A DNA stretch of 32,000 bases from Staphylothermus marinus F1 (lineage in GTDB: Archaea; Thermoproteota; Thermoprotei_A; Sulfolobales; Desulfurococcaceae): assembly GCF_000015945.1 (NCBI RefSeq), contig NC_009033.1, positions 420,001 through 452,000 of the forward strand, given 5' to 3'. A model generated the notes under the pieces. The model was not told where the DNA came from. It ran no database searches and saw only the letters and a program-made list of their open reading frames with translations. The position numbers were made by a program, and so were the translations under genes. Each line of letters starts with the position of its first letter. Positions within the stretch are counted from its first letter, which is position 1. Below are positions 1-32,000 of the stretch, piece after piece.

Positions 1-258
1 AACGCCTATACCGGGTTTAACCAGTTCTTTCAATTGATTATATACGATATGATGTAAGGCTTCATTAAAACCGTTTGTATCTATCCATTTATAACCTATA
101 CGTACAGCTCCACAAACTTTGCAGAAATCTACTCTTATCTCTCTCTTAACCTGCTCAATTATTTCTCCTCTCTTAATTCTACAGCGTAGACAAACACCTT
201 CAACAACGGGATTGTCAGGTGTATCTTCTGCACCACAATATATACAGAACCTAGTCAT
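1..258 (-). CDS. NMD3-family protein, N-terminal part (gene continues beyond the left edge)
   Basis: Absent from the ORF track because it is truncated. Reverse-strand ATG at 256-258 gives MTRFCIYCGAEDTPDNPVVEGVCLRCRIKRGEIIEQVKREIRVDFCKVCGAVRIGYKWIDTNGF. The paired CxxC motifs match the zinc-binding N-terminus of archaeal NMD3 homologues as I recall them. Confidence 0.55.
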   Translation of the reverse strand, partial: MTRFCIYCGAEDTPDNPVVEGVCLRCRIKRGEIIEQVKREIRVDFCKVCGAVRIGYKWIDTNGFNEALHHIVYNQLKELVKPGIGV

Positions 259-339
259 TAATACACACCATTAATTCATAGTAATCTATCTATGTAGTTA
301 TGGTTCTAATAGCAACGTATATATTGATTGGTAGAGGAA

Positions 340-1356
340 TTAATAGGAGTAAATACAGTGCTGTTTGTGGCTCGAAAACAAAAAGAACAAGATCAAAGGT
401 GTTAAGAACATTAATGGAATAGATAAGATAAACAATAATAGGAGCCTCCTAACAATACCTAGGCTAAGCTCTGTCCAAGCATCAAGTTTGCCCCAGAGAA
501 AACGAAGTATTAGTGAAAAAGATAGGTATGCCCCAAATATCCAATACGAGATAAATGTATAGAAAACCATGAAGCCATGGAGCAGAGAGATAAGAAATGA
601 AACAATTATAAGAGAAATAAATACTATGGGGAGAAACAATATTGTTGAAGCAATGGTTTTTCCTAAAACAACTTCTTCCCTACTCAATGGATAAATATAG
701 AGTAACCTATTCCTATCAGCTTCTAAGAAAACAAGGATTGGAGTAGTTATTACTGCTAAAATATACGCTACCAAACCATATAATCCAATAAGAACATATG
801 AATCAGCATTATTCAATCCTTCAAGAAAAGATTGTATGGCTGGATTAAATAATGGAATATATAAAGGTGTTAGAATAGCAGCTATTTCTCCATAAAATTG
901 TTTTTGCCGAGTATGATCCCTAATTAGCAGATAAAGATCCTTTAGCCCCAAAGTAACAATCTTGGATCTAGAGAGGATCCTCTTGCTACCACCACTACTT
1001 ATTCTCTGAGACCAGATTATTTTAACACCGTATTTTCTAGGAATATATAGTGAAGAAGAGAATCCAATGATAAAGTATAGTAAACTATAAAAAACTGGTT
1101 CTGGTTCAAAACCGTTTATTGAAGCATAAACGTATGGAATAGGGAAAATGAATATATAATTCCTAATAACCGATAAAACCTCGTATCTAGAACCTAAACC
1201 CATAAAGTATACGTAGAAAGATAATACTGCTATAATAATTGATAAATATAATATCAGAGATACTAGCGAATTCGTTTCCGGCTTAATTTTAGAGTAAATA
1301 ATTATTGCTAACGGATAAATTAAGAGGACTAGCGATACAAAACCTAGTGGTACCAT
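340..1356 (-). CDS. Polytopic membrane protein; distal part of an ABC-2-type permease split by the 260-bp repeat
   Basis: 338-aa ORF, hydrophobic throughout with many predicted TM helices. It is on the same strand as, and downstream of, the ABC ATPase gene. Its frame stays open upstream to 1437. It becomes continuous with the ORF starting at 2135 if 1426..1685 is removed. Confidence 0.6.
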   Translation of the reverse strand: MVPLGFVSLVLLIYPLAIIIYSKIKPETNSLVSLILYLSIIIAVLSFYVYFMGLGSRYEVLSVIRNYIFIFPIPYVYASINGFEPEPVFYSLLYFIIGFSSSLYIPRKYGVKIIWSQRISSGGSKRILSRSKIVTLGLKDLYLLIRDHTRQKQFYGEIAAILTPLYIPLFNPAIQSFLEGLNNADSYVLIGLYGLVAYILAVITTPILVFLEADRNRLLYIYPLSREEVVLGKTIASTILFLPIVFISLIIVSFLISLLHGFMVFYTFISYWIFGAYLSFSLILRFLWGKLDAWTELSLGIVRRLLLLFILSIPLMFLTPLILFFLFSSHKQHCIYSY

Positions 1357-1425
1357 GATTATGGGAGAAAATGATTCTAGAACAATAGATATTATTGTAC
1401 CTATAGATAACCCAGTACCTAATAA

Positions 1426-1685
1426 AAGACTATTCGCTTATTTGGATATTATGGTTGTTTTGGAAATTATGAAAACTGTTGTTTTGATAGATTGGCGGGG
1501 TTCGCTTTATAAACCCTCACTAATATAATGGTTAATAAAAAGCAGATGAAGGGCTCAAAAGTGGTCTGTGTGGAGCCCCGATAGCCCCCTCCGTGAAGGG
1601 ATGAAGCCCCAACCCAAGAGGGGGAAGCCCGTGCAAGCATCCAAAATTTCCAAAACAACCAAAAAATAAAGCACGGGCATCCACT
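1426..1685 (+). mobile_element. GC-rich repeat element 'E2', copy A (MITE-like, carries a TATA box and a structured-RNA-like core)
   Basis: Boundaries are set by homology to 19855..20093: both copies start AAGACTATT and end CCACT. The ~140-nt core differs at about six positions by eye. Flanked by TAA (1423-1425) and TAA (1686-1688). TTTATAAA at 1506-1513 lies about 30 nt upstream of the GC-rich core (1545-1685). The core has stems GGGCTC/GAGCCC, CCCCCTC/GAGGGGG and GCCCGTGC/GCACGGGC. Strand is assigned from the TATA-to-core order only. Confidence 0.6.
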
Positions 1686-2135
1686 TAATCCTCCCCCCAC
1701 AATAATACTGTATGAAGCTGCTTTTTCGATGCTCTCATGTTTAATAGGCATATATTCGATAGGCTTGGTCATTCCAAGGTCTCGGATGGAAGCTGTTACT
1801 TGGTATATGAGATCCAGAATAATAACTATAGATATAAGCATAGCCATGATTAAGTAGGATGCTGTGAATGCTTTTGAAATATTGGGTAATCCCATAATGT
1901 TTGAACCATAAGATACAATGGGTATCCATAAACCAATGAATAATCCGCTCATCATCCCCGTTAATAGCCATTTCAAATTGTAGACTAATACTCCATCATC
2001 TATACTAGGCATTAAGATTTTTATGAAATAACCATATATTCCTCTCCTAACACGATAACGGGAAAGACTACGATAAATTGCTTCTCGGATAAATATTAAT
2101 GCTAAATAAAAAGATTCACGGTTTAGCAATTGCAT
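1467..2135 (-). CDS. Membrane protein; proximal part of the ABC-2-type permease, with a chimeric 3' end read through the repeat
   Basis: Starts 4 nt after the ATPase stop. Residues 1-150 (2135..1686) are hydrophobic membrane sequence. The remaining ~72 residues (GCPCFIFWLFWKFWMLARASPSWVGASSLH...) are a translation of repeat E2. The same peptide recurs in the unrelated ORF 19998..20258, so it is not genuine coding sequence. Confidence 0.55.
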   Translation of the reverse strand: MQLLNRESFYLALIFIREAIYRSLSRYRVRRGIYGYFIKILMPSIDDGVLVYNLKWLLTGMMSGLFIGLWIPIVSYGSNIMGLPNISKAFTASYLIMAMLISIVIILDLIYQVTASIRDLGMTKPIEYMPIKHESIEKAASYSIIVGGGLSGCPCFIFWLFWKFWMLARASPSWVGASSLHGGGYRGSTQTTFEPFICFLLTIILVRVYKANPANLSKQQFS

Positions 2136-2139
2136 TGGT

Positions 2140-2904
2140 TCAACCCATTAGAGCTTTTATAATTTCTTCAACTTGTAGCTTAGACCTTGTTAGGCTTAGG
2201 AAGGCTTCTTCTAATCCCTCTGTTCTAGCTTTCTCCAAGACTTCTTCAACGCTTCCAGTAGATATTATTCTTCCCTTATATAGTAGGATAATATTATCAG
2301 CTAGTGCTTCAGCGATTTCTAGTACATGTGTGGATAATAGGATTAAACACTCTTTTGTTGCCTTATTCTTTAGTACTGTCTTTAATGCTCTAGCTATCCT
2401 AGGATCAATACCTATAAATGGTTCATCAAGCAAATAAATTAGTGGATCATGTATGAATGCTGCTGCTAACAATACTCTTCTCTTATATCCATGGCTAAGC
2501 GATCCTATGAATTCATTTATTTTATCTCTTAACATAAAAGCATCAATTACTCTCTCAATACTTCTTTTAGCAATATCTTGTTTTAAACCATATATTCTAG
2601 CAACAAATTCTAGATATTCTTTAACGCGGAGACTATGATACAATGCATCATCTTCGGGTACATAGCCAATGATCCTCCTTATAGGTATTGGGTCTCGAGC
2701 AGGATCATGTCCATAAACAACTATTTTTCCAGTATCAGGCTTTATTATTCCTAGTATTAGTTTCATGAGCGTTGTTTTACCACTACCATTAGGTCCAAGC
2801 AATACATTTACTTTTCCAGGCTCTATACGTAAACTAATATTTTCTAGTGCAGGGGTTTCACCATAGTATTTAGAGACGCTCTGGAAAACTATCATCCCAA
2901 ACAA
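2140..2904 (-). CDS. ABC transporter ATP-binding protein (ABC-2/drug-exporter type)
   Basis: Walker A GPNGSGKTT, ABC signature LSHGYKRR, Walker B LIYLLDEP, H-loop LSTH. An alternative start (MIVFQSV, 2895) is possible. Confidence 0.9.
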   Translation of the reverse strand: MFGMIVFQSVSKYYGETPALENISLRIEPGKVNVLLGPNGSGKTTLMKLILGIIKPDTGKIVVYGHDPARDPIPIRRIIGYVPEDDALYHSLRVKEYLEFVARIYGLKQDIAKRSIERVIDAFMLRDKINEFIGSLSHGYKRRVLLAAAFIHDPLIYLLDEPFIGIDPRIARALKTVLKNKATKECLILLSTHVLEIAEALADNIILLYKGRIISTGSVEEVLEKARTEGLEEAFLSLTRSKLQVEEIIKALMG

Positions 2905-2911
2905 CCATTTA

Positions 2912-3430
2912 TTATATCCATTTAAGTTCTCCCATTGTTTCCCTAATCCTCTCCTCTAATTTCCTAACCCACCAAGGAACCCTAATATTCTCTATACATC
3001 TATCTGGAGTATATGCTTTAATATCGAGAACAGGTGTTCCATCATATAGATCTAGTCCTCTAACCTTTAAGAATCTCCCGTTTCTTTCAACAAGTTCTAG
3101 AATAGATAAAGCTATAGGGTTAGGTCTATGTGGAGAATCTGTACAGAATACTCCTACTAATGGTAAATCATCAATTTTTATACCGAATCTCCTAAGTCTC
3201 CTATGTCTAACCTTTAAGACTCTTCTATTCTCGTCTGATACCATGTGTAGATACGATATTACTATTATATGTGAAAAACCCTCGATTCCGTCAAGCCCTT
3301 CTTCATATTCTGGGAAAACCTCTACTACTCCTTCAACACCTGAATAACTATTCTTTATATCCTCGATACTAGCATTTGTATGGATCACACCTATAGGTTC
3401 TAATCTAATATCATATTTCTGATGGATCAA
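2912..3430 (-). CDS. trmO: TsaA/YaeB (UPF0066) family protein, TrmO-like tRNA methyltransferase
   Basis: 172 aa. Blocks IGVIHT, GFSHIIVISYLH, HRPNPIALSILELV and GLDLYDGTPVLDIKAY match the TsaA-like fold signature. Confidence 0.7.
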   Translation of the reverse strand: MIHQKYDIRLEPIGVIHTNASIEDIKNSYSGVEGVVEVFPEYEEGLDGIEGFSHIIVISYLHMVSDENRRVLKVRHRRLRRFGIKIDDLPLVGVFCTDSPHRPNPIALSILELVERNGRFLKVRGLDLYDGTPVLDIKAYTPDRCIENIRVPWWVRKLEERIRETMGELKWI

Positions 3431-3499
3431 TTATTAACACCCTAATCAAAAATACAATATGTAGACTATGATTAATGTTGTGGAGGGTGGAGAGCTACT

Positions 3500-4054
3500 A
3501 TGTCTTTAAACAAGCACTCTTGGATGGATATGATAATATTTATTCTCAGCTTTTCTTTCCCATTAACAATGATCGCATTAGCTATCTCTATGTCGTCATG
3601 GTTTAATATATGGAATAATGCATTAAGCGATCTAGGACATGCTGTTAAAAGCAGTGTTGCTCCAATATTCAATCTAGGTCTTGCAATTGGTGGGATACTA
3701 ATTGTTATAGTTGGTTTAAGAAATCTTTATTCGTGGAGTAGAGTTAAAGGATCTTTAATCATATCCATGGGTGTATTTCTTAACTTAATAGGGGTTTTCG
3801 ACGAAGTATATGGTTGGATACATTTCCTAGTCTCAGTATTGTTTTTCTTATCAATAATAGCATATTTCATAGCTATATCAATACTTGACAAATCATGGAT
3901 AGCTGTTCTACTAATAATAGGTCATATTGCAATGTGGTATCTACACTTTGCTTCAGAGATTCCGAGAGGTGCGGCTATTCCCGAGTTATTAGCGGTATTC
4001 TCGTTTTTACCATTCTATATAAGAGACTATTTTAAATCATACACTAAACGATAG
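3500..4054 (+). CDS. Integral membrane protein, DUF998-like
   Basis: 184 aa, about 6 TM helices. The ALSDLGH motif after TM1 resembles the DUF998 signature. Family call is tentative. Confidence 0.5.
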   Translation: MSLNKHSWMDMIIFILSFSFPLTMIALAISMSSWFNIWNNALSDLGHAVKSSVAPIFNLGLAIGGILIVIVGLRNLYSWSRVKGSLIISMGVFLNLIGVFDEVYGWIHFLVSVLFFLSIIAYFIAISILDKSWIAVLLIIGHIAMWYLHFASEIPRGAAIPELLAVFSFLPFYIRDYFKSYTKR

Positions 4055-4098
4055 TGATTTCACCTCTAGAAGTATAATAGTATGTATGGGAGCAATGA

Positions 4099-5232
4099 AT
4101 GGGTAAGTGTAGGATCTGTGGTAGAGAAAACATATTGGTCTCAGACACTATTGGTGTTTGTGTTGATTGTTTAAGAAAATATCCTGAGAAAGCTCTCCCC
4201 ATAGCATTAGAAGCTCACAGGAGATCAAGATATAGATTTGGACTCCCTCCTGTTACACCTACTGATCACGGAGGTATCAAGTGCAGTATTTGTGGTAGGG
4301 GATGTATTATTGGAAACAGTAAAAGAGGATATTGTGGTGTGAGATTAAACAAGGATAATCAATTAGTAAACATAACTGGTAGTCCTTGGATAGCTACTGG
4401 CCTATATTATTATGATCCTCATCCAACTAATTGTGTAGCCTATCCTGTATGTCCCGCAGTAACTGGGAGGGGTTACCCAAAATATGCTTTGTCTCCTAAG
4501 GGGGAGAGAGGCTACTATAATATTGCAGTATTTTATGGTGCATGTAATATGGATTGTTTATATTGTCAAAACTGGGAATATAGAAAAATGGCTTCACAAG
4601 GCAAACCCTTCCTCAGCATAGAGGATCTTGTTAATAGTGTGAATGAGAAGACAACGTGCGTATGCTTCTTTGGAGGAGACCCTGGTCCGTGGAGTATACA
4701 TGCAATAGAAGCATCTAGGAGAATGATTGAGAAAGCTAGGAGGATTGGTAATAAAGTGTTTAGAATTTGCTGGGAAACAAATGGTTTGTGGAATCCATAT
4801 ATTCTACGGAAAGCAGTAGAAATAAGCTTGGAAACAGGTGGTATTGTTAAAATAGATTTCAAAGCTTGGAGCCCCGAAGTATATATTGCACTAACAGGTA
4901 TTGAGCCTGAACATGTAGAGCTTATAAGGAAGAATATAAAACTTGTAGCAGAATATTTTGATCAAAGACCAGATCCCCCCTTATTAGTTGTATCAACGCT
5001 ATTAGTACCCGGGTATATTGATGATTATGAAATAGATAATATGACTAGATATATTGCTGAAATAAATAATGAGATCCCATATGTTTTCTTAGGCTTCCAT
5101 CCAGATTATGAATTAATAGATCTACCTAGGACCAGTTGGAAACACGCACTAAGAGCTGTAGAGATAGCGCGTAGGAATGGTCTTAGAAGAGTATATGTGG
5201 AGAATCAATGGTTATTATCAAATCAGTATTGA
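4099..5232 (+). CDS. Radical SAM enzyme (PflA/AmmeMemoRadiSam-like activase family)
   Basis: CNMDCLYCQNW is a CX3CX2C cluster motif. N-terminal CxxC pairs (CRICG...CVDCL) are present. IKCSICGRGC...GYCGVRLN resembles the N-terminal Cys-rich block of this activase family. Confidence 0.8.
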   Translation: MGKCRICGRENILVSDTIGVCVDCLRKYPEKALPIALEAHRRSRYRFGLPPVTPTDHGGIKCSICGRGCIIGNSKRGYCGVRLNKDNQLVNITGSPWIATGLYYYDPHPTNCVAYPVCPAVTGRGYPKYALSPKGERGYYNIAVFYGACNMDCLYCQNWEYRKMASQGKPFLSIEDLVNSVNEKTTCVCFFGGDPGPWSIHAIEASRRMIEKARRIGNKVFRICWETNGLWNPYILRKAVEISLETGGIVKIDFKAWSPEVYIALTGIEPEHVELIRKNIKLVAEYFDQRPDPPLLVVSTLLVPGYIDDYEIDNMTRYIAEINNEIPYVFLGFHPDYELIDLPRTSWKHALRAVEIARRNGLRRVYVENQWLLSNQY

Positions 5233-5344
5233 GATAGTTACTGAATATACTATGAAACAAAACCATATCGTTTTAATTATGTCTCGTTCCATATACTCTA
5301 GGTGAAACAAAACGAACAATTTATCAGCGATATAGGGATGGAGC

Positions 5345-6097
5345 TTGTATGATTTAATACTATTGTTTCTGGGAGCTCTCGGGATAGGTTTTGTATCTGC
5401 TATTGTAGGTATTGGTGGAGGAACACTCATGATTCCCTTCATGGTTCTCATACTGAACTATGATGTAAAAGAAGCTATAGCTACCAGTCTTGTAAGCATA
5501 ATTGTTACATCATCATCTGCATCAAGTATTTATTTGCGTAGAAGAGATGTTGATCTAAAAACAGCTTTTCTACTCGAGCCATCAACGGCTGCAGGAGCAA
5601 TAGTGGGGGCTTATCTAACAATATCTCTACCAACAAGAATAGTTGAGACAGCTTTCTCTCTCCTACTACTATATGTTTCTATCTCGATGTTGAGAGATGC
5701 TTTGAGGAGAAAAGAGATCGAGACAGGTAATTATAAGGTGTCGAGACAGCGTAGAGGAGTAGGTGTACTGATAGCTTTCTTGGCCGGCTTAACATCTGGA
5801 ATGCTTGGTATTGGTGGCGGTGTTCTCAAAGTTCCACTTATGACGATGGTTTTAGGCTTACCTATTAGAACAGCAATAGCTACAAGCAGTTTTATGGTTG
5901 GATTAACAGCTAGTGCTGGAAGCTTAGTCTATTTATTGAAAGGGTACGTAAACCCCTACGCAGTCGCATCATTAGCTCTAGGAATAATACCTGGAGCAAC
6001 CTTGGGTGCTCATATGCTGAAAAAGATTAGTCCGAGAATTCTAAAAATAATATTCTCAGTCACATTAATGTATGCCTCAATAAAACTCCTAATATAA
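5345..6097 (+). CDS. TauE/SafE (DUF81) family anion exporter
   Basis: 250 aa, polytopic. The glycine motif is duplicated (VGIGGGTLMIPF and LGIGGGVLKVPL). TTG start in the ORF track. Confidence 0.8.
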   Translation: MYDLILLFLGALGIGFVSAIVGIGGGTLMIPFMVLILNYDVKEAIATSLVSIIVTSSSASSIYLRRRDVDLKTAFLLEPSTAAGAIVGAYLTISLPTRIVETAFSLLLLYVSISMLRDALRRKEIETGNYKVSRQRRGVGVLIAFLAGLTSGMLGIGGGVLKVPLMTMVLGLPIRTAIATSSFMVGLTASAGSLVYLLKGYVNPYAVASLALGIIPGATLGAHMLKKISPRILKIIFSVTLMYASIKLLI

Positions 6098-6118
6098 TAC
6101 TGGAGGAGACCTGGAAAT

Positions 6119-6382
6119 ATGTATGAAAAAGCCGCAGAAATATTAAGAACCGGAGTATTTCTTGGACTAGTAATGCTGCTAATAGGATTGTTTGTCAATA
6201 ATTTATTACATGTAGATCTATTAGTATATGTTGGCTTAGTAACCATTATCATAACACCTATGATCACTTTATTCTCCATAAGTATCATGCTTCTTCTAAG
6301 AAAAGACTATAGATCATTTACATTATCCTTAATACTACTATTCATATTAATAATATCAATTATCGCGGCCTTCCTAGAATAG
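6119..6382 (+). CDS. Small membrane protein (DUF1634-like partner of TauE, by context)
   Basis: 87 aa, 2-3 TM helices, 21 nt downstream of the TauE-like gene. Family call rests on context and size only. Confidence 0.45.
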   Translation: MYEKAAEILRTGVFLGLVMLLIGLFVNNLLHVDLLVYVGLVTIIITPMITLFSISIMLLLRKDYRSFTLSLILLFILIISIIAAFLE

Positions 6383-6643
6383 GAAACAAATAATAAAACT
6401 CGTTCTCCTACGAATTAAGAACTTTATATAATGTTACAGTTATTGTGGCTGGATAAGCAAACATAATCAAGCTTTGTCTAACTCGGAGATCTATGCGATA
6501 AGTTATCTTTAATAATTAGACTCGTTTGTTTTCAAAATATTGTTGAATAAATTGTTCCATTACGATTTTCTGAAACAATTCTCGAGACAATAGGATATAT
6601 AAAAACTTAATAATTTGAATAATACTTGTTTTATGGAATAATT

Positions 6644-6964
6644 CTATTTTCTCTTGCCAATATATTTAGTTATTAGCTGTAAGAATGGTGGGAGCGATCT
6701 AGTTTGTACATATATTCTTCCAGGTCCTTCAACTTCTATGACAAGTTCTTCTCCACCGAAAAAGAAGCTTTTTAATCCACCAAACCTTCTAATATTCCAT
6801 TTCATACCGTCATCCATTGCTACGAAGTGGAAATTATCTATGATGATTCTCTCGCCTACACCCAGTTCTTTCTTTAATATTCCTCCATAACTATTTATCC
6901 ATACGCCGCCAACGCCACTAGCTTTTAGCCAAAACATTTCTCCCTCAGCTAATAATCCTCTCAA
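6644..6964 (-). CDS. AIM24/DUF124 (TIGR00266-like) protein, C-terminal half (downstream of an in-frame TAG)
   Basis: GEMFWLKASGVGGVWINSYGGI...GERIIIDNFHFVAMD...GEELVIEVEGPGRIYVQTRSL is typical of the second half of AIM24-family proteins. It is in the same frame as 6971..7354 and separated from it only by TAG at 6971-6973. Confidence 0.65.
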   Translation of the reverse strand: MRGLLAEGEMFWLKASGVGGVWINSYGGILKKELGVGERIIIDNFHFVAMDDGMKWNIRRFGGLKSFFFGGEELVIEVEGPGRIYVQTRSLPPFLQLITKYIGKRK

Positions 6965-6970
6965 ACCCCT

Positions 6971-7354
6971 CTATGCAACACTCAGCTTTATATCGCCATG
7001 GTGTGCAAGATAGCTTGTATCTTGAATAATTAGGTCTCTCGAACCATTCAGAGCAACATACTCTATATCTCCGGGTAAAGAAGGAGCAAACCAAACCTCT
7101 CCTCCCCTAGGACCTGCTGTGAAAGTATTCATGAATATTGATTCTCCACCCAATAATTTTCTTGCAATAGCACTACCCAAACCACCTGTATGAGTTTTCA
7201 CATTAACGTCCCCAGCCATATACACCATAGCACCAGGCTCTGCAGTAACGCTTTCATTCGGTTCAAGGACTACTTGTAAAAGAGAATATGAAGGCCTAGT
7301 TACAATTTCCCACTTCATAATGCATACCCCGAATAAACAGCAACATATATTCAA
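6971..7354 (-). CDS. AIM24/DUF124 (TIGR00266-like) protein, N-terminal half (ends at an in-frame TAG)
   Basis: MKWEIVTRPSYSLLQVVLEPNESVTAEPGAMVYMAGDV...GGESIFMNTFTA matches the family N-terminus. The likely true start is MKWEIV at 7318. The two halves together total about 224 aa, the usual family size. Confidence 0.65.
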   Translation of the reverse strand: MNICCCLFGVCIMKWEIVTRPSYSLLQVVLEPNESVTAEPGAMVYMAGDVNVKTHTGGLGSAIARKLLGGESIFMNTFTAGPRGGEVWFAPSLPGDIEYVALNGSRDLIIQDTSYLAHHGDIKLSVA

Positions 7355-7464
7355 AACACGTTTTATTTATGTTTTTATTGTTCCAACAAAATAATATGAT
7401 TATTTATATCTTGTATTGAATCAGGATCTAAGCATGGACTAGAATAATTAGAATAGGAAAAGAG

Positions 7465-7592
7465 AGCCGCCGGCGGGATTTGAACCCGCGACCACCGGCT
7501 CTCCCGGCCTATGTATTGTACGGGCCTGAATTAGTTCCTTGGTCTCTTCGGGCTTACAAGGCCGGCGCTCTACCGGGCTGAGCTACGGCGGC
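7465..7592 (-). tRNA. tRNA-Thr (anticodon UGU) with a 54-nt intron
   Basis: Reverse strand reads GCCGCCG-TA-GCTC-AGCCCGGTA-GAGC-G-CCGGC-CTTGTA-[intron 7501..7554]-A-GCCGG-TGGTC-GCGGG-TTCAAAT-CCCGC-CGGCGGC-T. It has a perfect 7-bp acceptor stem and a canonical T arm. The intron is at the canonical 37/38 position. No CCA is encoded. Confidence 0.9.
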
Positions 7593-7622
7593 TATTCATT
7601 AATGTATTTGATTTAGTTGGGA

Positions 7623-9590
7623 TTAATAATTTTTAGCTTCGCATTTCTTTTTCAAGTATTTATCGAACCATTCCTTGATCTCTTTTAATCTCTCCATTCT
7701 GTGTTTAGGCTTACCGCTTCTGCTCAGATCATGGTTTTCTCCAGGGAATATTACTAGTTTAGTATCTACCCCCTTTAATTTCAATGCTTTATACAGCATT
7801 AATGCTTGGTCAAGCCAGCAACGATAATCTTCTTGCGAATGTATTATTAGTGTTGGTGTTTCAGCGTTTTCAATGTATTTGATCGGGCTTTTCTCTAAGC
7901 ATGTCTCCGGGTTTCTCCAAGGAGTGCATCTTATCTGGTCTTCTACGAAGTAGTGTCCAATATCTGTTGTTCCATACATGCTTATCCAGTCTGATATTGA
8001 TCTCTGTGTAACAGCTGCTTTGAAGCGATTTGTATGTGTTATTATCCAGTTAGTCATGAAGCCACCATAGCTTCCTCCAGCAACACCTATTCTTTCTGGA
8101 TCTAGGAAATTGTATCTCTTCAATGCTTCATCGACTATTTCTAATAAGTCTTGATAATCTCTTTCACCATAGTGTCCACGTATATCCGCGAATTCCTCGC
8201 TGTATCCATCGCTTCCACGAGGATTGCCGTAAACGATGGCGTATCCATTACTGACAAGGTAGTGTAATTCTTCTATGAAGCTCCAGCCATAGCTTGTTTT
8301 GGGTCCGCCATGAATGTATAGGATCCACGGTATTTTATCTCCAGTTTTACTCGGATACATGATCCATGCATCGATTTCTGCTCCATCGCTAGCTTTAAAT
8401 ACAAATTTTTCAACCTTTCCCAACTCTATTCTTGATAGATAGAACTTGTTGAAGAACGATAATTTTCTCAACGAATTATTCTCGTATAGGTAGAGTTCTC
8501 TTGGCTCGTAAGGAGTCATGCCCAGTAAAGCTATTCTACCATTAAATGACACACTATAATCATCTACTACAAATCCCTCTCTACCATATACTTCTATGAA
8601 CTGGTCGGATAAGGGATTATAAGCCATAAGGTGTGTTATGCCTTTTTCGGATACTAAGAAGTACAAGTTATAGTTTCTATCCCAGTATAATTCGCGAGTA
8701 TTGCTTCGTGCTCTAACATCAGAGTTTAAAGTATTCAATACGTTTCTGTCAAGACTGCACGTAATACATTTCTCCTCTCCAGTATCTGTATTTATCAGGT
8801 ATACTTTATAATGAGTACTAAATCCTCTCTCCCGACGATGAAATATTAATGCAACATATTTATCGTCGGGAGACCATGCAGGGGTAAAATATGTTGTTAT
8901 ATTCTCCAACAATACTCTATCCTTTTTCTCGACAAGATCATATATGTGTAGCTCTGATAAGTAAGGGTTCACTCTATCCTTAGATAAAGTATAGGCTATG
9001 TATCTCCCATTATTACTCCAAGAAGCTGATCTCACAAAGATTTTTCCACTAGTTATTTTCTCATATTCTCCACTATCAGGATCAAGTATGATTAGGTGAG
9101 AAGACATATTATATACGAATCCAACACCATTAAACCATACAGGCATATCATCAATGTGTTTAACATCTTCTTCTGGTTCTCCTTCATTAATTATTGCTAA
9201 CAAGTATTTTCCATCAGGACTCCACTCTATTCTTCGAACTCCTCCTTTAAACCAAGCAACAAGTCTAGGTTCACGAGAATATTTTAGATCAAGTATATAT
9301 ATTCCGTTTCCACGATCATTTTCTGATTCTGCATCTCTCCTACTTATAAAAGCTAGTTTCTCACCTCTCCGATCAGGCTCTGGGCTCTGATCCGTTGGAC
9401 CCTTCGTTATCGGTGCATAATTATTTGTTGAGAGATCATAAAGCCAAATATTTGTTTCGTATCTATCCTTATCCATATTAATGCTTGTTAATGTGAAGAA
9501 TATCTTGTCTCCATTAACTGTTATTATTGGTGAAGAAACTATTTTGAGGTGAGCTAGGTCTTCCGGTTTATTCAACTCAGTTCTCCTCAA
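7623..9590 (-). CDS. S9 family serine peptidase (acylaminoacyl-peptidase / prolyl oligopeptidase type)
   Basis: 655 aa. The N-terminal half has beta-propeller-like repeats (EWSPDGKYLL, ASWSNNGRYIAY, PAWSPDDKYVAL). The C-terminal hydrolase domain has nucleophile elbow GGSYGGFMT, later HSQEDYRC and GENHDL. Confidence 0.85.
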   Translation of the reverse strand: MRRTELNKPEDLAHLKIVSSPIITVNGDKIFFTLTSINMDKDRYETNIWLYDLSTNNYAPITKGPTDQSPEPDRRGEKLAFISRRDAESENDRGNGIYILDLKYSREPRLVAWFKGGVRRIEWSPDGKYLLAIINEGEPEEDVKHIDDMPVWFNGVGFVYNMSSHLIILDPDSGEYEKITSGKIFVRSASWSNNGRYIAYTLSKDRVNPYLSELHIYDLVEKKDRVLLENITTYFTPAWSPDDKYVALIFHRRERGFSTHYKVYLINTDTGEEKCITCSLDRNVLNTLNSDVRARSNTRELYWDRNYNLYFLVSEKGITHLMAYNPLSDQFIEVYGREGFVVDDYSVSFNGRIALLGMTPYEPRELYLYENNSLRKLSFFNKFYLSRIELGKVEKFVFKASDGAEIDAWIMYPSKTGDKIPWILYIHGGPKTSYGWSFIEELHYLVSNGYAIVYGNPRGSDGYSEEFADIRGHYGERDYQDLLEIVDEALKRYNFLDPERIGVAGGSYGGFMTNWIITHTNRFKAAVTQRSISDWISMYGTTDIGHYFVEDQIRCTPWRNPETCLEKSPIKYIENAETPTLIIHSQEDYRCWLDQALMLYKALKLKGVDTKLVIFPGENHDLSRSGKPKHRMERLKEIKEWFDKYLKKKCEAKNY

Positions 9591-9706
9591 ATTCTTGTCT
9601 ATAATAATATTTTATTTTCCCTCCTAGAAAAATAGCTTTACATGAATACTTACCCAGTGAACCGGGCAGGGTAAAAACAGCGTAGTTTTATGGTGGATAG
9701 TGAGAG

Positions 9707-11053
9707 ATGAGTATATCAATACCTTTGCCGAGGTTTTTTGATCGCGAACTATTGTCTAGAGTTGTTAGTATAAGTTTACCGATGATCATTAGTGAATTAA
9801 GTAATAGTATTTATGCAATAACTGATACTTATTTTGTTAAAGGTCTTGGTACTGTTGCTTTAGCAGGTGTAGGTTTAGGTAGTTATTTGTCATGGCTTTT
9901 CTTTGTTGTCTTATCGCTTTTCTATAATGGTGTATTAATATATGTGGCTCAATCATATGGTGCCGGTAAACTAGTATATGCTAGAAGGGGGTTGAGCGAG
10001 GCAATAGTTTACGGCACAATAATAGTATTTGCAATTTCATTTTTTGGATATATTTTTGGAGGATATATTTTAATGCTACAAGCTGGGGGAACAGGTCCTG
10101 TATGGGAAGCTGCAAAAGCTTATTTTAGTATCCGTGTTCTAGGATTGCCGATCAGCCTTATAGCGTGGTCAATGGATGCTGGTCTCAGAGCTATTGGAGC
10201 AACAAAGCAGTCAATGTATGTTAATCTTTATAGTGTAGGATTAAACATTGTGCTGGATCCACTATTTATATATGGGTACGCTGGTTTTCCAAGATTAGGC
10301 GTCGTTGGTGCTGCTTTAGCAACTGTTATATCTATTGCTTTAATGATACCATTAGAATACTATTATTTAGCTAAACATACACTAGCCCCTAACAAGATTT
10401 ATAAACCGAAAATAGTCTTCAAGATCATGGATTTAGGCTTACCAGTTATGATTGAAAGACTGATTTTTGCAGCTGGAAACAATGTTTATATATCTCTTAT
10501 ATCTAGATGTGGAGAAGCAGCTTTAGCCGCTCATCAAATAGGGGTACGTATTGAGAGCTTAATATATATGCCAGGATTTGCATTCTCAATGGCTGCATCA
10601 GCACTGGTGGGGCAAGAGATAGGTGCTGAAAATATTAGTGGTGGGAGGAGAATAGGTTGGGAAACAATTAAGCTCGGAGTACTCTTTATTACATTGACAG
10701 GTTTAATTGTAGCCGCTACATCATATTATATAACCATGCCTTTTGCAACGGATCCTGTGGTACACAAGCTTGCATCGATATATTTGATCATAGCTGGTTT
10801 AAGCGAGTTAGGGCTGGGATTAGCTATGGTAATTGGTGGAGCAATAAGAGGAGCGGGGAATACGAGAATACCTCTCATAATTAATGCTGGAAGCCTCTAC
10901 CTATCCAGGATAATCCCAGCAATGATCCTAGTTAATTATCTAGGGGTCCTAGGTCCCTGGCTAGCAATGTTTATAGATGTATATGTTCGAGGAATAATAT
11001 TCTTAATAATATTTACTAGGTATTTCGAGAAATTAGCTAGGAAGATCGTGTAA
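9707..11053 (+). CDS. MATE family efflux transporter
   Basis: 448 aa, about 12 TM helices. Contains PMIISELSNSIYAITDTYFVKGLG and AAHQIGVRIESL blocks, characteristic of the two MATE half-repeats. Confidence 0.85.
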   Translation: MSISIPLPRFFDRELLSRVVSISLPMIISELSNSIYAITDTYFVKGLGTVALAGVGLGSYLSWLFFVVLSLFYNGVLIYVAQSYGAGKLVYARRGLSEAIVYGTIIVFAISFFGYIFGGYILMLQAGGTGPVWEAAKAYFSIRVLGLPISLIAWSMDAGLRAIGATKQSMYVNLYSVGLNIVLDPLFIYGYAGFPRLGVVGAALATVISIALMIPLEYYYLAKHTLAPNKIYKPKIVFKIMDLGLPVMIERLIFAAGNNVYISLISRCGEAALAAHQIGVRIESLIYMPGFAFSMAASALVGQEIGAENISGGRRIGWETIKLGVLFITLTGLIVAATSYYITMPFATDPVVHKLASIYLIIAGLSELGLGLAMVIGGAIRGAGNTRIPLIINAGSLYLSRIIPAMILVNYLGVLGPWLAMFIDVYVRGIIFLIIFTRYFEKLARKIV

Positions 11054-11088
11054 AAATATCTATTCTTACAAGTATAGTACTTGTATAT

Positions 11089-11243
11089 GGGAGATGAAGA
11101 AGTTACGCACTCGTCAACCCCGCTTAGGGGGATGCACGAGCCCACTCCGCAGATCCCCTGGTTGAAATGATGAGAATTGGTCTTTGAGGAAACCCTCGAT
11201 GATTGAGGGTGATGCTTGAGGGAACGAATGCTGATCTTTCCCA
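11089..11243 (+). ncRNA. Candidate structured sRNA with C/D-box-like motifs (GC-rich island)
   Basis: A GC-rich island in an AT-rich spacer. 5' GGGAGA can pair with 3' TCTTTCCC. It contains AATGATGA (11166-11173), hairpin CCCTC-GATGATT-GAGGG, GTGATGC and CTGA (11231-11234). Box spacings are not canonical. Strand and ends are tentative. Confidence 0.35.
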
Positions 11244-11285
11244 ACAAATCTTTATTCTTAGCAATTGTAATATATAGAGTAATAC

Positions 11286-12248
11286 ATGGGATTCCCAGGT
11301 GGTTCGCTTACAATGTATAATGATTGGACTGAACAATTAGAGTATAGAATAGGTAAATATATAATAGGCGGTAAGCCAGGTAAAAACCCTGCATGGCTTA
11401 TTGGATCAATATTTTATCTAGGAGACAAGCTTTTACTCAGTGAGAAAGGAGATTTTGATAAGGAAAAAGCTAAAGCGAAAATCGAGGAAGCTATAAATAT
11501 TGCTGAAAACTACTCATTAGTTTTCGGATTAGACGTTGTATTTCCCAGTATTGAAAGCATTGATAAAATATTACCATTTATATCAGAATATGATATCCCT
11601 ATATTTCTTGACAGCCCAGACCCAATTATTAGAGCTAAAAGCTATCTAGTAGCTAAAGAGCTTGGAATAAATGATAAAATCATAGCTAACGGAATCTTCA
11701 TAGATAGCCCTGAGGAAGAAATAAATGCATTAAGAGATGGTGGGATAAAAACATCAGTAATAATGGCTTTTGATCCTAGAAACCCGTTGAAATCAATTAA
11801 TCCATTAGAGAGGCTAAGACTCCTAGAAACCGTCCTTTTGCCTCTCGCTGAAAAAGCCGGTGTTGAACAAGTTCTTGTCGACGCTATAGTAATCGATCCT
11901 GCAAGTATAGCGTTTAGTGCTGAAACAATATTTGAGACCAAGAAGAGATTTGGTTATCCAAGTGGTTGTGCACCAGCCAATGCTCTCGGACCTGTATCTA
12001 AGTCTAAAACTAGTATTGGAGAAATGTATGGCGTACATGGAGGCGTCGCTGTCTATTTAAGAATTCATGGAGCAGACTATATCATGTATGGTCCCATATC
12101 TAGGATCAAATACGTTGCTCCAGCAGTAGCTATGGCTGATTCATTGCTTGGATATAGTCTTAGAAGAAAAGGAGAAAAAATCTCTAGTAATCATCCAATA
12201 AAGAAGATGCTTAGAAAAGTACAGAAACTATTTGCTACCTCTAAGTGA
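11286..12248 (+). CDS. MtrH-family methyltransferase (methyl-pterin:corrinoid methyltransferase-like)
   Basis: Blocks IGGKPGKNPAWLIGSIFY, IFLDSPDP, YGPISRIKYVAPAVAMADSL and NHPIKKML align with the hallmark blocks of tetrahydromethanopterin S-methyltransferase subunit H as I recall them. The start may be the second ATG (MYNDW, 11313). Confidence 0.8.
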   Translation: MGFPGGSLTMYNDWTEQLEYRIGKYIIGGKPGKNPAWLIGSIFYLGDKLLLSEKGDFDKEKAKAKIEEAINIAENYSLVFGLDVVFPSIESIDKILPFISEYDIPIFLDSPDPIIRAKSYLVAKELGINDKIIANGIFIDSPEEEINALRDGGIKTSVIMAFDPRNPLKSINPLERLRLLETVLLPLAEKAGVEQVLVDAIVIDPASIAFSAETIFETKKRFGYPSGCAPANALGPVSKSKTSIGEMYGVHGGVAVYLRIHGADYIMYGPISRIKYVAPAVAMADSLLGYSLRRKGEKISSNHPIKKMLRKVQKLFATSK

Positions 12249-13865
12249 AACTATGTTTAAACTATTAATCCACGTCCTCATATAGTCTTCTTCTTCAGCC
12301 AAGTTTATATGAATAATCTTCTCCAGAATAGATCTATACATCTTAAACATGTTAGAATCAAGCACCATAACTTTCAAACCAGATAAAACCATGTTTCCAG
12401 CATAAGCTAACCTATCATCCTCTACTACAGGTACAAGACCTAAATCGATAAGATCACTGGATTCAATATTTGAGCCGAAGCTCCCAGCAATAATTACATG
12501 TTCTAAATCTTCACATTTAATCCCAGCTTTTCTACATAGTATTATCCAAGCTGTTTTAACTGCTGCATAAGCTTTCTGAAACTCCCTTAGATCCTTCTGT
12601 GTAAAGAATACATGATTTTCCTTGTCGATAATATATGTTTTAATATTATTGATGCGTTTATAGCCTTTAAGAAACCTGCCTTTCTCATCAATGTATTTAT
12701 GGCGGAGGAGTTCAGCAACTAAACTAATAATTCCTGTTCCAAGCAATCCATATGGTTTATTAATGTATTTATAATTGAAAACTGGTTCGCCATTTTTGGA
12801 ATCAACGATCTCAACTTTATATATTCCGCCGTAAACAATCGATGATCCTCTGGCTAAGTGTCCCTCGAAAGCTGGTCCAGCAGGTGTGCTCGTAGCATAT
12901 ATTTTATCACTGGTTACAAGTAATACTTCAGTATTTGTTCCCAAATCTATAATCATGTATGGCTTCTTCAATGCTAACTTGAGAGACGCTATTAGTTCAG
13001 AATAAGCATCTCCTCCAACATAACCCGCTATTAGGGGGGCTAGTATTGTTGGCTTATTATATGTATATGTTAGGAAGGGGCCGTGAAATAGTGGTTGAAA
13101 TGGCTTTTCAGCCAATGTTTCTATTGGGAGACCTAAATATAGATGCTCCATAACACTGTTCCCAGCAATAAATATTGATCCAGTATTGAATTCTTCAGCA
13201 ATACTGTTAGCTTCTTTTCTAAGCATTAAACTCATTTCTTGGAGACTTTCAGGTTTTTCTAGAACATTAGTTATTCTTGTAATTATATCTGCACCGTAAA
13301 TGTTGAGTGGATTAATACTTATTTTCTCATCAATTACCTCTCCATTAATTGTTATTGCTTGATATGCTATCTTAGTTGTTCCTAGATCAATCAATAATAT
13401 TTTTTCAGGGTCCCCTGTCGTGGAAAGGACGGTATCTTCTAAAAATATATAATTAGATGGTCTCGGCTCATTTATTACTACATAGTTTTTGTTTCTATAT
13501 GGTAGCTTTTCTAAACGAGCAATTTTGATTATAGGATTTATTTGTTTAAGCGGGATATTTATCGAGTATTTTGGAACACTAATTATTCTCGGCTTCTCGG
13601 CTTCAACAACGAGGTCCCCCATTACTAGTACTTGGCAAGCTAGTCTCTCATCTCCCCTTAATCCATGAACAACTTCGTTTCCAGTTATAGGATTCGTTTC
13701 TCCATATACTTTTACTCTACATAATCCGCATAATCCTCTGCCGCCGCATGGTAATGGTATGATGCTTTTTGATGCTAGTATTAATCCTAAATTATCTCCT
13801 TTACACGCGGGTATTTCTCCGTAGCCAACAACTTTTATAGTTACTTTTTCACAGTTTTTATGCAT
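12228..13865 (-). CDS. Reductive activase of corrinoid enzymes (RACE/RamA-RACo type: N-terminal 2Fe-2S ferredoxin plus ASKHA ATPase, DUF4445)
   Basis: N-terminal PCGGRGLCGLCRV...LACQV is a plant-type 2Fe-2S motif. It is followed by ASKHA phosphate motifs LLIDLGTTKIAY and MIIDLGTNTEV. It overlaps the upstream corrinoid-protein gene by 8 nt. Confidence 0.8.
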   Translation of the reverse strand: MHKNCEKVTIKVVGYGEIPACKGDNLGLILASKSIIPLPCGGRGLCGLCRVKVYGETNPITGNEVVHGLRGDERLACQVLVMGDLVVEAEKPRIISVPKYSINIPLKQINPIIKIARLEKLPYRNKNYVVINEPRPSNYIFLEDTVLSTTGDPEKILLIDLGTTKIAYQAITINGEVIDEKISINPLNIYGADIITRITNVLEKPESLQEMSLMLRKEANSIAEEFNTGSIFIAGNSVMEHLYLGLPIETLAEKPFQPLFHGPFLTYTYNKPTILAPLIAGYVGGDAYSELIASLKLALKKPYMIIDLGTNTEVLLVTSDKIYATSTPAGPAFEGHLARGSSIVYGGIYKVEIVDSKNGEPVFNYKYINKPYGLLGTGIISLVAELLRHKYIDEKGRFLKGYKRINNIKTYIIDKENHVFFTQKDLREFQKAYAAVKTAWIILCRKAGIKCEDLEHVIIAGSFGSNIESSDLIDLGLVPVVEDDRLAYAGNMVLSGLKVMVLDSNMFKMYRSILEKIIHINLAEEEDYMRTWINSLNIVSLRGSK

Positions 13866-14529
13866 CTATATACTCCTCAGCAATCTTATTCACAAGCTTC
13901 ACAGCCTCGATAGCGTTGGGAGCCCAGCCATCCGCACCAATTTTTTCCGCGAATTCCCTAGTAGTAGCTGCTCCTCCTACTAAAACTTTTACTTTCTCCC
14001 TTAAACCATTCTTTTCTAACTCCTCAATTATTACTCTCATATATCTCGCAGTTGTAGATAGTAACGCACTTAAACCAATTATTTGAGGCTTATATTTTAT
14101 GATTGCATCAATTATTTTTTCAGCATCAACATCAACACCTAGATCAATCACTTCATGCCCAGCTGCTTGCAACATAACTCCCACAAGTGTTTTACCTATA
14201 TCATGTATATCTCCCTTAACAGTTGCCAATACTATTCTTAGCCTCTTCCTACCCTGAGCCATAGATTTAGCTTCTAATCTCAACCTTGGCTCCAATATCT
14301 TCATTGCCTCCTTAAATATGTCTGCTGCCTCCATAAGCTCCGCTATAAAATATTCTCCCTCCTCATATAATCTGCCGATCTCCTCCATAGCTTTACTCAT
14401 AGGTCCAAGCACAATATCTAAAGCTTTAACCCCCATATCCAACAGTTTTATAACATTATCCAATACACAGTCCTTATCCAAATCTACAAGACAATTGTAG
14501 AGCTTATCAAATAACTCCTCAACACTCAC
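13858..14529 (-). CDS. Corrinoid (cobalamin-binding) methyl-carrier protein
   Basis: 223 aa. It has an N-terminal helical cap domain and a Rossmann-type B12 domain with the DxHxxG motif (GDIHDIGK), SALLSTT and VLVGGAA. Confidence 0.85.
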   Translation of the reverse strand: MSVEELFDKLYNCLVDLDKDCVLDNVIKLLDMGVKALDIVLGPMSKAMEEIGRLYEEGEYFIAELMEAADIFKEAMKILEPRLRLEAKSMAQGRKRLRIVLATVKGDIHDIGKTLVGVMLQAAGHEVIDLGVDVDAEKIIDAIIKYKPQIIGLSALLSTTARYMRVIIEELEKNGLREKVKVLVGGAATTREFAEKIGADGWAPNAIEAVKLVNKIAEEYIDA

Positions 14530-14619
14530 ATCATCGCACCTAACCTATAACCATAGTATTTTATACTATAAGCATTTATTCTAAGAAAAACACATACTAT
14601 TTAAAAACTCAGTAAGTGA

Positions 14620-15612
14620 TTGAAAATGTATGGGAAGATTAGGACAAGCCATGTTGGAAGCTTTCCTCTTCCTCACAGCTTAGATAATCTTAGGATGATC
14701 ATAGATGATTTATGGAGAATTAAACTAGATGCACCACCATATCCTCAGCTGAGAAGCTTTATAGACATATATCTCAAACCCTTAGCAGATAAGGGGTTAT
14801 TAAAGGAAAAGAACGGGTTTTATTTCTTAGAATCTAAGGAGTCATTTAAGGATATAGAATATTTAGAGCCAAGCATTAATGAAGCAGAATATATGATAAA
14901 GTATCTTGAAGAGAAAAAATATGGTTTTAAATGGCTCAGAGCACCTGTAACAGGAGCTTTTACCTTAGCATCTAGAATATACTTATCCAAAGACATAAGT
15001 GTGGGGCTACATGGAACGCTTCTCCGAAAAAAATCCCTGATAGAATACATTGTAGAATATGTTAGAAAACATATCACATATATGAGCAGGTTAGGCTATA
15101 ACATATTATTTATTGATGAACCAGTCCTCGGAGTCATTGTTGGTAAGAGAAGAATACTGTTCGGCTTCTCCCAAGAAGAAATCATAGAAATAATAAATCA
15201 TATATTCTCAAAAGCACCAGGTGAACACGGCATACATGTATGCGGGAGAATATCGCCTAAACTATTCGAAACATTAGCAATCACGGATAAACTAGACATT
15301 CTAAACTTCGAATTCCACGATAACCCCATGAACATCGAATCAATAAATCCAAGCCTGTTAGAGGAGAATAATAAAGTTCTAGCTCCGGGAATTGCTAGTG
15401 CTAAGAAACCAGTTATTGAACCATATGATGAACTAAGTGATTTACTCAGGAAGATAGGTGAAAAAACCATGTGGAGAATAGACTTAGTCTCAGCAGATTG
15501 CGGCTTCGGCGGATTGGCTACAGACTCAGGCGATCCATATAAAGCATACCGTATAGGATTAGAGAAGCTACATAGGATAATTGAAGTAGTAAGGCTTCTC
15601 CAAAAGAAATAG
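14620..15612 (+). CDS. Core MetE-type (Meth_synt_2-like) zinc methyltransferase lacking the N-terminal folate-binding half
   Basis: 330 aa. Contains TSHVGSFPLP, LFIDEPVL, IHVCGR (His-x-Cys), NFEF and SADCGFGGL. These correspond to the substrate and Zn-ligand blocks of the cobalamin-independent methionine synthase catalytic domain. The likely true start is ATG 14626, about 25 nt downstream of CTATTTAAAA. Confidence 0.75.
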   Translation: MKMYGKIRTSHVGSFPLPHSLDNLRMIIDDLWRIKLDAPPYPQLRSFIDIYLKPLADKGLLKEKNGFYFLESKESFKDIEYLEPSINEAEYMIKYLEEKKYGFKWLRAPVTGAFTLASRIYLSKDISVGLHGTLLRKKSLIEYIVEYVRKHITYMSRLGYNILFIDEPVLGVIVGKRRILFGFSQEEIIEIINHIFSKAPGEHGIHVCGRISPKLFETLAITDKLDILNFEFHDNPMNIESINPSLLEENNKVLAPGIASAKKPVIEPYDELSDLLRKIGEKTMWRIDLVSADCGFGGLATDSGDPYKAYRIGLEKLHRIIEVVRLLQKK

Positions 15613-16318
15613 TCATGCATACTTCATAAATACACGTATGCCCTCAATGGGTTCTAGGGGAGTGGACAATACTACGCCATCACTGAGCCCTCTCAACGCC
15701 TCCAAACGATCCTTTAACTCTTCAGAACTTATAAATGGTTGATTAAGCTTGACAAACAATTCCTTATTCTTACCAATCCCTAAAAGAATAAATACATAAT
15801 ATTTTCACACCTAACCTACTAGCTTCCCGATAAATCATGCTAAGCAACTGGTCCTTACTTGCATCGTAGTTTATTGCATGATAAAAATCTGCTCCAAGCC
15901 TTATTCTCTCCATTATCTTTTCAAACGGGTATCTTAAACTAATAATTGCCCCTTTCCTAAACCTATAGTTTTTCTTTTTAAGCAGACCAAGTGCTTCCTC
16001 CGTACCTATATCCTCAACTATTCTCCCTTGCCATGGCTTATCTCCTCTAAGTAGAACTAATCCATCCAAACCATATGCTTCTACCGCATTAGCAATTGAT
16101 AAAAGCGCTAACCTGTTTATATCATATAGTCTTACATGAGGAAATGTTTTCAGATCATACTTATATTTAAGATACATTGCAGTAGCCAAACTATATATAC
16201 CAGGATAACCTCCAGGGCCTTCTGGAATAGTGTAAATACTAAAGAAATCCTTTGCTAAATCAACAATTTCATCTACTAATTTCTTTTTCCAAGGAACAAG
16301 TTCGAATAAATACTCCAT
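15613..16318 (-). pseudogene. MetF/MTHFR-like reductase interrupted by a 1-nt frameshift (track ORF 15770..16318 plus a 61-codon continuation)
   Basis: FELVP..., PHVRLYDINR and GLVLLRGDKP resemble the MTHFR blocks (FEFFPP, LALRGD.P). After ...SRLGVK the frame shifts at the A-run (T-run 15802-15805 on the + strand). The shifted frame stays open for 61 protein-like codons (YYVFILLGIGKNKELFVKLNQPFISSEELKDRLEALRGLSDGVVLSTPLEPIEGIRVFMKYA) and stops at 15613-15615. Confidence 0.6.
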
Positions 16319-16466
16319 TACTTATTCACCGTTTAAACAATATTATTTATTATAGCTATGTTTAAGAATCATGGAAAAATAATACTTACGCTACTGTAAG
16401 TCGTTTGAAATCATAAATATTTATCTTATCTTGCTAACTAAATCTATGATGCTTACTTCCAAGACA

Positions 16467-16733
16467 TTATCCTCCTGATACAGGGGGGAGAATTGTGACT
16501 AAGTCGTTGTCTTTTAGTATATAGTTTTTCCTTCCAGGTCTTCCATTGACCAGTATTATGAAGGGGTTATTGTCACTAAAAATATTGCTTAGATATTTCT
16601 CTGCTTCTCTATGTTTAAGGATGATCATTCTTACTAGGTTTTCTAAAGTAGTTTCTCTATCTAGTTTGAATTCTTCTTGTTCTATTCCTATTTTCTCGCG
16701 TAGCCATAGCATATATTTAACTTTGATTCTCAT
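16467..16733 (-). CDS. MoaD/ThiS-family ubiquitin-like small protein (C-terminal GG)
   Basis: 88 aa, ending ...LVTILPPVSGG followed directly by the stop codon. Size is appropriate for a beta-grasp protein. Confidence 0.75.
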   Translation of the reverse strand: MRIKVKYMLWLREKIGIEQEEFKLDRETTLENLVRMIILKHREAEKYLSNIFSDNNPFIILVNGRPGRKNYILKDNDLVTILPPVSGG

Positions 16734-17346
16734 TTCTTGCTTCCCTAATCATTTCCTGTAAGGCTTTGCAGACCATTCTGGGTATTTCGGGATTTAAGTC
16801 AACCACGAGTATCTCTTTGATCCCTGAAGGGATTATATCTAGAAATTCCTTTATTGCTTTAGCCATAGCTTTCCCTGCGTCGCTGGGAGATAGTCCTCCA
16901 ACACCCGTTCCCATACCTGGTACTGCTATCCTATTCAACGATAGATCAAATGCTTTTGTTAGAGCAGCAAATGTTGCTTTATACGCGTTTTCCGGATTGA
17001 TCCTCATAGCAGGCTTCTCCATTGTTGGAGCATGAATTATGTATTTAGCCTTTAATACGCCTGCAATAGTTACAACAGCTTTACCAACAGGTACTGGTGC
17101 AAACTTCTTGGCCTCATTCTCAATGATTTCTCCACCCTTCCTCTTCAGAACCCCTGCTAAACCGCCGCCCATTAACATAAAGCTATTAGCTGGGTTAACT
17201 ATGGCTTCAACATCTAGTTCTGTAATATCTCCCTTAACACCCTTGATCACTGCTCCTCTATAATTGATCTTACAGATTTCTTCTATTCTAACCATATATG
17301 TCTCCCTTTCTAGTTTATTCGCCTGAAAGAATAGATTTTTCAACAC
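16717..17346 (-). CDS. Macro domain protein (ADP-ribose binding/hydrolase, AF1521-like)
   Basis: Contains GDITELDVEAIVNPANSFMLMGGGLAGVLKRKGG and PGMGTGVGGL. The likely true start is MVRIEE at 17295. The 3' end overlaps the MoaD-like gene by 17 nt. Confidence 0.85.
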   Translation of the reverse strand: MLKNLFFQANKLERETYMVRIEEICKINYRGAVIKGVKGDITELDVEAIVNPANSFMLMGGGLAGVLKRKGGEIIENEAKKFAPVPVGKAVVTIAGVLKAKYIIHAPTMEKPAMRINPENAYKATFAALTKAFDLSLNRIAVPGMGTGVGGLSPSDAGKAMAKAIKEFLDIIPSGIKEILVVDLNPEIPRMVCKALQEMIREARNENQS

Positions 17347-18508
17347 CTAAAACATAAGCATAGAGAGATAAATGTCTCCTAGCTATTCTATGCCATTCTG
17401 TCCTAACAGCATAGCTATAGACACTGCTCATATACGCTATTGCTACATCATAGTTAGCTCTCAACCATCTAATTTTCTTTGTCAGCTCATTAGGGTTTCT
17501 AACTGGAACAGTCATTCTCGGCGCATGATGATATAGTTCTATCAATCTCGGAGCCCTAGTTCCAATGATGGGTTTTAACCCGCCCATTGATAAGTGTAGT
17601 ATGCCTGAGACAGAATATGATGCTGGCCTATCCCTATAGGGTAAGACGACAGCATCTACTAATGCAACAAGTTTCAGTATCTCTTCACTTGTTAACCATC
17701 TCTCTATAAAGATCATGTTGGGCCCGTTCCTAACCATGTCCTCGAGTTCTTTCCTCAACACGGGATCCCTTGTTTCTCCAGCAACTATAACTGTGTAGTC
17801 ACCGTCATGTAGGAGAGGCTTTACAGCTTTTACAAGAATATCTAAGCCTTTATCTTTTCTAAGAAATCCTGGAACACCGATTATGAACCCTACAAGTTGG
17901 TCCTCGGATATTCCCAGTGGTTCTGCTAATTTGAATCTAGGTAGCCATAGATATGGGTTTAAGAGTGTTCCATGCGGTATTCTTATAATTTTTGATGGAT
18001 CGATTCCCTGATGTATTAGCTCGAATTCTTGTAGAGCACTGTGAACAATTATTGCATCAAATTTGTTTAATTGTCTTTGAAACTCTAATGTTCCTGATCT
18101 AAGAGTGTATGGGTGATCAACAGTATGCATTGTTATAACTATTTTCCCTACAAGCCTCTCCTTTCTAGCTTCTTCAACAGCTTCTATTAAACCATTATGT
18201 TTACCGAAAATACCATATTCATGCTGTATATGTAGGATATCAACACCATTAATGAGAGCTAGATTATCTAGCAATTCCCTATAACTAGTTTCTTCATGTT
18301 CGAAACTCGGTATAATTTCTACTTTAGCTAACTCATCAAATCTCCTATCCCCACCTCTCTTATCAGCTAATACATATGCGTTTATACGTGGATACAAACT
18401 CTTCAAAGCAGTAATAAGCATACGAGTATATTCTCCAACCCCACAATGAGTAGGGGGATAAGTGCTTGCAAAACCAATTTTTAAAACCATAAATAACCAC
18501 CTCTCCAA
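17315..18508 (-). CDS. GT-B fold glycosyltransferase (group 1 / GT4-like)
   Basis: About 390 aa. The N-terminus IGFASTYPPTHCGVGEYT and the overall two-domain pattern resemble GT4 enzymes. The likely start is MVLKIG at 18490. Confidence 0.75.
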   Translation of the reverse strand: MERWLFMVLKIGFASTYPPTHCGVGEYTRMLITALKSLYPRINAYVLADKRGGDRRFDELAKVEIIPSFEHEETSYRELLDNLALINGVDILHIQHEYGIFGKHNGLIEAVEEARKERLVGKIVITMHTVDHPYTLRSGTLEFQRQLNKFDAIIVHSALQEFELIHQGIDPSKIIRIPHGTLLNPYLWLPRFKLAEPLGISEDQLVGFIIGVPGFLRKDKGLDILVKAVKPLLHDGDYTVIVAGETRDPVLRKELEDMVRNGPNMIFIERWLTSEEILKLVALVDAVVLPYRDRPASYSVSGILHLSMGGLKPIIGTRAPRLIELYHHAPRMTVPVRNPNELTKKIRWLRANYDVAIAYMSSVYSYAVRTEWHRIARRHLSLYAYVLGVEKSILSGE

Positions 18509-18659
18509 AACTCTCTGTTCAGTGCCGAGAATATTATATGTTGAAAAACTAGATATGCCTTACATATATACCTATTTCTTAAACGATATATAGTTATCTA
18601 TAAACCATCTAGTATAGATTGCCTCAAATATTATTGATAATAATTCACCAATAATTGGA

Positions 18660-18706
18660 GTTCAACCCACATAGGTCTTAATAGACCCACGTAGGCCTTG
18701 GAGCAC
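18660..18706 (-). repeat. Degenerate copy of the hairpin-containing K-turn module (see 19485..19542 and 20596..20649)
   Basis: GTTCAACCCACATAGGTCTTAATAGACCCACGTAGGCCTTGGAGCAC aligns with 19488..19534. The box equivalents are degraded: TTGA instead of CTGA, and TTGTGCT instead of GTGATGT, on the reverse strand. Confidence 0.5.
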
Positions 18707-18779
18707 AAGGTAATGCTTAGTTAAAATATCGCAATCTCTTAAATCATATCCTAGAACACTTAATGAGGGGAATACGTTT

Positions 18780-19502
18780 ATGGTTAGCTATAGGAGAATT
18801 ATATATGCTATAATAGAATCTGTTGGTTTAGGTTTTAATGTTAAACCTGTTCAGGAGGCTATTAGGAGGGTTATTTCTAAGTATAGAATAAGTGATCCTC
18901 AAGTTGATCGTAAGGTTTCCGGCATAGTTTACAGTATTTACCGTTATCAGGGGCTTTTAGATAAGATCGTTACCGACATAACCGGTTTTAATCCTTCAGA
19001 TCTCCCATATTATGTTCATGCAGCCTTACTTGTAGCTGCTTATGTTTCACAATTAGACGAGAAGATGAGTAGCTCGATGAAGAGAACTTTTAAGAGATAT
19101 ATTCTGAGATATTTGGGCAAGAAAATAGGTGATAAAGCAGTTAGAGAGAAAATTATTGATAAAGCTAAGCTGTTATTTAATAATAAATGGTCTCCAAATA
19201 GTGAAGAAGACAAGGTTCTTCTAAAATATAGGGTTTCCCCAGAACTATACCGTGCACTAGCTAAGGCTCTCAAAGAACTCGGTGAAAATCTGGATGATTT
19301 CTTAAATGCAACAATGAAGATCAAGTATAGGGTTTTCAGGGTTAATTCTTTGAAGGCTAAACCGGAAGCTGTATATAGATTTCTCGAAGACTCAGAGTAT
19401 AAGGTTGAACTGGGTAAGTACAGTAGGAGAGCTATTAGAGTTTATGGGAGTATTAGGAGGGAGATTATAAGGTTTATTGAGACAGGGGTTCAGCCCACAT
19501 AG
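18780..19502 (+). CDS. NOL1/NOP2/Sun (RsmB-like) RNA m5C methyltransferase, N-terminal domain only; first fragment of a broken gene
   Basis: It has a NusB-like N-terminus and YRVFRVNSLKAKPEAVYRFLEDSEYKVE...RAIRVYGS...RFIETG, which is typical pre-catalytic Sun-family sequence. After codon 236 (19487) the ORF runs into the GC-rich repeat and stops. Confidence 0.7.
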   Translation: MVSYRRIIYAIIESVGLGFNVKPVQEAIRRVISKYRISDPQVDRKVSGIVYSIYRYQGLLDKIVTDITGFNPSDLPYYVHAALLVAAYVSQLDEKMSSSMKRTFKRYILRYLGKKIGDKAVREKIIDKAKLLFNNKWSPNSEEDKVLLKYRVSPELYRALAKALKELGENLDDFLNATMKIKYRVFRVNSLKAKPEAVYRFLEDSEYKVELGKYSRRAIRVYGSIRREIIRFIETGVQPT

Positions 19503-19662
19503 GTTTTGATAGACCTATGTGGGCTTTGGGACACATCACCCCTGCGGATGATTCGCAGGAGCTCGTCCCCTTTCGGGGTAACCCCGGAGCCCCACATCCG
19601 AAGGTACGCCCCCATAGGCTACCATTGTAGCCTGACAGAGGGGGCTTTTACCACCTCCACAA
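19485..19662 (-). ncRNA. K-turn (C/D-box-like) sRNA paralogue 'R2', antisense, inserted in the Sun gene
   Basis: Reverse strand 3' module is GGGG-TGATGT-GTCCCAAAGC-[11-bp hairpin CCCACATAGGT/ACCTATGTGGG]-CTGA-A-CCCC (19485..19542). This is homologous to the C'/D half of 24636..24719. Upstream are GC-rich hairpins, including CCCC-GAAA-GGGG. TTTAAATA on the reverse strand (19683-19690) lies about 25 nt upstream of the proposed 5' end. Confidence 0.45.
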
Positions 19663-19755
19663 TTGTATGTATATGGTAAAGTATTTAAACCTTTTGGATC
19701 GAAGGTTGATTAATGCTTACGAACGCCCACCAAATCCGTTACTGTTGCGGAGGGC

Positions 19756-19860
19756 ATACTTGTTCCACAGGATGAATCAAGTATTGTGGCCGTAGAAATT
19801 CTTGATCCAAAGCCTGAGACCAAGATTGCGGATCTATGTGCTGCTCCAGGTGGTAAGACT
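19756..19860 (+). pseudogene. Sun-family methyltransferase fragment 2 (SAM-binding motif I)
   Basis: ILVPQDESSIVAVEILDPKPETKIADLCAAPGGKT matches the Q(D/E)xSS...DxCAAPGGKT block of NOL1/NOP2/Sun enzymes. It is in a different frame from fragment 1. Confidence 0.7.
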
Positions 19861-20093
19861 ATTTGCTTATTTGGATACTATGATTGTTTAGAGGGGCTAG
19901 TTGTTTGGTTCGCTTTATAAACCCTTTATAATATAGTGGTTTGTGAAATGCGGATGAAGGGCTCAAAAGTGGTCTATGTGGAGCCCCGATAGCCCCCTCA
20001 ATGAAGGGATGAAGCCCCAACCCAAGAGGGGGAAGCCCGTGCAAGCATCCAAAGTTTCCAAAACAACCAAAAGATAAAGCACGGGCAACCACT
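19855..20093 (+). mobile_element. GC-rich repeat element 'E2', copy B
   Basis: Homologous to 1426..1685. It has the same ends (AAGACTATT...CCACT), TTTATAAA at 19904-19911 and a near-identical GC-rich core at 19943..20093. No flanking direct repeat is present here. Confidence 0.6.
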
Positions 20094-20094
20094 A

Positions 20095-20292
20095 CTATAT
20101 ACAGTATGCAGTGTATTGCCTTGGGAGGGAGAATATATTATCAGGGATTTCCTGGAAAAACATAGGGATGCAGAGCTTATACCATTAAATAAGCCATTCA
20201 AACAATCACCTATCCTGCCAGGTACAATGCGTGCATGGCCCCATATACATGGCACCATAGGCTTCTACTATGCATTACTAAAGAAAAAATAA
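20095..20292 (+). pseudogene. Sun-family methyltransferase fragment 3 (C-terminal end, motif VI onward)
   Basis: LYTVCSVLPWEGEYIIRDFLEKHRDAELIPL...RAWPHIHGTIGFYYALLKKK matches the (V)YSTCS..EENE..V..FL ... GFF.A.L.K terminus of the family. The roughly 125-145 residues between motif I and this block, including the DAPCSG motif IV, are absent. Confidence 0.65.
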
Positions 20293-20496
20293 TGATGCTC
20301 ATAAATTATCTGATCAACTTTTAAAGGAGGGTCAGAAGAGGCCGAGCCTTCCCCATTCCCAGCCATGGGATACGGGACAGGCCCATCGAAACTGTTAAAT
20401 ATTACATAGGCATTTATAGATGTTGGGCCTGCTCGGGATGCGGGTGTGTGGGTGGAGACCTAAGGGGGTAGGTCTTCAAATAATATTTCGTCTCAA

Positions 20497-20661
20497 GATG
20501 AAGGGTTTTCCCCACAGCCGTGAGCTGTGGGCAGGGGTTACCCGGATCGGGGACAAGGCCGATGATATGCTCCCCGATGAAAGGGGGGCTGAGGTTGATG
20601 AATCCCAAAGCCTACATAGGCCTATCAAGACCTACGTAGGCTGAACCCCGGCTTCTTCATC
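20497..20661 (+). ncRNA. K-turn (C/D-box-like) sRNA paralogue 'R3'
   Basis: 5' GATGAAG (20497-20503) is exactly complementary to 3' CTTCATC (20655-20661). Internally it reads GATGATA...CCCC-GATGAAA-GGGG...CTGA-GGT-TGATGA-ATCCCAAAGCC-[hairpin CCTACATAGG/CCTACGTAGG]-CTGA-ACCCC. It shares GGGGTTACCC.GA..GGGGAC with R2. The 5' end could lie further upstream (about 20443), downstream of TTTATAGA at 20413-20420. Confidence 0.5.
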
Positions 20662-20856
20662 CCATAGAATCAATAAATTATACTAACCATATATTAATTC
20701 CCCCGAATGTTTTTACTTGTCGATAATAATATTTTTAAATTACTCGGGATAAATGAGAATATGTCTTTATTCACGGGAAAATACTAGTAAAACAATAAAA
20801 TAAGAAGTTAAAATAAAATTACAAATAGCAACATAATAGTTATTAGGGTTATTGAT

Positions 20857-22083
20857 TTGGCTAGCGTTTTAGAGGAGCTATCTAGGAAAAATTCATGGTT
20901 GATTATGCTTTTAATTATTCTATTTAGTATAATAAGTCCCAGTATTGTTTACGGGAATAAATCATTGCCTATTCAATCAATTAATTACAGTAAGGAATCT
21001 AGTAGTAATGATATCAGAGTTTCAGGCTTATATATTGCAATGTATACATTAGAGGCATCGGGAATCTATGCTAATAAATATATGTTACAAAAAAGTCTGA
21101 GTGGAACAATTAGGTTAAGCATAGCATATGAGATAGCTATAAATGTCACGTTTCACCCCAATAGTAGAATATATGATTACGAATACGAGTTAACCAGTTT
21201 CTATGTTAGCGGTAATAATGTTAAGAAATCAATTATAGAAGCAATCAATAAATCCATGGACAATCTTATAAATAAGACCTTTAGGGAATCATCTGATTCA
21301 GTGGATCCAATGATAAAATTAAAAGTTAAAAATTTCTCTGCCACTTTGATGAAACCTGGTAGAAAAGGAGGCGTAACAGGTATAACAATCTTTGATGATG
21401 TCTATTGTTACGAGATAAGATATTATTATATGGGTAGCCTCGAGAATATGAGTTATATAGACACAGTCAGCATGTACCGTGAAATAATAACAGGTATTCC
21501 ATTATACTATTATGAGATCACATATAGTAGGCATAATTTAGGATACATTAGAGAAAAAATACTTGTAATAAACAATGGTTTAGGACAGGGATTATCAAAA
21601 ATAATAGTGACCAATTCAACATTTTTCACATATGGAAAGACAGGGAGTATTGGAAAAATAGGTTTTATAGGATTAAATACATCATCTACAAATATTCAAA
21701 TGGATGTATCTGTTATAAATGAAACTATTCAGATGAATATTACTAGTTATGCACCATATAGAGTATTATTGTTGTTGGATAGTAAAGCAGATATTAAGTA
21801 TTCAAATATAGATTTAATAAAGTATAATGCTTCAACCATAGTATTGTATGTATCAGAGATCTTTAATAAACCTCAGAATGTACGAATCGAACTTAAAGGA
21901 GCGTCGATCAAGCTCCATGAGAGAAACGATCTCGTAGGGTTAAAGGGTTTAACTGTTGAGGAAAGAGGAGTATTATCGCTCTCAGATGCGATATTTGTCA
22001 TTATAGTTGATATATCACTTATATTGATCGTTATAGAACTTATTAGGATCGTATACAGGAAAGCTAAGTTATTCAACTATTGA
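20857..22083 (+). CDS. Predicted surface glycoprotein (N-terminal signal/anchor, C-terminal TM anchor), function unknown
   Basis: 408 aa. Has an N-terminal hydrophobic segment (WLIMLLIILFSIISPSIVYG), many NxS/T sequons, and a C-terminal TM segment (AIFVIIVDISLILIVIELI) followed by a basic tail. TTG start in the track. Confidence 0.6.
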   Translation: MASVLEELSRKNSWLIMLLIILFSIISPSIVYGNKSLPIQSINYSKESSSNDIRVSGLYIAMYTLEASGIYANKYMLQKSLSGTIRLSIAYEIAINVTFHPNSRIYDYEYELTSFYVSGNNVKKSIIEAINKSMDNLINKTFRESSDSVDPMIKLKVKNFSATLMKPGRKGGVTGITIFDDVYCYEIRYYYMGSLENMSYIDTVSMYREIITGIPLYYYEITYSRHNLGYIREKILVINNGLGQGLSKIIVTNSTFFTYGKTGSIGKIGFIGLNTSSTNIQMDVSVINETIQMNITSYAPYRVLLLLDSKADIKYSNIDLIKYNASTIVLYVSEIFNKPQNVRIELKGASIKLHERNDLVGLKGLTVEERGVLSLSDAIFVIIVDISLILIVIELIRIVYRKAKLFNY

Positions 22084-22099
22084 TAAATAGAAATTTTCA

Positions 22100-22768
22100 T
22101 TATTTCCATCTATATATTAGCACAAAGAAGATCACGATTAATATAAGGGTTATAGCGAGGAATAACAGTAAAGCGTTCGGTTCAGTATTCATTAAACTAC
22201 TTGTTATAGAAACACTTGTAGAGTTTGTATATGTTCCCTGAATTAATGAAGTATTAGTTTTCTCAGAGCTAGTATAATTTGTGGTCTTAGATAAGCTCGT
22301 AGTTGTTGATTTCGAGAATGATTGGGTACATAGAGGTTTATTTATTAGAATTATTTCATACTCGTTCATTGTTGTTCGATCAGTTATTATGCCGTAAACT
22401 AGTATTCTGCTCTCGCTATCATAGTATAGTTCATAAATTAATGTTTGGTTATTGTATAGAATATGTATTGTATTATATGTTGTTAATCCCTCACCTGTAT
22501 CGATCTCTATTCTTGTTTTCTCAACTGAAACATTGAGTTTATCGAAAACGTTCTCGTCATAAATATATGGAACATATGTATTGTTAAACTTAAATGTTAT
22601 ATTATATGAGCCGCAATACATGCATTTATGTGTAATATTATTGTCCGAAATAATTTTATAGCATATTTTTTCCTTTGGCGTACCTGTAGAAAGCAAAACA
22701 ATATTGTAATTAAAGCTAATAAGTAGAAGGAGCAAAAGAATTAATAGTGCCATGCTAGATCGCTTCAC
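22100..22768 (-). CDS. Predicted surface protein with Ser/Thr-rich stalk and C-terminal TM anchor, function unknown
   Basis: 222 aa. Has a signal-like N-terminus (MALLILLLLLLISF), an S/T-rich segment (SFSKSTTTSLSKTTNYTSSEKTNTS...) and a terminal TM segment followed by YRWK. Confidence 0.6.
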   Translation of the reverse strand: MKRSSMALLILLLLLLISFNYNIVLLSTGTPKEKICYKIISDNNITHKCMYCGSYNITFKFNNTYVPYIYDENVFDKLNVSVEKTRIEIDTGEGLTTYNTIHILYNNQTLIYELYYDSESRILVYGIITDRTTMNEYEIILINKPLCTQSFSKSTTTSLSKTTNYTSSEKTNTSLIQGTYTNSTSVSITSSLMNTEPNALLLFLAITLILIVIFFVLIYRWK

Positions 22769-22771
22769 GTA

Positions 22772-23365
22772 TTAAACACCACTATATACAATTAAATATG
22801 ATATATATGTAAATGTTATTCCCACCATAACCCCCATTATTAGTTGTGGTATGGTGTGTCTTCTCAAATAAAACCTTGAATACGCCGTTATAAAAGCTAT
22901 AAGATATAATATGATGGCATCGATCCAGTATCCTAAAAAGTAGAAATAAGTTGCTGGACCAGTTATTCCAACCAAGTGTATACTGATCTTATATTTTAAA
23001 CTAATAAGTAAAGATACAAATCCATTTACTGAATAAGATAGGGCGAGAAAAATTATTTCATTGCTACATCGAAGATATAGTATTAAAGCCAAAGTTATGA
23101 AATAGAAAATCGTCACAATACTGAAGGGATATATCCTAGTAGACCGATTAGGATAATCCCACTCATATCCTCGTCGAAAAGCAATAAATAATGGGAATAT
23201 AAGAGGGATTATAACAAGCCCTATGAAGAGAATAGTAAATGCAAGAAAATCATCAATTATTTTATCAATTGCTAATCTTAAGAGTATATATAATGCTATG
23301 AATGGTGCTGAAAACATTGCAGAAATATATTCGTGAATTTTAGTTTTAATCCCATTATTAAACAC
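22772..23365 (-). CDS. Integral membrane protein, PAP2 (type 2 phosphatidic acid phosphatase)-like
   Basis: 197 aa, 5-6 TM helices. AYSRFYLRRHTIPQLIMG resembles PAP2 motif C3 (SRxxxxxHxxxD, here with a terminal Q). ISIHLVG is a possible C2 (SGH) equivalent. C1 is unclear. Confidence 0.45.
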   Translation of the reverse strand: MFNNGIKTKIHEYISAMFSAPFIALYILLRLAIDKIIDDFLAFTILFIGLVIIPLIFPLFIAFRRGYEWDYPNRSTRIYPFSIVTIFYFITLALILYLRCSNEIIFLALSYSVNGFVSLLISLKYKISIHLVGITGPATYFYFLGYWIDAIILYLIAFITAYSRFYLRRHTIPQLIMGVMVGITFTYISYLIVYSGV

Positions 23366-23374
23366 TACTAATAA

Positions 23375-24514
23375 TCACCGTGATGCTTGTTTTGTTTTAG
23401 TTTCTTTACTGGTTTTCTTCAAATATTTCATTCGTACATTATATTTATATACAGCCAATGGATTCTTTCCACCTCTACATTGACCGTTTATAGGGCAAAG
23501 ATTTAATGTTTTCATAGATTCACAACTATATGGTAAATATTTTTTCCTAGAACCTCTGAGACCGGCTATGTGTTCCAATTGATACCGAGCTATTTTCTCA
23601 TTAAAATCTGGCGCGTTTTTAAAGAATTCCAGCATTGAGTCGATATCCATACCTATTCTTGCCAGGAACGCAGCAATAGTGAATCTTTCGTGATGCCCTA
23701 GGTTCTCCCCTGATCTAAGCCTATTGAGGAGTATTTTCATGCATGGTGGAAATGCTTCAAAATCTATTACTCCCTCAGTGTTTTTCTCTATTTCAATGTC
23801 TAGCATTCTCTTCTGCATCCATTCAATTTCGTCTAAAATTTTTCTGGCTTCCTCTATTAGTTCCCGGAACTTATTTTCTTCAACCTTTATATTCTCTATA
23901 ATATCCAATATTTTATGGTGTATAGCTTCTTCTAGTATTCTAGAAAAAATTTTCTTGTTTAAGAATACTTTTCCTCTATGCACAACTTGGTTAACTAAAG
24001 AATATTTTGGATCCCGTGCCAGCCTTTTAGCTGTGAGTTTTAAGTAATCTTTTAAATCAATACCGATCGGTCTGGGTTCAAATATTGGTTTATTTCTTTT
24101 TAAATCGATAGGAATTAATGGATAGTTTCTTGATAATTCAGCTTTGATTCCAAGTATATTGGATATTTTCAATAATGTATTGACTGGTTCATTTTGTAAA
24201 TATCTATATGCGTGCTTCGCATATGTAACCGCGACTATGCTTGAAAGTTTCTTATCTTTTAAAAGCTTAACTATTGAGATTAATGTATAGAATGCTAATA
24301 CTTCGTCTTCACTAGTAGATTTCGGAGGCGGTATTTTTCTTTTTGAAACTATTGATTTAAGCAAAACCATAGCGCGGAGTCTTGGATAATTATTAGGCAT
24401 AGATATGATATCAGATAGTTTTAGTCCTGGCCATCTATAGTTTAAGGTATCTTTTAGGTCTGCTAGGAATGGGTAGTTTCTATAATCTATTATTGTTACA
24501 GCCAAAACATACAC
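23375..24514 (-). CDS. priL: DNA primase large (regulatory) subunit PriL
   Basis: FPPCMKILLNRLRSGENLGHHERFTIAAFLARIGM...ARYQLEHIAGLRGSRKKYLPYSCESMKTLNLCPINGQC shows the conserved helical domain and the Fe-S cluster cysteines of archaeal/eukaryotic PriL. GTG start in the track. Confidence 0.85.
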   Translation of the reverse strand: MYVLAVTIIDYRNYPFLADLKDTLNYRWPGLKLSDIISMPNNYPRLRAMVLLKSIVSKRKIPPPKSTSEDEVLAFYTLISIVKLLKDKKLSSIVAVTYAKHAYRYLQNEPVNTLLKISNILGIKAELSRNYPLIPIDLKRNKPIFEPRPIGIDLKDYLKLTAKRLARDPKYSLVNQVVHRGKVFLNKKIFSRILEEAIHHKILDIIENIKVEENKFRELIEEARKILDEIEWMQKRMLDIEIEKNTEGVIDFEAFPPCMKILLNRLRSGENLGHHERFTIAAFLARIGMDIDSMLEFFKNAPDFNEKIARYQLEHIAGLRGSRKKYLPYSCESMKTLNLCPINGQCRGGKNPLAVYKYNVRMKYLKKTSKETKTKQASR

Positions 24515-24522
24515 CCATGTTA

Positions 24523-24582
24523 TCAGTGGGGACGGGTTTCGTTCATCAACATATATTCACGCGATGGCGTATTCATCATCCC
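24523..24582 (-). ncRNA. Candidate C/D box sRNA immediately upstream of priL
   Basis: Reverse strand reads GGG-ATGATGA-ATACGCCATCGC(12 nt)-GTGA-ATATATGT-TGATGA-ACGAAACCCGTCCCCA(16 nt)-CTGA. TTTTATATA on the same strand lies about 20 nt upstream. The second spacer is longer than the usual 12 nt and there is no terminal stem. Confidence 0.45.
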
Positions 24583-24635
24583 TATACTTTATATCGTATA
24601 TAAAAGGAGATATTCAGTTTTTATGTTTTTAAAAG

Positions 24636-24719
24636 AGGCGGGTTCAGCGCTTTGGCCCCACATCACGCTTGTTCAGGCGACCTCCCAAGATGGGAGGTCC
24701 CCATTCATCATTTACCCGC
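24636..24719 (-). ncRNA. C/D box sRNA-like gene with terminal stem; founding-type copy of the K-turn repeat family
   Basis: Reverse strand reads GGCGGG-TAA-ATGATGA-[28 nt containing the 9-bp hairpin GACCTCCCA/TGGGAGGTC]-CTGA-ACAAGC-GTGATGT-GGGGCCAAAGCG(12 nt)-CTGA-A-CCCGCC. It has canonical C, D', C' and D boxes and a 6-bp terminal stem. It lies in the spacer between two same-strand genes. Confidence 0.6.
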
Positions 24720-24760
24720 CGAGATAGAATTATTTGGTTTATGCTCTGATAAATATTCTT

Positions 24761-25297
24761 TTAAACAGTTTGTTTTACCTCGAAATATATTGCTTCTCTA
24801 CCACCCACTCTAGTTCCAGGCTTTACTCTAAAAAATAATACTCTACCATTAGGCTCTACACGGTATGGAACACCTAGTTCTGCCTTAACTATTCTAGCGT
24901 TCTCAGGCATAAACCAATACACTATATATTCATACTCAGCCTCTTCTTCCTCATAGATGTTTTCATAAATGTTTAAGCCTTCTTTTAGTTCTCCTTTGAA
25001 CTCTATGAGGAAAACAATATATGCGATCTCAGGTTTTCCCCTAACACCGATTTCTACATCTACGACTTTGGGCGGAGCTTCTACACCATTTATAAGAACT
25101 TTCTCTTGGTCAAGATAATACTGCATATTGTTTGCTAGAAACATTCTTTCCTCCTCGAGCTTCATAGGCTTTGATAATAACTTCCAATAATAACGATCTG
25201 GATCCCAATAATCAAATACTATTACTTGATCCACCAATCCTGTTTCATGCATGTAGAAGTATCCATGTGCATATAGTGGTGTTATATTATCGCTCAT
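24761..25297 (-). CDS. Hypothetical soluble protein, translationally coupled to the upstream membrane-tethered regulator
   Basis: 178 aa, no TM segment, acidic patch YEEEEAEYEY. Its ATG overlaps the upstream stop codon (ATGA at 25294-25297). I recognise no family. Confidence 0.6.
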   Translation of the reverse strand: MSDNITPLYAHGYFYMHETGLVDQVIVFDYWDPDRYYWKLLSKPMKLEEERMFLANNMQYYLDQEKVLINGVEAPPKVVDVEIGVRGKPEIAYIVFLIEFKGELKEGLNIYENIYEEEEAEYEYIVYWFMPENARIVKAELGVPYRVEPNGRVLFFRVKPGTRVGGREAIYFEVKQTV

Positions 25298-26361
25298 TCT
25301 TTGCTCTTCTCCTCAGATTTTATTTTTCCATAAATTTCTTTCCCCTTCGGGGTTAGTTTCACAATATTATATTTGCCTTTACGAATTATTTCGACAAACC
25401 CTTCTTCAGACAATCTCTTTACTCTCCTACTTATTGTTGATTTCGGTCTACCAGTAGCTCTAACGAGATCGCTTTGTTTAATTTCTCCCCCCAAATCGCC
25501 GATTGCCACAATAATATCCCTTATTGTTTCATCACTGAAAATATCGCCTGGAGCAATTGTTTCAACCTCTACACCTGCTCTATGTCTTCTCCATATCAGA
25601 TATAGTAATAGTAATGTTGCTATTACTATAGCTGATATAAGTATTAGATCATTGGTTCCCAGAATTGCTAATGGTTGTTGCTGAACACTAGTTTCCATAC
25701 TTGTAGTTGGCGAAGTCATAGGGGGAGTCGTTATTTCTTCAAAGCCTTTCTCAACGATTATTATAGTGTAGGGTTGTGGATCATTTAATTCTATTGTGAC
25801 CACATCTTTACTGCTTGTTATGCTTACGTTCAATGATGGATACACATCTACAGTATAATTACCTATAATTCTTATCTTAGCATACATGTTGTTAGCAATT
25901 GAGAAGTTTGATAAATCCATTAGTAAACCGTAAACTCCAATACCGATCTCGTCGAGATAATTATATATGGCATATCTAACTAGAACACTTTTTGTAGCGT
26001 TAAATACTAATTTTACCACGTTTCTCTTCTTATCGACGCTATAGCTTAGATATACGTTTTTGTGAGTAGGTGAATAACTTATATTTATTAGTTCATAGTA
26101 TCCCTTACCACCTGTAGGTGGGGGAATAAGTGGCACATCAATCTCTATTAATTGGTTTGGTACTGTATTTAAAGAGATGTTTTCTTCCACAAAACCTAGA
26201 TCGTCCGTTACATCATAGAAGACATCTATAACAATTCTATAAACATATAAATTCTCCTGTAAATATGCAGGTGTCATACTATTCAATACAATAAACAATG
26301 CTACGAACAATAATAGAGACATTAATGAAACATTTTTCAGCAATATAGTAATCCCCGTCAC
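25294..26361 (-). CDS. Membrane-tethered winged-helix transcription regulator with a large extracytoplasmic domain
   Basis: Architecture is N-terminal anchor (LLLFVALFIVLNS), a ~210-aa ectodomain, a P/T/S linker, a TM segment (LILISAIVIATLLLLYLIW), then a cytoplasmic MarR/TrmB-like wHTH (IKQSDLVRATGRPKSTISRRVKRLSEEGFVEIIRKGKYNIVKLTPKGKE). Confidence 0.7.
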   Translation of the reverse strand: MTGITILLKNVSLMSLLLFVALFIVLNSMTPAYLQENLYVYRIVIDVFYDVTDDLGFVEENISLNTVPNQLIEIDVPLIPPPTGGKGYYELINISYSPTHKNVYLSYSVDKKRNVVKLVFNATKSVLVRYAIYNYLDEIGIGVYGLLMDLSNFSIANNMYAKIRIIGNYTVDVYPSLNVSITSSKDVVTIELNDPQPYTIIIVEKGFEEITTPPMTSPTTSMETSVQQQPLAILGTNDLILISAIVIATLLLLYLIWRRHRAGVEVETIAPGDIFSDETIRDIIVAIGDLGGEIKQSDLVRATGRPKSTISRRVKRLSEEGFVEIIRKGKYNIVKLTPKGKEIYGKIKSEEKSKE

Positions 26362-26460
26362 AGTTCTAACTTTAATTTTAACATACCAAAATAGTGTTTA
26401 TTGCAATAAGTATTAAAACAATATGTTTGTACATTAATAAAAAATATTTCTTTATTTTAT

Positions 26461-27297
26461 CTATCTCCTTAATAATAAGGCAATCAATACTGCAACTGCT
26501 AAGACAACAATGATCAATCCTATCATGAACGGGGATAATCCAAGAGTTCCTCCAGGTGATAGAGTACTTGGAGAAGTCGTAGTCGTGGTTGTAGTCGTAG
26601 TGGTTGTAGTTGGAGGTGGAGCAGTTGTAGTTGTAGTAGCAGTAGGCGATGTTGTGGAGGTAATAGGTGGTGACAGGATAGATGATGTTGTCGTAGCCGT
26701 TGTTGTAGTGGTGGTTGCGGTCGTAGTTGTTGCAAATAATGATTTCTCGATATATATTGCGTAAATGTCTGGATTATTTATTTTTATAATTGTTAATCCA
26801 TTGTCGTATTCTACATAACTATTATCTGGATCAGTTGAAACATTGAAAATATCAGGCAACACTATTTCGACAGAAACATTTATCCCGCTCAGCGGAGATA
26901 AATCTAATATTCCGCTATAGGCATTTATTCCTACTTCATTCATGAACCCTGATATTTCATAAGTTATTGTTAATGTATTCGTGTTGTTGAACAATATTGT
27001 TATTGATGTGTTTTCATCAATGTAAGTGTATGGAAATACTTGTCCCTCGCTTCCCGTAACATTTATGATATTATTAATGTTGTCTGCTACAAGTGGTAGA
27101 TTTATCATTGCATTTTCCATTGTATTAGAAAACAATATCTCGTAAGTCACTATTCCATAATCCGTGTATGGATCATATACTATCTTAATATCTATTCCCT
27201 TAACACTATCCTCCATGCTTTGTGCGTTACAATAAATACTAGTACCTAATACTAAGAATATAACTATTAATAAAGTTGAAACAACATACTTACGCAT
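26461..27297 (-). CDS. Surface protein: signal peptide, domain paralogous to the regulator ectodomain, poly-Thr stalk, C-terminal TM anchor
   Basis: 278 aa. Signal-like segment is VVSTLLIVIFLVLGTSIYCNA. YEISGFMNEVGINAYSGILDLSPLS aligns with YAIYNYLDEIGIGVYGLLMDLSNFS of 25294..26361. It also has a TTTTATTTTTTATTT...TTTTTTTTTTTT tract and a terminal TM segment followed by LLRR. Confidence 0.7.
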   Translation of the reverse strand: MRKYVVSTLLIVIFLVLGTSIYCNAQSMEDSVKGIDIKIVYDPYTDYGIVTYEILFSNTMENAMINLPLVADNINNIINVTGSEGQVFPYTYIDENTSITILFNNTNTLTITYEISGFMNEVGINAYSGILDLSPLSGINVSVEIVLPDIFNVSTDPDNSYVEYDNGLTIIKINNPDIYAIYIEKSLFATTTTATTTTTTATTTSSILSPPITSTTSPTATTTTTAPPPTTTTTTTTTTTTSPSTLSPGGTLGLSPFMIGLIIVVLAVAVLIALLLRR

Positions 27298-27348
27298 ACT
27301 AAATCACCATATAGTAGTAAAAATGAGTGACCAGAAAAAATATTTTGA

Positions 27349-28584
27349 TTAATGATGGCCGTGACCGTGATGCATTATATGTATTGTGATTACCATGTTT
27401 AATATATGTGTAAGATTTACGTGTACACCTGTGTCATTTTCTATGTTTATCTCTAACTGGTTCAATACTTGTTTTAGTAAATTTATTCCGGTAGCATTGG
27501 TTTCGTTTTGAACATTCTTCACTATTGTTCTTATATAGCTGTATAATGACCACATATTGTTTAATCTATGTTTAAGTCTCCATTCTCTAATTGCTTGTCC
27601 CTGTGGGCCTGGCAACTTGGAGCCGGTGATTATCACTAAAACAACTGTTTTAGTTATATAGTTTGCAGTCATATTATTGAATCTTTCCTTGTATGTTTCA
27701 ACCATTAATCTAATATGTTTTCTTAGGTCTTCAATATCTTTGATCACACCTTTTCTGAGTTTTTCCATTATTTTCGATTTGATCCATCCAGGCATGTGCT
27801 CAATTAGTTTCTCCATAACTTTCCTATCTACTTTCCTAACGATTATTTTCTCAGTAATTCTTTGTGTCTCGCCAAGGTTTAGTTTTTCAATGAATACTGA
27901 TTTAATTACCCATGCATATGCTCTTATGTATTCATGATATGCTCTCACAGCATAGCTTAGTGCGCGCCCCGTATAGTTCATCTTTAATAATTGTAAGCTA
28001 GTATTTATCTTTCCAGTTGCATCAGCAACTATGAAATCAACTATTCTTAGAGGAGTCACATTGAATTGTTCAGAGATATTCTTAGCTTCACTAACTAGAT
28101 CCTTTATTTCTTTAGCTTTCCCTATTACTGCTAAAACTGTATTATTTGTTAATGTATGGTTTTCTCCTAGATTACTCCTAATAGTTTTCCCGAGCACTGG
28201 ATATGCTACTATAGGTGCTCTACTATATATTGCTGCAGCAGCTAATGCTAGAATTGTTGCTTTTGTCTCGTTTGTACTGCTCATATTGATTGCTTTCTCC
28301 AAGAGGTAATCTCCATGTTTGAGTAGCATGTTTGCTAATGTTATGTTTTGTGCTTGTCCCCATTCAAACATTGGATACGAAACATTTCTAACAGTATATG
28401 CTAGATCTAATGCTTCACTAAATGGTATTGTTAAGTTGAATCTTACCGTAATATTTTCATCTTCTCCTTTTCTTTCTTGTTCCTCGTCGGCCAGTACAAG
28501 TGATGCTGACACTGAGATCATTGATAACGTTACCAATACTATTAGGATTAATCCAGCAATTTTGAGGTATGTGTTGCTTATCAT
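27349..28584 (-). CDS. Secreted, sequon-rich, probably helical protein with a His-rich C-terminus
   Basis: 411 aa. Has a signal/anchor segment (IAGLILIVLVTLSMISVSASLVLA), about 17 NxS/T sequons by eye, and ends ...ITIHIMHHGHGHH. Confidence 0.65.
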   Translation of the reverse strand: MISNTYLKIAGLILIVLVTLSMISVSASLVLADEEQERKGEDENITVRFNLTIPFSEALDLAYTVRNVSYPMFEWGQAQNITLANMLLKHGDYLLEKAINMSSTNETKATILALAAAAIYSRAPIVAYPVLGKTIRSNLGENHTLTNNTVLAVIGKAKEIKDLVSEAKNISEQFNVTPLRIVDFIVADATGKINTSLQLLKMNYTGRALSYAVRAYHEYIRAYAWVIKSVFIEKLNLGETQRITEKIIVRKVDRKVMEKLIEHMPGWIKSKIMEKLRKGVIKDIEDLRKHIRLMVETYKERFNNMTANYITKTVVLVIITGSKLPGPQGQAIREWRLKHRLNNMWSLYSYIRTIVKNVQNETNATGINLLKQVLNQLEINIENDTGVHVNLTHILNMVITIHIMHHGHGHH

Positions 28585-28732
28585 GATTCATCCCTCCTTT
28601 TCCTTCCAGACTCTGTTGGATTACTTTATAGTTCAGTTTATAAAAGGGATATCATGATACAGTCAATAGTGCTGGAACCGTTTCAGGCTTGGAACGATGG
28701 AACAAACTGGAACAATTGACTGAGGCGGGTAG

Positions 28733-29383
28733 TTGTTGAATAAATGGATCTATCAGCAATTATTTAGTTGTCCAGCAATAATAGTTCTAGGATATTTCCA
28801 TACTGTACACCATGAAGGAGTAGTTTTGTTCCCCATACTTAACTATAGAGTTAATATTTTGTTGGGAAGGAATGAAAAAAGAATAATCAATAATATTCCT
28901 AAACAGTTACTACCTAGTAGAATAGAGAGAATATGTATGAATATTGCTGAGGGCAATATATACTCATCTGATTTCCTCACAAATGCTATTATCAAGACAA
29001 TGTTTTATGGAGGATTCAACGTTTTCATAAATAGAAATTCTGAAGCTGTTCCAGTAGTTTTGGATTTAATCAATACATCTACATACAAGTTCTTTCTAGA
29101 AACAAATAATGTAGTGATAGCGGGGTTTCCGTCAACTAGACTAGAAAGTTGGGTAATATTTGCTACAGCTTTAAGAACGGGTGATATAGAGCTTTTCAAG
29201 GAAGCATGTATTGATCTAAGAGGAGAAATTACTGCGGAAAAATGCAGTATTAATACACCATATGGTCGATTACTAGTGATCCCCAAAGATTATTTCAAAA
29301 AAATTGAACGGGCTAGAAAAAATTATATTGAAATAGTTCCCGATAACAATCCTATTCGCCACGTAGTAAAAATAAATCGTTGA
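28733..29383 (+). CDS. Hypothetical protein
   Basis: 216-aa ORF with a TTG start in the track. Internal ATG starts are possible (for example MNIAEGN). I recognise no motifs. Confidence 0.45.
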   Translation: MLNKWIYQQLFSCPAIIVLGYFHTVHHEGVVLFPILNYRVNILLGRNEKRIINNIPKQLLPSRIERICMNIAEGNIYSSDFLTNAIIKTMFYGGFNVFINRNSEAVPVVLDLINTSTYKFFLETNNVVIAGFPSTRLESWVIFATALRTGDIELFKEACIDLRGEITAEKCSINTPYGRLLVIPKDYFKKIERARKNYIEIVPDNNPIRHVVKINR

Positions 29384-29467
29384 CATAAATTTCTGGAAGC
29401 TACGGAAAATAAATACAAGTATTATATGTTTGAATTTATCTAGGGATAATGTGGAATAGCATGATAT

Positions 29468-31018
29468 ATGTTAGACAAAATTATGGGGTTGATCTCTTTG
29501 GTTATAACAGTTAATGAGATGAGAGTTCTCGAAACAAACACTATAGGATTAGGTATTCCTCTTATTAGGCTAATGGAGGCTGCTGGTAAAAGTGTAGCTG
29601 ATACAATTGCCTCGCGCATCTCCCCAAAAGAGGCTGATAAAACAGTCGTATTGATGGGTAGAGGCGGAAATGGCGGTGATTCACTGGTGGCTTCTAGATA
29701 CTTAGCTAGCAAGGGCTATCATGTAGAAATTGTTCCAGCATATAGACCCGAACTCATAAATCACCCGGATACTCGTGAAAATTACCAAATAGTTTCTAGA
29801 ATGGACTCGATAATTATTCATAAACCTGGAACAATTGATCCTATTAGAAATGCTGACATAATAATTGATGGATTACTAGGTACAGGAGTTAAGGGCTCTC
29901 TTCGAGAACCTATAAAAACACTTGTTGAAGAAGCAAACAAGACTAATGCAAAGCTTAAATTAGCAATAGACACACCTACAGGCTTAAATCCCGATACTGG
30001 TGAGATACATGGAGTAGCTTTCAAAGCAGACGTTACTGTGACGTTCCATGATGTTAAGCCTGGTCTCTTAAAAAACCCTGACATAACTGGCGAGATAATT
30101 GTTGCAAATATTGGTATTCCCCCAGAAGCACAAACATATGTTGGACCAGGAGATGTTTTATACAATATTCCTCCACGCAAACCAGATACTCATAAGGGAA
30201 TGGCAGGGAAAATAGCGGTTATTGGTGGAAGCTATAGATTTACTGGCGCACCAGCTTTATCGGGTCTCGCAGCATTAGAGGCAGGATCTGATCTAGCTTT
30301 TATAATAGTGCCGAGCAGTGTGAGAAATATTATAGCTTCTTATTCACCGGAGCTAATAACGCTCCCCTATGAAGGAGAATACTTGGAACCGAGACATGTT
30401 GAAACTATTCTTAAATATATTGAGGAGATACGTCCACATGTAGTAGTTATAGGTCCTGGTCTCGGCAGATTACCGGAAACACTTGAAGCAACTAAGAAGA
30501 TTATTGATGAATTGTTGAGGAGAAACATTAATCTTGTAATAGATGCTGATGCATTACGCACAATAGAATTTGGAAAAACAATATTTAATGGAAGAACAGT
30601 TCTAACTCCCCATAGAGGAGAATTCAAAGCATTCACAAACATAGCCTTATCTGGAAAACCTGTAGAGGATATGGAAAAAGTAGTTGAAGCTGCAAAAACA
30701 CTAAATGCAACCATTCTTCTCAAAGCACCAATAGATATTATTAGTGACGGGTACCAAATCAAGCTTAACAAAACAGGAAACCCATACATGTCAATCGGTG
30801 GGACAGGAGATGTCCTCACAGGCATAGTTGCATCTATACTAGCTAAAACCAATAATCCATTCATATCTGCATGTGTAGGAGCATATATTAATGGATTAGT
30901 AGGAGATTACCTCCTACATGAAAAGAAAACTGTCTCACCAATAAACATTATAAAAACTCTAAACTATGTAATAAATAATCCATTAGAGATCCATGTGAAG
31001 ACTTATTTAAACAAGTAA
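29468..31018 (+). CDS. nnr: Bifunctional NAD(P)H-hydrate repair enzyme Nnr (YjeF_N epimerase plus ADP-dependent dehydratase)
   Basis: The N-terminal half has VVLMGRGGNGGDSLVASRYL and IIDGLLGTG. The C-terminal half has HKGMAGKIAVIGGS..FTGAPALSGLAALEAGSD, LTPH.GEF and GGTGDVLTGIVAS. Confidence 0.85.
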   Translation: MLDKIMGLISLVITVNEMRVLETNTIGLGIPLIRLMEAAGKSVADTIASRISPKEADKTVVLMGRGGNGGDSLVASRYLASKGYHVEIVPAYRPELINHPDTRENYQIVSRMDSIIIHKPGTIDPIRNADIIIDGLLGTGVKGSLREPIKTLVEEANKTNAKLKLAIDTPTGLNPDTGEIHGVAFKADVTVTFHDVKPGLLKNPDITGEIIVANIGIPPEAQTYVGPGDVLYNIPPRKPDTHKGMAGKIAVIGGSYRFTGAPALSGLAALEAGSDLAFIIVPSSVRNIIASYSPELITLPYEGEYLEPRHVETILKYIEEIRPHVVVIGPGLGRLPETLEATKKIIDELLRRNINLVIDADALRTIEFGKTIFNGRTVLTPHRGEFKAFTNIALSGKPVEDMEKVVEAAKTLNATILLKAPIDIISDGYQIKLNKTGNPYMSIGGTGDVLTGIVASILAKTNNPFISACVGAYINGLVGDYLLHEKKTVSPINIIKTLNYVINNPLEIHVKTYLNK

Positions 31019-31100
31019 ATAATTTTTACATTTTATATCATAAATAAAATCATGGGTAACCCGCGAAATTGTCTGCTGACATGGTTGGGGATGCAATATA

Positions 31101-32000
31101 ATGCATTTTAATACAGGCTTTGCCTCCACAATATTGATTATAATAATAGTTATTCACAGCACCATATATATTACCTATTATGTTGTAGACAATGAAAAAC
31201 CTATTTATAAAAAATATTTGCCTAAAGCTTGGTTTACATTGAAAGATAGAGATCACGACTATATTAGTGATAAGCTTCTCAATAATCAAAACAAAATTGT
31301 TAGAGCAATAATTGTATTCTCAACAAGAATTAGTAGTTATCATCTCAAACTAATCCAAACATTAGGCGGAAAAATAATAGGTGGACCATGGAGAAATGTT
31401 TTAAACGGTATTGCAATAGAGATTCCCCGCAATAATCTCCAATCACTCAAAGAAGCTCTTATCAGAACAGATTATGATCTAGATGGATACTCAGACCTAT
31501 TATTTATTGAAGAAGATACTAGGATGACCCCTGATCTACACTATGCTACTAGACAAGTAAACATTAGACCAAGAATATGGAATCTAGGTTTTAAGGGTAA
31601 ATATGTTACTATAGCATTAATAGATACTGGTATAAATGTAAATGCTCCAGGAATTAATCGTAGCAAAATAATTTATTCCTATAACGCAACATTAACCGGT
31701 GTTGATCCATTAAGAGACGAATTAGATCATGGAACGCATGTAGCGTCTGTTATTATTGGTGAAAACAATGGGTCCAATGGAAACTTAATACTATCCAAAG
31801 GACCCTTTAATATATCTAATACGGAGAATCAAGACTACATAACAATTTTGCCAACTCCTATCCCAGTATATAGTATGGGGGAGTTAAAGGTCAAGGTATA
31901 CATTGCACCCTATAATAATAGCTACTCATATGAAGCATACCTGTATAAGACAATAAATTATGAAAACGTCTTAGAAGCGATCAAGAATAATGATTTAGAA
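31101..32000 (+). CDS. Subtilisin-like (S8) serine protease precursor, N-terminal part (runs off the right edge)
   Basis: Absent from the ORF track because it is open-ended. ATG at 31101 gives MHFNTGFASTILIIIIVIHSTIY (anchor/signal), a propeptide-like region, then VTIALIDTGI (catalytic Asp) and DHGTHVASVI (catalytic His). The frame stays open to 32000. Confidence 0.8.
   Translation, partial: MHFNTGFASTILIIIIVIHSTIYITYYVVDNEKPIYKKYLPKAWFTLKDRDHDYISDKLLNNQNKIVRAIIVFSTRISSYHLKLIQTLGGKIIGGPWRNVLNGIAIEIPRNNLQSLKEALIRTDYDLDGYSDLLFIEEDTRMTPDLHYATRQVNIRPRIWNLGFKGKYVTIALIDTGINVNAPGINRSKIIYSYNATLTGVDPLRDELDHGTHVASVIIGENNGSNGNLILSKGPFNISNTENQDYITILPTPIPVYSMGELKVKVYIAPYNNSYSYEAYLYKTINYENVLEAIKNNDLE

Follow-up and report, generated by a model that had tools for sequence, protein, structure and literature searches.

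E2, a GC-rich repeat in the genome of Staphylothermus marinus F1, is very probably a gene-less, non-autonomous mobile insertion, and it entered a once-intact 12-TM gene after the split between S. marinus and S. hellenicus. We lean slightly towards an IS607-type origin and mechanism. For the fuller reading, in which E2 is a non-autonomous IS607-type element that carries an omega-RNA-like scaffold as cargo together with its own archaeal promoter, the balance is even. An omega-RNA-like function of the E2 core is tentative and is the less probable outcome. The window referred to throughout is the whole stretch of DNA that was analysed (32 000 nt; positions 420 001 to 452 000 of the forward strand of contig NC_009033.1), and all coordinates are counted from its first nucleotide.

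The gene order on the minus strand of the window is TrmO-like, ABC ATPase, split membrane protein and NMD3, and the order in S. hellenicus is the same. The parts of the locus are as follows.

340..1431, minus strand: C-terminal part of the split 12-TM gene; Smar_0402 is ORF 340–1356
1683..2135, minus strand: N-terminal part of the split gene; the called ORF 1467–2135 extends into E2
2140..2904, minus strand: ABC transporter ATPase gene, next to the split gene on its upstream side

In a protein search the fused membrane ORF was 100% identical to Smar_0402 of S. marinus F1. The S. hellenicus orthologue (P0001; 530 aa, 83% identical) is uninterrupted. An earlier note on this DNA had reported that removal of 1426–1685 leaves one ORF of 511 codons, and this was reproduced, with the ORF adjoining the ABC ATPase gene. 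The split is not 'precise' in the sense claimed there, however, as any nearby deletion with a length of 2 mod 3 also restores the frame. Removal of the 254-bp insert defined below gives a restored ORF of 513 codons, and the S. hellenicus protein reads GGGLSLLLGTG at the junction, compared with GGGLLLGTG in the fusion obtained from the 1426–1685 deletion. The 'ABC-2' label given to the permease is without Pfam support: orthologues show a weak hit to PF09847 (12TM_1), and the scan performed here returned a sub-threshold DUF6121. A second lesion is present in F1, namely a 1-nt deletion in a T-run within 373–394 that frameshifts the 3' end of the gene. Neither S. hellenicus nor the other S. marinus-type strain has this deletion, which was confirmed in an independent F1 assembly. 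Because of this second lesion, the split membrane-protein gene of F1 is identified as a dead, decaying pseudogene. Smar_0402 and ORF 1467–2135, the latter probably being Smar_0403, are the two halves of this one dead gene. Exact-protein look-ups returned no record for the N-terminal permease ORF, the ABC ATPase, the methyltransferase C-terminal ORF or the glycosyltransferase.

E2 is present in the window as two copies in the same orientation, 1426–1685 and 19855–20093 (blastn E = 3e-75), and the repeat pair described previously is thereby borne out. As limits of the element, the edges 1426 and 1685 were wrong. The empty-site comparison that had been proposed as a check was informative: the S. 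hellenicus orthologue is intact, and alignment with its DNA (L001) fixes the junction, giving a true insert in copy 1 of 254 bp, 1432–1685 or equivalently 1429–1682. The body of E2 is 251 bp if ACT is counted as a duplicated core and 254 bp with one ACT. On the gene strand the empty site of S. hellenicus is CTAAGT^CTCTTATTAGG, where ^ is the insertion point. The features at the boundaries are the following.

1426..1431, plus strand: host hexamer AAGACT, identical in copy 2 at 19855–19860; its last 3 nt, ACT, recur at the right junction
1432..1685, plus strand: E2 copy 1, 254 bp, from the comparison with the S. hellenicus empty site
19861..20093, plus strand: E2 copy 2, 233 bp; compared with copy 1, its left part has two deletions
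1686..1726, plus strand: right flank of copy 1, lying antisense across the N-terminal permease part; holds the first plus-strand T-run, TTTTT at 1722–1726

ACT lies on both sides of the copy 1 insertion, at 1429–1431 and 1683–1685. The TAA/TAA pair that had been taken for a target duplication is not one; both TAA triplets are already in the empty site, and the junction repeat is ACT. The layout in copies 1 and 2 is AAGACT, the element, ...(T/A)CCACT and then the flank. AAGACT is host-gene sequence at both loci and forms the outer 6 nt of the apparent homology; in the permease, read on the minus strand, it encodes L-S, and in the methyltransferase it supplies K-T of the AAPGGKT motif. Since AAGACT is identical at both left flanks, it is a candidate target or TAM-like motif. 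The shared 6-nt left flank is known from two full copies and is suggestive of target specificity rather than proof of it. Copies 1 and 2 have ACT at each of their junctions and copy 3 has it at its right one, a distribution in which a target duplication and a recombination core belonging to the element are indistinguishable.

At least three copies of E2 were found, each within a different gene. The three host genes are unrelated and were struck in both orientations, E2 being antisense to the permease and sense to the methyltransferase. All reading frames of E2 are broken by stops or have no protein match. As previously stated, no transposase is present in the window: none was found among ORFs of at least 110 aa, and no recombinase or TnpB family match was obtained either. 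Of the description 'MITE/SINE-like mobile element', the part that stands is the non-autonomous mobile insertion (empty site, at least three copies, no transposase in the window), whereas the SINE-like part fails on the structure of the ends. A SINE-like retroelement was rejected on the grounds that E2 does not finish in an A/T tail (its right end reads GCACGGGCA(T/A)CCACT, and the A-rich tract is internal, in a loop) and that the junction repeat is a fixed 3 nt with no long variable duplication. The fixed 3-nt junction core points to site-specific recombination at the DNA level.

The host of copy 2 is an RsmB/Sun-type methyltransferase pseudogene, in which the insertion lies directly after the AAPGGKT motif. 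Measured against the Pfam profile, the left flank of copy 2 covers positions 2–23 and the right flank covers positions 135–199; approximately 111 residues, including the catalytic motifs, are missing from the methyltransferase at the right side of the copy. Copy 3 was seen solely via a spurious RefSeq protein, P0009 (WP_148676696.1), with the sequence ...VVEN|SGCPC-Y-ARASPSWVGASSLHGGGYRGST*. This protein was the sole match in a protein search using the spurious minus-frame peptide of E2, and when compared with 1.8 billion representatives it matched just P0014 and low-complexity sequences. P0014, a 66-aa homologue of the N-terminal host-gene part of P0009, runs on as VENSILKL, which places the copy 3 junction again at AGT (ACT on the element strand). 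Copy 3 is without the 36-nt loop of the last stem and without the right inverted-repeat arm. Two independent S. marinus-type short-read assemblies, L003 and L005 (99.0% identical over 11 kb), both have the same left junction, and their contigs both end 30–40 nt inside E2. The insertion, present in a second strain as well, is regarded as old. Assemblies from short reads usually break at repeats, and these contig ends imply at least one more copy that is like copy 1 in the segment absent from copy 2.

Translations of the other five frames of E2, concatenated with GGGG linkers that may dilute candidates, gave no protein match. Two exact 20-mers of E2 were absent from the genome contigs of other species, including S. 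hellenicus, in a collection that does not cover F1; this agrees with a lineage-restricted element. The zero count from genome contigs does not equate to two copies in F1, in which P0009 represents a third. A match to a metagenome contig (L004) was discarded as a chance match in a GC-rich coding region, and the phage and plasmid collections gave 32-nt matches only, which were likewise attributed to chance. Viral contigs scanned for E2 contained no match.

In copy 1 the host AAGACT is followed by 14 nt of unique end, an inverted-repeat arm, a second GTTGTTTT and a 19-nt block containing a TATA box. A 30-nt AT-rich spacer comes next and leads into the three-stem core, with the other arm in the loop of stem C; the close of stem C, AUCC and ACU complete the element. 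The individual features are listed below.

1453..1468, unstranded: left inverted-repeat arm, a perfect 16 bp GGTTGTTTTGGAAATT; extended 26-nt arm 1446–1471, 88% complementary
1478–1485: second direct copy of the GTTGTTTT motif
1506..1513, unstranded: palindromic TATA-like box TTTATAAA; 19914–19921 in copy 2
1543..1685, plus strand: conserved core, 95% identical between copies; 61% GC over 1543–1641
1551–1556/1573–1578: stem A
1585–1591/1618–1624: stem B
1627–1634/1671–1678: stem C, with a 36-nt A-rich loop (1635–1670), then a 7-nt tail AUCCACU
1645..1660, unstranded: right inverted-repeat arm, extended 1642–1667, located in the A-rich loop of stem C, ending 15–18 nt from the right end

The 16-bp inverted repeat is sub-terminal, lying 14–21 nt inside each end. 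The outermost 14–15 nt are non-complementary, and the termini of E2 are themselves not inverted repeats. The TATA-like TTTATAAA was seen in both copies at the distance noted before, 30 nt upstream of a core of 61% GC in a window of 36% GC, and it lies within a 19-nt block, GGTTCGCTTTATAAACCCT, that is identical in both copies. No good BRE was recognized by reading the sequence on either side of the box, and with neither TATA side having a convincing BRE in our own reading, the sequence does not settle the direction of the promoter. The predicted fold recovered the three stems and the 36-nt A-rich loop in the last stem that had been described earlier. Stem C, the last stem, stops 7 nt short of the right boundary.

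The two parts of the element are conserved to different degrees. The left part (1432–1542) is 79% identical between the copies with 21 gap positions, and the core (1543–1685) is 95% identical and gap-free, being better conserved than the left part (Fisher p = 2e-4). The divergence of the left part, 21%, exceeds the 13% between S. marinus and S. hellenicus (86.7% DNA identity). As the permease insertion nevertheless post-dates the species split, decay in place does not explain so large a divergence of the left part. Copies 1 and 2 probably descend from different source variants that all kept the core, which speaks for constraint acting on the core across the element family.

The main alternative is that E2 is an ordinary MITE, with a GC-rich part acting as DNA-level hairpins or recombinase sites and with no transcription or RNA function. 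The TATA-like box would then be an AT-rich octamer that arose by chance, or what is left of a gene promoter of the parent element. We regard this reading as possible but rather unlikely. Several properties are in keeping with it. The z-scores of the fold against shuffled sequences are modest (−1.9 to −2.1 at 37 °C and −1.0 to −1.6 at 85 °C). No covariation was found in the core, for which two sequences only were compared, and Rfam gave no relevant match at the gathering threshold or at E ≤ 10. All of the stems are pure Watson–Crick; they give no strand indication and would form equally in DNA, on either strand. The lack of a good BRE at the TATA-like box also fits an ordinary MITE, as does the position of the right inverted-repeat arm inside the last-stem loop, a loop that is absent from copy 3. 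Other properties speak against it: the core is a 100-nt block of 61% GC in a hyperthermophile of which the window has 36% GC, the 19-nt TATA block is perfectly conserved within the variable left half, and the plus strand alone is terminator-free up to the boundary. Klein, Misulovin and Eddy are said to have described GC-rich blocks in AT-rich hyperthermophiles, in 2002, as a classic signature of structural RNA. All nine of the nine substitutions in 1537–1685 fall in columns predicted to be unpaired, for which the chance probability is roughly 0.01–0.06; this value is partly circular, the structure having been predicted from the same sequences. With the better conservation of the core and the terminator-free plus strand in its favour, and the lack of an Rfam match and of covariation against it, a promoter-driven structured RNA carried by E2 is plausible.

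The strand of such an RNA is suggested by the distribution of T-runs. From 1514 to 1721 the plus strand of copy 1 has no run of four or more T, that is, none until 37 nt into the flank, and in copy 2 the plus strand has no terminator T-run for at least 60 nt beyond the boundary. The minus strand contains a T6 and several T4 runs inside E2. An RNA from the internal promoter would therefore be of the plus strand and would continue into the flank, rather than being a self-contained sRNA. This bears on a further alternative, which we consider improbable, that E2 carries a small-RNA gene unrelated to TnpB (regulatory or antisense) or, as the earlier note had proposed, an outward-firing promoter that affects its neighbours. 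The promoter-like box and the conserved GC-rich core would suit this alternative, the TATA box is palindromic and transcription from copy 1 would enter the N-terminal permease part in the antisense direction; however, the plus-strand T-run terminator that is normally present in a self-contained sRNA gene is lacking, Rfam offers no match, and insertion into three unrelated hosts in both orientations makes a common regulatory role unlikely.

Mobile elements of S. marinus have been described previously. The genome paper describes five IS607-family elements for this species (Anderson et al., 2009, BMC Genomics 10:145; PMC2678158). Four of them are near-identical single-ORF copies (Smar_0083, 0767, 1150 and 1546). 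The fifth has two ORFs, the first of which, the sole orfA reported for the genome, is truncated, so no active transposase is known there (PMC2678158). The transposases found in S. marinus were all of the IS607 family (PMC2678158). Fourteen copies of a repeat of about 260 nt were read as putative MITEs, which resemble the region upstream of four of the IS607-family ORFs, and the disrupted genes named are Smar_0733 and Smar_0327/0328 (PMC2678158). E2 resembles these MITEs in being from the same genome, of approximately the same length, non-coding, gene-disrupting and furnished with inverted repeats, and their likeness to the IS607 upstream region would fit the left half of E2. The MITE-hit genes named in that paper include none of the three hosts of E2, and a promoter, an RNA module, an ACT core or an AAGACT target do not appear there (PMC2678158). 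In a comparison by size and inverted repeats, E2 may belong to the 2009 family of about 260 nt or to a sister family. E1, the second family of GC-rich repeats in the window, may instead be the published MITE.

In IS607 elements, crossover by the serine recombinase TnpA takes place at a short core that target and element have in common; this core is contained both in the LE-adjacent TAM (TGGG) and in the RE end (TCGG), and the omega-RNA scaffold stops exactly at the RE boundary (10.1101/2023.11.20.567912). Protein-less mini IS607 elements are excised in trans by TnpA (10.1101/2023.11.20.567912). The junctions of E2 are IS607-like in that both copies have an identical ACT core, once next to LE and once at RE. 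The left flank and the right end share this core (AAGACT/(T/A)CCACT, compared with TGGG/TCGG in IS607). E2 also appears IS607-like in that its inverted repeat is sub-terminal rather than terminal and that ACT may be a recombination core rather than a real target duplication, and its predicted structured RNA would end at the RE boundary. It differs from the IS607 elements that have been studied (Zedaveinyte et al., 2023/2024) in that its core is ACT or CT rather than GG, its host is archaeal, it has a putative internal TATA-type promoter and no tnpA or tnpB is nearby. A search for omega-RNA homology or for overlap with a tnpB 3' end (Rfam at E ≤ 10 and a protein search with core translations) found none.

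In the mechanism that we propose, E2 would have arisen by deletion from IS607-family (orfB/TnpB-type) elements resident in this genome and would be moved in trans by a serine-recombinase TnpA. Crossover would take place at a short core common to the target and the right end of E2, and such a crossover would account for the ACT on either side with no need for a true staggered-cut duplication. The recombinase would probably bind the sub-terminal GTTGTTTTGG repeats, of which two are direct (left) and one is inverted (right). The core would be an omega-RNA-like scaffold, with a transcript that starts from the TATA box of E2 itself and continues into the right flank, and this flank (1686..1726) would supply the guide. 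TnpB acting in trans could then cut an empty site (AAGACT plus flank), and E2 would be restored by homing. The strongest form of the proposal makes E2 a protein-less 'guide-RNA cassette', an IS607-type mini element with a self-promoted omega RNA, TnpB supplied in trans and AAGACT as the TAM; we hold this form to be speculative and on the whole unlikely.

E2 might instead be a non-autonomous derivative of an IS110/IS1111-type element with a bridge or seek RNA, with loops that would select AAGA-CT as the target and recognize the donor ends. We consider this very improbable: the transposases reported for S. marinus are of the IS607 family only (PMC2678158), and the predicted RNA is without the two-internal-loop architecture. 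The pentamers of loop A (AGUGGUCU) that could pair with the right end (CCACU) and with the target (AGACU) might appear to support it, but complementarities of 5 nt are expected by chance. Its remaining attractions are the absence of terminal inverted repeats, an apparently sequence-specific target, a CT-containing core at both junctions and a structured RNA of about 150 nt located at the end. Finally, an archaeal bulge–helix–bulge (BHB) intron that is spliced out to leave a functional permease was rejected as extremely improbable: although the 254-nt length is indivisible by 3, which means that removal restores the frame, and a weak half-motif (4-bp central helix, outer helix mostly G–U) lies 7 nt upstream of the junction, no canonical BHB motif was found at the insert boundaries (0 hits, compared with two of 300 random control placements that reached the criterion), E2 is antisense to one host and sense to the other, some 111 residues with the catalytic motifs are lost at copy 2, and the permease has a second, frameshifting lesion as in a dead gene.

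Besides IS607, two groups of small elements invite comparison with E2 as an IS607-type derivative. Gene-less PATEs often encode omega RNAs that are acted on in trans by TnpB (PMC10055086). Like PATEs (palindrome-associated IS200/IS605 derivatives; Dyall-Smith et al., 2011; Meers et al., 2023), E2 is small and non-autonomous, with sub-terminal structure and a short conserved motif adjacent to it, and the need of the PATE RNA cargo for TnpB in trans would be shared by E2 as proposed here. The ends differ, as those of PATE/IS605 elements have similar imperfect hairpins at LE and RE and are processed by a Y1 transposase, whereas E2 has a GC hairpin at the right end only. Assignment of E2 as an IS200/IS605 PATE was rejected, the hairpin GCCCGTGC/GCACGGGC having no left counterpart and the genome being reported as IS607-type and not IS605-type. 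The second group consists of the Sulfolobus MITEs SM1–SM4, which E2 resembles in being crenarchaeal, short, multi-copy, gene-disrupting and non-autonomous. Redder, She and Garrett reportedly found in 2001 that SM1–SM4 depend on resident IS transposases; these elements are said to combine true terminal inverted repeats with target duplications, both as in DDE-type IS families, and to have no GC-rich RNA-like core.

E2 adds one more insertion of a kind of element that was noted in S. marinus in 2009 (PMC2678158). The sole point that may be new is the putative guide-RNA-like module. If the GC-rich module were a self-promoted TnpB guide RNA, archaeal IS607-type elements would have shed their protein genes and kept the guide, which would support a modular, in-trans model of RNA-guided transposon maintenance. 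E2 would then be an archaeal, self-promoted counterpart of the bacterial PATEs that bear omega RNAs. A TAM (AAGACT) and a scaffold would also be defined for a nuclease working near 90 °C, giving a thermostable TnpB–guide pair.

The annotation of the window is to be corrected at two places. An alignment of E2 with E1, the other GC-rich repeat of the window, showed no convincing homology, and E1 also breaks the methyltransferase gene, upstream of E2. The split transporter gene is one dead gene, and the rRNA/tRNA cytosine methyltransferase gene close by is a pseudogene that has been hit more than once.

The second copy of E2, the gene-less mobile insertion with a GC-rich core (254 bp in copy 1), lies within a methyltransferase pseudogene that carries at least three lesions: an insertion of another repeat, E1, near 19485, the insertion of E2 at 19861 and a deletion adjoining E2, in which positions 24–134 of the Pfam profile are missing. 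The deletion could have arisen by recombination between two E2 copies or as an element-adjacent deletion. E1 is the second GC-rich repeat family in the window; one of its ends carries a palindrome, CCCACATAGGTCTTGATAGACCTATGTGGG, that is almost perfect. The pseudogene and the E1 sequences in and around it are as follows.

18657–18707: solo E1 hairpin of 51 nt, upstream of the methyltransferase gene
18780–20292, plus strand: RsmB/Sun (NOL1/NOP2)-type methyltransferase pseudogene, assigned by Pfam profile
19463 to ~19690, plus strand: E1 copy, breaking the N-terminal part of the RsmB/Sun-type methyltransferase gene (the same gene as E2 copy 2)
20400–20671, minus strand: inverted E1 copy just downstream of the methyltransferase gene, with its own TTTATAG box

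Comparison of the two repeats yielded no convincing homology between E1 and E2. E1 is also multi-copy, as one short-read contig of strain F1 (L006) begins within the E1 hairpin, and it may correspond to the MITE family published in 2009.

A further copy of E2 in the same S. marinus F1 genome is revealed by the spurious protein P0009. Despite this copy, two exact 20-mers from E2 gave zero matches in the collection of genome contigs; that collection therefore seems to lack the source genome or to have it masked, and the negative scans of it are thus uninformative on E2 copy number in S. marinus.

In the minimum-energy fold of the putative plus-strand E2 RNA predicted at 85°C, the loop of stem A, the first stem of the core, contributes AGUGG (1560–1564) to a pairing with the 3′-terminal CCACU (1681–1685). 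In E2 copy 2, a T-to-A change at the position equivalent to 1680 lengthens this pairing to 6 bp. The modelled pairing could represent a pseudoknot-like closure beside the putative guide, or could be due to chance. The same loop also holds GGUCU, a pentamer that could pair with AGACU of the target.

The membrane-protein gene split by E2 copy 1 has in F1 a 1-nt deletion in a T-run within 373–394 (minus strand; read along the gene, TTCTTTTTTG has become TTCTTTTTG), which shifts the frame over the last ~30 codons. The deletion is seen in the reference window and in an independent F1 assembly, and is absent in a 99%-identical strain and in S. hellenicus.

Elsewhere in the window, Rfam gave a tRNA match (60.8 bits) at 7465–7592 on the minus strand; because the match spans 128 nt, this gene presumably contains an intron. 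ARAGORN reported zero tRNAs across the whole window. Nearby, a 127-residue ORF (6971–7354, minus strand), in a relatively GC-rich region (6800–7300), matches the AIM24 profile, which has 205 positions, only at positions 1–110; it, too, may represent a truncated gene.

Follow-up and report, generated by a model that had tools for sequence, protein, structure and literature searches.

A gene cluster for a predicted modular cobamide-dependent methionine synthase in the archaeon Staphylothermus marinus

The window, a 32-kb stretch of the Staphylothermus marinus F1 genome, contains a cluster of five genes arranged in four alternating transcription units rather than in a single operon. S. marinus is a heat-loving archaeon. 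An earlier note on this DNA had described an MtrH-family pterin methyltransferase, a 2Fe-2S plus ASKHA reductive activase, a small B12-binding protein carrying DxHxxG, a core MetE-type zinc methyltransferase and a short MetF/MTHFR-like gene. Its account of the first four matches our results exactly; the fifth gene does have an MTHFR fold, but it is not one open reading frame, being broken by a 1-nt insertion.

The gene at 11286..12248 (plus strand) encodes a stand-alone methyl-pterin:corrinoid methyltransferase of the MtrH/MtgA family, the proposed loader of the system. Its product matches Pfam MtrH (E 1.7e-41, 142.7 bits) and scores 222.6 bits on the MtrH-family model NCBIfam NF002142, short of the cutoff of 287. 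It also remains below the NCBIfam equivalog cutoffs for both mtrH (127 bits against 271) and MtgA. The closest solved structure, 6sj8 (E 1.5e-48), ranks ahead of the MtrH entries from the Mtr complex and represents MtgA, a methylcorrinoid:tetrahydrofolate methyltransferase. This closest characterised relative runs from methyl-corrinoid to tetrahydrofolate, opposite to the direction that we propose below, and thus counts against our interpretation. The protein shares a 90%-identity cluster with ABN69524; this NCBI version is 311 aa long, with a start 9 codons downstream.

The next two genes lie on the minus strand. The product of 12228..13865, an exact match to ABN69525, is an ATP-dependent reductive activase of corrinoid proteins of the RACo/RamA type, with an N-terminal 2Fe-2S ferredoxin domain (motif C40-x5-C46-x2-C49...C77) and an ASKHA ATPase (Pfam Fer2, Raco_middle and RACo_C_ter); its closest PDB entries, 3zyy and 4c1n, are both RACo. 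The gene at 13858..14529, which shares 8 nt at its stop with the start of the RACo gene, as the earlier note had observed, encodes a small corrinoid (cobamide-binding) protein, ABN69526, the proposed methyl carrier. It combines a four-helix cap (Pfam B12-binding_2) with a Rossmann B12 domain (Pfam B12-binding) containing DIHDIG, a form of the DxHxxG motif. The best NCBIfam matches are MtgC and MtbC; the B12 region of MetH is matched too (TIGR02082, region 646-857, 137.6 bits), and PDB matches include 1y80, 4jgi, 7xcn (MttC) and 1bmt (MetH; 8e-31).

An AT-rich, divergent intergenic region (14530..14625) separates the corrinoid protein gene from the core MetE gene, with TATA-like boxes pointing both ways: TTTAAAAA about 25 nt upstream of the core MetE ATG at 14626, and TATAAAA on the minus strand about 30 nt upstream of the corrinoid protein GTG at 14529. 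Both may serve as promoter elements.

The core MetE open reading frame spans 14620..15612 (plus strand); the annotated start at ATG 14626 gives a gene of 14626..15612 and a product of 328 aa, exactly matching ABN69527. It is a single-barrel, Zn-dependent homocysteine methyltransferase of the MetE type, with HVGSFP, IDEP, HVCG and DCG blocks and no N-terminal folate-binding half. Of the Pfam profiles that the earlier note had suggested searching, MtrH, B12-binding_2, B12-binding and RACo were recovered, gene 5 gave no match, and Meth_synt_2 reached only 19.9 bits on the core MetE, below its 21-bit gathering score. We therefore base the assignment to the MetE family not on the Pfam score but on a profile match to Thermotoga maritima MetE (1t7l), in which IDEP, HxC, E and DCG are aligned, on the invariant ligands and on the fold. 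Across all aligned members of 73 relatives, residues S14, Q43, D166, H206, C208, E231 and C294 do not vary, whatever the locus architecture, so the zinc and homocysteine ligands on whose presence the note had made its reading depend are all in place. The AlphaFold2 model (pLDDT 95.9) finds its best Foldseek matches in 3rpd (MesD) and the C-terminal domains of MetE. We propose that the protein is a methyl-corrinoid:homocysteine methyltransferase.

The fifth gene (15613..16318, minus strand) encodes a compact MTHFR-fold protein, a proposed methylene-pterin reductase of 234 aa if intact. In the window the open reading frame covers only 15770..16318 (182 aa), with the final 53 codons continuing in another frame; comparison with L077, a 99%-identical contig with an intact 234-aa gene, places the 1-nt insertion at about 15798. 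L077, S. hellenicus and about 25 further loci have intact copies of this mini-MTHFR gene. Its product has no match in Pfam and reaches just 26.9 bits on TIGR00676. Nevertheless, all 50 top Foldseek matches of its AlphaFold2 model (pLDDT 92.6) in the PDB are MTHFRs, with query-normalised TM-scores of about 0.63-0.76, and the motifs E6 and LRGD are conserved. The frameshift may mean that the pathway is incomplete in strain F1, or may be an error in its reference sequence; it counts against our interpretation.

Conservation of the arrangement was assessed in 72 species-level Thermoproteota genomes, counting neighbours within 8 kb of the core MetE gene. A corrinoid protein or RACo is found there in 48 of the 72 genomes (corrinoid protein in 41 loci, RACo in 38), MtrH in 21, and an MTHFR of either kind in 24 (mini-MTHFR in 20, canonical MTHFR in 4). 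About a third of the core MetE family, including that of Ignisphaera, has no corrinoid-related neighbour within this distance, which again weighs against our interpretation. In the clade to which the window belongs (Staphylothermus, Thermogladius, Pyrodictiaceae and Desulfurococcales MAGs; 45-65% protein identity, differing flanking genes), every member possesses the corrinoid protein, RACo, MtrH and a mini- or canonical MTHFR. Four Pyrodictiaceae loci (L017, L019, L025, L075) carry a canonical MTHFR (370 aa, Pfam MTHFR 1.2e-22) between MtrH and RACo instead of the mini-MTHFR. The clustering is far beyond chance: core MetE has these genes around it in dozens of species-level genomes, while the other flanking genes differ.

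As the earlier note had stated, the window contains no substrate-specific MT1 gene: a Pfam scan of its other open reading frames of at least 100 aa revealed no MttB, MtaB or URO-D. Linkage to such a gene in relatives, which the note had named as evidence against its reading, does exist in distant clades, where an MttB- or URO-D-family methyltransferase stands in place of MtrH and core MetE, corrinoid protein and RACo are kept. However, these loci mostly lack MtrH (exceptions are L039 and L041, with MtrH and a URO-D gene), and they therefore favour core MetE as the methyl acceptor rather than speaking against it: without core MetE on the acceptor side, the exchange of loaders would not give complete sets of MT1, corrinoid protein, MT2 and activase. 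Core MetE and RACo of one deep clade lie among shikimate-pathway genes, a biosynthetic context, and in L057-L067 RACo alone remains directly downstream of core MetE. The pattern fits a constant methyl-acceptor enzyme, core MetE, that interchangeable loaders would feed through a dedicated corrinoid protein.

In our view the cluster is likely to specify a homocysteine methyltransferase, or methionine synthase, that depends on cobamide and has a modular build of separate proteins. Beyond the family and fold of each protein, the conservation of catalytic residues and the conserved gene linkage, which are directly observed, we infer a methyl relay between the proteins, together with its direction, pterin and electron donors. 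The mini-MTHFR would reduce methylene-pterin, possibly a tetrahydrofolate- or methanopterin-like compound, to methyl-pterin, and the MtrH/MtgA-like enzyme would use this to methylate the small corrinoid protein in its Co(I) state. Core MetE would activate homocysteine at its zinc site (His206, Cys208, Glu231, Cys294) and accept the methyl group of the methyl-Co(III) corrinoid protein, yielding methionine and Co(I). Cofactor oxidised to inactive Co(II) would be re-reduced by RACo with ATP and electrons delivered via its 2Fe-2S domain. The idea of the earlier note that this core MetE has its own carrier, loader, activase and reductase gains from the synteny, the invariant ligands and the MTHFR replacement in Pyrodictiaceae, and is weakened at the reductase by the frameshift.

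S. marinus grows on peptides, cannot produce the majority of amino acids and does not need de novo methionine (PMC2678158), which counts against a biosynthetic enzyme of this kind. Given this auxotrophy, its main role would probably be not de novo synthesis but the re-methylation of homocysteine released by SAM-dependent methylation. We found no description of this gene arrangement in the literature searched. With the functions predicted here, the cluster gives a lead to the natural methyl donor of core methionine synthases, which has long been sought.

Methyl transfer from methyl-pterin to homocysteine, as catalysed by MetH and MetE, is strongly exergonic. The reverse therefore needs energy input, and the cluster supplies none, which makes a catabolic use of these genes quite unlikely. 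Core MetE would then act as an MT1 that demethylates methionine or another peptide-derived methyl-thioether, with the corrinoid protein and then the MtrH-like enzyme relaying the methyl group to the pterin and the MTHFR-like protein oxidising it to methylene-pterin for the C1 pool. Such a role would suit a peptide fermenter that makes neither most amino acids nor purines (PMC2678158), as well as the corrinoid-to-pterin direction of MtgA and MtoA, the characterised stand-alone MtrH-family enzymes of non-methanogenic systems (6sj8; PMC8630106), and homocysteine-binding residues would bind methionine equally. However, loci with MttB or URO-D beside core MetE, mostly devoid of MtrH, would hold two donors and no acceptor enzyme, and the shikimate context of the deep clade is biosynthetic.

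It is also unlikely that the main task of the corrinoid protein, MtrH-like enzyme and RACo is to support a demethylase with an MT1 encoded elsewhere in the genome, so that core MetE would only draw on a shared methyl-corrinoid pool. Ruegeria pomeroyi offers a precedent, its MtgC and MtgD serving both glycine-betaine demethylation and methionine synthesis (PMC12478193), and relatives of core MetE are indeed linked to MttB- or URO-D-type MT1 genes. Nevertheless, the lack of an MT1 in the window extends to within 8 kb in MtrH-type loci other than L039 and L041, and MtrH in the clade of the window co-occurs with an MTHFR gene instead. Synteny inherited without functional coupling would leave core MetE with free methylcobamide, CoFeSP or, via an unrecognised partner, a pterin as donor, and the MtrH-like enzyme, corrinoid protein and RACo with an unrelated task. 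The division into separate transcription units and the third of the family without these neighbours agree with that, but the linkage persists at 40-65% protein identity, among unrelated flanks and even when the loader is exchanged, and RACo stays beside core MetE in the deep clade; we regard this explanation as very improbable.

The relay that we favour follows the same four-part logic as MetH, namely a Zn/homocysteine site, a methyl-pterin barrel, a B12 domain that is His-on and carries DxHxxG, and a means of reactivation, and the earlier note had viewed the cluster as MetH taken apart. This view did not hold, as only the B12 module is clearly MetH-like. In S. marinus each module is a protein of its own: the homocysteine module is of the MetE type (Meth_synt_2 fold) and not PF02574, the pterin module of the MtrH/MtgA type and not PF00809, and reactivation would rely on ATP-dependent RACo with its 2Fe-2S domain instead of reductive methylation by SAM and flavodoxin; unlike MetH, the cluster also includes an MTHFR-fold gene. 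Modules of such different families suggest independent assembly with MetH-like logic.

Split MetH of Phaeobacter inhibens and Ruegeria pomeroyi (MtgC/MtgD/MtgE and RamA; Price et al. 2018; PMC12478193) likewise comprises a separate corrinoid protein, pterin and homocysteine methyltransferases and a RamA-like activase. An MttB-type betaine demethylase of Ruegeria uses this carrier as well (PMC12478193), in parallel to the MttB-linked relatives of the S. marinus core MetE. However, these systems are bacterial, their homocysteine subunit belongs to the MetH/BHMT type (module 3 of PMC12478193) rather than the MetE type, and their genes are mostly dispersed in the genome (PMC12478193) rather than clustered. 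Split MetH is genetically proven, whereas the function of the S. marinus cluster is predicted.

MesA, MesB, MesC and MesD (Schroder & Thauer 1999; PMC7005905; PMC7857596) share with the S. marinus protein a MetE catalytic domain with a single barrel, about 300-380 aa long, and conserved Zn/homocysteine residues, and Gln replaces E. coli Glu484 in the S. marinus family (Q43) as in MesA and MesC. Judged by sequence, the family is nevertheless distinct from MesA to MesD; the S. marinus protein scores 52.8 bits on NCBIfam NF002119 against a cutoff of 258, which outgroup proteins of MesA size (308-309 aa) do pass. According to Price et al., split MetE is the only form of methionine synthase found in Thermoprotei. 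MesA and MesB use methylcobalamin in vitro, but for the free cofactor the Km of characterised core MetEs is too high, which has led to the proposal of a corrinoid protein as donor (PMC7005905; PMC7857596; PMC11378808). The donors proposed for MesA to MesC, MtrA or CoFeSP, are borrowed from energy metabolism, whereas beside core MetE S. marinus encodes a dedicated corrinoid protein of MetH-like type, together with a loader and an activase.

MtrH of the membrane-bound Mtr complex of methanogens belongs to the same Pfam family as the S. marinus loader and methylates cob(I)alamin with methyl-H4MPT (Hippler & Thauer 1999, cited in PMC7005905), the direction that we propose here; unlike in methanogens, no MtrA to MtrG genes lie near the cluster. 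The role of orphan MtrH in non-methanogens has been termed unclear (PMC6421429). MtgABC of Desulfitobacterium hafniense, MtoABCD of Methermicoccus and mtrH-mttB-mttC of Culexarchaeia also combine a corrinoid protein with an MtrH-family pterin methyltransferase and RamA/RACo, and similar clusters have been noted in Thermoproteota-related MAGs. In these systems a substrate-specific MT1 is present (MtgB/MttB or MtoB) and the pterin receives its methyl groups from the substrate, whereas the S. marinus cluster lacks such an MT1; its MetE-type homocysteine methyltransferase and MTHFR imply a flow from pterin to homocysteine.

The cluster lies in the 1,570,485 bp genome of Staphylothermus marinus F1, a cultured hyperthermophilic peptide fermenter of the Desulfurococcales; according to its genome paper, which makes no mention of methionine, cobalamin or folate, most amino acids and purines are not made (PMC2678158). 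An earlier note described five adjacent genes, and ORF calling together with Pfam/NCBIfam scans confirmed four of them, but the fifth turned out to be frameshifted. They encode an MtrH-family protein (11286..12248, plus strand), a RACo-type activase (12228..13865, minus strand), a small corrinoid protein (13858..14529, minus strand), a 328-aa core MetE, i.e., a single-barrel MetE-type zinc enzyme (14620..15612, plus strand; annotated start at 14626), and a MetF-like ORF of 182 aa (15770..16318, minus strand). This gene order makes up four alternating transcription units. The start of the RACo gene is overlapped by 8 nt by the corrinoid protein gene, and the two are translationally coupled; an AT-rich divergent region of 96 nt, in which putative TATA-like boxes can be read, separates the corrinoid protein gene from core MetE.

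Proteins ABN69523 and ABN69525 to ABN69527 of S. marinus F1 exactly match the flanking MATE transporter and three cluster proteins, and the MtrH-like protein clusters at 90% identity with ABN69524, whose annotation is 9 codons shorter. The cluster is also present in Thermogladius and in S. hellenicus, the latter with identical gene order for more than 15 kb (L079). The ORF and Pfam scans, together with recurrence across species-level loci, rule out a cluster formed by chance or wrongly called ORFs. As had been claimed, none of the other window ORFs of at least 100 aa that were scanned against Pfam matched an MT1-type, i.e., substrate-specific, methyltransferase. Between the MATE and MtrH-like genes, a GC-rich intergenic stretch (11100-11240, plus strand) contains, by eye, a C-box AUGAUGA (11167-11173) and a D-box CUGA (11231-11234) about 68 nt apart. 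It has no Rfam match at gathering score and may represent a C/D-box sRNA; an overlapping minus-strand ORF of 103 aa (10936-11247) is probably spurious.

Core MetE itself scores just under the gathering score of PF01717 Meth_synt_2 (19.9 versus 21 bits), and many of its close homologues carry a precomputed match to this family. A profile built from 27 homologues matches T. maritima MetE (1t7l, E 1.8e-6), the IDEP, H-x-C, E and DCG blocks aligning with MetE substrate and zinc positions. In the alignment with 1t7l, the zinc ligands H206, C208, E231 and C294 fall on its HMC, E and DCG blocks (H641, C643, E665 and C726 in E. coli MetE); they are invariant in 73 of 73 relatives. Equally invariant across the 73 relatives are the homocysteine amino and carboxyl contacts S14 (GSFP), Q43 (PYPQLR) and D166 (IDEP), with E. 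coli counterparts S433, E484 and D599, and the protein thus keeps both its zinc and its homocysteine ligands. We take Q43, on grounds of its position and motif rather than of superposed structures, as the Gln replacing E. coli Glu484; Gln at this place is reported for MesA and MesC (PMC7857596). The AlphaFold2 model is a single (beta/alpha)8 barrel (pLDDT 95.9) and the 328-aa protein has no Pfam match to a Meth_synt_1 half, in agreement with the predicted lack of the N-terminal folate-binding half. Its best Foldseek matches in the PDB are 3rpd (MesD) and MetE C-terminal domains (query-normalised TM-scores about 0.63-0.69). MtaA and UroD rank below them, and the invariant residues are those of MetE-specific amino-acid binding, so that a URO-D/MtaA-type MT1 or MT2 was rejected.

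Among the known core methionine synthase types (MesA, MesB, MesC and MesD), none accommodates this protein easily. Against NF002119, used here as a MesA proxy whose equivalence with MesA is judged from model length and matches, core MetE reaches 52.8 bits, below the cutoff of 258. Weaker family matches of 306-309 aa pass the same model, outgroup proteins of 308-309 aa scoring 365 and 275 bits. Assignment to MesA, MesC or the catalytic subunit of split MetE is not supported, the NCBIfam scores lying far under the cutoffs. Price et al. reported MesA from methanogens only and found split MetE as the only methionine synthase type among Thermoprotei (PMC7857596), which also counters assignment to MesA or MesC. 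The closest curated relatives, we infer, are methanogen enzymes of MesA size, with the window protein in a separate family. That family is small, since a search of 1.84 billion representative proteins returned only 292 matches at E ≤ 1e-3, of which 55 reach E ≤ 1e-30.

The MtrH-like protein passes PF02007 over residues 16-294 (142.7 bits, cutoff 22.8), which places 11286..12248 in the MtrH/pterin family as proposed. It stays below both the Mtr-complex equivalog TIGR01114 (127.3 bits, cutoff 271.4) and the MtgA equivalog NF047990 (184 bits, cutoff 550), and Pfam scans of the window ORFs found neither other mtr genes nor an MttB-family gene. The nearest solved relative is 6sj8, a methylcorrinoid:tetrahydrofolate methyltransferase (E 1.5e-48), which comes before Mtr-complex MtrH. 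The RACo protein contains Fer2 (22.9 bits), Raco_middle (80.7) and RACo_C_ter (185.2) and matches 3zyy and 4c1n in the PDB; it scores under the curated AcsV and RamA cutoffs. Judged by this RACo/RamA set of Fe-S, RACo middle and C-terminal ASKHA ATPase domains, it is a predicted activase. In the corrinoid protein, the B12-binding_2 cap, the Rossmann B12-binding domain and the DxHxxG His-on motif (DIHDIG) are all present, and its PDB relatives are 1y80, 4jgi, MttC, MtmC and the MetH B12 domain; it reaches 168 bits against TIGR02370 (cutoff 215.3) and thus belongs to no named equivalog. Domains, motif and coordinates therefore agree with the identities and the overlap first read for these two genes.

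The fifth gene had been read as MetF/MTHFR-like and as a single ORF over 15613..16318; the fold assignment stands, but the intact reading frame does not. Its 53 C-terminal codons are found in a different frame, and alignment with contig L077 (99% identical), which carries the gene intact with 234 codons, reveals a single extra base at about 15798; the intact form occurs in all of roughly 25 relatives. Sequence profiles place this protein poorly. The NCBIfam match to the N-terminal part of MetF is weak (TIGR00676, 26.9 bits against a cutoff of 293.7), the intact 234-aa homologue has no Pfam match, PF02219 included, and a profile of the family reaches PDB MTHFRs only at E 0.4-1.3. The AlphaFold2 model of the intact protein is an eight-stranded barrel (pLDDT 92.6), and all 50 of the 50 best PDB matches in Foldseek are MTHFRs (query-normalised TM-scores about 0.63-0.76), FAD-independent mycobacterial enzymes among them, which led us to reject a TIM barrel of another kind. 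This mini-MTHFR is about 50 residues shorter than MetF. An N-terminal Glu (E6) and an LRGD motif (R91-G92-D93) are conserved in the family; by motif, E6 and the Asp presumably correspond to E28 and D120 of E. coli MetF.

Immediately past this gene, a strain-level rearrangement separates L077 from the window exactly at the cluster border: in L077 (8850-11312), an 820-aa PTPS_related protein replaces the ThiS, Macro and glycosyltransferase genes found from 16319 onward. The ThiS/MoaD-like protein (88 aa, Gly-Gly end; 16467-16733, minus strand) adjoins the cluster in Staphylothermus and Thermogladius and also occurs in the related loci L003 (3730-3975), L020, L026, L054, L073 and L008. ThiS-like sulfur carriers serve some homocysteine and methionine pathways, and we can only speculate about a functional link with the cluster.

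Conservation was scanned in one genome per GTDB species, which gave 73 loci, all from Thermoproteota; these were analysed by tblastn and all-against-all ORF clustering, and the counts cover the 72 loci in which core MetE was called, with neighbours taken within 8 kb. A corrinoid protein was found in 41/72 loci and RACo in 38/72, one or the other being present in 48 of the 72. MtrH (21/72) and mini-MTHFR (20/72) were less frequent, followed by MttB-family (9/72) and URO-D-family proteins (6/72) and canonical MTHFR (4/72). In Thermoproteota, linkage holds for the corrinoid protein and RACo, and some clades carry an MttB or URO-D loader, i.e., another enzyme that could methylate the corrinoid protein.

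Locus architectures track clades in a neighbour-joining tree. The clade of the window (Staphylothermus, Thermogladius, Pyrodictiaceae and many Desulfurococcales MAGs, 45-65% identity) combines corrinoid protein, RACo, MtrH and mini-MTHFR; in Pyrodictiaceae, the latter is replaced by a 370-aa bona fide MTHFR (Pfam MTHFR 1.2e-22, Zn-ribbon) between MtrH and RACo. A Zestosphaera-like clade lacks MtrH and has core MetE, a 478-aa MttB-family protein (5.9e-78), corrinoid protein and RACo, and a further clade has core MetE, RACo, a URO-D-family protein and corrinoid protein. The MttB-type loci (L033, L034, L042, L044, L048, L049, L056, L062 and L070), whose MttB-family protein is of the non-pyrrolysine kind, and the URO-D-type loci (L021, L023, L024, L027, L039 and L041) carry a corrinoid protein and often RACo. 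In a deep clade, core MetE is directly followed by RACo amid genes for shikimate dehydrogenase, shikimate kinase and dehydroquinate synthase II.

Ignisphaera loci are mostly devoid of any of these partners. Several species, including Ignisphaera aggregans (L001/L002, 9010-16360; further loci L029, L031 and L060), have core MetE adjoining methanopterin-type pterin biosynthesis genes (GCHY-1, MptE-like, GHMP-kinase-like, Pterin_bind and DHNA), and L029, L031 and L060 also show a CitG-like gene directly upstream; neither a corrinoid protein nor MtrH is found near core MetE in these loci. Since the Wood-Ljungdahl pathway has been reported in Ignisphaera (PMC6421429), CoFeSP is conceivable as the donor there, as proposed for MesB/MesC.

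Constancy of core MetE, corrinoid protein and RACo beside a variable loader is understandable if core MetE works on the acceptor side. We hypothesize that it acts as a methyl-corrinoid:homocysteine methyltransferase with a dedicated carrier and repair enzyme. Methylene-pterin would be reduced to methyl-pterin by the MTHFR-like protein, an MtrH/MtgA-type loader would pass the methyl group to the Co(I) corrinoid protein, and core MetE would transfer it from the methylated carrier to homocysteine. In the window clade, the methyl group would come from the C1 pool, because the loader is of MtrH/MtgA type and is accompanied by MTHFR; the MttB- and URO-D-linked loci suggest direct cobamide-dependent homocysteine methylation from quaternary amines or other methylated substrates.

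The direction towards homocysteine is favoured because homocysteine methylation is exergonic, because the MttB-type loci would otherwise be without an acceptor enzyme, and because the context of the deep clade is biosynthetic. A reverse, catabolic flow from methionine into the C1 pool is possible in principle, S. marinus being a peptide fermenter and MtgA and MtoA having been characterised in that direction; however, it would be energetically unfavourable and would leave the MttB- and URO-D-linked loci unexplained. Coincidental synteny is unlikely, as the linkage persists while flanking genes change, and a carrier shared as in Ruegeria MtgBCDE seems to us improbable as far as the scanned window ORFs show. 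The reading of the cluster as a modular cobamide-dependent methionine synthase built on a new core-MetE family is largely supported by comparative evidence, namely domains, ligands and conserved linkage. As S. marinus is an amino-acid auxotroph, its likely role there is the recycling of homocysteine from SAM-dependent methylation.

We lean modestly towards a broader proposal, in which these proteins add a fifth, so far unclassified family to the core methionine synthases. It would be found mostly in Thermoproteota and be the first whose physiological donor can be identified from its genome, namely a dedicated corrinoid protein of MetH-like type. The system would be plug-and-play: acceptor enzyme, carrier and RACo stay fixed, and the loader is exchanged by lineage, with MtrH and MTHFR drawing on the C1 pool, an MttB-type enzyme on quaternary amines and a URO-D-type enzyme on other methylated substrates. 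On this view, the orphan mtrH of non-methanogenic Thermoproteota would be accounted for as well.

Elsewhere in the window, an in-frame stop in place of a Trp divides the AIM24-family gene (6647-7318, minus strand) into two ORFs, 6644-6964 and 6971-7354. The remainder is 92% identical to the S. hellenicus protein, which is intact at 224 aa; the cause is a nonsense mutation or else an error of sequencing. An RsmB/Nop2-like methyltransferase gene (18780-20292, plus strand) is disrupted by a GC-rich insert of about 253 nt after residue 254 (19491-19743). In place of the catalytic core, which spans about 113 aa in S. hellenicus, it has 19857-20085, a segment found again with 92% identity at 1499-1677. 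Repeats lie at 18657-18707, 19485-19541, 20593-20671 and 1428-1677; three copies of a 22-nt palindromic core, CCCACATAGGTnTTnATAGACC, are present where chance predicts none. The GC-rich elements near 19.5-20.7 kb matched no family in Rfam scans, and the repeats look like small mobile or structured-RNA elements. Together with the MTHFR-like frameshift (15798), three genes within 32 kb of the S. marinus F1 reference are defective, which points either to genuine decay of genes in the strain or to local errors in the sequence. A tRNA gene (7465-7592, minus strand; Rfam tRNA 60.8 bits) is 128 nt long, a length that implies an intron.

Use of methylcobalamin by MesA, MesB and MesC in vitro has been known since 1999, with a corrinoid protein postulated as the donor and MtrA or CoFeSP as the guesses (PMC7005905, PMC7857596); in 2024 such a donor was still a prediction (PMC11378808). 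Here, a candidate donor, loader, repair enzyme and methyl-pterin-making reductase are all encoded beside core MetE in a cultured organism, so that this 25-year-old question becomes testable with five recombinant proteins. We found no description of MtrH, corrinoid protein, RACo and core MetE together in archaea, or in Staphylothermus, in the full-text literature searched, which does not extend to subscription-only papers. For non-methanogens such as Ignisphaera, what MtrH does has been called unclear (PMC6421429), and mtrH-mttB-corrinoid protein clusters of Culexarchaeia were interpreted as demethylases. If true, our reading would give the stand-alone MtrH genes of non-methanogenic archaea a function and would mean that heterotrophic Desulfurococcales with an enzyme annotated as 'cobalamin-independent' depend on B12. 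The MttB and URO-D variants suggest direct cobamide-dependent homocysteine methylation from methylated substrates, for which genetics in marine bacteria has recently provided a demonstrated case; split MetH with RamA is genetically established in bacteria (PMC12478193). The earlier note regarded the cluster as MetH taken apart, a part of the relay reading that does not hold, since only the B12 domain is MetH-like: the homocysteine (PF02574) and pterin (PF00809) domains of MetH and split MetH are absent from all five cluster proteins in the Pfam scan. Cobamide-dependent methionine synthesis would then have been assembled independently, from parts other than those of MetH: the same chemistry carried out by unrelated modules, with the B12 module alone in common.

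Follow-up and report, generated by a model that had tools for sequence, protein, structure and literature searches.

A probable Desulfurococcales member of the sR27/sR14 box C/D sRNA family with a self-folded long C–D′ spacer in Staphylothermus marinus, and nearby hairpin-ended insertions not demonstrably derived from it

Archaeal box C/D RNPs are thought to require about 12 nt between their two K-turn modules. The guides of the corresponding sRNAs are 10–12 nt long (PMC7994747), and tRNA-directed sRNAs usually use one guide, with the other being an orphan (Breuer et al. 2021, PMC7994747). Among these, Lui et al. 2018 (PMC6009581) give U34 of tRNA-Gln as the target of Pyrobaculum sR27, and for tRNA-Gln(UUG) of Sulfolobus acidocaldarius an sRNA-guided methylation of U34 was predicted and Um34 was observed (Wolff et al. 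2020, PMC7668247); Dennis et al. 2015 (PMC4644070, supplement) provide the guide sequences of PCAsR27 and of S. acidocaldarius sR14 (Sac-sR14). Small non-coding repeats with C/D-like boxes have also been described in Pyrobaculum calidifontis as MITE-like elements, which occupy unstable, non-syntenic regions and possibly give rise to abundant transcripts (PMC6009581).

Here, we describe a box C/D sRNA (sRNA-1) and a set of hairpin modules in a window of 32,000 nt from S. marinus F1. sRNA-1 resembles sR27 and sR14 with regard to its box architecture, 10 of the 12 nt of its D guide and the predicted N+5 nucleotide, and the other guide differs between lineages. It departs from both in its C–D′ spacer, which measures about 12–13 nt in sR27 and sR14 but 28 nt in sRNA-1 (20–30 nt across the clade) and contains a conserved 9-mer together with a fold-back hairpin, as well as in a gene position fixed between ORF178 (an unnamed 178-aa open reading frame) and PriL. 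An extra stable GC hairpin is likewise found in the C/D sRNA of the tRNA-Met intron of Nanoarchaeum equitans, which is also archaeal and tRNA-related (Randau 2012, PMC3491384); unlike sRNA-1, that RNA is intron-encoded, and the likeness concerns the presence of the hairpin. The reading that we consider likely is that sRNA-1 is a Desulfurococcales member of the sR27/sR14 family with a self-folded long spacer, and that the repeats in the window are not demonstrably derived from its gene.

Anatomy and inheritance of sRNA-1

sRNA-1 is flanked on one side by ORF178 and on the opposite side by PriL, with a second box C/D sRNA (sRNA-2) in between. The window has a GC content of about 35% with GC-rich RNA islands, and it also includes an intron-containing tRNA. 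The features relevant to sRNA-1 are as follows.

23375-24514, minus strand: PriL; its best named relatives are in Staphylothermus and Desulfurococcaceae MAGs
24520..24583, minus strand: sRNA-2, a canonical box C/D sRNA directly upstream of priL, with a weak sR35 match
24637..24720, minus strand: sRNA-1, a box C/D sRNA of about 84 nt, placed in the sR27/sR14 tRNA-Gln U34 guide family on the basis of sequence and conservation
24714-24720 with 24637-24643, minus strand: terminal stem GGCGGGU/ACCCGCC of 6-7 bp, read from the sequence
24705-24711, minus strand: box C, AUGAUGA, from the sequence, the orthologues and 49 variants
24677-24704, minus strand: C–D′ spacer of 28 nt, read from the sequence
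24679..24699, minus strand: 9-bp hairpin GACCUCCCA / UCU / UGGGAGGUC in the C–D′ spacer, from sequence and folding
24694..24702, minus strand: conserved 9-mer GGGGACCUC, spacer positions 3-11, covering most of the 5′ arm of the hairpin
24673-24676, minus strand: box D′, CUGA, found as CUGA in 49/49 variants
24660-24666, minus strand: box C′, GUGAUGU, from the sequence and the syntenic orthologues
24648-24659, minus strand: 12-nt D guide GGGGCCAAAGCG; the middle U of CGCUUUGGCCCC is the partner of its N+5 nucleotide
24644-24647, minus strand: box D, CUGA, followed by the 3′ stem (24637-24643) and a T-tract (24631-24636)

Read along the minus strand, the 5′ part of sRNA-1 is GGCGGGU-AA-AUGAUGA-(28 nt: AUGGG GACCUCCCA UCU UGGGAGGUC GC)-CUGA, and its 3′ part is CUGA-ACAAGC-GUGAUGU-GGGGCCAAAGCG-CUGA-ACCCGCC-UCUUUU. 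An earlier note on this DNA had listed a 6-bp terminal stem, boxes C, D′, C′ and D, a 12-nt spacer and a 28-nt spacer with a 9-bp hairpin, all of which are present in the sequence; it had also placed the sRNA at the correct locus and on the reverse strand, but with coordinates that were one base off (24637-24720 instead). Compared with the archaeal C/D norm of about 10–12 nt on both sides, the 12-nt C′–D spacer fits and the 28-nt C–D′ spacer does not. The whole RNA folds with an energy of -38.5 kcal/mol (z = -3.5). At the Rfam gathering threshold, neither sRNA-1 nor sRNA-2 was assigned to any family and the window gave a tRNA alone, while a relaxed cut-off of E ≤ 10 added merely weak matches to GlsR13 (E = 9.5) and sR35 (E = 6). 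Judged by its boxes and spacing, the stretch 24637-24720 on the minus strand is an authentic box C/D sRNA that combines a single canonical guide with an over-long spacer folded on itself.

The order ORF178–sRNA–PriL was found in eight syntenic loci (L002-L006, L128, L130 and L132), across which the identity of PriL ranges from 99% down to 48%. In these loci no or hardly any differences are seen in the boxes, the two hairpin arms and the D guide, and variation is confined to the hairpin loop, the D′–C′ linker and the terminal stem, the last of which covaries. In particular, the D guide shows no difference among the six syntenic orthologues that were reached via PriL rather than via the guide string. 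The exact PriL protein was found on one Logan contig only, from SRR4046664, and a 99%-identical PriL on Logan contigs from three other runs; a PriL back-translation scan of GTDB genomes returned no confirmed relative.

The exact C′–guide–D string UGAUGUGGGGCCAAAGCGCUGA was found in 57 loci in JGI metagenomes. This search demanded an exact match to the D guide, so that guide conservation among its results is partly built in and the six PriL-syntenic loci are the independent sample. Together, the metagenome and syntenic loci yielded 49 distinct C-to-D cores. Homologues of ORF178 and PriL flank the sRNA on its two sides in 45 of these 57 loci from metagenomes, with PriL identity down to about 30%, and the 12 loci without an ORF178 or PriL match mostly carried 12-nt or other non-GGGGACCUC spacers.

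Boxes C and D are kept in all 49 variants, with box C reading RUGAUGA, RUGAUGU or UUGAUGC. The D′–C′ linker, variable in sequence, spans 3–6 nt in nearly all variants (10 nt in two) and is followed by RUGAUGU, and the terminal stem covaries between lineages (GGCGGG/CCCGCC, GGTAGGG/CCCTACC, GCGGGAA/UUCCCGC and GGCG/CGCC). An A/T run at promoter distance precedes the sRNA in 46 of the 49 variants, and sRNA-1 itself has a T-tract downstream. As far as synteny and conservation can indicate, sRNA-1 is a single-copy, syntenic, vertically inherited, old gene, which does not agree with the former proposal that it had founded a dispersed repeat family. Nor does the idea of a degenerating guide hold, as the D guide is identical in every recovered copy, the six PriL-syntenic ones included, and matches those of sR27 and sR14.

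The D guide, its predicted target and the C–D′ spacer

The D guide GGGGCCAAAGCG has 10 of 12 nt in common with that of PCAsR27 (GGAUCCAAAGCG, followed by CUGA) and again 10 of 12 nt with that of Sac-sR14 (AGGGCCAAAGCU, followed by CAGA), where the 10-nt core GGGCCAAAGC is identical. When set against C32-U33-U34-U35-G36-G37, the N+5 nucleotide of GGGGCCAAAGCG is U34. From this guide homology to sR27 and sR14, we infer that the D guide probably targets U34 of tRNA-Gln(UUG). An orphan second guide is typical of tRNA-directed sRNAs, which fits a C–D′ half that is free to change.

Possible rRNA targets were sought in 120 Thermoprotei rRNA loci, 28 of them with essentially complete operons, including those of the Desulfurococcaceae L012, L030 and L075 and of Ignisphaera L033; rRNA locus L075 and sRNA locus L132 belong to the same MAG. 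With up to one mismatch or two G·U pairs allowed, no complement of GGGGCCAAAGCG was present in the 16S and 23S rRNA of these 120 loci. No complement was found anywhere in the 1.47 Mb of examined loci either. The complementarity search proposed in the earlier note therefore gave no rRNA partner, and the match that emerged for the D guide was to the tRNA-Gln U34 guides described above. A pairing with the 23S peptidyl-transferase region was considered and rejected, since the actual Thermoprotei sequence there is ...CGGTTTGCTACATCGATGTCGG. At the same thresholds, the 3′ arm beside D′ and both guides of sRNA-2 had no conserved rRNA site, only 8-9-mers.

On the tRNA side, ARAGORN identified 99 tRNAs in the examined loci, none of them for Gln, and a regular expression for the UUG anticodon arm had no match there. 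When GCTTTGGCCC was searched for together with a T-loop after it, all matches were tRNA-Gln(ttg) genes, located in phage tRNA arrays, which shows plausibility only. A full-text search of the literature for the guide string retrieved unrelated primer sequences only.

With regard to the C–D′ spacer, the 49 variants comprise 4 with 12 nt, 13 with 20-22 nt and 32 with 23-30 nt. The 12-nt forms mostly have GCAUGCUAAAUA as their D′ guide, and none of them occurs in the ORF178–PriL context. Within the class of 23-30 nt, 30 of the 32 spacers fold at ΔG ≤ -8 kcal/mol (range -8 to -18). Of the 45 long-spacer variants, 39 carry the motif GGGGNCCUY at a constant distance of 2 nt past box C, including 20-nt forms that lack a real hairpin, and GGGGNCCUC is found two nt past box C in most long-spacer forms. 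The 3′ arm is lineage-specific (GGGAGGU, GAGGUCUUC, GAGGGC, AAUAGGGGUC or AGGCC). Compensatory changes are seen in two places of the spacer: position 7 forms an A:U pair in 19 variants but G:C in three others and C:G in one, and positions 12-15 alternate between CCCA/UGGG and UAUU/AAUA.

On this comparative evidence, the C–D′ hairpin is real and selected. Because the 9-mer is conserved at a fixed offset, and the 3′ arms that pair with it show compensatory changes, the variants indicate that the hairpin sequesters a conserved 9-mer in the normal guide register and does not replace a guide. It had been proposed that the hairpin stands in place of a guide; its 5′ arm, however, is the best-conserved part of the spacer, even in the absence of a hairpin.

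We also envisage, as an unlikely extension, that the C–D′ hairpin may act as an intramolecular pseudo-substrate, i.e., a cis-encoded mimic of the target of the ancestral second guide GGGGACCUC, such as GAGGUCUUC in some lineages. If this were true, the unused half of the RNP would be locked permanently in its substrate-loaded shape, and the hairpin would constitute a built-in bypass of the 12-nt spacing rule in a dedicated single-site methylase.

Another reading takes sRNA-1 as a dual-function RNA, in which GGGGACCUC would be a live antisense to 23S GAGGUCCCC serving a chaperone or accessory pairing, and the hairpin would be a switch opened by the pre-rRNA. By alignment to the E. coli sequence, the site lies at about E. 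coli 1948-1956; it adjoins the position equivalent to yeast Am2256, and the 23S region around it is heavily modified in eukaryotes. In line with this reading, the 9-mer is kept both in variants that have a hairpin and in those that lack one, and it has an exact complement at this site in 13 of the 28 complete operons, including those of L012, L030 and L075; just 2.4% of permutations of the 9-mer perform equally well (permutation P = 0.024). These statistics are weak, the complement is missing from other operons such as L029 and L033, and the pairing is suggestive at best. Furthermore, the 9-mer adjoins box C, 17 nt from D′, and is not placed for canonical N+5 methylation, and the D guide has no nearby rRNA partner, unlike typical double guides. 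We regard a dual function as quite doubtful.

Hairpin modules, ~265-bp insertions and their relation to sRNA-1

Three hairpin modules lie in the same window, at the following positions.

19487..19752, minus strand: insertion A, 266 bp, with a hairpin module at the 3′ end (19485-19542); disrupts an RsmB/F-type methyltransferase gene
20384..20647, plus strand: insertion B, 264 bp, with hairpin module 20593-20649 at its 3′ end; in the orientation opposite to A
18657..18707, minus strand: solo decayed hairpin module between the glycosyltransferase gene and rsmB-F, with 80% identity to module A
18780..20292, plus strand: RsmB/F (Nop2/Sun-type) methyltransferase pseudogene, broken by insertion A

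The modules, reported in the earlier note at 19485, 20596 and 18660, are indeed related to each other: the stretches 18657-18707 and 19485-19535 are 80% identical, the arms 19463-19541 and 20593-20671 are 77% complementary, and blastn between modules gave E values of 1e-11 to 3e-6. Their hairpin pattern has three matches against none expected, and a 79-bp "inverted repeat" results from insertions A and B lying in opposite orientation. In all, the window holds two full copies of about 265 bp, of which the last 55 nt of B are 85% identical to A, and one solo end.

A 99%-identical strain (L002/L003) served as the reference for empty sites. The site of insertion A is empty in L002/L003, L005 and L006 and that of insertion B in L002/L003, the uninterrupted sequences being ...GTATGCC/TGTCTC... 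and ...ACAGGCC/GGCTTC..., whereas the solo module is present in L002/L003 at 98%. Two of the three modules are thus, as their polymorphism between 99%-identical strains indicates, the 3′ termini of ~265-bp MITE-like non-autonomous insertions. The RsmB/F gene is intact (450 aa, PF01189) in L002, L003, L005 and L006, but the open reading frame in the window stops at 240 aa; in addition, 333 nt of the gene have given way to a copy, 231 nt long, of a different repeat (1426-1685), one with terminal inverted repeats. L001 and L192, both contigs from short reads, end within these repeats. We discarded the possibility that insertion A is a BHB intron, as its RNA runs antisense to the gene that it interrupts, which has moreover lost the 333 nt.

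Both insertions have asymmetric ends (CTCCGCAACAG... versus ...GGGCTGAACC) without terminal inverted repeats, a TATA-like box and a GC-rich, strongly folding RNA (z = -5.8 for A and -3.7 for B), and in place of a clear target-site duplication there is just an ambiguous CC on both flanks. The consensus fold of their shared 3′ domain pairs a GGGA with the UCCC of UCCCAAAGCC further downstream, and one hairpin pair is compensated in it. No further copies of the module or element were detected in the flanking contigs of about 12 kb (L001 and L192 among them), JGI metagenomes, plasmids or phages, and IMG/VR gave one chance match and then none. When the element interiors were compared with their own ends and targets, only guide-like 6-7-mers were found, save for GGGACAAGGCCG / GGGACAGGCCG in insertion B, a comparison that involves two copies only.

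The ends of IS200/IS605, IS607 and IS110 elements encode structured RNAs (omega RNA or bridge RNA). With non-autonomous derivatives of these elements, the insertions share asymmetric ends, a subterminal hairpin about 10 nt from one end and the lack of coding capacity; further common traits are the dinucleotide CC on either side and a promoter-like box with a structured RNA that runs towards the element end. They differ in that the hairpin is at one end, no transposase in the window and no TnpB or recombinase partner was found, and there was no Rfam match. There are only two full copies, and a placement in one of these families would be tentative. Like the P. calidifontis MITEs, they are small non-coding repeats with C/D-like boxes; those elements, however, have the size of an sRNA, and conserved inverted repeats border their canonical boxes C and D, while the insertions described here are of ~265 bp, with boxes that flank a 12-bp hairpin at one end only and form no convincing K-turn.

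The earlier note interpreted sRNA-1 and the three modules as one family of K-turn RNAs in which hairpins have taken the place of the guides, methylation guides that may be decaying into, or have been co-opted as, structural or mobile RNP modules. In favour of its claim that the C′/D half of sRNA-1 is homologous to the modules there is a collinear chain of exact blocks with module A (8+7+9 nt, score 24), which beats 300 of 300 full shuffles and still reaches P = 0.0055 when the box motifs are kept fixed. Modules A and B, moreover, retain UGAUG...CUGA around the hairpin, and the C/D-sRNA-like MITE elements of P. calidifontis provide a precedent (PMC6009581). This contrasts with the absence of any module from the blastn results obtained with sRNA-1 at E ≤ 1, with the higher P values of module B (0.036) and of the solo copy (0.08), and with the location of part of the match, the ACCC after box D, in a terminal stem that varies within the sRNA family.

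Structurally, a K-turn is not evident in the modules: in module A, GGGGU/ACCCC abuts GA/AG without a 3-nt bulge, the hairpin stem takes in the CU of the D-like CUGA, and the UCCC pairs with its upstream GGGA in the A/B fold. In addition, sRNA-1 is single-copy, syntenic and ancient, with a constrained guide. By these statistics, the resemblance between sRNA-1 and the modules is marginal, not plainly due to chance yet too weak for homology; the repeats are unrelated or at most distantly related to sRNA-1, and a single family appears improbable. A scenario in which the ~265-bp insertions would be RNA-carrying mobile elements with a 3′ module captured from such a C′/D half stays alive because sRNA-like MITEs are known in P. 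calidifontis (PMC6009581), but we assign it a low probability, below that of the pseudo-substrate.

Proposed mode of action and significance

Very improbable is a role of sRNA-1 as a cis-regulatory K-turn of the priL transcript (L7Ae-mediated 5′-UTR control) rather than as a trans-acting guide, for although it lies directly upstream of PriL in 45 of 57 loci and L7Ae binds mRNA-leader K-turns in Sulfolobus (PMC5539422), the C′–guide–D unit also occurs in the 12 loci without an ORF178/PriL match, sRNA-1 has its own upstream A/T box and downstream T-tract, sRNA-2 with its own TATA-like box intervenes before priL in the window, and the guide matches the sR27/sR14 family.

As a member of that family, sRNA-1 is predicted to be transcribed independently, and, by analogy with the family, L7Ae, Nop5 and fibrillarin would assemble on its C/D K-turn and D′/C′ K-loop. 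The 12-nt D guide would then pair with the anticodon arm of tRNA-Gln(UUG), with the core GCUUUGGCCC corresponding to G31-C40, and this pairing is predicted to put U34 at N+5 for 2′-O-methylation. The C–D′ half would not be a canonical guide. Its spacer has grown from about 12 nt to 20–30 nt in the clade, retaining the ancestral 9-nt GGGGACCUC in the guide register beside box C, and the lineage-specific sequence downstream folds back on it, as the 49 variants with their compensatory changes show. The hairpin may compact the over-long spacer and so keep the two K-turn modules at a workable distance, a geometry of the RNP that is conjectural, and it may also mask the 9-mer or substitute for the substrate of the 9-mer.

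The insertions were caught destroying a gene of the rRNA/tRNA m5C-methyltransferase type, and they should be useful for annotating MAGs of this group. With sRNA-1, the sR27/sR14 family of tRNA-Gln U34 guides would be extended to the Desulfurococcales. With its 28 nt, the spacer runs counter to the rule that efficient methylation in archaea depends on conserved spacing (Tran et al. 2005, as cited in PMC7994747). The clade-wide combination of a self-paired spacer of 20–30 nt with a strictly conserved guide therefore represents a natural test of how strict this rule is, and sRNA-1 would be a test case for the build of single-guide, tRNA-directed enzymes.

Genes beside priL

The surroundings of the primase gene priL were annotated together with sRNA-1, the box C/D sRNA that lies between ORF178 and PriL.

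24520-24583, reverse strand: sRNA-2, a canonical box C/D sRNA directly upstream of priL, with its own TATA-like box
24761-25297, reverse strand: ORF178 (178 aa), upstream neighbour of sRNA-1 and PriL in the window and in syntenic loci

Both guides of sRNA-2, AUACGCCAUCG(C/U/G)G and (A/U)A(C/U)CCGUCCCCA, were kept across seven loci. No complement to them was found in 16S or 23S rRNA, and the only Rfam match to sRNA-2 was a weak one to sR35 (E = 6). Separately, it was observed that most of the D guide (CCCGUCCCCA) is the reverse complement of GUAUGGGGACGGG, the D' guide region of Pyrobaculum calidifontis sR105 (PCAsR105; PMC4644070 supplement).

ORF178, in which no Pfam domain was detected, was almost invariably located upstream of sRNA-1/PriL, namely in 45 of the 57 metagenome loci carrying the exact C'-guide-D string of sRNA-1, with identities down to ~45%.

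Other genes in the window

7465-7592, reverse strand: tRNA-Thr, anticodon UGU, with a 56-nt intron (Rfam, 60.8 bits)
11286-15612: cluster of an MtrH-like methyltransferase, a RACo-type corrinoid activator, a B12-binding protein and a weak MetE-like ORF

The tRNA gene was missed by ARAGORN in default mode. With regard to the cluster, its composition would be that of a corrinoid-dependent methyl-transfer module, and its B12-binding and RACo genes were also present in the related locus L006. Such a module is uncommon in a Desulfurococcales-like genome.

Inserted and repeated sequences

18780-20292, forward strand: RsmB/F (Nop2/Sun-type) methyltransferase pseudogene, split by insertion A
1426-1685 and 19855-20093: two copies of a third repeat (~260 bp), 82-92% identical to each other

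In the pseudogene, a 231-nt repeat copy stands in place of 333 nt of the gene. Two related species, like the 99%-identical strain, have an unbroken gene of 450 aa.

The third repeat looks like a classical MITE. Besides a TTTATAAA box, it has terminal inverted repeats of ~26 nt (1446-1471 and 1642-1667), and GAUGAAG motifs occur in its GC-rich core; the end of the Logan contig L192 falls within the repeat.

Finally, the interior of insertion B (20384-20647), a ~265-bp unit like insertion A, contains around 20550-20562 the sequence GGGACAAGGCCG, which is nearly the same as its own empty target site, GGGACAGGCCG; in insertion A, the counterpart of this match was only faint. This similarity could be due to chance (rough P ~0.01), or it could hint at a homology- or RNA-guided choice of target.
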